Source: a virus
Lineage: Duplodnaviria > Caudoviricetes
Length of the DNA stretch: 40,048 bases
Reading direction: 5' to 3' (one strand)
Virus record (IMG/VR): IMGVR_UViG_3300010048_000023
Span: 1-40,048 of that record
A program made the translations under genes and the position numbers. Shown here one piece after another: positions 1 to 40,048 of this stretch (its first letter is position 1; each line of letters begins with the position of its first letter). The notes under the pieces are model-generated. The model saw only the letters and a program-made list of their open reading frames with translations, was not told the origin of the DNA and did no database searches.

Positions 1-19
1 CGTTGCCGGCCGCTGACAG
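1..19. repeat. 19-nt terminal direct repeat (copy at 40030-40048); circular assembly overlap
   Basis: cgttgccggccgctgacag is identical at 1-19 and 40030-40048; an ORF stays in frame across the join. Confidence 0.95.
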
Positions 20-826
20 CGACACGCGCACAGCCGGGATGGCGATCATTGCGGTCGTCGCCGCTGCGGTTGGATTACGTACGGCGTTGCCGCCGAACTG
101 GTCCATTGACGGCGCGCCGGCCGCGCCGGTTGGATTGAGCCAGCCGCGCAGCATTGGATTGCCGGTGAGGTTAGCCATGGCGAAGCCAGAGTTGGCCCAT
201 ACGTCCCAGTCGCCGGGCGTGAGCACGAGTGTGGCGATGACCGACCCGGTGCCGGTGGTCAGCGGAGCTGCGTTCGCCTGCAGTCTCTGAGCGCTGAGGA
301 ACTCGCCGATTTGGCCGGCGGGAGCGGCATCGTTCGTCGTGGTGCCGGCTTTCAGGAGATACGGCGCCAGCCCCGCTGGCGCGACATACCGCGTGTCGGC
401 ATTGAGCCACGATGCCAGTGCCCGCACGTATGCGGCGCCGTCTGTCGGTGCTTCTGGCACGTCGCCGGTATCGGGTGCCACGGGTGGCGGCGTGGTAATG
501 ACCCACCGTCCCGGCACGCTGACGAACATGGACGAGGCGCCCGCCGGCAATGTCGCCTCAACGAACGTGCTGCCGTCGCTCATGTAGATGAGGTCCGATG
601 TTGCCGGGGCGGCATAGACGCTGATGGCGAATGGCGTGTGGTTAATGACGTAATTGAGTTGTCCGCCGCTGGCCGCTGGCAGCGAGACACTATCGCCGTC
701 CGCCGCCGCGGTATCGACGATATTGAGGCAGGCCCGCATGGGTGTTGCGGTATCGCGGACGTTGCCTGGGTGGGCGCAGATATGGAGTGCCCACGAGTGG
801 CCTCCGCCATCGGCAATTACGCTCAT
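1..826 (-). CDS. 5' part of an origin-spanning virion protein (826->1, continues 40029->39950; about 301 aa), putative head decoration/fibre protein
   Basis: Manual translation MSVIADGGGHSWALHICAHPGNVRDTATPMRACLN..., with AGGAC upstream of the ATG; open through nt 1; N-terminal domain is paralogous to 874-1287; missing from the ORF track. Confidence 0.8.
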   Translation of the reverse strand, partial: MSVIADGGGHSWALHICAHPGNVRDTATPMRACLNIVDTAAADGDSVSLPAASGGQLNYVINHTPFAISVYAAPATSDLIYMSDGSTFVEATLPAGASSMFVSVPGRWVITTPPPVAPDTGDVPEAPTDGAAYVRALASWLNADTRYVAPAGLAPYLLKAGTTTNDAAPAGQIGEFLSAQRLQANAAPLTTGTGSVIATLVLTPGDWDVWANSGFAMANLTGNPMLRGWLNPTGAAGAPSMDQFGGNAVRNPTAAATTAMIAIPAVRVSLSAAGN

Positions 827-873
827 GTCCTGCAGTGCAGGACCGGGGCTGTAGATTGTCCCGCTGCGGTCGC

Positions 874-1287
874 TCATGCCGACAGCACGCCGAACCAGGC
901 GCCTTTAATCGGGCTCATGAACACCTGTGACTTACCTGCGGCGAGTGCCACGCCGGTTGCGGCCGCCACACCGTTGATTGTGTCGGTGGTGCCGTTGGCT
1001 GCGTAGACTTGTGCGCTTGCTGCGCCGCCGTTGCTGACCCACATGACCTGCCCCCCCATGGCTGGGGGCAGTGTTACGCTGTCTGCTGTGGTGGCGCAGA
1101 CGGCGATGAGGTTGCAGGCGGAGGTGAGCGGCGTTGCCGCTGCTCGTGTTCCTCCGGCATGGGCGGTGACGCTCATACCGGTAAAGCCGTTGCCGTTGAT
1201 AATCGAGGTCATGTCGTGCAGGCCGGGACCAAGGTCGTAGGCGACTGACTGGCCTGTCGGATATGTGACGGACGTATATTGCGCCAT
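874..1287 (-). CDS. Small structural protein, putative capsid decoration protein
   Basis: GGAGG RBS; Ala/Gly/Thr-rich; lies downstream of the coat gene; paralog of the next gene's N-terminus. Confidence 0.65.
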   Translation of the reverse strand: MAQYTSVTYPTGQSVAYDLGPGLHDMTSIINGNGFTGMSVTAHAGGTRAAATPLTSACNLIAVCATTADSVTLPPAMGGQVMWVSNGGAASAQVYAANGTTDTINGVAAATGVALAAGKSQVFMSPIKGAWFGVLSA

Positions 1288-1301
1288 GGGCGTCGTGCCT
1301 C

Positions 1302-1790
1302 CTATTCGATGTGGGCTTGGCGTAAGGATTTACGCCAGTGATCGGCCATATACGTTTTCCGATGCTCGCCTATCGGCAATTCCTCTTCATTTGCCAACGC
1401 AAAGCACTCGTCTGGATCAATCCCGAAGGCCTGGAAATTGAAATCGAACAGCAGTTCCTCGCCATCCCATACGGTCGAATGCTTATCGCTTGTGATGATC
1501 CGCCAAGGCCGATTGGGAAGTGTGCGTTGCGCAGTTACGAGCCAGAAGTTGACCAGCCAATGACACGCGCCATGCTTCACGTATTGCCAATAAGCAGGAT
1601 GCCGTCCGCGACGGAATAAGTGCCAGTCACAACTCTCGAAGTCGAATGGCTTCATCCCCGGCTCGAAGCGCTTGCGCCATTTGCCATATGTCAGCTTATT
1701 GAGGTTGCGCGCCAGCACCTTTTGCACAGGCGGCGACTGGACGTGCGGCTGCACCTTACGCCAGTTGCGCTTCAAGTCGTAGTATTTCAT
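1302..1790 (-). CDS. Hypothetical protein with a possible Cys-His-Asp papain/transglutaminase-like triad
   Basis: ATGA overlap with the HNH stop; motifs GACHW, KHSTVW, LFDF. Confidence 0.55.
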   Translation of the reverse strand: MKYYDLKRNWRKVQPHVQSPPVQKVLARNLNKLTYGKWRKRFEPGMKPFDFESCDWHLFRRGRHPAYWQYVKHGACHWLVNFWLVTAQRTLPNRPWRIITSDKHSTVWDGEELLFDFNFQAFGIDPDECFALANEEELPIGEHRKTYMADHWRKSLRQAHIE

Positions 1791-2401
1791 GCAACATGCG
1801 CCCAACTACGACGTTTGCGAATGTCGGTAATGGTTACTCTCGTCACACCATATTTCCGCGCAAGGTCGACGCCTCGCTCTGTGCTGCCACGAATGGTGCG
1901 CACATCATCCTCTGTCAGTTTCGCGCACCAAGTGGAAGCGCCTCGGGGAGGATTGGTGCCAGATCGAGAGCGACCTTTCTCCATCATGTCGGCGTTGTTG
2001 TCAGCTCGCGTGCCTATGAACAGATGATCCGGCCTAACGCACGCCGGGTTGTCGCACTTGTGCAACACACCGAGATACTCAGGGACGCTGCCATGTTCCA
2101 GAACCCACGCCATGCGATGCGCTAGCTGACTACGTGTGCCGTCGTTGATGACGCCATATCCGCGTAGGTTGCGGGCGGCTTTCCATTCTAAGCAATGGGA
2201 ACCAAGCTTGGGACAAAAAGATCCTAGCTCGCTATAGAGGGTCATTCGTTCCCGAAGAGAGAGGCCGTGATGTCGTTCTCGTTTGCCGAGTGGGTCACCG
2301 TGGCGCAGCCATTTTAGATGGTGTGGGTTGCAGAAACCTGAGCTGCGGACTGGGCGCCCGCAGCCAGGAACGGAACAGACCGGTCTCTCTTGCTTGTCCA
2401 T
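1787..2401 (-). CDS. Free-standing HNH homing endonuclease
   Basis: N-terminal CSVPGC..C..H zinc motif; AHRMAW..VLHKCDNPACVRPDHL..DN; C-terminal HTH (LARKYGV). Confidence 0.9.
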   Translation of the reverse strand: MDKQERPVCSVPGCGRPVRSSGFCNPHHLKWLRHGDPLGKRERHHGLSLRERMTLYSELGSFCPKLGSHCLEWKAARNLRGYGVINDGTRSQLAHRMAWVLEHGSVPEYLGVLHKCDNPACVRPDHLFIGTRADNNADMMEKGRSRSGTNPPRGASTWCAKLTEDDVRTIRGSTERGVDLARKYGVTRVTITDIRKRRSWAHVA

Positions 2402-2448
2402 ACGCCAAAGTAAGACGCTTCACCATTGACAAGCAATAGCAAATAACG

Positions 2449-3537
2449 CTAGTTTGCCATCAAGCGACATGCAAGTTGTGGCCGCATTGCAGTGTAACCA
2501 TATAAGATGTCTAACCTGCATGGTAGGACATCGTTGTTTATATCATACTGACGGACCACACGAATACTGAGCCCGTCTTTCTGTGCCCGACTTGCCATGT
2601 CAACCCCGTTTGGCATCACGAGATCGGCCGTTGCGAATGTGAAAGCATCCGGATGGAATGCGATGCTGCTACCCGTTGCGGTGGATGCTGTCCCGGCAAA
2701 GGTCAGTGCCTGGCCGGCGCCGGGGGAGTTGGAGACGTTCTGGTATGCGCCGGTTGTCGTAATCGCCGGCGCGATACTCATGTTGCCTGCGCCGCCGGTA
2801 TAGGCTGCCGTCAGCACGAATTGCTGCAGCCGTCCCGTATTCACTTTTGTCTCCGGGTGCACAGCAAAAACACCCGCAATCGTAAACACATCCCCGACAT
2901 TTCCCGCCCCGGAGCCGGTGGTAACCGCGAGCGTTGAGCCCGTTTGTCCGGCGCCGCCCACGACATAGCCGGCCTCAGCGCCGCGGGTGAACGTCGTCAG
3001 GAACGTATTCTCGGCCCACTCAAAGCCAGCGGCGAGGCCCATGACGCCGTCCACGTATTGCCGGGAAATCTGCGTGGATTGCTGGAACAGTCCTTTCAAG
3101 CTGTCCACAAGGTCCACGTTATCCTGCGTGTTAATCCGCAACTGCCATTGCTGGCTCTGTGGCGTGAGGTTATCGAGCAGTGCCTTGCGGGCCTGCAGCA
3201 CGGTCTTGAACGTCTGCCCGGCGCCCGCGGTGCCGACGAGGTTCCAGACGGAATTAACCATTGACAACGCGTCCGCCTCGACATTCGCCGCCAGCACGGC
3301 GCATGCCGGCTCCAGATATCGAGCCGAAAAATCATCGATATTCAGCGTCAGTTCCTGGCTCGAGAAGCTGAAATCGACGTGCTTCTGCTGGCTGATGGTC
3401 AGCGTGGTATTCGTCTCAACCGTGTTCTGGATTGCCAGTGTGGGTGTGCTGGCCACGGTGAACTGCACCGGCAGGCGAATGCGCAGGCTACTGCCAATCT
3501 TGGCACCGCTCTGCGCGAAGGATGGGTCGTATTGTCG
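2449..3537 (-). CDS. Major capsid (P22 coat-like) protein, exon 2
   Basis: RQYDPSFAQSGAKIGSSLRIRLP...RLDILYG..RPQLACRL, typical of the P22 gp5-like coat; joins exon 1 in frame to give 395 aa. Confidence 0.9.
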   Translation of the reverse strand, partial: RQYDPSFAQSGAKIGSSLRIRLPVQFTVASTPTLAIQNTVETNTTLTISQQKHVDFSFSSQELTLNIDDFSARYLEPACAVLAANVEADALSMVNSVWNLVGTAGAGQTFKTVLQARKALLDNLTPQSQQWQLRINTQDNVDLVDSLKGLFQQSTQISRQYVDGVMGLAAGFEWAENTFLTTFTRGAEAGYVVGGAGQTGSTLAVTTGSGAGNVGDVFTIAGVFAVHPETKVNTGRLQQFVLTAAYTGGAGNMSIAPAITTTGAYQNVSNSPGAGQALTFAGTASTATGSSIAFHPDAFTFATADLVMPNGVDMASRAQKDGLSIRVVRQYDINNDVLPCRLDILYGYTAMRPQLACRLMAN

Positions 3538-4323
3538 CCATGTGTTCGATCGCATGCGCTAGATGCGATCCGCTTGCGCGGCTGCCGGTTTCCCGACAGA
3601 GCAGACTATATCTTATCACACATACTTCCAGATGCGTCCGGAACGGATCATGCTCACGAGAGGCTGGGTAATTCCGTATTTCCTAGCGAGATCCTGTTGG
3701 AAGCCAAGATAATCGCCCTTTTCCTCTCTGATTGCTCTGACCTGCTTAACCGTCAGCTTGGCGTGCCCATTCCGTGGCCCATGGGGTTGACGCAGCCTGT
3801 TCAGCATGTCGTCCATGTTGTCGCGGAAAGAGCCAAGCCTTAGATGTGCAACGTTTACGCATCTGCGGTTATCGCAGGAATGGAGCACCTGAGCGCCTTT
3901 TGGGATTGGGCCGTTTGCCAGTTCCCATGCGACGCGATGAGCATATGTAGCCCGGCCGCCCACGTTGATCTGGCCATATCCTCCGGTGGTCCGTGGACCG
4001 CCTTTCATGATAGCGCCAGCCCATTCATGGCATCCGTCGCACTGTCTGACCTTTTCTGCGAAGCGTTCGGCAAGAGGCCTGATAGTGCGCATGCATGATC
4101 CCCGCATTTCGGGCCGCTTGGCCCTACGCCTTTCGGCTAGTCGTTGAACCTTCCGCATTATCATATGGGATAAGCGCTCATACGATGTAAGCGGCTTGGC
4201 TGCTGATTTTCCAATCCAATGCATTTTCTGCCGTCGCGATTGTCATTTCTGAGTGCGCTGTGGCTGCATTGGCTCTAAGGAGGTTCCAGCAATTAGCGGG
4301 GTTTTACATCAACCATGGATTTA
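3538..4323 (-). ncRNA. Group I self-splicing intron (IA-type), 786 nt
   Basis: P AAUUGCUGGAAC (4294-4283), Q AAUCAGCAGCC (4208-4198), R UUCAACGACUA (4148-4138), S AAGAUAUAGUC (3614-3604); P1 CAUCAAU/GUUGAUG with a U-G pair at the splice site; P3 CCCCGC/GCGGGG; P7.1, P7.2 and P9 hairpins; terminal G. Confidence 0.93.
3616..4092 (-). CDS. Intron-encoded HNH homing endonuclease (in the P8 loop)
   Basis: MRTIRPLAERF...AHRVAWEL..VLHSCDNRRCVNVAHL..DN; C-terminal HTH; start reassigned from 4224, which lies in the intron core. Confidence 0.9.
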   Translation of the reverse strand: MRTIRPLAERFAEKVRQCDGCHEWAGAIMKGGPRTTGGYGQINVGGRATYAHRVAWELANGPIPKGAQVLHSCDNRRCVNVAHLRLGSFRDNMDDMLNRLRQPHGPRNGHAKLTVKQVRAIREEKGDYLGFQQDLARKYGITQPLVSMIRSGRIWKYV

Positions 4324-4422
4324 ATTGATGGCGCCGACGAAGTTGAGGCGTTGGTGCAATATGGCCAGGGCTTTTGCCGTGATCATATTGATGTTCAGCA
4401 GTGTATTTGTAGCTACAGCCAT
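4324..4422 (-). CDS. Major capsid protein, exon 1 (33 aa)
   Basis: AGGAG RBS; MAVATNTLLNINMITAKALAILHQRLNFVGAIN, a typical coat N-terminus, followed at once by the intron's UAA. Confidence 0.9.
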
Positions 4423-4620
4423 CGGGGGCTCCTGTGCGGAGTGCCGCCGACTTCTCTCTCAGGGTGCTTCCTGCTCAGTCCCGACGACGCGGTTGCGCCG
4501 CCGGGTGCTGAGAGGAAGCCTTAGGCACGGTTAAGGGGGATTACGTCGCACGAGGATTGCCGCTCGGACGGCTTCAGACACGGTGCGCGGAGTGAAGCGC
4601 TGCCAACAAAACAGCGCTTC
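4423..4620 (-). promoter_or_regulatory. Structured capsid 5' leader
   Basis: Hairpins GAAGCGCTG/CAGCGCTTC and a long stem GCTTCCT-CTCAG-CCCGGCGGCGC/GCGTCGTCGGG-CTGAG-AGGAAGC. Confidence 0.45.
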
Positions 4621-4784
4621 TAACGCCTCTCCGGACGGCGATTACCGGCGCTATTGGCCGGGAATTGTGGTTGCCGCTGCTCGACGATGAGCGGCTGGCG
4701 AACGGAGGACAGGATGAGTTTGAGCGTCTTCTCGATTTCCACGAGCCGCTCGATTGCAAGGTGACGGAACTCCTGCGCTTCCAC
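4620..4784 (-). CDS. Hypothetical protein (54 aa, MEAQEFRHLAIERLVEIEK...)
   Basis: Manual translation; GTG start 2 nt after the previous stop. Confidence 0.55.
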   Translation of the reverse strand: MEAQEFRHLAIERLVEIEKTLKLILSSVRQPLIVEQRQPQFPANSAGNRRPERR

Positions 4785-4786
4785 TG

Positions 4787-4921
4787 TTATTTCTTCCGGC
4801 TCGCTTCGCGTTTCTTCGAATACGCAATGGCGACGGCCTGGCGAATTGGTTTCCCCGCCTTAACTTCGGCCTTGATATTCTCTTTGAAGGCCGCTGGAGA
4901 TTTGCTGGTTTTCAGCGGCAT
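4787..4921 (-). CDS. Small basic phage protein (MPLKTSKSPAAFKENIKAEVKAGKPIRQAVAIAYSKKR)
   Basis: Manual translation; resembles the recurrent phage head-region family with NI..E..AG.P..QAVAIA; TGATG coupling. Confidence 0.75.
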   Translation of the reverse strand: MPLKTSKSPAAFKENIKAEVKAGKPIRQAVAIAYSKKREASRKK

Positions 4922-5127
4922 CAGCGCTTCGCATTCCTGCCGGTGATGAGCGGGTCCGTCGCCCGCCCTGTCGGCATTTTGCTGCTGCTGCCGGTATCCG
5001 CCGGCGCCTTATAGACTGGCAGGGATGCGAGCCTCCCGCGCAATGCCGCCTCGTGTGAGGAGAGAGCGCGATCCGTCCCTTTCGTCGTCCCTGCGTCGTT
5101 GTGTGGGGGTGCTTTACCGTTTGCCAT
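4921..5127 (-). CDS. Hypothetical low-complexity protein
   Basis: GGAGG RBS; coupled to neighbouring genes. Confidence 0.55.
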   Translation of the reverse strand: MANGKAPPHNDAGTTKGTDRALSSHEAALRGRLASLPVYKAPADTGSSSKMPTGRATDPLITGRNAKR

Positions 5128-5278
5128 TCCTGCCTCCTGTTGCCGCGACTTTCTTTACCGTTGGCGCGTTGTTGTTCTGTCCTGGCGGTGGTGTTCTGGC
5201 GGGTATCCCTCCGGTGGCCGACACGGTGGACAGCGGCTTGGCGGTGACCGGCTTGCGTTTATCAAAGTCCTTGTTCAT
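5114..5278 (-). CDS. Hypothetical basic protein (54 aa, MNKDFDKRKPVTAKPL...)
   Basis: ATGA overlap with the scaffold stop; GGAGG upstream. Confidence 0.55.
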   Translation of the reverse strand: MNKDFDKRKPVTAKPLSTVSATGGIPARTPPPGQNNNAPTVKKVAATGGRNGKR

Positions 5279-5979
5279 GCCCGCCGCCTCCTGTCAATGT
5301 CCTGCTTGATGAAGTAATCCACCATTTCGTCCGGCGTATTGCGTGGATTGTAGATGTCGTAAGCCGACGACACCCGCCCTTCCACCGGCTTTGGTGGTGG
5401 CGGTGCTTTGCTCACGTTCCGCGCCGGCTGTGCGGCCAGCTTCTCGGCGTATTGCCCGAGTGCGATCGCGCGTGCCCGCTCGCCGCGCAATGACGCAATG
5501 CGTTCGACGGCCTCCGGGTCATTCGAGAGGGCCGCCGCGATCTTCGGCCCGGCCGGCATTTCCACCAGCAATTCGGCAATCTGGCTATCGGCGCCCATGG
5601 CCTGCAAATCGGTGCAGCGTTGCCGCCAGTCCGGATACTCCGCGGCACCCGTCTCATGGAACGTGCGGATTTTCTCCTGCGTCCGCTCATATGCAGCGAT
5701 GCGCTGTCCCTCGGCCTGCACGGCCTGCTGATACTGTGGGTCCACCGGCTGCTGCGGCGGCGCCTGCTGCCGCTGGTAGTTCTCCAGCGCCGCGAGCCTG
5801 GCCGCGAACTCGTCCCGCTCTCTGGCGGCGCTGCTGAGCCGTGCCGTCAGCCGCGCGATGCGCCGCTCTACCGGGTCTTCCGCATCCCCTGCCTCTCTGG
5901 CCGGCGGCGGTGGCGGCTTAGGCTCCGGCGGCGGCGCTTCCGGTTCTGGCGGCGGAAGTTGTTCCTCAGTCTCGCTCAC
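5275..5979 (-). CDS. Capsid scaffolding protein
   Basis: Pro-rich N-terminus, coiled coil (ERRIARLTARL), C-terminal VSKAPPPPKPV; lies between portal and coat. Confidence 0.8.
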   Translation of the reverse strand: MSETEEQLPPPEPEAPPPEPKPPPPPAREAGDAEDPVERRIARLTARLSSAARERDEFAARLAALENYQRQQAPPQQPVDPQYQQAVQAEGQRIAAYERTQEKIRTFHETGAAEYPDWRQRCTDLQAMGADSQIAELLVEMPAGPKIAAALSNDPEAVERIASLRGERARAIALGQYAEKLAAQPARNVSKAPPPPKPVEGRVSSAYDIYNPRNTPDEMVDYFIKQDIDRRRRA

Positions 5980-6170
5980 GGCTGTTGCTCTTCCGCCAGC
6001 TCTTCCTCCAGTGTCTCGCCTTCCTCTGCGGCTATGATTTCGGCGTCCACTATGCCTTGGTCGATCGCCACGAAGCCGTCGCCAACAATCGTCGCCGGAT
6101 TGAGCGGCGGCGGGTCGGTATCAAAGATATTCGGCAATATGCCGGGGGGCAGCGGGGGCTTGTCGCTCAT
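5976..6170 (-). CDS. Hypothetical acidic protein
   Basis: GAGG RBS; GTGA coupling to the scaffold gene. Confidence 0.55.
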   Translation of the reverse strand: MSDKPPLPPGILPNIFDTDPPPLNPATIVGDGFVAIDQGIVDAEIIAAEEGETLEEELAEEQQP

Positions 6171-6174
6171 GGCT

Positions 6175-6351
6175 TTACCTCGGGGTGTTGCTGGTCACAT
6201 TGTGTTCGATGGTGAAATCGCTCTCGACCGCCAGCTCGCCCATGCGGCCGTAGGCCATGGCCTGTGTGGCCTCGAGGCGGGCGACGCGGTTGCTGAGCGC
6301 GTCAACCGCCCGCCGGATCTCGGCCAAGGCTTCCGCCAGGCTCTCGCTCAT
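6175..6351 (-). CDS. Hypothetical protein (58 aa, MSESLAEALAEIRRAVDAL...)
   Basis: Manual translation; ATGA overlap with the portal stop. Confidence 0.55.
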   Translation of the reverse strand: MSESLAEALAEIRRAVDALSNRVARLEATQAMAYGRMGELAVESDFTIEHNVTSNTPR

Positions 6352-8525
6352 TGCGCCGCCTGCGCCGTCCCGTTCTGTGGTTGCTCCGGAGGCGCCATCG
6401 TCTGCTGAATGTCCGATTGGATTTGCGCATGCCCCTGCAATATCGGAATAATGTCCGTCTGCAGCATGTCCCTGAGCAGTTGTCTTACGATGATCTGCAC
6501 GGCATGCGGGTCAACTTGCCCCAATGCCTTCAGCCTGTTCGTCTCCGCCTCGTAATCCTTAATCACCAATTCGCCGTGCTTGTCGCTGTTCAGCTCCGCG
6601 AGGCGTGTGTTATGCGCCCGCAATGTCGCAATCTCAGCGTCGGCCTGCTGCAACAGCTTCTGCGCGTTCTGCTGCATCTGCTGGCTGGCCTGCTGCAACT
6701 GAACGACCTGCGGGTCCGGCCCCGGCTTGTATTGCGGCGGCAATCCTCGCTTCAGCCGCTCCGCCAACTCATCCGCTCCGGGGAAGTCGCTGTTCTGCGC
6801 CCAGAAATCCCCGACAATCTGAAACGCCGCCGGATTGGCCTGCATAATCTGCGAGAACGCATTGCTCGCCTCCTGCCGCTGCGTGCCGAAACTCGGCCCC
6901 ACATCCGCCTCAACATCATACTTCCCGATATTCGGATTGAAGATGACCAACGGGTTGGGCTGATTAGGGTCCGCCCGCATCTGGTCCGCCTGCTGCGGCG
7001 TCAATGGCTGCGGGCCCTGCGGGCCTATCGGCTGATTGGGCGCAACCTGCATGTGAGGCACAGTGCTATTGGGTGTGCTCAGCACATCACTCGCCTCGCC
7101 ATCCTCCCCCATAATCTGCATGACCTGCGTCACATCATAAACCTTGGGGATTAAGTCCAATAATATGCGTCCAACCTGGCGGATCATCTTCGCCTGGTTG
7201 TCGATGTAGTGGTATGTCGCGGTATCCCCTTGCCGCTGCCGCTGTTGTATCGCAACGCCACTGCGCTCGTTACTCGGCATCCCCAACTCGGCTTGGTATT
7301 GCCCCGTTACATCCAGCAGGTCCTGCCGGGCGATCGTCATGCCCTGAATATACGCCTGCGCCATCGTCGGCGGTGGTGTCCTGGCGGGCGGCGGCAGGTC
7401 CTTGCCGTCATCGTCCGTCGCATTGTACGGCAGATACGCGAGGTTTTTTACGTTCGCGTCGTGCCACTTGTCCTCATGCCCCTCCACGGCTTTAGCAGCA
7501 GCAATGAAGGGGACCTTGGTTTGCAATGCCACCTGTTCTACGGCCGCGGATGACCAGTAATTATATATCCGCTGCGCATCTATCTGGCTCCTCGTATGCC
7601 CCTTTCTGTCCATTACCTTGTTAATCACCGTCTCTTCGCCAATACACGGCACAATCGGTATGTATCTACCTGCCCATGTCCCTCTATCCGCTATCTCGTT
7701 GCCCTCTATCCGATACCAGAGGACTTCCTTCTCGGTGACTTCCCGGCTGCGGTCTATCAGTGGCTCATACATTTCGCGCTGGTCATCATCGAGGTCACTA
7801 TCTCTGATCGTCCTGCCATCCCTCAGCAAATGTAATTTGTCGCCCTTCGTATTGCGCCGCCAATACGTCGCAACTCTTACATGGTCCGTCGTGCTCCAGT
7901 CGTCCGCCGTGTTGTCAAACGCAGCAGGAGGAGGAGCACTGTTGGGGCCATGCTCCTGTTCCCACTGATATCTGGGTATGTCGGCAAACTCGAACGCAAA
8001 GTTCATGTCCGCCTTGTCATACTCCTTCGCATCGGGATCGATGTAGAACTTGCTAGGGTCACTCTGTCTCCTGATGTATATCTCCTGCTGGAACCCCTGA
8101 GCGTCCACATACTCAGTTTCAACTGTAACGAAGCCAATGCCGCTCTCCACCTGATGATATATCGCAGTGCTATACGCATCGATCGCCTTCGACTGATACT
8201 CAATCCTTCTGATTATGCCACTGAATACCTGCGCCGCTTCATACGTCGCGTTGTTGCCCGTCGGGGTAACTTTGATTTGGGCCTTATTTTGTCTGGCGTC
8301 GTTGATTATCTGCAGATTATGCTGCCTCACCTTGTTCGTCGTTAAACACGGACGCCCTACCCGGTCCTGCCGCACCGACGCTTCCCACTGATACCCGTTC
8401 AACGCATCCCCATTCGCAAACTTCGTGTCATGCTCAGCATTCGAACGCGCCGTCGCCTCCCATGACACACAACGCTCAAACAGGCGCTTGGCCTCCCGCA
8501 GTATCTCCGCGTCTCCCCTGGGCAC
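6348..8525 (-). CDS. P22-like portal protein
   Basis: 725 aa; RPCLTTNK, YIPIVPCIGEE, DAQRIYNYWSS, SGVAIQQRQRQG, GKYDVEADVGPS motifs. Confidence 0.95.
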   Translation of the reverse strand: MPRGDAEILREAKRLFERCVSWEATARSNAEHDTKFANGDALNGYQWEASVRQDRVGRPCLTTNKVRQHNLQIINDARQNKAQIKVTPTGNNATYEAAQVFSGIIRRIEYQSKAIDAYSTAIYHQVESGIGFVTVETEYVDAQGFQQEIYIRRQSDPSKFYIDPDAKEYDKADMNFAFEFADIPRYQWEQEHGPNSAPPPAAFDNTADDWSTTDHVRVATYWRRNTKGDKLHLLRDGRTIRDSDLDDDQREMYEPLIDRSREVTEKEVLWYRIEGNEIADRGTWAGRYIPIVPCIGEETVINKVMDRKGHTRSQIDAQRIYNYWSSAAVEQVALQTKVPFIAAAKAVEGHEDKWHDANVKNLAYLPYNATDDDGKDLPPPARTPPPTMAQAYIQGMTIARQDLLDVTGQYQAELGMPSNERSGVAIQQRQRQGDTATYHYIDNQAKMIRQVGRILLDLIPKVYDVTQVMQIMGEDGEASDVLSTPNSTVPHMQVAPNQPIGPQGPQPLTPQQADQMRADPNQPNPLVIFNPNIGKYDVEADVGPSFGTQRQEASNAFSQIMQANPAAFQIVGDFWAQNSDFPGADELAERLKRGLPPQYKPGPDPQVVQLQQASQQMQQNAQKLLQQADAEIATLRAHNTRLAELNSDKHGELVIKDYEAETNRLKALGQVDPHAVQIIVRQLLRDMLQTDIIPILQGHAQIQSDIQQTMAPPEQPQNGTAQAAQ

Positions 8526-8696
8526 TTAGTCCAAACTCTCCCGCACATTCGCCACAAGCTGACGCGATACCTCCAACGCCTTCGCCACCCGCTGACTCTC
8601 CGGCAAGTCCCGAATGACGAGAGACGTATGATATACCATCATCATAAGCACATCCGACACGTCCGCCGGACACCCGTCCGCATTCGCCGCATTCAC
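8526..8696 (-). CDS. Hypothetical protein
   Basis: 3' part of the 8526-8990 frame; abuts the portal start. Confidence 0.4.
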   Translation of the reverse strand: MNAANADGCPADVSDVLMMMVYHTSLVIRDLPESQRVAKALEVSRQLVANVRESLD

Positions 8697-8734
8697 GCGC
8701 CTCGCCGCCGCCAGCCCGTCCCTGTGACTCGGCG

Positions 8735-8920
8735 TCACCGCAATACCGGTATGCGAAGCGCTGGAAGAAGGTAACTCAGGAGAACAAGGAGGAGTATCAA
8801 CGCCAATATGCATTGCGCTATCACAGGAAACGGCGGCGGTAGCGGAATGAGGCTTATGACATACCAAATGAGGCCAAATATCAGGAGTATAACCAGCAGT
8901 TGAATAAGCAACTCTATCAT
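8735..8920 (-). CDS. Small two-TM membrane protein (possible holin-like)
   Basis: Two hydrophobic helices around IPLPPPF. Confidence 0.7.
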   Translation of the reverse strand: MIELLIQLLVILLIFGLIWYVISLIPLPPPFPVIAQCILALILLLVLLSYLLPALRIPVLR

Positions 8921-9111
8921 CTGTGCCGCCGATGCGTGTTGTGCTGCACCGGAATAACTCTTTCGAAATACCCCACGTTGTCCGAGACACTTATGAGCTT
9001 CCAGCCGTCCTTCGCCATCTCATTCAGCCATTGCTGCAATGAAGGATTATCAGGATGTCTGTTGCCACCAAACTGCTCCACCATGTACTCATTATTCGCC
9101 GTCTCACTCAT
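8917..9111 (-). CDS. DUF4177-like small protein
   Basis: LQQWLNEMAKDGWKLISV...YFER motif. Confidence 0.7.
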   Translation of the reverse strand: MSETANNEYMVEQFGGNRHPDNPSLQQWLNEMAKDGWKLISVSDNVGYFERVIPVQHNTHRRHR

Positions 9112-9413
9112 TTAATGAACTCCATCAGAATGCATCGAAGCAGGGCTACCTTCCATCCTCTGGATTTCGCCGTATCCCCGTCCCGAATAACCTGCTGCAG
9201 CTTCGCTTCCACATCCTTCGGCGTTAGCGCTATCGTATTCGGCGCCGGATACCCATTCGGAGATACCGCACAATACGCCGTCAGCTCCTTGCGGCTCGTC
9301 ATGTCAACATCGTCACCATGAGGATGACGATCGTTATGAACGCCGCCATAAGGGTTATCTCCGCCATCACGCCACCATCCAATTACAGTTCGCATGGCCA
9401 TACGGCGCTTCAT
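9108..9413 (-). CDS. Hypothetical protein (start uncertain)
   Basis: ORF fills the gap after terL; stop overlaps the next ATG. Confidence 0.45.
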   Translation of the reverse strand: MKRRMAMRTVIGWWRDGGDNPYGGVHNDRHPHGDDVDMTSRKELTAYCAVSPNGYPAPNTIALTPKDVEAKLQQVIRDGDTAKSRGWKVALLRCILMEFIK

Positions 9414-10683
9414 ACTGGCTCTGCCAATTGGGCTCCGCGAGGGGCTTTCTGGTGTCCTCGCGTATCCCTAATGCCAGATACCTAAACGCATCCGCCCCGT
9501 GACTCGCCCAGTCATGCACCGGATGCGACTTCCACGTCTGCCCATGCTCGTCCCAATTACGCCGGTAATTGCGTAAGGCGCGTATGCCAACCTGGCATTT
9601 GTTGGCATCGAAGTAGGCTCTGGGGAGAACCATTCTGACAGCATTTATCCCATCAGCCACATTGTGCTGACGGATAACACGCGTGGGCTTTAATCCTAAT
9701 GAATGAAGGGTTTCAGTACGACTCTTGCCACTGCCAAGCTCTCTCACCTGGGAGTCGTGCGGGAGTATATGCCGCTCATACACATACGGCTTGCTGCGAA
9801 TTATCCGCGCATAATACTCGAGACTCTCTCCGGATCCTTCTATGTAGTCTATGAGCCGCCATTCCCCACTTCGTAATATTTGCGCAAACCATATGCTCGT
9901 CGCATCATCTATCCCCAAATCCCACGCTGTATATACCCTGAGGGTGGGCTCGTGAGGCACGTTGGTGATGCGATCCTCCTCCTCAGCCTCACTCATCAAC
10001 TTTCCATAATAAGAGCCTGAGTTAGGCGCATTGAAACTACACTCTAACTCCTGGGCAAACTCCTCGTCAGACATCTCCGCTCTTAGCCTGTTTATCGCCT
10101 CGTCACTCAACACATTCGTCTTCTTGTAGTCCAGAAGGTAACTGCTGTAATCAGGACTGTTTCTCGCTCTGTCAAACGCATTCTGCAGTAGCCCACGGCC
10201 CTTGGGGGTTCCTGATCGTATTAATGTGCCATTCCTGTCCGCTAACATCGGCTCAATGACAAGCGCTATCATGCTTGGCGGAAAATCCTCAAACTCATCA
10301 CATATACACTCGTCCGCATAGCCGCCCCTCCAAGCTTCTTGGTTATCAGCCCCACCAGCCTGCCACGTCCCCCCATTGGGAAGACGTATGCTCATGGCGG
10401 CTTTGCGTATCTCCGTCCCTGGTATCGCCTCCGCAGCCCTCACCGCCTGGTCCCACAGGCCCGTCCGACTCCACTGCACTGAGAATGGGAGTATGTGCAC
10501 TACACGCGGTAGGGGCTTCTTCGTGGTTATCGCAGTCTTCAGGCCCCTCCAGAGGAGCGCCGTGCTCTTGCCAGCTCGCCGATGCACCACAGCTACTATC
10601 CGCGCCGCAGGGTCGTCCAGCAACGGACGCTGCCATTGCCGAGGCGTGAACGGCAGAACAATACGTTGCCGATGCCCACTCAT
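9367..10683 (-). CDS. terL: Terminase large subunit
   Basis: Walker A HRRAGKST, Walker B ICDE, GTPKG, nuclease WDLG..D and HGADAFRY. Confidence 0.95.
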   Translation of the reverse strand: MSGHRQRIVLPFTPRQWQRPLLDDPAARIVAVVHRRAGKSTALLWRGLKTAITTKKPLPRVVHILPFSVQWSRTGLWDQAVRAAEAIPGTEIRKAAMSIRLPNGGTWQAGGADNQEAWRGGYADECICDEFEDFPPSMIALVIEPMLADRNGTLIRSGTPKGRGLLQNAFDRARNSPDYSSYLLDYKKTNVLSDEAINRLRAEMSDEEFAQELECSFNAPNSGSYYGKLMSEAEEEDRITNVPHEPTLRVYTAWDLGIDDATSIWFAQILRSGEWRLIDYIEGSGESLEYYARIIRSKPYVYERHILPHDSQVRELGSGKSRTETLHSLGLKPTRVIRQHNVADGINAVRMVLPRAYFDANKCQVGIRALRNYRRNWDEHGQTWKSHPVHDWASHGADAFRYLALGIREDTRKPLAEPNWQSQYEAPYGHANCNWMVA

Positions 10684-11086
10684 AACGATGACCGAAACGC
10701 ACCAAACCTCACCTTACCGGCGTCCCATACCGCTGTCGTAACGGTAGGCCCGGGGGTAAGTATTGGTTGTTGGGGGAGGGACCCAGACACCGCTGGAGGG
10801 ACCGAAAGTGCCCATGCCCCCGGTGGGTGCCGGGGGGTCGCAGTGGCCATGGGGGAAATGCCCCGCCCAGGCCGCCTCGAGCCGCCGCCACGGCCCGGCC
10901 AGAGCGTGTAGACAGTCGCCATTTCCTCAGGTGTTAACTGCATGTCTGGCTAATGAGACGCATGAGACACAGGGTTTGGGACGTACAGAATGCGCCACGT
11001 CTGCAAATCCTCGTTTGAGCACGTTGCCACGAAGTTGCGAGCATTGTATGGCGTATATACGATTGTCGTTTGCGTAGACGACGACG

Positions 11087-11470
11087 CTATTCTTCGTCTT
11101 TGACGCTTTCCCACACCAATTCGAGCACTTGGTTGCTGAGTTGCTGCGCGGCCGGCGTTTGTGCTTGCGGCACAGCGTCTTCTGCGGCTGCCTGCCAGGT
11201 GAAATCGATGGCAATGGGCTTCTCAGCGTCGCCAGTGATTGTCTGCTGTGGACGACCATAGCCGCGATCGAGAAGTGCCTGCGCCGCAGCGACTTTGTGC
11301 CGCGGATCGTGGAGACAGCCGACGAGCGTTAGTATCGCGTCCGCACCGTATTCTCGCGCGAGAGCTGCGATATCAGCGACTGGCCCCTTTGGACGGCCGC
11401 CAGGATTGCCGCTCTGTCCGGGCTTAAAGCTGGTGCGGACTGGCGGACGCTTGGGTGCAGCTTGAGGCAT
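11087..11470 (-). CDS. terS: Terminase small subunit (DUF5681-like)
   Basis: FKPGQSGNPGGRPK and LLDRGYGRPQQ motifs; upstream of terL. Confidence 0.85.
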   Translation of the reverse strand: MPQAAPKRPPVRTSFKPGQSGNPGGRPKGPVADIAALAREYGADAILTLVGCLHDPRHKVAAAQALLDRGYGRPQQTITGDAEKPIAIDFTWQAAAEDAVPQAQTPAAQQLSNQVLELVWESVKDEE

Positions 11471-11495
11471 TGTCAGGGCCTGTTCAGTCTGTTTT

Positions 11496-12059
11496 TCAGG
11501 CGCGAGCGAGGTTGTTTATTTCGATACGAATATCGCGCAATTCGCCCAACATGAGGATTGTGACGGTGGCAATCTCGCCATCCAGAGCTGCGACGACTGC
11601 ATGCAGTCGCTGGAATGGCCCGTGCGCGAGCCTGCACGCGTCTCCGAGGCGCCACAGCGAGTGGGGTGGTAGGGGTATAGCGCGCAGGTGCTCTGTGGCT
11701 TGTAGCGCCTCCACGGCGCCTGCGCGGGCATACTGTAATTTGTCGCCACATTTAAGCAGTGACTGGATGCCTGGCGTTTCGCGGATGGGTCGCCAGGAGG
11801 TGTTGGGTTCATGATTGACGAAGACGTATCCGCTGAAAAGCGGTGTTGGGATGATGCGTGGAGAGCCATAGCGACGGCGGGCGAAGGTAGGGAGGAAGTT
11901 GATGAAGCCTTGCCGGGCGAGGTTATCGCTGGCGTAGGCTTCGCGTTGTGGGACGGTGTGAGCGACGGCCCAATTGCAGTAGCACTGGGGGTGCTCATGG
12001 GCATCTAACCCCAGTGCTGGTGAGGTGGGGGTGTAGCAGGCGCTAGGGATGGTGGTCAA
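11496..12059 (-). CDS. NusG/RfaH-family transcription antiterminator
   Basis: WAVAHTVPQRE..LARQG..FLP, PLFSGYVFV, KOW-like GDACRLAHGPF. Confidence 0.88.
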   Translation of the reverse strand: MTTIPSACYTPTSPALGLDAHEHPQCYCNWAVAHTVPQREAYASDNLARQGFINFLPTFARRRYGSPRIIPTPLFSGYVFVNHEPNTSWRPIRETPGIQSLLKCGDKLQYARAGAVEALQATEHLRAIPLPPHSLWRLGDACRLAHGPFQRLHAVVAALDGEIATVTILMLGELRDIRIEINNLARA

Positions 12060-12439
12060 GGGTTACCTCGTTTGCGTCCGTTGGGGAGAGGGTTGATGGC
12101 GTCGAGGTGCTGGGGGGAGAGGTGAGCGGGTCGGAGAGGGATGCCGGTGAGGGCGTCGATTTGCTGGGAGGTGGAGCGAGTTGGCTCGTGAGGCGTGAAT
12201 GCCTTGAGTGTTTCGGCGACGGCGTTGAGTTCGCTGACGGTGGGGGCGCGTTTAATCCTGGGCGTATTGTCCCAGCCGTGTCGTGTGGCGATTTCTGCGG
12301 CTTTTGGGACGTTGGCGACGAGCCAGGCGAAGGCGCGTGGGCGGTGGCGGCGCACTAGGTGGAGGCCCGACTGCAGTCGGATCCAGGTTTCTGCCCAGGC
12401 GCGGTCTTCTGGGTCGAGTTGGTGCAAGCTGTCGGGCAT
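12056..12439 (-). CDS. Hypothetical protein
   Basis: Coupled to the replication gene (TAATG). Confidence 0.6.
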   Translation of the reverse strand: MPDSLHQLDPEDRAWAETWIRLQSGLHLVRRHRPRAFAWLVANVPKAAEIATRHGWDNTPRIKRAPTVSELNAVAETLKAFTPHEPTRSTSQQIDALTGIPLRPAHLSPQHLDAINPLPNGRKRGNP

Positions 12440-13056
12440 TACGTCAGCCTTTTTGCCATATCGTGCAATCGCTGAATTTTCTCGTCTTCGGTGAGGGTGG
12501 GATTTGCTTCTGGCGGACGCGAAGGAAAAGCGCGTGCGCCGTCAGAGCGCGAGGCGCGCTTTTCTGAAGCGTCTTCTGGTACGCAGAAAGGAATTACCTT
12601 TTGGGGTAATTCCTTTCTGCTTCTCGTTTGAACCACTGTTTGAACCGCGTCATGATATTGGTTTGAACCGTTTTCCTCTGAAGCCCGCCTTTTCCGCGCC
12701 TCCCAGCTTTTCGTTCCCTTGCGCGATTGAGTCTCAAACCTGTACAGACTGGTCACAAGGATGGGCGCGAAAAGTACGCTTTTGTCATCGGAACGAGCGA
12801 TCAATTTATGCCGGAGGAGTTCTGCCAGCAGGCGGCGGAAGCGGGTGACGCTGAGGCGTCGTTTCACCAACCCGGCGAGCTCGCGGTCGGTAGCGGGCCG
12901 GTCGCCGATCATGAGGTAGCCGTAGCGCTCACTCAGCAATGCTGCGACGCACAATAAGCGACGCCATGCCCCTTGAGCGGCGAGGCTGCATTGCTGGAGG
13001 GCGGGATCGTTGTATTCATCGCCCCACCAGTTCTTTGTCCACCGAAGCTTGGACAT
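12439..13056 (-). CDS. Putative replication initiator
   Basis: W...DPALQQCSLAAQGAW..LLC N-terminal motif of phage replication proteins; contains internal iterons. Confidence 0.7.
   Translation of the reverse strand: MSKLRWTKNWWGDEYNDPALQQCSLAAQGAWRRLLCVAALLSERYGYLMIGDRPATDRELAGLVKRRLSVTRFRRLLAELLRHKLIARSDDKSVLFAPILVTSLYRFETQSRKGTKSWEARKRRASEENGSNQYHDAVQTVVQTRSRKELPQKVIPFCVPEDASEKRASRSDGARAFPSRPPEANPTLTEDEKIQRLHDMAKRLT
12526..12669. promoter_or_regulatory. Putative replication origin: three GTTTGAACC iterons plus a perfect 16-bp inverted repeat
   Basis: GTTTGAACC at 12626, 12638 and 12661; gcagaaaggaattacc (12583-12598) / ggtaattcctttctgc (12605-12620); aaaagcgcg/cgcgctttt. Confidence 0.65.
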
Positions 13057-13071
13057 ACCGCTATTCCGCTT

Positions 13072-13530
13072 CTAAAAACGGCCAGACGTTCCATAAAAAA
13101 ACATAAGCCGGCCCGAGTTGTCGGGAATGCCGACTTCCATGGCGTGCTCTTTGAGCGTTGAGAAGAAGTCGATATCGCCGAGACTGACCGAGCCGTAGCA
13201 GACCCAGTCGTCTCTGCCGAAGTCGTCCACCACCATCAGGTTGATGCCTGTCTCGCGGGCTGTATCGATGGCGAGCAGCGCCTCATGGGCGAATGCGATT
13301 GGCTTGACTTCGACAAAAACGCCGTCTTCCGTCTTGCGCGAAGCGATCCCGAAATCTGGCAGATACTGGTTACGACCGAGACGGAACGGCTCATGGATAA
13401 TCTTCGTTAGAGAAGGATTGGAGTTTCGCTTTATCCATTGATAAAAGCGCGCCTCCAGCCGGCTTTTAAACTTGATGCCATTCACGAATGTCGGAATAGC
13501 GGTGAACCGGTCAGTATCGTTTTCTGTCAT
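13072..13530 (-). CDS. PD-(D/E)XK nuclease-family protein
   Basis: GIKFKSRLEARF, YLPDF, FVEVKP. Confidence 0.8.
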   Translation of the reverse strand: MTENDTDRFTAIPTFVNGIKFKSRLEARFYQWIKRNSNPSLTKIIHEPFRLGRNQYLPDFGIASRKTEDGVFVEVKPIAFAHEALLAIDTARETGINLMVVDDFGRDDWVCYGSVSLGDIDFFSTLKEHAMEVGIPDNSGRLMFFYGTSGRF

Positions 13531-13538
13531 GTTTTCCC

Positions 13539-13709
13539 CTAATTGACGCGCACTACATGATCATTCTCATCCACCACGATTTTCTGTCCGGTATCGTCCA
13601 TCATTACTTCCTCGCAGCGATAGCACCAGACGTAGCTGTCAGCGATCGGTGTCCATGCCTCGTCGCCGCAATGCGGACAGAGCCAAACGCGCAACACGTC
13701 CTCGCTCAT
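13539..13709 (-). CDS. Small zinc-ribbon protein
   Basis: CPHC...CYRC; ATGA coupling. Confidence 0.6.
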   Translation of the reverse strand: MSEDVLRVWLCPHCGDEAWTPIADSYVWCYRCEEVMMDDTGQKIVVDENDHVVRVN

Positions 13710-14131
13710 GCCGCCACCCGCGTGCGGCGATGGCGCGGCACAGCCCATTGGTCCAATAACGCCAATACGTCGTCAGCGCTGCGTGCGAGTGCCCACCGTC
13801 CTTCGGCCTTGATGATTTCACCCGCCAGCTCGCGTTGTGCCGGCGTCAGGCGTCCGTCCGCCGCCTTCAGCTCGATCCAGTGCGCGCGCCCGTGGTGCTC
13901 GACATACAGATCACCCAATCCCGCAATGATGCCGCGGCGGACACGCGTCGCAGGAATGCCGCCGTAATTCGCGTGATCAATCGAACACCACCACACGCCC
14001 CACGGGCTGCAGTGCCCCGCCGGCGCAATCTCGATCGTCAATAACTTCGCGATTTGCGCCTGCAGCGGCCACTCGCGCACGACTGGCGGTTGTAGGCGAA
14101 AGCGGCGTAATCCAGCGCTTCCCCCCACCAC
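13706..14131 (-). CDS. VRR-NUC domain nuclease
   Basis: GIIAGLGDL...WIELKAADGRLTPAQ. Confidence 0.85.
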   Translation of the reverse strand: MVGGSAGLRRFRLQPPVVREWPLQAQIAKLLTIEIAPAGHCSPWGVWWCSIDHANYGGIPATRVRRGIIAGLGDLYVEHHGRAHWIELKAADGRLTPAQRELAGEIIKAEGRWALARSADDVLALLDQWAVPRHRRTRVAA

Positions 14132-14139
14132 CCCGCCCC

Positions 14140-14379
14140 TTAGCCTACACGCGCAGGCTTGCCGTTGGGCCGCAGCGGCGAGTGCTTGTGGATGTCGTCA
14201 AGCGTCAGCTTGTAGCGGGCGCGCCGCGCGATCTCCAGCAACAGCGGCCAGTGCCGCGCCGGTATCCCGTCGTCCTTCCAATGACATATGGTGCTGTTGG
14301 ACAAGCCGAAGCGACGCCCCAACTCGGCCTGCCCACCCAGGCGCTCCGCCAGGTCATCGATGATGCGGGCATGCTCCAC
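14140..14379 (-). CDS. Cro-like HTH regulator
   Basis: LGGQAELGRRFGLSNSTICHWKDDGIPARHW; divergent from the repressor. Confidence 0.85.
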   Translation of the reverse strand: MEHARIIDDLAERLGGQAELGRRFGLSNSTICHWKDDGIPARHWPLLLEIARRARYKLTLDDIHKHSPLRPNGKPARVG

Positions 14380-14402
14380 GGCAACCCAGCATGCCCGAAA
14401 AC

Positions 14403-14511
14403 TTGCCTCATTGGCAATGCCTTTCGAGCGTGTATCCGACCCCGTAACACTACCGCAGCGTGATTGTCATTTGCGCGAGGCTACGCCAAAGTCTAGTTGC
14501 CGAAACGGCAA
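14403..14511. promoter_or_regulatory. Operators TTGCC-N5-GGCAA (14403-14417, 14497-14511) in the cro/cI divergent region
   Basis: Palindromic 15-mers; the first overlaps the minus-strand TTGCCA...CATGCT promoter-like hexamers. Confidence 0.75.
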
Positions 14512-14530
14512 TTTGGGGGGCGTAGAGGAA

Positions 14531-15013
14531 ATGCCCAGAAGCGCCTACGCTATGGCCATGGCCAGACGGGTGAGACAGGGCACGCTCGCCCAGGTCGGGC
14601 GGCATCTGCGCATGCTGCGCATCGCCAACGGGCACTCTCAGGTGCAGTGGGCCGACGCGCTACAGATCACGCCGCAACTGCTCAACAAATGGGAAAAGGG
14701 CACGCGGCAGCCCAACATCGACGTGCTGATCCGCATCTGCGAAAGCTTCCGCTGCTCAATGGACTTTATTTTTCGCGGTCGTCTCGGCCACGACGTTGAT
14801 CCCGAGCTTCGCGAGAAGCTTTCTTCGCTTTTCCCCGGTTCTTTCGTTTTGCAAGTCGCTCCCGCAGAGCCTCCCCAATCGCCAGATCCGTCAGCCGCCG
14901 CAACTTCTGTAACCCGCAAGCCGCGAAAGAAGTCGCCGAGGTCTCGCTCATCTGCTGTCCGCATTTCGGCACGGCGCAAGCCTCCCTCGCCGCCGGGCGG
15001 TTCCCGAAAGTGA
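14531..15013 (+). CDS. CI-like XRE HTH repressor
   Basis: GAGG RBS; LRMLRIANGHSQVQWADALQITPQLLNKWEKGTRQP; start reassigned from 14288. Confidence 0.85.
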   Translation: MPRSAYAMAMARRVRQGTLAQVGRHLRMLRIANGHSQVQWADALQITPQLLNKWEKGTRQPNIDVLIRICESFRCSMDFIFRGRLGHDVDPELREKLSSLFPGSFVLQVAPAEPPQSPDPSAAATSVTRKPRKKSPRSRSSAVRISARRKPPSPPGGSRK

Positions 15014-15090
15014 AGCAGTAAGGAAACCGAAAGCCCGGCCCACTTTGCTTCGTATACGGCCGGGGATAGGCGCCGGCGAGCGACGGAGAT

Positions 15091-15210
15091 TTGCCCAATA
15101 GGACAGTCCCCCAGCGCCTGCGGAATTGTGCCAACGGCAATTACCGCGTGTCAACCGACAACTCGATCTCTCGCTTGCCTCATAGGCAACTTCGTGTGTA
15201 TGCTCCGCAG
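15091..15210 (+). promoter_or_regulatory. Operators (15175-15189 perfect; 15091-15105 and 15126-15140 degenerate) and early promoter TTGCCT...TATGCT
   Basis: Same TTGCC-N5-GGCAA consensus overlapping a -35 box. Confidence 0.7.
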
Positions 15211-15238
15211 CATGCCGATAAGCACGAGGGGTGGTTCA

Positions 15239-15526
15239 ATGTCCTGGGCCATGCGGCTGTATAACACCACCGACAGAGACGAATTGGCGGCGCGGATATT
15301 CTGGGACGACGAAACTCCCATCTATCTGCGCGCGTATGACGTGGATGCACACGGGGGCAGGGGGAGCGTTGCGACGACCCGCGACATTGCGGAAGCACGC
15401 GCCTGGTGCACCCAGCACGAGGTACTGCTGGCGTGGATGACGCAATCCAATACCGTTCCATTTCGCCCTGACGGATTACCCAACAGGCCATTAACGTCAT
15501 ATTCCATGACCGCGGTGCCGGTATGA
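15239..15526 (+). CDS. Hypothetical phage protein
   Basis: GAGGGG RBS; coupled to the next gene. Confidence 0.65.
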   Translation: MSWAMRLYNTTDRDELAARIFWDDETPIYLRAYDVDAHGGRGSVATTRDIAEARAWCTQHEVLLAWMTQSNTVPFRPDGLPNRPLTSYSMTAVPV

Positions 15527-15999
15527 AGCCGCCGTCCCCGCGGCGGCTTGAGGCGGCCATGAGTGCCGCGCAGCAGGCAATGGCGAAGGCCGGTGATGCG
15601 ATTGATGAAAAACTCCGCCGCGACACCATCGAAGGCGAGAGCAGCGCATTCGAGTTGATGGACCGCTACGCCGACGCCGTCATGGCGGACGAGGTGCTGG
15701 CGAAGCTGGCGCGCGAGCGGGCGTTGCGGCTGGAGAAGCGTGCAGCAGCCAACCGTGACGTCATCGAGCGCATGTTGATTGCGCTGGAACTGGGCGAGCC
15801 GCTGGAGCGCGCGACTTACACCGCGAGCCTGGGCCATCGCAGCACCGCGGTCATTACCGACGCCAGTTTGCTGCCCGACGAATTGGTCAAGCACTCCCCG
15901 GACATGCGCCTCATCACCAAGGTGCTGCTCGACGGCGTGTCGGTTGACGGCGCCACGCTCAGCAACCCGGAGCCGCATTTGATACTGGGGACAAAGTGA
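15523..15999 (+). CDS. Siphovirus Gp157-like protein
   Basis: DTIEGE, coiled coil, VITDASLLPDE..PD...VDGATLSN. Confidence 0.8.
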   Translation: MKPPSPRRLEAAMSAAQQAMAKAGDAIDEKLRRDTIEGESSAFELMDRYADAVMADEVLAKLARERALRLEKRAAANRDVIERMLIALELGEPLERATYTASLGHRSTAVITDASLLPDELVKHSPDMRLITKVLLDGVSVDGATLSNPEPHLILGTK

Positions 16000-16238
16000 C
16001 GAGGAAAGGAAGGATTGGACTGCCGCAACTGCCGCGCGCGCTGGCGGCTGTGCCAGGCATTCGCAGGACGCCCAGCTACCGCGAGCTATATCATGCCGTA
16101 ATCAATGGCGACATCCCCGGCAATTACGAGGGTGGCCGCTGGTATATCGAGGAAGCCGATATACCGGCCATAGCACTGCAGCTTGGCTTGATGCCGCAGC
16201 CTAAATCGCGTCCAGCTTCCAAAGGGTTGAAGCAATGA
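15996..16238 (+). CDS. Small excisionase-like DNA-binding protein
   Basis: SYRELYHAVINGDIPG..GGRWYI winged-HTH pattern. Confidence 0.6.
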   Translation: MTRKGRIGLPQLPRALAAVPGIRRTPSYRELYHAVINGDIPGNYEGGRWYIEEADIPAIALQLGLMPQPKSRPASKGLKQ

Positions 16239-17215
16239 GCGACGAGGTCACCGCCATTGTGCCGGTTGCCCGCACCGCGCTGTCGTTTGACGAGGTGGTG
16301 CGGCTCGGCACGTTTATCGCGCGGTCGGGGCTATTCGGCATGAAGACGCCGGAGCAGGCGATTGCGCTGATGATGATTGCGCACGCCGAAGGCCGCCACC
16401 CGGCGCTGGCAGCAAGGGACTATGACATCATCCAGGGCAGGCCGACCAAGAAGGCCGAGGCCATGCTCAGAGATTTCCTCGATGCCGGCGGCAAGGTGCA
16501 GTGGCACAGCCTGTCCGACGAGATTGCCGATGCGACATTCAGCCACAGCCAGGGCGGCGCGGCGCGCATCAGCTGGGACATGGCGCGGGTGCAGAAGGCG
16601 GGGCTCAGGGGCAAGGACATGTATGCCAAATTCCCGCGGCAGATGCTGCGCAGCCGCTGCGTGAGCGAGGGCGTGCGCACGATATGGCCGAGTGCCACGG
16701 GTGGGATGTATGTGCCGGAGGAAGCGGCGCACATAGACGCACACATTGATGGGGAAGTGACGGAGCCGGTAATCGTTGATACGCCCCCGCCCAAGCCCTC
16801 AGAAGCGGCTACAGACCCGCTCGAGGTCCGCAGCCTGGCCCAGTGGCGCACCAACCTGCGCGCCGCCCTGGGAGCCGCCCAGACGCTTGCGGAGGTGGAA
16901 GCGATCAGCGGCCACCGCCGTGTGCTGGATGCGTTGAACACCGCCCCGGAGCCAATCCGCGTCGAGGTGGAGAAGGCGCTGGCAGAGGCACACGAGCGGT
17001 TCCACCAAGAAACGCACGAGACCAATTGGCCGGACGATGCGATGGGCGCGCTGCTCAACGAAATCGCCGGCATGGACCTCGTCCGCCTCGACACGTTGCG
17101 TACCGACGCGCAGTGGCGCGCGCGGGTGCGGGACGCCGCCACCATCCCATCGGACGAGGACCTGATAACGGAAACGATCGCCAATAGACGGACAGAATTA
17201 CAGGGGAAACAGTGA
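16235..17215 (+). CDS. ssDNA-annealing recombinase (RecT/Bet-like)
   Basis: ARSGLF...IIQGRP...FPRQMLRSRCVS..VR..P...GGMYVPEE. Confidence 0.8.
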   Translation: MSDEVTAIVPVARTALSFDEVVRLGTFIARSGLFGMKTPEQAIALMMIAHAEGRHPALAARDYDIIQGRPTKKAEAMLRDFLDAGGKVQWHSLSDEIADATFSHSQGGAARISWDMARVQKAGLRGKDMYAKFPRQMLRSRCVSEGVRTIWPSATGGMYVPEEAAHIDAHIDGEVTEPVIVDTPPPKPSEAATDPLEVRSLAQWRTNLRAALGAAQTLAEVEAISGHRRVLDALNTAPEPIRVEVEKALAEAHERFHQETHETNWPDDAMGALLNEIAGMDLVRLDTLRTDAQWRARVRDAATIPSDEDLITETIANRRTELQGKQ

Positions 17216-17406
17216 TGGCCAAAATCAATGACGCCGAGATCCAGGCAATGCATGTCGTATGCGAAGAGCTGGCGAAAGTTGCGCTGCCCGCGCGGCGTCG
17301 CGTGCTCGGCTACATCTGCGCGCGCCTGGCAGAGGAAGACGGCGGCCCGCCGCACATTGCGTTTCGCGGCAATGGCGAAGCGGACGCCGACGCTGCGTCG
17401 CGATGA
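17212..17406 (+). CDS. Hypothetical protein
   Basis: Coupled ORF. Confidence 0.6.
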   Translation: MMAKINDAEIQAMHVVCEELAKVALPARRRVLGYICARLAEEDGGPPHIAFRGNGEADADAASR

Positions 17407-17591
17407 CCGAGATTACGATTGACGAGATGGTGCGCGAGGCGAAGCGCGAGTTGATTTACCGCCGGACGGTGTTCGCCCAGGCGGCGCGCGAGGGGCGGAT
17501 GAACATGCGGGAGGCGGAGCGGCGGATAGCGGTGCAGCATGCGATTGTGCTGACGCTGAGCAGCATGGCCGACGTGGCGCACGAGACATGA
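17403..17591 (+). CDS. Hypothetical phage protein (MTEITIDEMVREAKRELIYRR...)
   Basis: ATGA coupling; start reassigned. Confidence 0.7.
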   Translation: MTEITIDEMVREAKRELIYRRTVFAQAAREGRMNMREAERRIAVQHAIVLTLSSMADVAHET

Positions 17592-17773
17592 CCTGCGACC
17601 AGTGCACCGAGCCGGCGATGGCGTTTGCGCCTGGCACTGAGCCAATCCGCGAATTGTTTACGCTGTCCCGCGGCGAGCCGATGCGGTGCTGGTGCACGTG
17701 TCACTGGGCCGCGCAGTTCGGCATGTCGCTGTCGATGATACGGGATGCGGCGGATGACCAGCGAAGAGTTTAG
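17588..17773 (+). CDS. Small Cys-rich protein
   Basis: CDQC...WCTCH. Confidence 0.55.
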   Translation: MTCDQCTEPAMAFAPGTEPIRELFTLSRGEPMRCWCTCHWAAQFGMSLSMIRDAADDQRRV

Positions 17774-17984
17774 CGTCTACGCCTTCTTGCCCGACGGACG
17801 GCATTGGCCGGTGCTGCGTTTCGTTGACGCCGCGAGTGCCATGCACGCCGCCAGGCGCGCGACTGAGGCGACGCTGGGACCGGTGACGAAGGCGCAGCGC
17901 ATCATCGTGACGGATGGCGGCGATCACACGGTGTTTGAGTGGACGCGCGGCGAGGGGGTGACATGGCCGACGAATGCGAGTTGA
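17754..17984 (+). CDS. Hypothetical phage protein
   Basis: RIIVTDGGDHTVFEW..GEGVTWP motif. Confidence 0.65.
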   Translation: MTSEEFSVYAFLPDGRHWPVLRFVDAASAMHAARRATEATLGPVTKAQRIIVTDGGDHTVFEWTRGEGVTWPTNAS

Positions 17985-18346
17985 TGCGGAAGATCGTGGG
18001 CGATGCGTTCTGGCAGATTTTATATCACGAGCGGATGCTTGCGCGCGCGCATGGGTTTCTTGCTGTCGTGCGCGCTCTGGTGACGCGCGTCGGCATACAA
18101 GTGACGGACGAGGGTGCCCGAGACACCTACGAGGCAAACGAGGACGAGTGCGAGTGCGAAACGCCGGTTGAATTGTTGGCTTATCTCTTGGGGCGCGCGA
18201 TGAATGACATTGAGCATCATGAAACTCAGTTGCGTGGCGCCCACAACAGCATGGCGTTGACGAAAGGGTTGGCTGAGCGCGCCAGGATCGAGGTGCCGAT
18301 GGGGGAGATTGAAGCGGAGGAACGCAAGCGCCTGGCAGCGTCGTAA
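17963..18346 (+). CDS. Hypothetical protein
   Basis: GAGGGGG RBS; start reassigned. Confidence 0.6.
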   Translation: MADECELMRKIVGDAFWQILYHERMLARAHGFLAVVRALVTRVGIQVTDEGARDTYEANEDECECETPVELLAYLLGRAMNDIEHHETQLRGAHNSMALTKGLAERARIEVPMGEIEAEERKRLAAS

Positions 18347-18349
18347 ATT

Positions 18350-18370
18350 GTCCGTTTGCAGAGGTGGCCA
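18350..18370 (+). repeat. Intergenic repeat copy 1, GTCCGTTTGCAGAGGTGGCCA
   Basis: Exact 21-mer present three times. Confidence 0.95.
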
Positions 18371-18371
18371 G

Positions 18372-18566
18372 ATGGAGATTGAGCAACCGTCGTTTCAGCC
18401 ACTCTGGCTCCGGTGCAACACTTGCAATCACGCTTGGGATGATTGGCAGCCGATGCTGGTGCCGGTGAAAACGTGGGTTGCGCACGTGAGGAATTTGCAT
18501 TGCCCATATTGCGGCGTCGGTGCCAAGCAAATCTATCTGCGCACCGCGCCGCTGAAAGAGGACTGA
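18372..18566 (+). CDS. Zinc-ribbon protein (64 aa)
   Basis: CNTC...CPYC; bounded by repeat copies 1 and 2. Confidence 0.7.
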   Translation: MEIEQPSFQPLWLRCNTCNHAWDDWQPMLVPVKTWVAHVRNLHCPYCGVGAKQIYLRTAPLKED

Positions 18567-18589
18567 CCGTCCGTTTGCAGAGGTGGCCA
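18563..18589 (+). repeat. Intergenic repeat copy 2 (27-mer CTGACCGTCCGTTTGCAGAGGTGGCCA)
   Basis: Identical to 19664-19690. Confidence 0.95.
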
Positions 18590-18670
18590 ATGACACTCGA
18601 TAGCTTATGGCTCGCATGGCCGACGCTGGCACTCATTGTATGGGTCATCGCTTGGTGGAGGCAGTGGTAA
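18590..18670 (+). CDS. 26-aa Trp-rich single-TM peptide
   Basis: MTLDSLWLAWPTLALIVWVIAWWRQW; RBS supplied by the repeat; TAATG coupling. Confidence 0.55.
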   Translation: MTLDSLWLAWPTLALIVWVIAWWRQW

Positions 18671-19092
18671 TGCCAACGACAAACCTACGAGCACTCTTCA
18701 ATGCGCTGCCGGGACTGGATAACCGCACGCCCACCAGCTCAGCACTGGAGTTGGTTGCAAAGGCCTTCGGGCCGACGATCCCGTATCGCGACGGCATTAT
18801 TGGCTTGGTAAAATACAGTGGCGTCAGTGCATGGGAGCGGCATGCGGATGATGAGATAGTGCTAGTGATTGATGGCGCTGGCTTCTTGCATATCTTGGAT
18901 AGCGACAGCCGTCACGAGACGCCACGCAGCCTCTTTCCCTGGACATTGACCATCGTTCCCGGTCACTGCTGGCACCAGATCGAGAGCGAGCACGGCATAT
19001 CGCTGCTGACTGTCTCGCCGCAGCCCACCACCCACATATCGACACACCCATGCTTTGTTACGCCAGCCGCACCGGCACAAGGCGCAATCTAG
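18670..19092 (+). CDS. Cupin-domain protein
   Basis: WERHADDEIVLVIDG...IVPGHCWH cupin motifs. Confidence 0.75.
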   Translation: MPTTNLRALFNALPGLDNRTPTSSALELVAKAFGPTIPYRDGIIGLVKYSGVSAWERHADDEIVLVIDGAGFLHILDSDSRHETPRSLFPWTLTIVPGHCWHQIESEHGISLLTVSPQPTTHISTHPCFVTPAAPAQGAI

Positions 19093-19667
19093 ATGCGCTG
19101 CGCAGCCGCGACTGGCGTCTGCTCGTCTCCCGTGCCGGTGTCTGGCGCACGGAGGGATTTGAGCACTACGCACTGGACAATGGCGCGTGGGCGGACTTCC
19201 AGGCCAATAAATCATTTGACGAAGATGCGTTTGAGCGGCTGGTGGAGCAGTTTGGCAGCAGAGCTGACTGGATTGTGCTGCCGGATATCGTGGCTGGAGG
19301 CCTCGACAGCCTGCGCCTCAGTGTGCGCTGGCTCAACCGCTGCTTGTCGCTGTGTCCGCTGGTGCTGCTCGCGGTGCAGGACGGCATGAGCGAGGCGGAT
19401 GTGGCATCGATCGTCGGGCCGAATGTCGGTGTATTTCTCGGCGGCAGCACGGAATGGAAACTCGCCAACATGCAGCGCTGGGGTGAGTTCTGCGCAGCCC
19501 GGCGGCTGCATTACCACGTGGCGCGCGTCAACACTGAGTGCCGGTTCCGGCTGGCTGCGGCGTCCGGTGCGACCAGCATCGATGGCAGCTCGGCGAGCCG
19601 CTACGCGGTGACGCTGCCGTTGGTGGATTTGTGGTCGCGGCAGCGGGATCTGTTCGCGCCATGCTGA
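19050..19667 (+). CDS. TGT/DpdA-like (queuine tRNA-ribosyltransferase fold) protein
   Basis: YALDNGAW, VLPDIV, AVQDG, FLGGSTEWK, HVARVN, SIDGS motifs. Confidence 0.65.
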   Translation: MLCYASRTGTRRNLDALRSRDWRLLVSRAGVWRTEGFEHYALDNGAWADFQANKSFDEDAFERLVEQFGSRADWIVLPDIVAGGLDSLRLSVRWLNRCLSLCPLVLLAVQDGMSEADVASIVGPNVGVFLGGSTEWKLANMQRWGEFCAARRLHYHVARVNTECRFRLAAASGATSIDGSSASRYAVTLPLVDLWSRQRDLFAPC

Positions 19668-19690
19668 CCGTCCGTTTGCAGAGGTGGCCA
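19664..19690 (+). repeat. Intergenic repeat copy 3
   Basis: Identical 27-mer; its last A is the A of the next ATG. Confidence 0.95.
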
Positions 19691-19938
19691 TGAGTGACAC
19701 GACGGACATCGTGGCGGAACTGGAGCGCTGGATCGTGGGGCGACGCGGCTCGTTCGACGACATGCGGGAGACGCTCCAGCGCGCCGTTAACGAGATCGTG
19801 CGGCTGCGCACGCTATATGCGGTCGCTGACCGGGAAGCGCGGGACTACAGCGCCGAGATCGTGGAGCTCCGTGCCCGTATGTCCCACAAGGCGAATTATG
19901 GGACGTGCGGAAACCAGAACAATGGAGAACCGGTATGA
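19690..19938 (+). CDS. Hypothetical coiled-coil phage protein
   Basis: MSDTTDIVAELER...AVNEIVRLR. Confidence 0.65.
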   Translation: MSDTTDIVAELERWIVGRRGSFDDMRETLQRAVNEIVRLRTLYAVADREARDYSAEIVELRARMSHKANYGTCGNQNNGEPV

Positions 19939-20297
19939 GAGAAGAGAAGCTCCGTCGTATCGCACAGGAACTGCGGCGCTTTGCGGATGAACTAGACGCG
20001 CTTGCCGGCCCTCCCCAGCCTAGGCAGCGCGACAATATTCTGCGGAATGATGGCTACATGCTGGACTGGATGACGCAGCTATACGAGCGGAAGGCAGCGA
20101 CCGGCAAGAACAACTCCGACATTGCGCGGGATGTATTCGGCGAGATGCGCGATCCACGCGGGTATCTGGTAGCGCGTAACCGGGACCGCATCGGCACCTA
20201 CTTCAAGGGCACGTCATATCCGAAGCGGGCAACGATGCTGAAGCTATGCGCGTCGCTGGGCATTGATCCGGCAACCGTGCGCGTGCCCCCGTGCTGA
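19935..20297 (+). CDS. HTH (XRE-like) protein
   Basis: NSDIARDV...IGTYFKGTSYPKRATMLKLCASLGIDP. Confidence 0.65.
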   Translation: MREEKLRRIAQELRRFADELDALAGPPQPRQRDNILRNDGYMLDWMTQLYERKAATGKNNSDIARDVFGEMRDPRGYLVARNRDRIGTYFKGTSYPKRATMLKLCASLGIDPATVRVPPC

Positions 20298-20461
20298 CAG
20301 GTTTGTAACCGGAACGTAAGCATGCTAGACCCACACGTCTCGGATAGGGAGGAGGGAGCGAGGCGAAGCGCCCCCTCCTCGACCGTCCGAGCACACGAGA
20401 GCCTGGAGGGACAATCGCATGCTCACGAACGGCTACGCGCGCTCGGCTGGCGCGCAGACAC

Positions 20462-20758
20462 ATGATACGGGAACCGCGCTGGCTCAGTCCAGACGACACC
20501 GCACATTATATCGGTGTCCGCGCCGAGAGGCTGAGGCCACTCGTCAAGGCCGGGAAGCTTCCGGCGCCGTCCTATCATCTCGGGCCGAACCAACCGCGCT
20601 TCGACAGGCTGGCGCTGGATCAGGCCTTCGAGGGCGGGAGGCCTGAGCGTGGCAAGGACATCAATACCGCAGTGCAAGAACTCGTCGACGGGATGGCAGC
20701 CAAAGCCCGAGACAAACGGTCGCACCGTCAGAAAGACGCTGAAGGACGGCAGCGTTAG
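20462..20758 (+). CDS. xis: Excisionase
   Basis: PRWLSPDDTAHYIGV...VKAGKLPAP...RFDRLALD; overlaps int. Confidence 0.8.
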   Translation: MIREPRWLSPDDTAHYIGVRAERLRPLVKAGKLPAPSYHLGPNQPRFDRLALDQAFEGGRPERGKDINTAVQELVDGMAAKARDKRSHRQKDAEGRQR

Positions 20759-21689
20759 GGTCCACCACTACCCCGCACACCATTCTCGCGCCAAAACAGT
20801 CCCTCCGAACCCCGAAAGTCTTGGCGTCCTGATCGCCAATTACCAGCGCAGCCCAACATGGTCGAAGCTGTCTGCCCAAACCCAGCAGATGTATGTGATC
20901 TATCTGCGGGAGTTGTACGAGATCCGTGATTACAGAGTAAGCGAACTGAGCCGCCAGCTAGTGCTCGCTATTCGCGACGGGATTGCGTCAACCCGCGGCC
21001 ACGGTGCGGCTCACGGCTTTATCCGCGCCGCCTCCGCACTGTTCTCGTGGGCGGTCGATCGAGGCTACGCCGTGACGAACCCCGCCTTCAGAGGGGCAAA
21101 GGAACTCGATCGTGGGCATCTGACAGCCTGGACTAAGGAGCAGGCCGAGTTCGCAATCGCACGGCTATCGGAGCCGCTACGACGCGTGGTCGTCCTCGCG
21201 CTCTATACCGGCGCCCGCCGTGGCGATCTCTGCGCCCTGACATGGGCCGCCTATGACGGCAATTACCTCCGGTTCGTCCCGCAGAAGACGCGAAGGCAGC
21301 GAACGCAGCCGCTGACGATCCCGTGCCTGCCGGCATTAAAGGCGGAACTGGATCAGTGGCGGAAGTCCGCCGTCACTGGCATCGGCAATGCCCCGATCCT
21401 CACGGACTATCAGGGCAAGGCGTGGAAGCCCAACTACCTATCCCACCAACTGCCGGAAGCGCTCGCCCGCATTGGCCTGACGAATGAATTGAATATGCAT
21501 GGCCTGCGCAAACTCTGGGCGGCAAACCTGGCGCAGGCTGGCTGTCCTGCAAACTGGATCGCAGCGACGACCGGGCACAGCAGTCTGTCGATGGTGGAAC
21601 TGTATACGCGGTCGGCCGACCAGCAGCAGATGGCTGAGGCGGCGATCGTCAAGCTGGCCGACCACCTAGGGCAAGGGTCAAAAGCATGA
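20649..21689 (+). CDS. int: Tyrosine integrase
   Basis: GGAGG RBS; catalytic R (TGARRGD), HGLRK, TGH, Y (LYTR). Confidence 0.95.
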   Translation: MARTSIPQCKNSSTGWQPKPETNGRTVRKTLKDGSVRVHHYPAHHSRAKTVPPNPESLGVLIANYQRSPTWSKLSAQTQQMYVIYLRELYEIRDYRVSELSRQLVLAIRDGIASTRGHGAAHGFIRAASALFSWAVDRGYAVTNPAFRGAKELDRGHLTAWTKEQAEFAIARLSEPLRRVVVLALYTGARRGDLCALTWAAYDGNYLRFVPQKTRRQRTQPLTIPCLPALKAELDQWRKSAVTGIGNAPILTDYQGKAWKPNYLSHQLPEALARIGLTNELNMHGLRKLWAANLAQAGCPANWIAATTGHSSLSMVELYTRSADQQQMAEAAIVKLADHLGQGSKA

Positions 21690-22024
21690 GCAAGGACAAG
21701 CAAGCTCAGAAAAACGACACGCGTGTCGTCCTTGAGAGCGCCGACGACCTCGCGCCGGAAATCGCGAAGGATGAGCTGCTGGCAATGTTGCACGACTTCT
21801 TGGCCACCCCTCTCGGGGACATTCCTGTCGAGCGACTGCGAGCCGCGGTCGTGTATGCCGCTCGCGCCTACGCTGAGGTGAGCAAAGAGGTCGCGAAGGA
21901 AGCTGTCGGGGAAGCAGTCCAGGCGATCGTAGATGACATCCTGAGCAAGCCAAAACGCCGCCGGAAGGCCATGCACAACCGCGCACAACGTGCACAACTT
22001 TTTCCAATGAAATCAGAGGGTTAG
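21686..22024 (+). CDS. Hypothetical protein
   Basis: ATGA coupling with int. Confidence 0.5.
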   Translation: MSKDKQAQKNDTRVVLESADDLAPEIAKDELLAMLHDFLATPLGDIPVERLRAAVVYAARAYAEVSKEVAKEAVGEAVQAIVDDILSKPKRRRKAMHNRAQRAQLFPMKSEG

Positions 22025-22080
22025 ATGCGTGCGATATTCGTACAAATAAAACTAGTTTGTTGATTTCATTCACTAGTTTC
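21970..22080. other. Candidate attP region
   Basis: AT-rich island downstream of int; three GCACAAC repeats; inverted pairs AATGAAATCA/TGATTTCATT and AAACTAGT/ACTAGTTT. Confidence 0.5.
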
Positions 22081-22100
22081 CCGGACATCGCGGCGGTTGT

Positions 22101-22134
22101 GGAGGGTGAGGCCAGAGGTTCTCACCCCCTTTCT
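22101..22134 (+). terminator. Possible terminator of the rightward operon
   Basis: ggagggtgag...ctcaccccct followed by a short, interrupted T run. Confidence 0.4.
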
Positions 22135-22210
22135 GTTCCCGATTCTCCCCCTGCTCACGACTCGGTTGTTTAGTGACGCTATCGCGGGCATTCGGTGGAA
22201 TGGCGGCAAT

Positions 22211-22238
22211 AAAAAACCGGCGGCAACGGCGCCGCCGG
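22211..22238 (-). terminator. Rho-independent terminator
   Basis: CCGGCGGC-N6-GCCGCCGG followed by T6 on the minus strand. Confidence 0.75.
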
Positions 22239-22315
22239 CAAGGCCAGGTGTGTAAGACGAGTCGATGAAGGCTAGCGGCGAAGTCTACCGCCCTGCGGCA
22301 GACGCCACCAAGCGA

Positions 22316-22570
22316 TTAGCGCAGCCGTCTCACCACCACCTCGCAGGTTTCCACGGTGGAGATGAGGTTGCCGTTGCCCATGGTCACTACGCAGCGAGTG
22401 CCCCCAGCGAAGCCGTCCTTCCGCTGCGGCTCACGCACCGTCACCACCTCAGCAGGATTGACCCAAATCCCCTGCGGGGGTGTGCCAGGTCCATACAGCT
22501 CAACCAAACTCAGGCCGAACAGCCAACGAATAACATTGACAACAGCGGAAGTGGTGCGCATATGGTGCAT
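22316..22570 (-). CDS. FlbD-like small protein (start uncertain)
   Basis: IWVNPAEVVTVREP...CVVTMGNG...VETCEVVVRRL. Confidence 0.55.
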   Translation of the reverse strand: MHHMRTTSAVVNVIRWLFGLSLVELYGPGTPPQGIWVNPAEVVTVREPQRKDGFAGGTRCVVTMGNGNLISTVETCEVVVRRLR

Positions 22571-22573
22571 GCG

Positions 22574-22723
22574 ATGCGGATGTCAGTCACATTGTCCGAC
22601 CCACAAAACCGCTGGCTGAAGGCTGAGGCAAAGAAGCTGGGGCTGAGTGTCGGGGAGTTGCTGCGTCGCATCGTAGACGAGAAGCGGGCCGCCGCTGCGG
22701 CGCCACCACAGCGACAGCCCTAA
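22574..22723 (+). CDS. Ribbon-helix-helix (CopG-like) regulator
   Basis: MRMSVTLSDPQNRWLKAEAKKLGLSVGELLRRIVDE; TTGACA at 22536-22541 upstream. Confidence 0.8.
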   Translation: MRMSVTLSDPQNRWLKAEAKKLGLSVGELLRRIVDEKRAAAAAPPQRQP

Positions 22724-22750
22724 CCACAGACCGAAAGGATACTTCGACCC

Positions 22751-22882
22751 ATGGCTAAGAAAACCCTAGCAGCGCTCACCCTCGCTGTCCTCGTGGCACT
22801 CGGCGCATACGCTGAGAGCGCCAACGCCTATACATGCACAACGAACTGTATCGGCAACACTTGTTACACCAACTGCTTCTGA
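22751..22882 (+). CDS. 43-aa secreted Cys-rich peptide
   Basis: GAAAGGA RBS; signal peptide ending ANA; mature YTCTTNCIGNTCYTNCF. Confidence 0.75.
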   Translation: MAKKTLAALTLAVLVALGAYAESANAYTCTTNCIGNTCYTNCF

Positions 22883-22883
22883 C

Positions 22884-22970
22884 GTGCTGAAAGTGCTGGG
22901 CATCGTCCTGTCGACGATGTTTCTAACCTACGTCGTGGCCTGGATTACATGGTCCGGGGTGCAATACTGA
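22884..22970 (+). CDS. 28-aa single-TM peptide
   Basis: MLKVLGIVLSTMFLTYVVAWITWSGVQY; starts 1 nt after the previous stop. Confidence 0.45.
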   Translation: MLKVLGIVLSTMFLTYVVAWITWSGVQY

Positions 22971-23010
22971 AAGGGAGGGCGCCGGCTTCTGGTCGGCGCC
23001 ATTTCAGACT

Positions 23011-23274
23011 ATGACAGTTAACGAGATTGCCCTAGCCAGAGCCTTCCGCGATGCCGGCATCGAGCAGGAGAAGGCCGAGCACATTGCGGAAACCATCTTC
23101 GACGCGATCCGCGACAATGTTGCAACCAAAGCAGACTTGGCGACGCTGGAAGCCCGCATCGAAACACGCATCACCAGATTGATGCATGACCTAACGATGC
23201 GCGGGACTGCCGGCTTGATCGCAGCAGGCTCCATGCTGTTCGCCGCCCTCCATCTCTGGCCACCTCATGGCTGA
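23011..23274 (+). CDS. DUF1640/CCDC90-like coiled-coil membrane-anchored protein
   Basis: AGIEQEKAEHI...VATKADL; C-terminal TM helix. Confidence 0.75.
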   Translation: MTVNEIALARAFRDAGIEQEKAEHIAETIFDAIRDNVATKADLATLEARIETRITRLMHDLTMRGTAGLIAAGSMLFAALHLWPPHG

Positions 23275-23386
23275 CATGACCGACACATTCGCTCACATCG
23301 ATCGGCAACTGCGTGTGCTGACGTGGATGGTCGCTGCCAACCTCGTAGGAGTGCTGGCAATCCTGCTTAAGGTATTCACGGCATGA
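23267..23386 (+). CDS. 39-aa TM peptide
   Basis: MADMTDTFAHIDRQLRVLTWMVAANLVGVLAILLKVFTA. Confidence 0.55.
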   Translation: MADMTDTFAHIDRQLRVLTWMVAANLVGVLAILLKVFTA

Positions 23387-23499
23387 AGCTAATCGTAGTC
23401 GGACTATTGGTGCTCGCTGTCGGCGCCTCCACCGGTATGCCTGCAGTGGCAATGCTTGTCGCCATACCGCTGATCCTACTAGCTTACATCATTGATTAG
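23383..23499 (+). CDS. 38-aa hydrophobic peptide
   Basis: MKLIVVGLLVLAVGASTGMPAVAMLVAIPLILLAYIID; ATGA coupling. Confidence 0.5.
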   Translation: MKLIVVGLLVLAVGASTGMPAVAMLVAIPLILLAYIID

Positions 23500-25624
23500 G
23501 CGGCGGCGTCAGGGCGTTACGCGTCCGCTGCGCCTCCATTTGCGCCAGTAGTGCCGCCGCCATCGGAGACATCTGCACGCGCGGGCCAGGAGCGCCAGCA
23601 ATGGCAGCAGCGGTGGGGCTAGTGAAGAACCGCCCCGCCATATTGTTCGCGACAAACGGCAATGCCATGGCGCCAGCCGCGTATAACGGATTAACCCCAG
23701 CGGCGAGCGCCGAGCCGAAGGTAACCGCCGGCTGCGCGATTGCCTGGAATGGTCCTGTGCGTGATGTGTTCGCCATCCGCGCCGTCTCTCGCATACTGGC
23801 CGCGACGTTCGCCAAGTCCTGCACACGCTGAGCCACGGCAGGATCCGAGAACAGCGCTGCCGTGCCACCCGGCGCGCCCTGCCGTAGTTTGTTCAAGTTA
23901 GTGAGAAAGGAGCTGATAGAGGTTTCGTGTCCAGTTGCACCCGCCTGACCTGGCGGCGCTTCCTTCATGTCCCTCAGCGCAAACGCGGCGGCTTCATTGG
24001 CTGCAACCGGCATCTCGCGGCGAATGGCTGACAAGGTCGCGTCGTCGCTGCCGAGAACCGCGCGGACAGCCGCTCTAGGTGAGACTGTCTCCTGATCAGG
24101 GTTATTGGCGCGAATGATTTTAGACAACGTGTTCTCGGCGAAGGCGTGCCCTTCCGTTGACACCTTGTTCGCTACATCGAAGTCGCGTGCGAGGCTGGTG
24201 GTCGGTGGCGGCATGCCTCCCGCAGCGGCTGCCGATGCCCGCGCCGCATCCTGCGCCGTCGCCGCATTCCGCAAGTCGCCGGAAATCCCGCCATATGCTG
24301 TCTTAAGCTGATCCTTCCCCAACGACTGCACGATCTCCGGGACGCCCATAACGCGGCCCAAAGCCGTGCGAAGATCGCGCGCCTGCTGCCACGACATGGT
24401 CGAGCCGGGCGGCACATCCTTATCGATCGCTTCGAGCAACTGCACCGTCTTGGCCGGCAATAGCGCTCTCTGTGTTTCGGGCAGAGCCGACAGCTTGGCA
24501 GCGAGGCTCGACAGCGCGCCACGGTAGCCGCTTGGATCAACAACCGCACCAGCGGCATTCATCGTATTATCTAGCGGCTGCCAGGCCGCCGCCTCACGCG
24601 CCGGCAATACCGTGTCCCGCCAGTTGCGCGCCTCCCGCTGTAGCACGTCGCCGGCCGCCTGTTCCGTTGACGACGTGCCGAGGCGGCAAGCGGTATTCTC
24701 CACAGCGTTGTCAAACTGTCCAAGCGACTTATCCATAGCCGCGCGCACGCGGCCCTGACTGCCGGGAGCCTGCGCCGTGTATTGCTGGCCAGTCTGAAGA
24801 CCGGATACGCCGGACACGTCGCCAACCAGAGGCTCAATGCCGAGGCGAGCATATGACTCAGCCAGTGGTGTTCTCTGTCCAAGCGCCGCATTAACAACCC
24901 GGGTGCCACCGCTGGTCGCCATGTCAGCCGCCTTGGCGCCTGCTATGTTTCCCGCCAGCTCCACGCTTGGCTTAAGCCAATCAGGCACCAGCGGGTTGCC
25001 ATACGGTGTAACGGCACGCGCAGCCACATCACCGGCACCCGCTCCCACTGTCCCTGCCAATGCCGGGCCGAGCGCAAACGGCGCGAAGTAGGCCGACATT
25101 CCAGCACTGGCCAGCATCTTGCGCGCGAGCAATTCGTCAGGCGTGCCGGTGACGGTATTGGGATCTACGCCAAACACAGTCTTGCCCAGAGCCGTCGTAA
25201 CCTTTTGCCCGGGCTGCGGCTCATTCAGCAAATTGGAGCGTTCCTCCGGTGTAAAGCGCTGGCCGCCAAAATAGGGCGCCGCAAAGTCATGAACTGCGGT
25301 GAGCGCGGTCGCCAGTGGCGCGCCTACCAGATTACCAGACGGGTCAGTGGCAAGGTTCAGCAGGTTGGTGCCGATGTCGATGGGGACAGACGCAATGTTC
25401 CGCGCCAAGCCGCGCCACGTCCAATTTGCAGGCGTAGCGGTCGTATCTCGCGTTCCGCCGATATCACCGGACTGCTGGAACGCCTGCTCTAGGGCCTTCC
25501 TGCCTTCTGACACATATGGATCGTCAGCCGCGGGCGGCGGTGCAGCAACGGCTGGGGCAGCCGTCTTGCCGGACAGCACCTCGCGTCCGAGCTTCACATA
25601 CGGATCGTCGTCGCTCTCTGCCAT
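23489..25624 (-). CDS. DNA ejection/internal virion protein (gp16-like position)
   Basis: 711 aa, Ala-rich and helical; last gene of the ejection cluster. Confidence 0.7.
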   Translation of the reverse strand: MAESDDDPYVKLGREVLSGKTAAPAVAAPPPAADDPYVSEGRKALEQAFQQSGDIGGTRDTTATPANWTWRGLARNIASVPIDIGTNLLNLATDPSGNLVGAPLATALTAVHDFAAPYFGGQRFTPEERSNLLNEPQPGQKVTTALGKTVFGVDPNTVTGTPDELLARKMLASAGMSAYFAPFALGPALAGTVGAGAGDVAARAVTPYGNPLVPDWLKPSVELAGNIAGAKAADMATSGGTRVVNAALGQRTPLAESYARLGIEPLVGDVSGVSGLQTGQQYTAQAPGSQGRVRAAMDKSLGQFDNAVENTACRLGTSSTEQAAGDVLQREARNWRDTVLPAREAAAWQPLDNTMNAAGAVVDPSGYRGALSSLAAKLSALPETQRALLPAKTVQLLEAIDKDVPPGSTMSWQQARDLRTALGRVMGVPEIVQSLGKDQLKTAYGGISGDLRNAATAQDAARASAAAAGGMPPPTTSLARDFDVANKVSTEGHAFAENTLSKIIRANNPDQETVSPRAAVRAVLGSDDATLSAIRREMPVAANEAAAFALRDMKEAPPGQAGATGHETSISSFLTNLNKLRQGAPGGTAALFSDPAVAQRVQDLANVAASMRETARMANTSRTGPFQAIAQPAVTFGSALAAGVNPLYAAGAMALPFVANNMAGRFFTSPTAAAIAGAPGPRVQMSPMAAALLAQMEAQRTRNALTPPPNQ

Positions 25625-26503
25625 CTACTGGCTCGCTGCTGTCTGTGGTTGAGATTGCGGGGCTTGCCGTTGTGGCATGCGGCGCACGACAATGCTTTGC
25701 GCCGGCTCCCAACTATAGATGACCTTATTGTCAACGTTGCCACTTTCCATCAGGTAGTAACTGCCGCCTGGTCCTTCTGCGACCTGTCCGGTGGCAATGC
25801 CGACATGGCCGCCAGTCTGCCCAGCCGCGTGTCCCTTCGGCTGCACCAGCACGTCGCCAGCCTGTGGGTCGCCTTGCACTGGCTGGCCCCATTGCAGGAA
25901 GCTCGTGGCTACGTCCCGCGTCTTGCCGGTGGTGCCGGCGACGCCGTTGGCGTTCAGCACGCCATTGACGAATGCCGCGCACCAGTTCGCCTTGGTAGCG
26001 TCCAGACCTTGCGCATTGGCTCGCAGGAAACGGTTGATGGTCGCGCCGGTCTGGCCAATCTGGCTGGCGCCAGTCGTTGCTATGTCACCCCCTACGTCCT
26101 GTGTCGCAGGTAGCAGTGACATATCTGGATAGGATTTGGTCGCCTTCGCGATATAGGTTTTGTCCCACTTCGCCGGATCAGCGCTGCCGGATTGGTAGTA
26201 GCCGAATGCGCCTTCCGGCGACTGCGTAGCGTTCAACCCGTCCGCCAGCACTTGCATACCGATCGGCACGGCCCAACGCATGTCATGCAGGTCGATTGCA
26301 TTGGGATCGAGCCCAAGCTTGACAGCCGCCGCCTTCGCCGTCTCCGGCTTAATTCGCATTGGACCAGCGGCTCCATCGGGCGCGTCCTTCACGTCCACGT
26401 CGCCGCTGCTTTCAACGTGAAAGATTGTCTTGCCGAGTTGGGGGTTGACGTTCAGTGCGGCGCCCCATGCATCGAACAGATCGTCATAGCCGTTATTAGC
26501 CAC
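25625..26503 (-). CDS. Virion peptidoglycan hydrolase: SLT-like domain plus NlpC/P60-CHAP (TIGR02594-like) domain
   Basis: HVESSG..AAGPM (transglycosylase Glu); NWCAAFVN...GHVGI...SGN. Confidence 0.8.
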   Translation of the reverse strand: MANNGYDDLFDAWGAALNVNPQLGKTIFHVESSGDVDVKDAPDGAAGPMRIKPETAKAAAVKLGLDPNAIDLHDMRWAVPIGMQVLADGLNATQSPEGAFGYYQSGSADPAKWDKTYIAKATKSYPDMSLLPATQDVGGDIATTGASQIGQTGATINRFLRANAQGLDATKANWCAAFVNGVLNANGVAGTTGKTRDVATSFLQWGQPVQGDPQAGDVLVQPKGHAAGQTGGHVGIATGQVAEGPGGSYYLMESGNVDNKVIYSWEPAQSIVVRRMPQRQAPQSQPQTAASQ

Positions 26504-28145
26504 CGGTTGGCGTTCTCACACCGAAGGTTGGCGTGCTCAGTCCTAGTTGGCGAGACATGCCGATTGCTCGAGCCAGCCGCCTTTCGGCCTCTGGGTTGTT
26601 CGCTACGTCCTTCTTAATCTGCGCCTGCTCTTCCGGAGTATAGAGGCCCCAATCCCAGATAAAGCCCCGCGGATCAGTGCTTTGCGCAATGTCCGACTGG
26701 TTGCCGAGGAACTTCTCGCCGCGGCTGCCGGCGATTTTCTTCTCTGCGTTCACCGCTGCCATGCTTTGAATTTGCTTGCCGAGGTCATTCAGCAGCAGCG
26801 TGCGATTGGTTGGGTCGGCCAGTAGCTCTGAAGCGTTTGACTTGCCGGCCATTTCTCTGGCCATGTCAGTTCCCCCGCTTAACATTCCCCTGTCCAGCAT
26901 CAACCGCACCGCGTCCTTGCGGAACTCTTCATAGTTCGCGAGGTTCGCCGTGGCGCCTGGCGCCAGGGCGCCATACCCTTGCAGGAAGTTAAACAGGCCT
27001 TGCACGTTGTCCTGGGTCTTGCCGGTAGATATCAGTTTCAGCACATCGAGTGCGCGTTTCATGGTTTGCGCTGTTGTCACCTGCTGCGGGATGGCAGCCT
27101 GCGCGGCGGTGTAGGCTTCGGTGTTTTTCTGTACCTGGGCTTCAGCGCCGGTTGGCGCAGCCGTCGGCACTCCAGCGGTTGGAGTTGGTGGCGTCGGTGC
27201 TGGCGGCTGTGCCACAGGGCGTGGCTGGTAGCCGCCCTTTAACTGCGTATTCGGCGGCGGGGGTGGTGGCGCGGCAGTTGTTGCGCCGCCGCTTGTCCCG
27301 CCCCCCGGTGCGCCGAGACTGCCAGGAGGCGTCGCCCCCATAACTGGACCGGCCGCGACGGCTCTCTTTTCCCAACGCACCGCAGACGGGTCGTTACTCG
27401 ACACCGGCTGGTTCTGAGCGTTGTAGCCTTGAACAGTGTCTTGTGGTCGGAAATAGGCGTCGGGCGACTGAGAATGTCCGATGCCGCCTCCTACAATCAC
27501 CTGTGGCGGGGTGCCAGGCGTTCCTTGAATGATCGTCTGCGGCGCCGAAGTCCCGCCGAAGGCGCCCATTGTCGTCTCACCAGCCGCGCGACCAAGTGCG
27601 GCACCAGGCTGTGCCAGTGACATCGCAGCCAGACCATGGTTGTAGGCCCACTGCTGAATGACGGCTGGCCCTTTGCCCTTAACGGAATCAATCTCCTGAT
27701 CAACCCGGTCCTTGGGGTAGCCGGACCGATACATATCCTGCCGGACCATTTCGAGATTATCATCAGTAGGCTGGCGCACGAGCGTAAGTGCCGCGGCCCC
27801 GATGTTGCTCATATGCCTGGCGGTCTGCTCCAACTGCTGGCCCATGATATTCGAGGTATTCTGCAGGTTCTTGGCCATGCCCATCTGGGCAATCGGCCCC
27901 ATGCTGGCGGCGATGCGCTGCGCCTTCGGAAAGTCTACCACGCCTGACTGCGGGTCGGTCGCCTGCTGCAGAGCGTTGCCCCACGCCTCCTGCGCCTGCT
28001 GGTCGCGGAGTTGATAGATACGGCCAGCCACAGTGGTTGCGTCACTCAACGCCGCCAGCGGGTTGACGGTGGCGGGATGCATAATCCCTTCCAGCACGTT
28101 GCCGCTGCGGATCGCGTCGGAGAGTGCATTGAGGCTGTCAGACAT
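26496..28145 (-). CDS. DNA ejection protein (gp20-like position)
   Basis: Q/A-rich helical protein with a Pro-rich linker, following the gp7-like gene. Confidence 0.65.
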   Translation of the reverse strand: MSDSLNALSDAIRSGNVLEGIMHPATVNPLAALSDATTVAGRIYQLRDQQAQEAWGNALQQATDPQSGVVDFPKAQRIAASMGPIAQMGMAKNLQNTSNIMGQQLEQTARHMSNIGAAALTLVRQPTDDNLEMVRQDMYRSGYPKDRVDQEIDSVKGKGPAVIQQWAYNHGLAAMSLAQPGAALGRAAGETTMGAFGGTSAPQTIIQGTPGTPPQVIVGGGIGHSQSPDAYFRPQDTVQGYNAQNQPVSSNDPSAVRWEKRAVAAGPVMGATPPGSLGAPGGGTSGGATTAAPPPPPPNTQLKGGYQPRPVAQPPAPTPPTPTAGVPTAAPTGAEAQVQKNTEAYTAAQAAIPQQVTTAQTMKRALDVLKLISTGKTQDNVQGLFNFLQGYGALAPGATANLANYEEFRKDAVRLMLDRGMLSGGTDMAREMAGKSNASELLADPTNRTLLLNDLGKQIQSMAAVNAEKKIAGSRGEKFLGNQSDIAQSTDPRGFIWDWGLYTPEEQAQIKKDVANNPEAERRLARAIGMSRQLGLSTPTFGVRTPTGG

Positions 28146-28153
28146 GGCTCACC

Positions 28154-28954
28154 TCACGCTGATTGAGCACCAGGTCCAGGCCCAAATTCATACATTCCAG
28201 GCGCTGGGTTAGGGACGGTATATCCGCTCGTCGTCGGATGCAGCGCCTGCTGCAGCGCATTGTAGGCGAGGTAGTTATTAACCGACCCGGTGATAGCGTT
28301 GCTGGCCCCCATGGTGCCGGCCGCACTCGCGAGGCCGCCTTGCGCCAGATAGTTGCCGGCGGTTGCTGCCGCACTGGTGCCAGCCGTCCCGGTCTGCGCT
28401 GCGGCATTCTCGCCAAGCGCTGCCGTCTGATACAGTCGGCTATACTGGTTCTGCAGATTGCCCTGCTGCGCGGTGTTGAGGTTGATGAGGTCCTGAAAGC
28501 GCTGCTGCTGGACATTGAATTGGTCCAGATATGTTTTGTCGCTCAACCCCGTCGCATAATCGGCCGCACCCTTGAGGCTCGCGCCGGATACACCGAGCCC
28601 TCTCGCCGCAGCCGCGCTCTGCACGCTCTTGAGGCCCTGCGACAGCGTGAACTGATAGCCTGGCGTCTTCTCCAACTCCGCCTGCGTCATCTGTCCCGGC
28701 CGCTCGCCAGCCGCCTGCGTCACGTAATCGGGACCGCCGCCAGTGGGTCCGGAGCGCGCAAGCGCCGTCAGCGGGTCCAATACGCTCTCGCCGGCGGCGC
28801 GGAATGGCCCCAGGTCGCCGCGCGTCATCAGATACATCTGCTGCTGTAGCGCCGCTGCGCTCTTCGCCGCGCCCGACGACTTGCCGGAACCCACGAGGGC
28901 CGATCCGGCGCTAAGCGCTCCCGCTCCGGCTACCGCCGCTGCTGTCCAGGGCAC
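28154..28954 (-). CDS. DNA transfer protein, P22 gp7-like
   Basis: Gly/Ala N-terminus; TPGYQF..QG...AAARGLGVSGASLK. Confidence 0.85.
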   Translation of the reverse strand: MPWTAAAVAGAGALSAGSALVGSGKSSGAAKSAAALQQQMYLMTRGDLGPFRAAGESVLDPLTALARSGPTGGGPDYVTQAAGERPGQMTQAELEKTPGYQFTLSQGLKSVQSAAAARGLGVSGASLKGAADYATGLSDKTYLDQFNVQQQRFQDLINLNTAQQGNLQNQYSRLYQTAALGENAAAQTGTAGTSAAATAGNYLAQGGLASAAGTMGASNAITGSVNNYLAYNALQQALHPTTSGYTVPNPAPGMYEFGPGPGAQSA

Positions 28955-28969
28955 TTCACCTACTCCTTA

Positions 28970-29488
28970 TCAACCAACTCTAGCGAAACGCCCATGCACC
29001 CGCTTTGCAGCCGTGGCATATGCGAGATGTGCGGCTTCAGGCGTCGAGTATCGCCCAAGGCAGGTCTGTTTTCCTTTAAACTTTATCCTGGCCCGCCATT
29101 GGCCAGTGTTGGCACAAAACGAGACACCCTTATAGCCGCTAACGTTTGACGCGGCGCCAGTCCTGTTAGCGCTATTCTGACTCCGCGATGCCAGCCTTAG
29201 ATTGATCCATCGATTATCGCTGCGATCGCCATTAACATGATCCATATGCTTTTGAGGCCAGCGGCCGGTCATCCACAAGTAAACTACCCGATGCACGAGA
29301 TGTGGACGGCCACCAAAAGACACTTGCAGATAACCATTCCCTGTCGGAGCCCCAGTGATCTCACCAGCATTCCGGGTAACCGGCCTGCCATGTTTGCCCA
29401 AATATACCTTTCGTTGCAGCAGGCCCGTCTCTGGATTGTAGTAAAACCTTGCCCGGGCTTCGGCGGCAGTCGGTCGCTTGCTACTCAC
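28970..29488 (-). CDS. HNH-AP2 homing endonuclease
   Basis: YNPETG, HRVVY..DHVNGDRSDNRWINLR, AP2 SGYKGV..WRARI..LGRY. Confidence 0.92.
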   Translation of the reverse strand: MSSKRPTAAEARARFYYNPETGLLQRKVYLGKHGRPVTRNAGEITGAPTGNGYLQVSFGGRPHLVHRVVYLWMTGRWPQKHMDHVNGDRSDNRWINLRLASRSQNSANRTGAASNVSGYKGVSFCANTGQWRARIKFKGKQTCLGRYSTPEAAHLAYATAAKRVHGRFARVG

Positions 29489-30026
29489 AGCGCATGCTTA
29501 CAATAACGGAAATCCGATCACAGTCGCCGGCATTCTCGACCGAATGGATCAAAGCATTATCAAAGGTCCAAACGGTTCCGGCCTCGAACATACGTTCATC
29601 TCCATCGCAGATGACAACTGCCGAGCCAGCCACAGTAAGATGCACTTTACAATTATAATGAAGGCATGCCCACGAGCCCGCGTCGCTGTGCGGCAGGATC
29701 GCGGCACCTGGCGGCAGCCGGGTGATGATAATGCTGCCCAACTCGACAGCGCTCACGCGCGCCATGAGGCCGAACACCAGCGGACGCAGCGCAGGCAGCG
29801 CGTGCCACGCCGGCCAGAAGACGTTGCGATGCTCCCCGCTGCGGCGCTCAATGGTGATATCCGCCTCCGGCATGTACCGGGCGGTAATGTCCTTCATGGA
29901 AGCGTGCGGTGAGCCGGGATAGGTGCGCCGCTGCGGATTGCGGTCCCACAGCGCTTCATTGCGCGCCAACTCAATCGCCAAAGGCCCCACGTCCACATTC
30001 TGCGCAATGAGGGTAAAGCGGCTCAC
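29481..30026 (-). CDS. Asp/Asn beta-hydroxylase-like 2OG-Fe(II) dioxygenase
   Basis: ILPHSD (HxD), WTFDNALIHSVEN, RISVIV. Confidence 0.85.
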   Translation of the reverse strand: MSRFTLIAQNVDVGPLAIELARNEALWDRNPQRRTYPGSPHASMKDITARYMPEADITIERRSGEHRNVFWPAWHALPALRPLVFGLMARVSAVELGSIIITRLPPGAAILPHSDAGSWACLHYNCKVHLTVAGSAVVICDGDERMFEAGTVWTFDNALIHSVENAGDCDRISVIVSMRCE

Positions 30027-31060
30027 TGGAGCTCCAGCACGAAGCGTTGCCCGGTTTGCTTCGCCCCGAGCCGGCGATACAGCAACCCAACGCGTGTGCT
30101 GTCGGGCTGGAACATGAGCACGCGGTTGACGCCATGGGCGCGCAGATCATCGATCGCGGCTTGCTGCAGTTTGCGTCCCAATCCCGGCCATGTCGGGTCG
30201 GCAAAGAACGATACCTGGTCCGCCTCCAACTGGTCGCGCGCGTGGAACGCCTCGCCGAGAGCGGTCACCAGATACGCGAACATTCTGCCATTGCTGCGGG
30301 CGGTCATGATGTGCAGGTTGCCGGTGGCTTCGATGCGCTCGAGCAGCGGGATATTCATGGCGCGCCATGCGGCGGGTTCCTCGCCCATCATCACGCATTC
30401 CTCAGCCATGAGCCGCTGACCATCCCGGTCATTGAATGCCTGCCACAACCCCTCCTGCTGGAATGTGATGCCGTCCAGTGCGTGAGAGCGTGTGAACCGG
30501 CGCAGGATTTCGTGCTGAGCCAGACGGCGCAGCTTCTCAGTCTGGGTCGCATATGCAACGGCATAGCGCATCATCAGTGGCAGGCTGGCTTGGATGTTGA
30601 CCGCCGCGCAGGCCTGCCACCAATCGTGGTCGTGCGGGTAGGGCAGGCAATGGGTGAACAAATCGGCGCACGCGCTTTCGTCAGCCAACTCGTCAAACGT
30701 CAGTCGCAGCACATTCGGCAACCGCTTCTCGATTTGGTTCAGCTTAGCCTCATGATGCTTCAGCACGGCCCGCATGACATCGTCGTCAAACGCCATCCCG
30801 CCGCGGCGCAGAGAGGCCAGGACGGCGTCTATTGGCCTGCGCAGTGTGACATAGCGGGCCGGTGGCGCGAGCCGCCAGAACGGTGCTGCGGCGGTTTCTA
30901 CGGTGCCGACGCATGGCTGTGCGAACCACGAGCGAATGTCCTCCAGGCTTCGGCAGTGTCGCAATTCGTCATGGCCACACAGGTATTCTTTGTAGGTGAG
31001 GTAGCGGCTAAGCCAGGCGCTGCGGCTCCTGGGCATAGCGAAGACAATGAACGGCTCCAT
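30023..31060 (-). CDS. Sulfotransferase-like P-loop domain fused to a GNAT acyltransferase
   Basis: FIVFAMPRSRSAWLS..HDE, LRRPIDAVLASL; C-terminal FFADPTWPGLGRKL...LYRRLG. Confidence 0.7.
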   Translation of the reverse strand: MEPFIVFAMPRSRSAWLSRYLTYKEYLCGHDELRHCRSLEDIRSWFAQPCVGTVETAAAPFWRLAPPARYVTLRRPIDAVLASLRRGGMAFDDDVMRAVLKHHEAKLNQIEKRLPNVLRLTFDELADESACADLFTHCLPYPHDHDWWQACAAVNIQASLPLMMRYAVAYATQTEKLRRLAQHEILRRFTRSHALDGITFQQEGLWQAFNDRDGQRLMAEECVMMGEEPAAWRAMNIPLLERIEATGNLHIMTARSNGRMFAYLVTALGEAFHARDQLEADQVSFFADPTWPGLGRKLQQAAIDDLRAHGVNRVLMFQPDSTRVGLLYRRLGAKQTGQRFVLELQ

Positions 31061-31102
31061 TGTCTCAGGGCAGGAGACCAGCCGAGACTGGCCTCCCACC
31101 TA

Positions 31103-31177
31103 CTAGCGGAGTAGGATCTTGATCCGCACGCGGATCAGGACCACTATCCGCAGCAGGAGTTGGTGATGTCCTAGCAT
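31103..31177 (-). CDS. 24-aa cationic amphipathic peptide flanked by hairpins
   Basis: GGGAGAAAG RBS; MLGHHQLLLRIVVLIRVRIKILLR. Confidence 0.5.
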   Translation of the reverse strand: MLGHHQLLLRIVVLIRVRIKILLR

Positions 31178-31233
31178 CACTTTCTCCCGTGAGATGCCGC
31201 CAGGACCGCCCTGGCGGCGTTTCCACGTATAGC

Positions 31234-31701
31234 TCAGGCAATCGACAGCGTCCCGCTGTTGTTCCACACGGAACCCGCCGGCAGTCCCGTCTTGGAGGTG
31301 GGAATACCGCTGAGCACCAGCGAGCCAGTTGCCGTCACGGTACCCGTGAATGTCGGGCCGGCGAGAGGCGCGCGGCTAGTATCTGTTGGATGCACGTGAT
31401 CCCCGCGGCTGTAACCTGCCGCTATGCCCGGAGCTGCCGTCCCGTTCATTGTCGGCGCGGACGTATATGGCGCCGCGGAAGCAGCAATGGTGCCGCTGGT
31501 AATGGTAATGGTGCTGCCGTCCACCTTCACGACGCCCGCCGTGCCGGTGCTGGCAACCGGCAGGTTGGCAACGACGTAGGTATTCACCTCCGCCATCGTG
31601 CCGTGATAGGCGGTCGTGCTGCCGCTGCGTGCCACCGGCACCATGTCGGTTCCGACGAGTGTGGCGATATCGGCGGCCGCGCTGATCTTCGTGTCAGCCA
31701 A
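31234..31701 (-). CDS. Tail fibre-like small structural protein
   Basis: MADTKISA, GVVKVDGSTITI, SRGDHVHPTDTSRAPLAGPTFTG fibre motifs. Confidence 0.7.
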   Translation of the reverse strand: MADTKISAAADIATLVGTDMVPVARSGSTTAYHGTMAEVNTYVVANLPVASTGTAGVVKVDGSTITITSGTIAASAAPYTSAPTMNGTAAPGIAAGYSRGDHVHPTDTSRAPLAGPTFTGTVTATGSLVLSGIPTSKTGLPAGSVWNNSGTLSIA

Positions 31702-32257
31702 GTATCCAACTCCCGCTGCCGTCCTCTAGCACCCAGTGCCCGCTGCCGTCCTCGAGCGTCATAGTGGACGTGACCAGACTGGACGTGCCTATGCTCAACA
31801 CGCTGCCGTTGAGCCACGGCATGCCGCCGCCAGGGTCCGTGGTTGGCAGGAACAACAGATTGCACTGCGCCCACAGCGAGCAGAGTTGGCTCTTCAGCAC
31901 GTAATTTGCCAAATCGGCTGACGTTGCGCCGTTACTAATTTGGAACTGCAACCCGTTGTCCACCGATGCCCGCTGGTTCGCTTCCGTCTGTATTGCCCGC
32001 TGCAATGCCTCGTCCGCCGTCTGCCGCGTCGAGGCCTCCGTCGCCAACTCGATGCCGAGCGTCTGGTCACCGGAGGCGCGCGCGGTTTCCTCCGCGTTCA
32101 GCTCGTCCTGCAACTGCTCCATCGACAGCCCGACAGTGCCGCCAGTGCGCTGTGCCATGCCGGCAAAGAAGCGGCGCCATTCCGGCCGCACCTCGCCGGT
32201 CACCGGGTCGGTCAGTGGCGATGTGGGCAGCGTCAGCGTGAGAGGGTTAGTGGCCAA
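31694..32257 (-). CDS. Tail needle-like coiled-coil virion protein (gp26-like)
   Basis: PLTDPVTGEVRPEWRRFF, then E...R..AD..L repeats; probable TTG start. Confidence 0.6.
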   Translation of the reverse strand: MATNPLTLTLPTSPLTDPVTGEVRPEWRRFFAGMAQRTGGTVGLSMEQLQDELNAEETARASGDQTLGIELATEASTRQTADEALQRAIQTEANQRASVDNGLQFQISNGATSADLANYVLKSQLCSLWAQCNLLFLPTTDPGGGMPWLNGSVLSIGTSSLVTSTMTLEDGSGHWVLEDGSGSWILG

Positions 32258-33008
32258 AGGCGATCCAGCAGAATGAGGACGTGGACGGATGCACAGCGTC
32301 GTCCGCCAGGGGGATGCTGCACCACACGTCGAAGCCTGCAGCGTCATACGTCACCGTGAACCACTGCGCGGACAGGTCGCTGCCAAGGTGGGTGACCGAC
32401 ACGGCAAGAGTGCCGGTGGGGAATGCGGTATCGTAGGTCACGCGCTGGTGCCCGCTGGTATCCGTGAAGCTGGTCCCCGTCTTCGGTTGGCCGGCAATCT
32501 GCGCCGCTAGTGCGGCTTCCGCAGCTTCGGCTCTCGCTATTTCCGCATTGAGGTCGTTGCGAAGCGATGTCTCTGCGGCTGTAGCGCGCGATATCTCATT
32601 ATTTAAATTCGTCGTTAGTGTTGCCTCTGCGGCCTCCGCTCTTGCGATCTCCGCATTGAGTGCTGCGGTGCTATCGACAATGCCCAATAGCGTCTTTGCA
32701 TTGGCAATCGTGCCACTGACTACCGGCTGCATCTCTGCGGAGACGACGCTACTCGTCCAGCCGTCATACACGAGATTGCCACCCACATCGCGGACGATGA
32801 CCCGATAATCGCCGGAACCCAGGAAGAAGCAGCGGCCCGCTGCATCAAGTGTGATGGGGTTTGTGTTGAGAGCCGTGCCGCCCGGATCAGTCCACGTATC
32901 CTTCGGCGTCGTCGTGCCGGGTATCAGCGTCTGTACTGTGCCGCCAGCGTAGGGATGACCATCAGCGTCGATCCACTGCGCCATCGGGGGGTTCATAGGA
33001 AGGGCCAT
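32247..33008 (-). CDS. Tailspike/fibre with a P22-like head-binding domain
   Basis: GHPYAGG...TTTPKDTWTD...NTNPITLDAAGR; EIARAEAAE coiled coil; C-terminal beta domain. Confidence 0.8.
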   Translation of the reverse strand: MALPMNPPMAQWIDADGHPYAGGTVQTLIPGTTTPKDTWTDPGGTALNTNPITLDAAGRCFFLGSGDYRVIVRDVGGNLVYDGWTSSVVSAEMQPVVSGTIANAKTLLGIVDSTAALNAEIARAEAAEATLTTNLNNEISRATAAETSLRNDLNAEIARAEAAEAALAAQIAGQPKTGTSFTDTSGHQRVTYDTAFPTGTLAVSVTHLGSDLSAQWFTVTYDAAGFDVWCSIPLADDAVHPSTSSFCWIAFGH

Positions 33009-33020
33009 AACGTCGCTCTC

Positions 33021-35624
33021 TCAGGAAGACCCGATGAAGACCAGGCCAGGTGTGGTGTATTGAGTGTCGGTCACGATGATGGCGATGGCGTCGGCTTCGT
33101 CCGTCCACACGCCATCAGCGCGAAGCCACCTTCCATCCCACGACCGCTGGCACTGCAAGATGATCGCGCCGCCACGGAATGTCGCAACGACGTTGAAGCG
33201 GCCAGACGGGATCGTGCCGAGAGCAATGCTCCAGGCTCTGCTGGTGCCTAGCACAGTGAGTGTCAGCGAATACTGCGTTCCATCCGCACTGATAGCCACG
33301 CGATAGCCGTGGGTCGTATCGGTGGCGCGGGCAATGATGAACGTCGAAGCGGCGGCCGGCACGGTCGTATAGTCGCTGGGAATGACACTGAACCGCACCA
33401 CGTAATCCGCCGTCGTGAGATCGGCATTGCTCTGGTAGATGCCACTACCTACAAGCTGGTCGCCAACGATTTGCGCCATGCCGGACACCATTGTCCACGC
33501 GCCCACGTCGTCTGGATTGCTGTAGAGCTGCAACAGCGTGCCATCCGTGGCCGTGAAGCTGGTGCGGATTAGTTCCTTCTCGTCAATGGCAACGGAGGTC
33601 CAACCGGTTTCCATGTCCGCGACAAATTGCCGATAGAACACACGGTCGGACTGGTTGATCATATGCGGCCAAGCGCGCAGTCGCTTAATCGGCGCGCCGT
33701 TATCGGTGTATTCGTCCAGCGTCAGCTCGTAGAGGTTGCCATTCTCCCAGTCGCCGCAGACGACAACGCCGTTGCACGGATAGCAGCAATTAGCGCGGTG
33801 CCTGTGTTCCCGTCCGTTGGTATCGAGCCACACCCATTCGTGCCAGAGGCTGGTGCTAACGTCATACACCCATGTTGCGTCGGCCTTCGGAAAGGTCAGC
33901 ACGTAGAATGTATGGCCAGCGAGCTGGTAGGTAAAGCCGATAGCATCGTTGATTGTGTCGTATTCGGATATCGTATGCTCAATGGCAAACGTGCTGACGC
34001 GCTTCGTCTGGTATCCCGCCCCCTGCAGCACAATACCCTTGCCGGCGCGATCATACGACAGCCAGAAGACGCTGTTGTCGTAAACTGCGACGCTATACTT
34101 CGCGACAATGCCATGGTCGATGAACGTTGATGGCACGGCCTGGAAGGGAAAGTCCGGTGCGCCGACATTGGCGAATATCTCTGTCGTGCGCTCGCCGAAT
34201 AGCCATATTTCGCGTTTGACCACGGCGAGTGTCCGCAGCAGGTCGCTGAATGCCTCTTTGTTCGCGAACCACAGCGGGTCGAAGGTGAGCGCCAGGCTAT
34301 CGGACGAATAGAATTGCGGCGTGTTGGGTTTGTTGAACAGCAGATAGGTGTCGAGGTAATCCACCCTATCGGCGCCATACCAAGCGCTCATATCCGGCTG
34401 AACGACTAATGAGGTGACGGCAATCGGTGTCTGCCCGGTTGTGAGCTTATTAGGATGAACAACCGGGAATGACGGATAGGCCGTATTGCCGGACCAGCCG
34501 GTGCCAGAGGTCATGCCGTAAGTGACTGAAGCATCCTGGCTGATGGCGCCGACCAGGTTCTCTCCGATGCTGGGGGTATATGGCGTAGGAAACGTAAGGG
34601 TTATCGTTCCCCCCGCGACAGAGGTCGCGTCGGACGAGGTCGCTCGTACGATGCTGAAGTCGCTGTTATAAATAGCAACTCGTATATGCGCGCCGGCTGT
34701 GTATGTATTGACAGTGACGGTATTGATGGGACTGCTGGTGAGGGCAACGAACGGGAGATAGATGACATTATTGGCGGCAATCGCGACGCGGCTCACTTCC
34801 GGCGCCGAATTGATGGCTACTGGCAGATGGCTGGCTAGGCCGTTCGCGGGAGCGAATGGGAACGACGAGTAAGCGGTATTGCCTGATGAGGCCCCGGTAC
34901 CGGCGGCCATTCCGTAGGTAACCGAGGCGTCTTGGTCAATGGCGACAAAGAGGTTAGAGCCTTTGGTAGCTTTGTATGGCGTGCCAAAGGTAAAGGTTAT
35001 GCTCCCTGACGCGTTCGACGCCACTTCGGCTGACGTAGCTTCTGCGACGCTGAAATCGCCGCTGTAGATTGCTGCCTTGCAATGAGCGCCAGACGTATAT
35101 GTGTTGACGGTGAGTGAATTGATTGGGCCAGTGGCGGCGGCGGTAAATGGCGTATAGGTTACGATGTTAGCCGCCACTGCGGCCCGGCTCGCTTCGGCGT
35201 CGGTGCTGGTTATGGGGTCAGTGATCTTGTGGAAGCTGTTATCCGCCAAATGCACATACCAGCCACCGCCGGAGCCATCGACAATGACGAGGTCTGTGCC
35301 GTTATCCTGCATGCTGACGGGGGTGCTGCGTCCCAGCATGATGTCGCCGAGATGCGTGCCGGCCCATGTCGTAGGATCGATAAGGTAGACGCCTTCAGCC
35401 GCCACAGCATAAATCTGGCCAGTCGTCGCCTGCTTTATAGCGCGGATGCCGAGCTTCGGCAGTGTGTTGAGCAGGCGCAGGCCTGGCGTAGGGTAATGCG
35501 CGACTGGTGCCGGCTCGCCCTGGCCTTGAGGCATTGGCTCAGCGAAAAGATTAACACTGCGCTGTGCGCTGGCGACCACGCTGCGTGCTTCGTATGCGCC
35601 TCCGGTCAGGGGGACAGTCGGCAT
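33021..35624 (-). CDS. P22 gp10-like packaged-DNA stabilisation/tail hub protein, N-terminal part with inserted domains
   Basis: YPTPGLRLL, VSMQDNGT, IWLFGERTTE, RVSTFAIE, GHTFYVLTFP..TWVYD..WHE, GDWENGNLY, FVADMETG; the usual C-terminal motif is absent. Confidence 0.88.
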   Translation of the reverse strand: MPTVPLTGGAYEARSVVASAQRSVNLFAEPMPQGQGEPAPVAHYPTPGLRLLNTLPKLGIRAIKQATTGQIYAVAAEGVYLIDPTTWAGTHLGDIMLGRSTPVSMQDNGTDLVIVDGSGGGWYVHLADNSFHKITDPITSTDAEASRAAVAANIVTYTPFTAAATGPINSLTVNTYTSGAHCKAAIYSGDFSVAEATSAEVASNASGSITFTFGTPYKATKGSNLFVAIDQDASVTYGMAAGTGASSGNTAYSSFPFAPANGLASHLPVAINSAPEVSRVAIAANNVIYLPFVALTSSPINTVTVNTYTAGAHIRVAIYNSDFSIVRATSSDATSVAGGTITLTFPTPYTPSIGENLVGAISQDASVTYGMTSGTGWSGNTAYPSFPVVHPNKLTTGQTPIAVTSLVVQPDMSAWYGADRVDYLDTYLLFNKPNTPQFYSSDSLALTFDPLWFANKEAFSDLLRTLAVVKREIWLFGERTTEIFANVGAPDFPFQAVPSTFIDHGIVAKYSVAVYDNSVFWLSYDRAGKGIVLQGAGYQTKRVSTFAIEHTISEYDTINDAIGFTYQLAGHTFYVLTFPKADATWVYDVSTSLWHEWVWLDTNGREHRHRANCCYPCNGVVVCGDWENGNLYELTLDEYTDNGAPIKRLRAWPHMINQSDRVFYRQFVADMETGWTSVAIDEKELIRTSFTATDGTLLQLYSNPDDVGAWTMVSGMAQIVGDQLVGSGIYQSNADLTTADYVVRFSVIPSDYTTVPAAASTFIIARATDTTHGYRVAISADGTQYSLTLTVLGTSRAWSIALGTIPSGRFNVVATFRGGAIILQCQRSWDGRWLRADGVWTDEADAIAIIVTDTQYTTPGLVFIGSS

Positions 35625-35625
35625 A

Positions 35626-36651
35626 CTATGTTTTCGGGCTTGTGTCGGCTTCTATCCACGCGCCCTGCAGCACGGTCTTGGCTGGACAGGACCAGAAAAT
35701 CTGGAATACGCGATCCCTCGCGTAGCCCAATCGCTGCCATTGCACTGAATCCAGATAATAGCCTCGCGGCCCCATGTCCTGGCCCACCGGACTGCCCCAG
35801 ACGTGGCCGCGATCGTTCGACCATTGCAGAAACACGCGGCAGCCAGGCGTGGGGATGGTGATCAGGCTCATATCGTCCATGGCCATGATCGCCGAGCCAG
35901 GTGCGGGCGGTGGCGGCGGCGGTGGTGAAGGAGAATTGCAAGATCCGTCCGGCAGAAAAACCAACGTCCCGTATATATTAAAACTGCCGCCTGTCCCATT
36001 ATTGCTGGCGAAGTTGCTTGGGTTCGTATCGCCTGGACGCACTGTCAGATAAATCGGCGGCTGGGTTCCAAGTGGCGTGCTGCCCGTCGCACCGAGATCG
36101 ACCGGAGACAGATCGGCATTGATAAACTGCCGCCGATTTGCGACGACTGAAAGATCGAAGAAACTAGTCGGTGCTGCCAGGAATATGTCGCCGACGCCTG
36201 TCCCTGGCGCGTGAGAACCAGAGGCGCCGAATTGCCACTGTGTAAAGCCCCCAAGATTGAAGCCAGCGGGTGAGCCTGTCCAGCCACCGGAGGTCAATGC
36301 CAGCGGCGCATCATTAGCGTAAATCTGGATAATCCCTCCAACCCCATCAATCGATATCAACAGATGGGTGAAATAGCCTCCTGCCGCGTATGCGAATGAG
36401 CCATCGAACATCGTGGGTTGCGACTGCCCCGGCAGCAAATGCACATGCACTTGACTGTTGTTTAGACTGAAATTGCCAAATACGACTGAATTATTAAAAT
36501 CAACCGCGCGGTTCGCACCATCGTTGCCTAGACATATCCAGCCGCTAAACAGCAAATAGCGAAATGTCGCAGGAAACCCGGCGCGTCCTACGTTGATCAC
36601 TCCAGAGGCATTCCACTGAAGGATGACCTCACGGACGGAATAGCCAGCCAC
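35626..36651 (-). CDS. Beta-rich domain + Pro linker + gp10 C-terminal segment
   Basis: Ends VFLQWSNDRGHVWGSP..MGPRG.Y..VQWQRLGYARDRVFQIFWSCPAKTVLQGAWIE. Confidence 0.8.
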   Translation of the reverse strand: MAGYSVREVILQWNASGVINVGRAGFPATFRYLLFSGWICLGNDGANRAVDFNNSVVFGNFSLNNSQVHVHLLPGQSQPTMFDGSFAYAAGGYFTHLLISIDGVGGIIQIYANDAPLALTSGGWTGSPAGFNLGGFTQWQFGASGSHAPGTGVGDIFLAAPTSFFDLSVVANRRQFINADLSPVDLGATGSTPLGTQPPIYLTVRPGDTNPSNFASNNGTGGSFNIYGTLVFLPDGSCNSPSPPPPPPPAPGSAIMAMDDMSLITIPTPGCRVFLQWSNDRGHVWGSPVGQDMGPRGYYLDSVQWQRLGYARDRVFQIFWSCPAKTVLQGAWIEADTSPKT

Positions 36652-36664
36652 TAGGTCACCATGA

Positions 36665-36874
36665 TCAGGCCATTATCATAATGCTGGCGCCACTGGCTGT
36701 GCTCGCCGCTACGACAGTGGCCCATTGCTCAACAGCCATCTGTGTGACAATGAATTGAACGCTGTCGGATGTCACAGAAGACCATTCCTCTAGCGCGATT
36801 TGCGTTACCCATAATTGCGATGGCGTGGACGCCCATTGCTCGACGGCAATCTGGGTAAGATTGTAATCGGTCAT
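36665..36874 (-). CDS. Small virion-associated protein with three TQxAxE(Q/E)W repeats
   Basis: Internal triplication; ATGA coupling. Confidence 0.7.
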   Translation of the reverse strand: MTDYNLTQIAVEQWASTPSQLWVTQIALEEWSSVTSDSVQFIVTQMAVEQWATVVAASTASGASIMIMA

Positions 36875-38340
36875 GAGATCAGGTTCGGGCCAATTGATAT
36901 GCTATTCACAGCCGTCGCGGTCCACGTTGCGCCCGTATTCGGGTCCGTCGTATCCGTTCGCCACAGCCAACCCCAGCTTGTTCCCAGTGCGGTCGTCGTG
37001 CTCTGCACGGTAGTGGCGCCGGATTTCAGTTGCAGCGCACCGGAGCGCGCCCCCGCGTCGCTCTTCTCGACAAATCCCCGCGTCGTGACAGCGACGACAG
37101 ATGTCGGCGTGCCGGTGATTGCGGCAATGGCATATAGGTCGTTGTGGCCCACAGTGCTGTCGAAAACGTAGCTGGTGGCGCCGTCCTGCTGGGTTTCGTT
37201 GACGAGTGAGGTGCCATCAGTTGCCGTGAATACGGCAGTCGATAAAGGCGCCTGCTGCAAAGTGGAAGTACTCGGACTTGAGACTGGAAAGCTGGCATAA
37301 GATGTGGCGCTGCTCAACCCGCTGGTGCCGGTGGCGTTCCAAGTGCCAGAACTTGTGTCTGAACAGAATCCGAGAAAGAACACTGTGCCTTTAGTCAGCG
37401 TGGCTGGGGTCGGAAAGGTGAAAGTATTGACGCCAGTGACAGGATTGGAGATCGCTGTTGCGGTTGCCAGAACCGCGCCCACAGCACCCGCATTATAGGC
37501 AAAGACCGCGCACTTCATGTTTCCTGTATAGCCAGCGTTCAAAGAAACTGTTGCCGTTCCTATCGTGCCGTTACAGGGAGCGGTAGTTGCATTCGGGTAT
37601 CGGGCGCTGCCTGCGGTAATAGCGCCACCGGCTCCCGCCGTTCCCGCCGTTGCCGTCATCGGCGCACCCGAGAACTGATGTTGCACGTCGCTCGCTGGCA
37701 TGCGCGTGTAGCAGCGGATATCGCCCACCCACGGAACGGACGCCGCGTCGCTGCGCCAGAGGAAGTCGTCGATCAGCTGGGCATTTACCGCGGCGTTCAT
37801 GCCGATAGTAACTTTGTTGGCATAATTGTTAGCGCTGACACGGGTGTTCAGCGAACCCAACGTAAAGTCATTCGACGTATTGCCATTCTTACGAACCGTA
37901 AAGCTGCCGGTTGCGTTGTTAATGACAACCTCGAACTCGAAGGCAAACCATGAATTAGCTGCGGTGACCGCACCTGTATAGGTTGCCAACACAGTGCCGC
38001 CGGGAGTGCCGCTGGTGAGCAGTATCGCACCGTCACTGCGAAAGACGATACAGCACTGACCTGTCGTGCCATCGAGCAACTGAATATATAGACCCAGCGT
38101 CGTGCCAGAGAGGGCAGCCGTCTGCTGGAATGCGACAATGACGTGATGCACTGGATCAGTAGTGACAGTTGATGCCTTCGTCAGTGATCCTGTTGTGCTA
38201 TTCCACCCCAAGCCACGGCTGCCGGTAAATCGTCCAGTCACCAACCCACCGCCGGGGGCAACTCCACTATCCCAATAACCTGCGATAGCATCCGAAAATG
38301 CCGCATAGAGGTCGTAACCATCTCCAAACACAAATGCCAT
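36871..38340 (-). CDS. Tail/structural beta-rich protein
   Basis: Thr/Gly-rich; contains a third copy of the domain duplicated in the gp10-like gene. Confidence 0.7.
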   Translation of the reverse strand: MAFVFGDGYDLYAAFSDAIAGYWDSGVAPGGGLVTGRFTGSRGLGWNSTTGSLTKASTVTTDPVHHVIVAFQQTAALSGTTLGLYIQLLDGTTGQCCIVFRSDGAILLTSGTPGGTVLATYTGAVTAANSWFAFEFEVVINNATGSFTVRKNGNTSNDFTLGSLNTRVSANNYANKVTIGMNAAVNAQLIDDFLWRSDAASVPWVGDIRCYTRMPASDVQHQFSGAPMTATAGTAGAGGAITAGSARYPNATTAPCNGTIGTATVSLNAGYTGNMKCAVFAYNAGAVGAVLATATAISNPVTGVNTFTFPTPATLTKGTVFFLGFCSDTSSGTWNATGTSGLSSATSYASFPVSSPSTSTLQQAPLSTAVFTATDGTSLVNETQQDGATSYVFDSTVGHNDLYAIAAITGTPTSVVAVTTRGFVEKSDAGARSGALQLKSGATTVQSTTTALGTSWGWLWRTDTTDPNTGATWTATAVNSISIGPNLIS

Positions 38341-39098
38341 TACACACGGCTCGCGAGCAGAGTGATACCCAGATCGGAAAGCGTCGCGTCCTGGCTCGCG
38401 GGCGCCACGATCTGCAGCACGTCGCCCGCGTTCAGCGTCCCGCCCGAACCCGACAGCGTCGCGCTGGTGTTGCTGGTGGTGGTGACGGTCACCGTACCGA
38501 GCGCGGTCGTGCTGCCGCCGGATATCTTATTCACGGTGAACGCAGCACTCGCTGTCGCCTTTGTGGTGTCGTAGACCACCGTCCCAGCCAGCCCACTCGG
38601 CACCGTAATGCTCCACGGCATCGGCACATTCACCAACTGGCTCGCTGCCGGTTTACCAACGAACGGGAAGCTCAGTGGCACTTGTTGCACTTCGGTTGGC
38701 AATTGGCTGTAAGCTAACGGACCAGCGATGGCATTGGCAGCGACGTGTCCCACGGTGGGGTTGGGATACGTCCCCGACAGATCGCCGCCCGCCGCGCCGG
38801 TCGGTGGGCCGCCGCCGCCGACCGCTGTCGCTGTGAGTACGCCGCCAGCGAGGTTCAGCCCGGTGCCGACTGTCGTGACGGTGCCGGCGGTCCATTGCTG
38901 GATGATGTCGAGCATGCCGCCAGACAGCGTCAGACGGCCGCTGAGGGTGGTGACGTTGCCGGCGGTCCATTGCTGCGTCCCGGATGGACCGGTCGGTCCT
39001 GGCGGCCCTACGGCCCCTGGCGCGCCCGCATTCGCAGCGATCGCCGCGTTGAGATCCGACGCTGTTAGCACGTCGCCGTGCTGCCATGGATACGGCAT
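38340..39098 (-). CDS. Fibre-like structural protein
   Basis: [10 protein letters not shown], short collagen-like [24 protein letters not shown], two QQWTAG repeats. Confidence 0.7.
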
Positions 39099-39860
39099 CT
39101 AGATCACAGCCCCCTGATCCAACACGAAGGCCCGGCCCAATCCCTTGCCCACGAGCGACAGGTCGTCGCGGATGCGTCCGAGAGGTGCGGGAATAATCAG
39201 CTCGGGCACCTGGGTATTTGCCTGCCGCAGTGTGTTGATGGCCTCGCGCATGGCGGCGACGTGCCCCGGATTGGCGGGCAGCCCGTAGCTGAGCTGCATG
39301 CGGATCGCCAGCGACCAGATCATGGCCGGGTAATACTCCGGCGGCACGTTCAACTGGTCGGTGAGCGCCGTGTATGTCGGCAACGGGCTCATGACGGTAA
39401 CATACAGGCCATACATATTTGCCGGCGGCACGGGCCACCAGTAGAGGCGCCCGGTTGGCCAGCCGCTGTCGTAGAAGACATACGCCGGGATTGTCTCCAA
39501 TGTCTTAACGCTAATCGCCGCGTAATCCTCCCGGCTTCCCAGGACGATGATAGGGATGTCCACTAAGTTCGGCGGTGCGCCGGGGATAATCCGAATATAT
39601 GCGGCGGCGATATGGGCGGGGCGTGCGCAATCGAAGTCCATACCTGGCCCGATGGTGTAGGATTGTGCGCCGGTGGAGGCGGCGACGCTCACCTCTTGCT
39701 GGACGTAGACCAGCCAACGCTTTTTCTGCCACTCGCTGATAATCATGCGCAGCCAGTCGAGGCCGGTGTAGCTGTCTTCGGCCATTGGTGTCTGCCCGAC
39801 GCCGACGATGCCGGAAACCCGCAGGCTGAAGTCTATGAGGTCGCCGACAGTCTGGATCAT
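39099..39860 (-). CDS. Head-tail adaptor (P22 gp4-like)
   Basis: TVGDLI..SLRVSG..GVGQTP.AED, YTIGPG, LYWWPVP, PPEY..A..WSLA. Confidence 0.8.
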   Translation of the reverse strand: MIQTVGDLIDFSLRVSGIVGVGQTPMAEDSYTGLDWLRMIISEWQKKRWLVYVQQEVSVAASTGAQSYTIGPGMDFDCARPAHIAAAYIRIIPGAPPNLVDIPIIVLGSREDYAAISVKTLETIPAYVFYDSGWPTGRLYWWPVPPANMYGLYVTVMSPLPTYTALTDQLNVPPEYYPAMIWSLAIRMQLSYGLPANPGHVAAMREAINTLRQANTQVPELIIPAPLGRIRDDLSLVGKGLGRAFVLDQGAVI

Positions 39861-39953
39861 GGCTTAGACTGCCGCCGGTTTGCGCCGGCAGGACGGCGGG
39901 GTCGAGCCCTTCCACAAGGCTCGGCCTCTCCTCTGCGGGTGCGTCTGGATCAT
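39850..39953 (-). repeat. 11-bp direct repeat ATGATCCAGAC (39860-39850 and 39953-39943) bracketing a hairpin-rich insert
   Basis: Exact copies 93 nt apart. Confidence 0.7.
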
Positions 39954-40048
39954 CTGCGCCTGCGTGCCATGATTGAGCCGAAGCCGCTGATTGTGCCGGC
40001 AGGGAATGTGCAGGTTGCGCCGAGAGTGACGTTGCCGGCCGCTGACAG
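39950..40048 (-). CDS. 3' end of the origin-spanning ORF (...VTLGATCTFPAGTISGFGSIMARRRR*)
   Basis: In frame with 826->1 when the 19-nt overlap is collapsed. Confidence 0.8.
   Translation of the reverse strand: MSAAGNVTLGATCTFPAGTISGFGSIMARRRR

What the first reader, a model, noticed from the sequence alone, without database searches (positions are those of the whole stretch)
33021..36651. Split and order-permuted P22 gp10-like tail hub gene
Seen: ORF 35624-33021 has the gp10-family motifs up to RVFYRQFVADMETG (about 33600), then an unrelated beta-rich domain and a stop. The motif expected after that point (LxWS.D.G..W...MG..G.Y...W.RLG.ARDRVF..S.P.K..L.GA) sits instead at the end of the upstream ORF (about 35850-35626), behind a different beta-rich domain and a PSPPPPPPPAP linker. 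The two ORFs are 1 nt apart. Knowledge (from memory): in gp10-like proteins these segments are contiguous in one chain. Inference: the hub is assembled from two polypeptides encoded C-part first, and each free end displays an extra, possibly receptor-binding, domain. This would be a way to add modules to a podovirus tail hub.
Basis: partly seen in the sequence, partly recalled or inferred. Interest (0 to 1): 0.82.

Follow-up and report, generated by a model that had tools for sequence, protein, structure and literature searches.

The report
Reversed two-gene phage tail hub
In this uncultured short-tailed phage the tail-hub gene is cut in two and the pieces sit in reversed order, so the hub is likely built from two separately made proteins that interlock and likely hang a swappable lectin-fold domain on the tail; a split hub with a different cut has been solved in one unrelated phage.

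Summary
ORF-N (35624-33021) carries the gp10/Hc3 hub to profile position 402. The upstream ORF-C (36651-35626) ends with positions 408-470. No intact copy lies elsewhere in the window, and a second assembly spans the locus unchanged.

The split is a clade trait: 34 of 37 split-locus rows are collinear. The reversed order occurs here and in one diverged phage, L086, under purifying selection (dN/dS 0.07). Reversal excludes frameshift or readthrough, so two chains are required.

One correction: the cut lies inside an inserted ConA-like domain. ORF-N lacks its last strand, which ORF-C carries. That strand is present in 20 of 20 ConA-bearing hubs and 1 of 57 others. The free passenger is ORF-C's LamG/pentraxin-fold domain, swapped among relatives.

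Binding is inferred; the complex prediction could not be run. A split nozzle is solved in Pseudomonas phage A1002 (PMC13730344). This scan noted the same split on other DNA (15 notes), and a reversed nozzle once. New variant of a known kind.

The parts
35626..36651 (-). ORF-C, 341 aa: passenger domain + Pro linker + last strand of the ConA-like domain + hub C-terminal segment
35929..36645 (-). ORF-C residues 3-241: LamG/pentraxin-type jelly roll, the exchangeable passenger
   Evidence: AlphaFold2 pLDDT mostly >90; VIA Z 14-15, rmsd 3.0-3.6, 180-200 aligned to pappalysin LamG-like domain, BACOVA_03559 and pentraxins
35899..35931 (-). Proline-rich linker, ORF-C residues 241-251
   Evidence: sequence; Pro-rich in most of 38 aligned homologs
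35857..35889 (-). ORF-C residues 255-265 (MAMDDM motif): predicted last beta-strand of ORF-N's ConA-like domain
   Evidence: motif in 20 of 20 ConA-bearing hubs, 1 of 57 others; fused L020 aligns to ConA-like folds through this strand; pLDDT <50 in ORF-C alone
35629..35838 (-). ORF-C residues 272-341: gp10/Hc3 C-terminal segment (apical, adaptor-facing domain strands)
   Evidence: PHROG 578 positions 408-470; weak match to Pan3 hub 9vyg 377-415
33021..35624 (-). ORF-N, 867 aa: hub N-terminal part with two insertions
35214..35624 (-). ORF-N residues 1-137: hub N-terminus and first propeller blades
34395..35213 (-). ORF-N residues ~138-410: inserted pair of beta domains, absent from the 13 aligned ConA-bearing homologs at this site; related to the middle of the 489-aa ORF at 36871-38340
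   Evidence: 33% over 161 aa, E 3e-8 pairwise
33603..34394 (-). ORF-N residues 411-674: propeller core ending in RVFYRQFVADMETG
33024..33587 (-). ORF-N residues 680-867: ConA-like (GH43_C2 / PF06439-type) domain lacking its last strand
   Evidence: Atlas structure TM 0.64-0.77; 12 of 13 homologs stop right after the same penultimate strand

Best explanation
The phage encodes its P22 gp10-type tail hub as two genes in reversed order, and the two proteins likely interlock into one hub subunit: ORF-C's last ~87 residues would complete both the adaptor-facing domain and the lectin-fold domain that ORF-N leaves unfinished, which would hang ORF-C's LamG-fold domain on the tail as a likely surface-binding module. 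History (inferred): a ConA-like domain was inserted into a variable loop of the hub's apical domain. That domain's penultimate loop then took passengers and was cut by a stop-start junction. Once the chains were made separately, gene order became free, and in this lineage the C-part gene moved upstream. Shown: split, complementarity, order, folds of the single chains, conservation and passenger swapping. Inferred: binding, six copies per virion, host-surface binding.
For: Complementary, non-overlapping profile and BLAST ranges. No intact gp10 elsewhere in a contig that holds terminase, portal, scaffold, coat, adaptor and an ejection gene. 28 of 69 non-self homologs cover >=90% of ORF-C; two of these are pieces of fused forms. 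Natural single chains keep both orders of insertion: hub-ConA-end in L017, L020 and L024-L029, hub-LamG-end in L011. The LxxD[ND]V strand tracks the ConA domain: 13 of 13 split and 7 of 7 fused ConA hubs, 1 of 51 fused and 0 of 6 split hubs without it. In fused L020 all ten structural matches end at residues 646-652, past that strand at 636-643. Alone, ORF-N's conserved residues 1-8, 653-657 and 660-682 and ORF-C's 253-268 have pLDDT <50. In Sf6 the apical domain is made of N- and C-terminal extensions and inserts between adaptors (PMC9728967, passages). Second reversed genome L086, with an opposite-strand HNH gene between the parts; module 84% identical, dS 2.4, dN/dS 0.07, while its passenger is 33% identical. 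Collinear junction offsets vary (-1, -4, 0, +1), and three loci have no adjacent junction (L120, L124, L164). Precedent: A1002 gp39/gp42 complementation by cryo-EM (PMC13730344, section 9).
Against: No experiment, proteomics or expression data. The strand motif was defined after seeing the sequences, and related phages are not independent, so the Fisher p of 1e-17 overstates the case. Low pLDDT of isolated pieces is suggestive only. The structural match of ORF-N to Sf6 gp8 runs to chain residue 437, further than the expected cut near 400, although it ends at 366 in Pam1 and the segment concerned is low-confidence. L086 is a 3.3-kb contig whose last ~45 bases leave the gp10 sequence, so only 66 codons of its N-part are seen. 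The virus record is classed linear and 59% complete. No ligand is known for either jelly roll.
Confidence: 0.84

Rival explanations
1. ORF-N works as the hub on its own and ORF-C is an optional accessory that merely kept a hub-like tail.
For: ORF-N's propeller and ConA-like domain are predicted with high confidence without ORF-C. Some relatives carry two C-end genes (L016/L110, L262), so a given one may be dispensable.
Against: The missing segment supplies strands of the adaptor-docking domain in solved hubs. The segment is under purifying selection. A C-end gene was found beside the N-part in the 37 split rows; N-only loci L001, L002 and L176 are cut by contig ends.
Confidence: 0.07
2. A decaying temperate phage: the rearrangement broke gp10 and the locus is a relic.
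For: The genome has an integrase and a repressor. HNH genes are frequent and one sits between the parts in L086.
Against: Both frames are intact. The reversed order is shared by two genomes at dS about 1-2.4 with dN/dS 0.07-0.08. The same cut recurs in 13 dereplicated split ConA hubs.
Confidence: 0.04
3. One covalent chain is restored by recoding, RNA or protein trans-splicing, or a DNA rearrangement.
For: 27 of 34 collinear rows have a -1 or -4 overlap, which on its own would fit a -1 frameshift.
Against: The reversed order cannot be read through. Near-identical L009 and L010 differ in frame (0 versus +1). No intein or Hint family was matched. No long repeats flank the genes, and the contigs show no joints.
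Confidence: 0.03
4. The reversed order is an assembly artefact.
For: The only run holding the stretch may be the window's own source, and only contigs were available.
Against: A second assembler gives the same 7-kb stretch. L086, another contig with a 54% identical C-part, shows the same order and the same two upstream genes. The junction is a clean stop-start.
Confidence: 0.02

Closest known systems
P22 gp10 / Sf6 gp8 / cyanophage Pam1 and Pan3 tail hub (PHROG 578 Hc3; Pfam PF11134; PDB 8u10, 8eap, 7sg7, 7eeq, 9vyg)
   Same: Sequence family, interrupted beta-propeller fold (Foldseek E 8e-14 to 2e-10; VIA Z 31.9, rmsd 3.9, 390 aligned to 7sg7), place in a P22-type module after the adaptor and before needle-like and ejection genes.
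   Different: Those are single chains of 442-472 aa without inserted jelly rolls. Here the family is on two genes, C-part first, with three added domains.
Split nozzle of Pseudomonas podophage A1002, nozzle-base gp42 + nozzle-rope gp39 (PMC13730344; abstract, passages and section 9 read)
   Same: The N-part carries most of the propeller. The C-part ends in the platform strands and carries extra domains at its N-terminus. The two complement by beta-strand addition (shown by cryo-EM there).
   Different: In A1002 the cut is in the fibre-dock region and gp39 also supplies two incomplete propeller blades (152 aa). Here the C-part gives ~70 aa of the apical domain plus one strand of an inserted lectin fold. 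By gp numbering (my inference; the paper has no 'gene order' passage) A1002 is N-part first; here it is C-part first. Different phage group and passenger.
SU10 nozzle gp17 (PMC9509320; passages read)
   Same: Extra beta domains inserted between propeller blades 2 and 3, about where ORF-N has its 138-410 insertion (position matched by inference from the model's strand order).
   Different: Single chain; no relation shown between the inserted domains.

Membership tests
P22 gp10 / Hc3 tail hub | Match to PF11134 / PHROG 578 | tested here: met
   ORF-N 25.9 bits against cut-off 25; PHROG 578 E 2e-90 for ORF-N and 3e-7 for ORF-C
P22 gp10 / Hc3 tail hub | Interrupted beta-propeller core | tested here: met
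   Top Foldseek and VIA hits are Pan3, P22, Sf6 and Pam1 hubs
P22 gp10 / Hc3 tail hub | Apical domain made of the N- and C-terminal extensions of one chain | tested here: not met
   The C-terminal extension is on a separate, upstream gene. It works like gp10 only as a pair.
P22 gp10 / Hc3 tail hub | Context: portal, coat, adaptor, needle and ejection genes of P22 type | tested here: met
   P22_portal, P22 coat, Ad3 adaptor, DNA-ejection PHROG 598; the needle assignment of 33008-32247 is recalled, not shown
P22 gp10 / Hc3 tail hub | Hexamer on the adaptor ring in virions | not testable with these tools
   needs particles
A1002-type split nozzle | Nozzle on two genes with complementary N- and C-parts | tested here: met
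A1002-type split nozzle | C-part supplies propeller blades and a rope that docks fibre dimers | tested here: not met
   ORF-C has a compact LamG fold and only ~87 complementing residues; ORF-N's propeller strands run to about residue 646
A1002-type split nozzle | Physical complementation of the two chains | not tested
   the complex-prediction queue was full
Split-intein fractured genes | Intein halves at the new termini | tested here: inconclusive
   No intein or Hint Pfam match at E<=0.1; the terminal domains have ConA/LamG folds. No dedicated intein profile was run.
LamG/pentraxin and ConA-like lectin domains | Jelly-roll fold | tested here: met
LamG/pentraxin and ConA-like lectin domains | Carbohydrate or receptor binding | not testable with these tools
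   fold only; 5-15% identity to solved chains

The most novel reading that the evidence does not exclude
The ~87-residue end of ORF-C is a portable plug. Any gene that ends in it, wherever it lies and in whichever order, is locked into the hub at up to six copies by completing two half-folds at once. That makes the P22-type hub a plug-and-socket display system for exchangeable host-binding heads, and genomes with two plug genes (L016/L110, L262) would build mixed tails. The reversed genomes are the natural proof that the socket works in trans.
Probability: 0.45. Interest if true: 0.7.

Novelty: new variant of a known kind. Interest (0 to 1): 0.5.

Why it matters
For collinear split hubs one can always argue for a frameshift or readthrough. 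The reversed order, kept in two diverged genomes, removes that reading and makes the two-chain hub close to certain on genomic grounds. It shows that an essential, normally single-chain tail part tolerates being cut in its adaptor-facing domain. It points to a host-range route that uses the hub rather than tailspikes or fibres. It also gives a small testable pair (ORF-N with ORF-C 242-341). The score is moderate because a split nozzle is already solved in A1002 and binding here is not shown.

Tried and rejected
Complex prediction of ORF-N with ORF-C 242-341 could not be run because the queue was full; this says nothing about binding.

Searches for more reversed genomes found none beyond L086. 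These were P0002 and P0072 as queries, the N-part alignment (stopped after 5 of 64 parts, best 80 of 582 kept) and two degenerate patterns (read). Gene order on the contigs of the closest protein pairs (P0002/P0073, P0003/P0075, P0044/P0072, paired only by equal contig length) could not be read.

No record among 50,697 GenBank phages covers 80% of either ORF; 4 records match only the hub end of ORF-C. Pfam names neither jelly roll. The idea that the 69-aa ORF at 36874-36665 is fused to the plug in L164 found no alignment and was dropped. Promoter and terminator scans were at chance level. Repeats give no recombination or misassembly signal at the locus.

The N-core tree (73 sequences, 392 columns, midpoint root, several weak nodes) mixes split and fused states. 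I take it only as a hint of repeated fission or recombination; no clade test was run.

Literature: searches returned one split-nozzle paper and none on a reversed gp10 split. Subscription papers are mostly not searched, and I opened no supplements (A1002's gene map may be there).
Full report
Setting. The window is a whole 40,048-base virus record with a P22-type portal, coat, terminase, scaffold, adaptor and an ejection gene, plus an integrase and a repressor. It is thus a temperate P22-like podophage; the one run that holds it is labelled soil metagenome. On the minus strand the order is adaptor (39860-39099), 252 aa, 489 aa, 69 aa, ORF-C (36651-35626), ORF-N (35624-33021), then a 253-aa gene and the ejection genes.

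The observation. ORF-N matches PHROG 578 (Hc3) up to profile position 402 and ORF-C matches positions 408-470. The two tile natural single-chain hubs without overlap: L003 3-394 and 405-467, L017 4-595 and 670-755. A permissive tblastn finds no other hub copy in the window. One Logan contig spans 31105-38151 without a difference or a joint; that run may be the window's source, so it tests the assembler, not the sample. The record is classed linear and 59% complete, but it is as long as several related contigs (about 41-42 kb), and coat and adaptor, near neighbours in relatives, lie at its two ends.

The split is a clade trait. Of 69 non-self homologs of ORF-C, 28 cover at least 90% of it; two of those are pieces of fused hubs. 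The C-terminal domain of ORF-N has 13 homologs, 12 of which stop right after the same strand; one is truncated. I scored all 172 loci with four home-made profiles. There were 37 rows with N- and C-parts on different ORFs, many of them duplicates across collections. Of these, 34 are N-first and 3 are C-first: the window, L084 (the same contig) and L086. Splits are a minority overall: among 85 further loci, mostly fetched with the N-part, 83 are fused, one is cut by a contig end and one is split.

Where the cut lies. In solved hubs the position is a loop of the apical domain (Pan3 369-377, Pam1 about 362-372). In Sf6 this domain is built from N- and C-terminal extensions of the propeller and inserts between two adaptor subunits (PMC9728967, passages). 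In this clade a ConA-like domain is inserted in that loop (Atlas TM 0.64-0.77 to ConA-like models). Eleven loci keep it in one chain: the ConA body, a 40-75-residue loop, a strand of the form LxxD[ND]V, then the hub end. In fused L020 all ten structural matches run to residues 646-652, past that strand at 636-643. ORF-N stops where the loop begins, and ORF-C carries the strand at 255-265 (59% identity to L017 670-755). After dereplication at 90% the strand is present in 13 of 13 split and 7 of 7 fused ConA hubs, and in 1 of 51 fused and 0 of 6 split hubs without ConA. Fourteen rows whose N-end was off the locus were left out. The motif was chosen after viewing the data and relatives share it, so this is strong but not independent evidence.

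Folds of the single chains. ORF-N folds as a gp10-type propeller, but its conserved apical segments 1-8, 653-657 and 660-682 have pLDDT under 50. ORF-C 3-241 is a confident LamG/pentraxin jelly roll (Z 14-15), while 253-268 is under 50 and the hub end about 60-80. Against my reading, the match to Sf6 gp8 reaches chain residue 437, beyond the expected cut; it ends at 366 in Pam1, and only end points are given. The pair itself could not be modelled.

The passenger is exchangeable. The end module (254-341) is 83% identical to P0013 and 75% to P0044. Residues 1-240 are 33% identical to P0013's, and P0044 has an unrelated repeat-rich domain there. GC3 is 0.55 in the passenger and 0.74 in the module. 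The same passenger family also occurs inside fused hubs (L011, P0036) and in proteins without the hub end.

What the reversal adds. In collinear loci 27 of 34 junctions are -1 or -4 overlaps, which alone would allow a frameshift reading. Others are 0 or +1 (near-identical L009 and L010 differ), and L120, L124 and L164 have no adjacent junction. Here and in L086 the C-part comes first, which no frameshift or readthrough can join. L086 shares the two upstream genes (69% and 59% identical) and has an opposite-strand HNH gene between the parts. Between the two genomes the end module has dS 2.4 and dN/dS 0.07, and the first 66 codons of the N-part have dS 0.97 and dN/dS 0.08. The order has therefore lasted under selection. 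L086 is short and its last bases look chimeric. Close kin differ: in L085 the C-part is followed directly by the 253-aa homolog, and in L002 no C-part precedes the N-part, so the reversal looks recent and local (inference).

Mechanism. Shown: two intact genes, complementary sequence, folds, conservation and swapping. Inferred: the two proteins are made by coupled translation (one base between stop and start); ORF-C's end adds the missing strands to ORF-N's lectin-fold domain and apical domain; the completed subunit hexamerises on the adaptor; the LamG head on its proline linker points outward and probably binds a host surface polymer. Confidence 0.84 for the two-chain hub; about 0.55 for a host-binding role of the head.

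Comparison and novelty. Pseudomonas phage A1002 has a cryo-EM-proven split nozzle in which gp39 fills the platform and two blades missing from gp42 (PMC13730344: abstract, passages and section 9). I was led to that paper by earlier notes of this scan and read it myself. The cut site, passenger and phage group differ, and by gp numbers A1002 is N-first (my inference). I also saw passages of PMC9509320 (SU10 insertions between blades 2 and 3) and PMC10386132 (nothing on a split hub in the passages shown). My six literature searches showed no reversed gp10 split. The scan holds 15 notes on split gp10 hubs in other genomes, several describing the same nested cut, and one on a reversed nozzle; these are unchecked AI notes and are not counted as support. 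Verdict: real, a new variant of a known kind, interest 0.5.

Noticed in passing
L016:6771-9399 (= L110); L262:3626-4398: Two separate downstream genes each end in the hub C-terminal module, so alternative or mixed plugs are possible.
   Followed up: partly
window 31756-31703; L017 residues 608-660: The loop that fused relatives carry at the cut site holds two copies of an LEDxSGxW-type motif that also ends the window's 217-aa ORF (31694-32347). A docking-peptide role is recalled from memory, not tested.
   Followed up: no
window 35213-34395; L015, L019, L038, L112, L124, L142: A second insertion site early in the propeller holds about 140-150 aa in several relatives and about 275 aa (two domains) here; it is related to the middle of the 489-aa ORF.
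   Followed up: partly
L120, L124, L164, L021-L023, L001: Splits at the same loop without the ConA domain. In L124 the hub end is a 75-codon frame 3.6 kb downstream of the N-part; L164 lies in a Rhodopila MAG contig, a hint at an acetobacteraceal host for the clade.
   Followed up: partly
window 36874-36665: 69-aa ORF made of three TQ[IM]AxExW-type repeats; similar segments end or precede genes at this position in relatives.
   Followed up: partly
window 4224-3616, 2401-1787, 29488-28970: Three HNH endonuclease genes inside the structural module.
   Followed up: no
window 18344-18370, 18563-18589, 19664-19690: Three copies of a 27-nt direct repeat (two identical) about 1 kb or more before the integrase gene.
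   Followed up: no
window 31099-29481 and 26503-25625: A hydrolase/GNAT fusion and an Asp/Arg-hydroxylase-like cupin lie between the tail and ejection genes; an SLT + CHAP protein follows the ejection genes.
   Followed up: no
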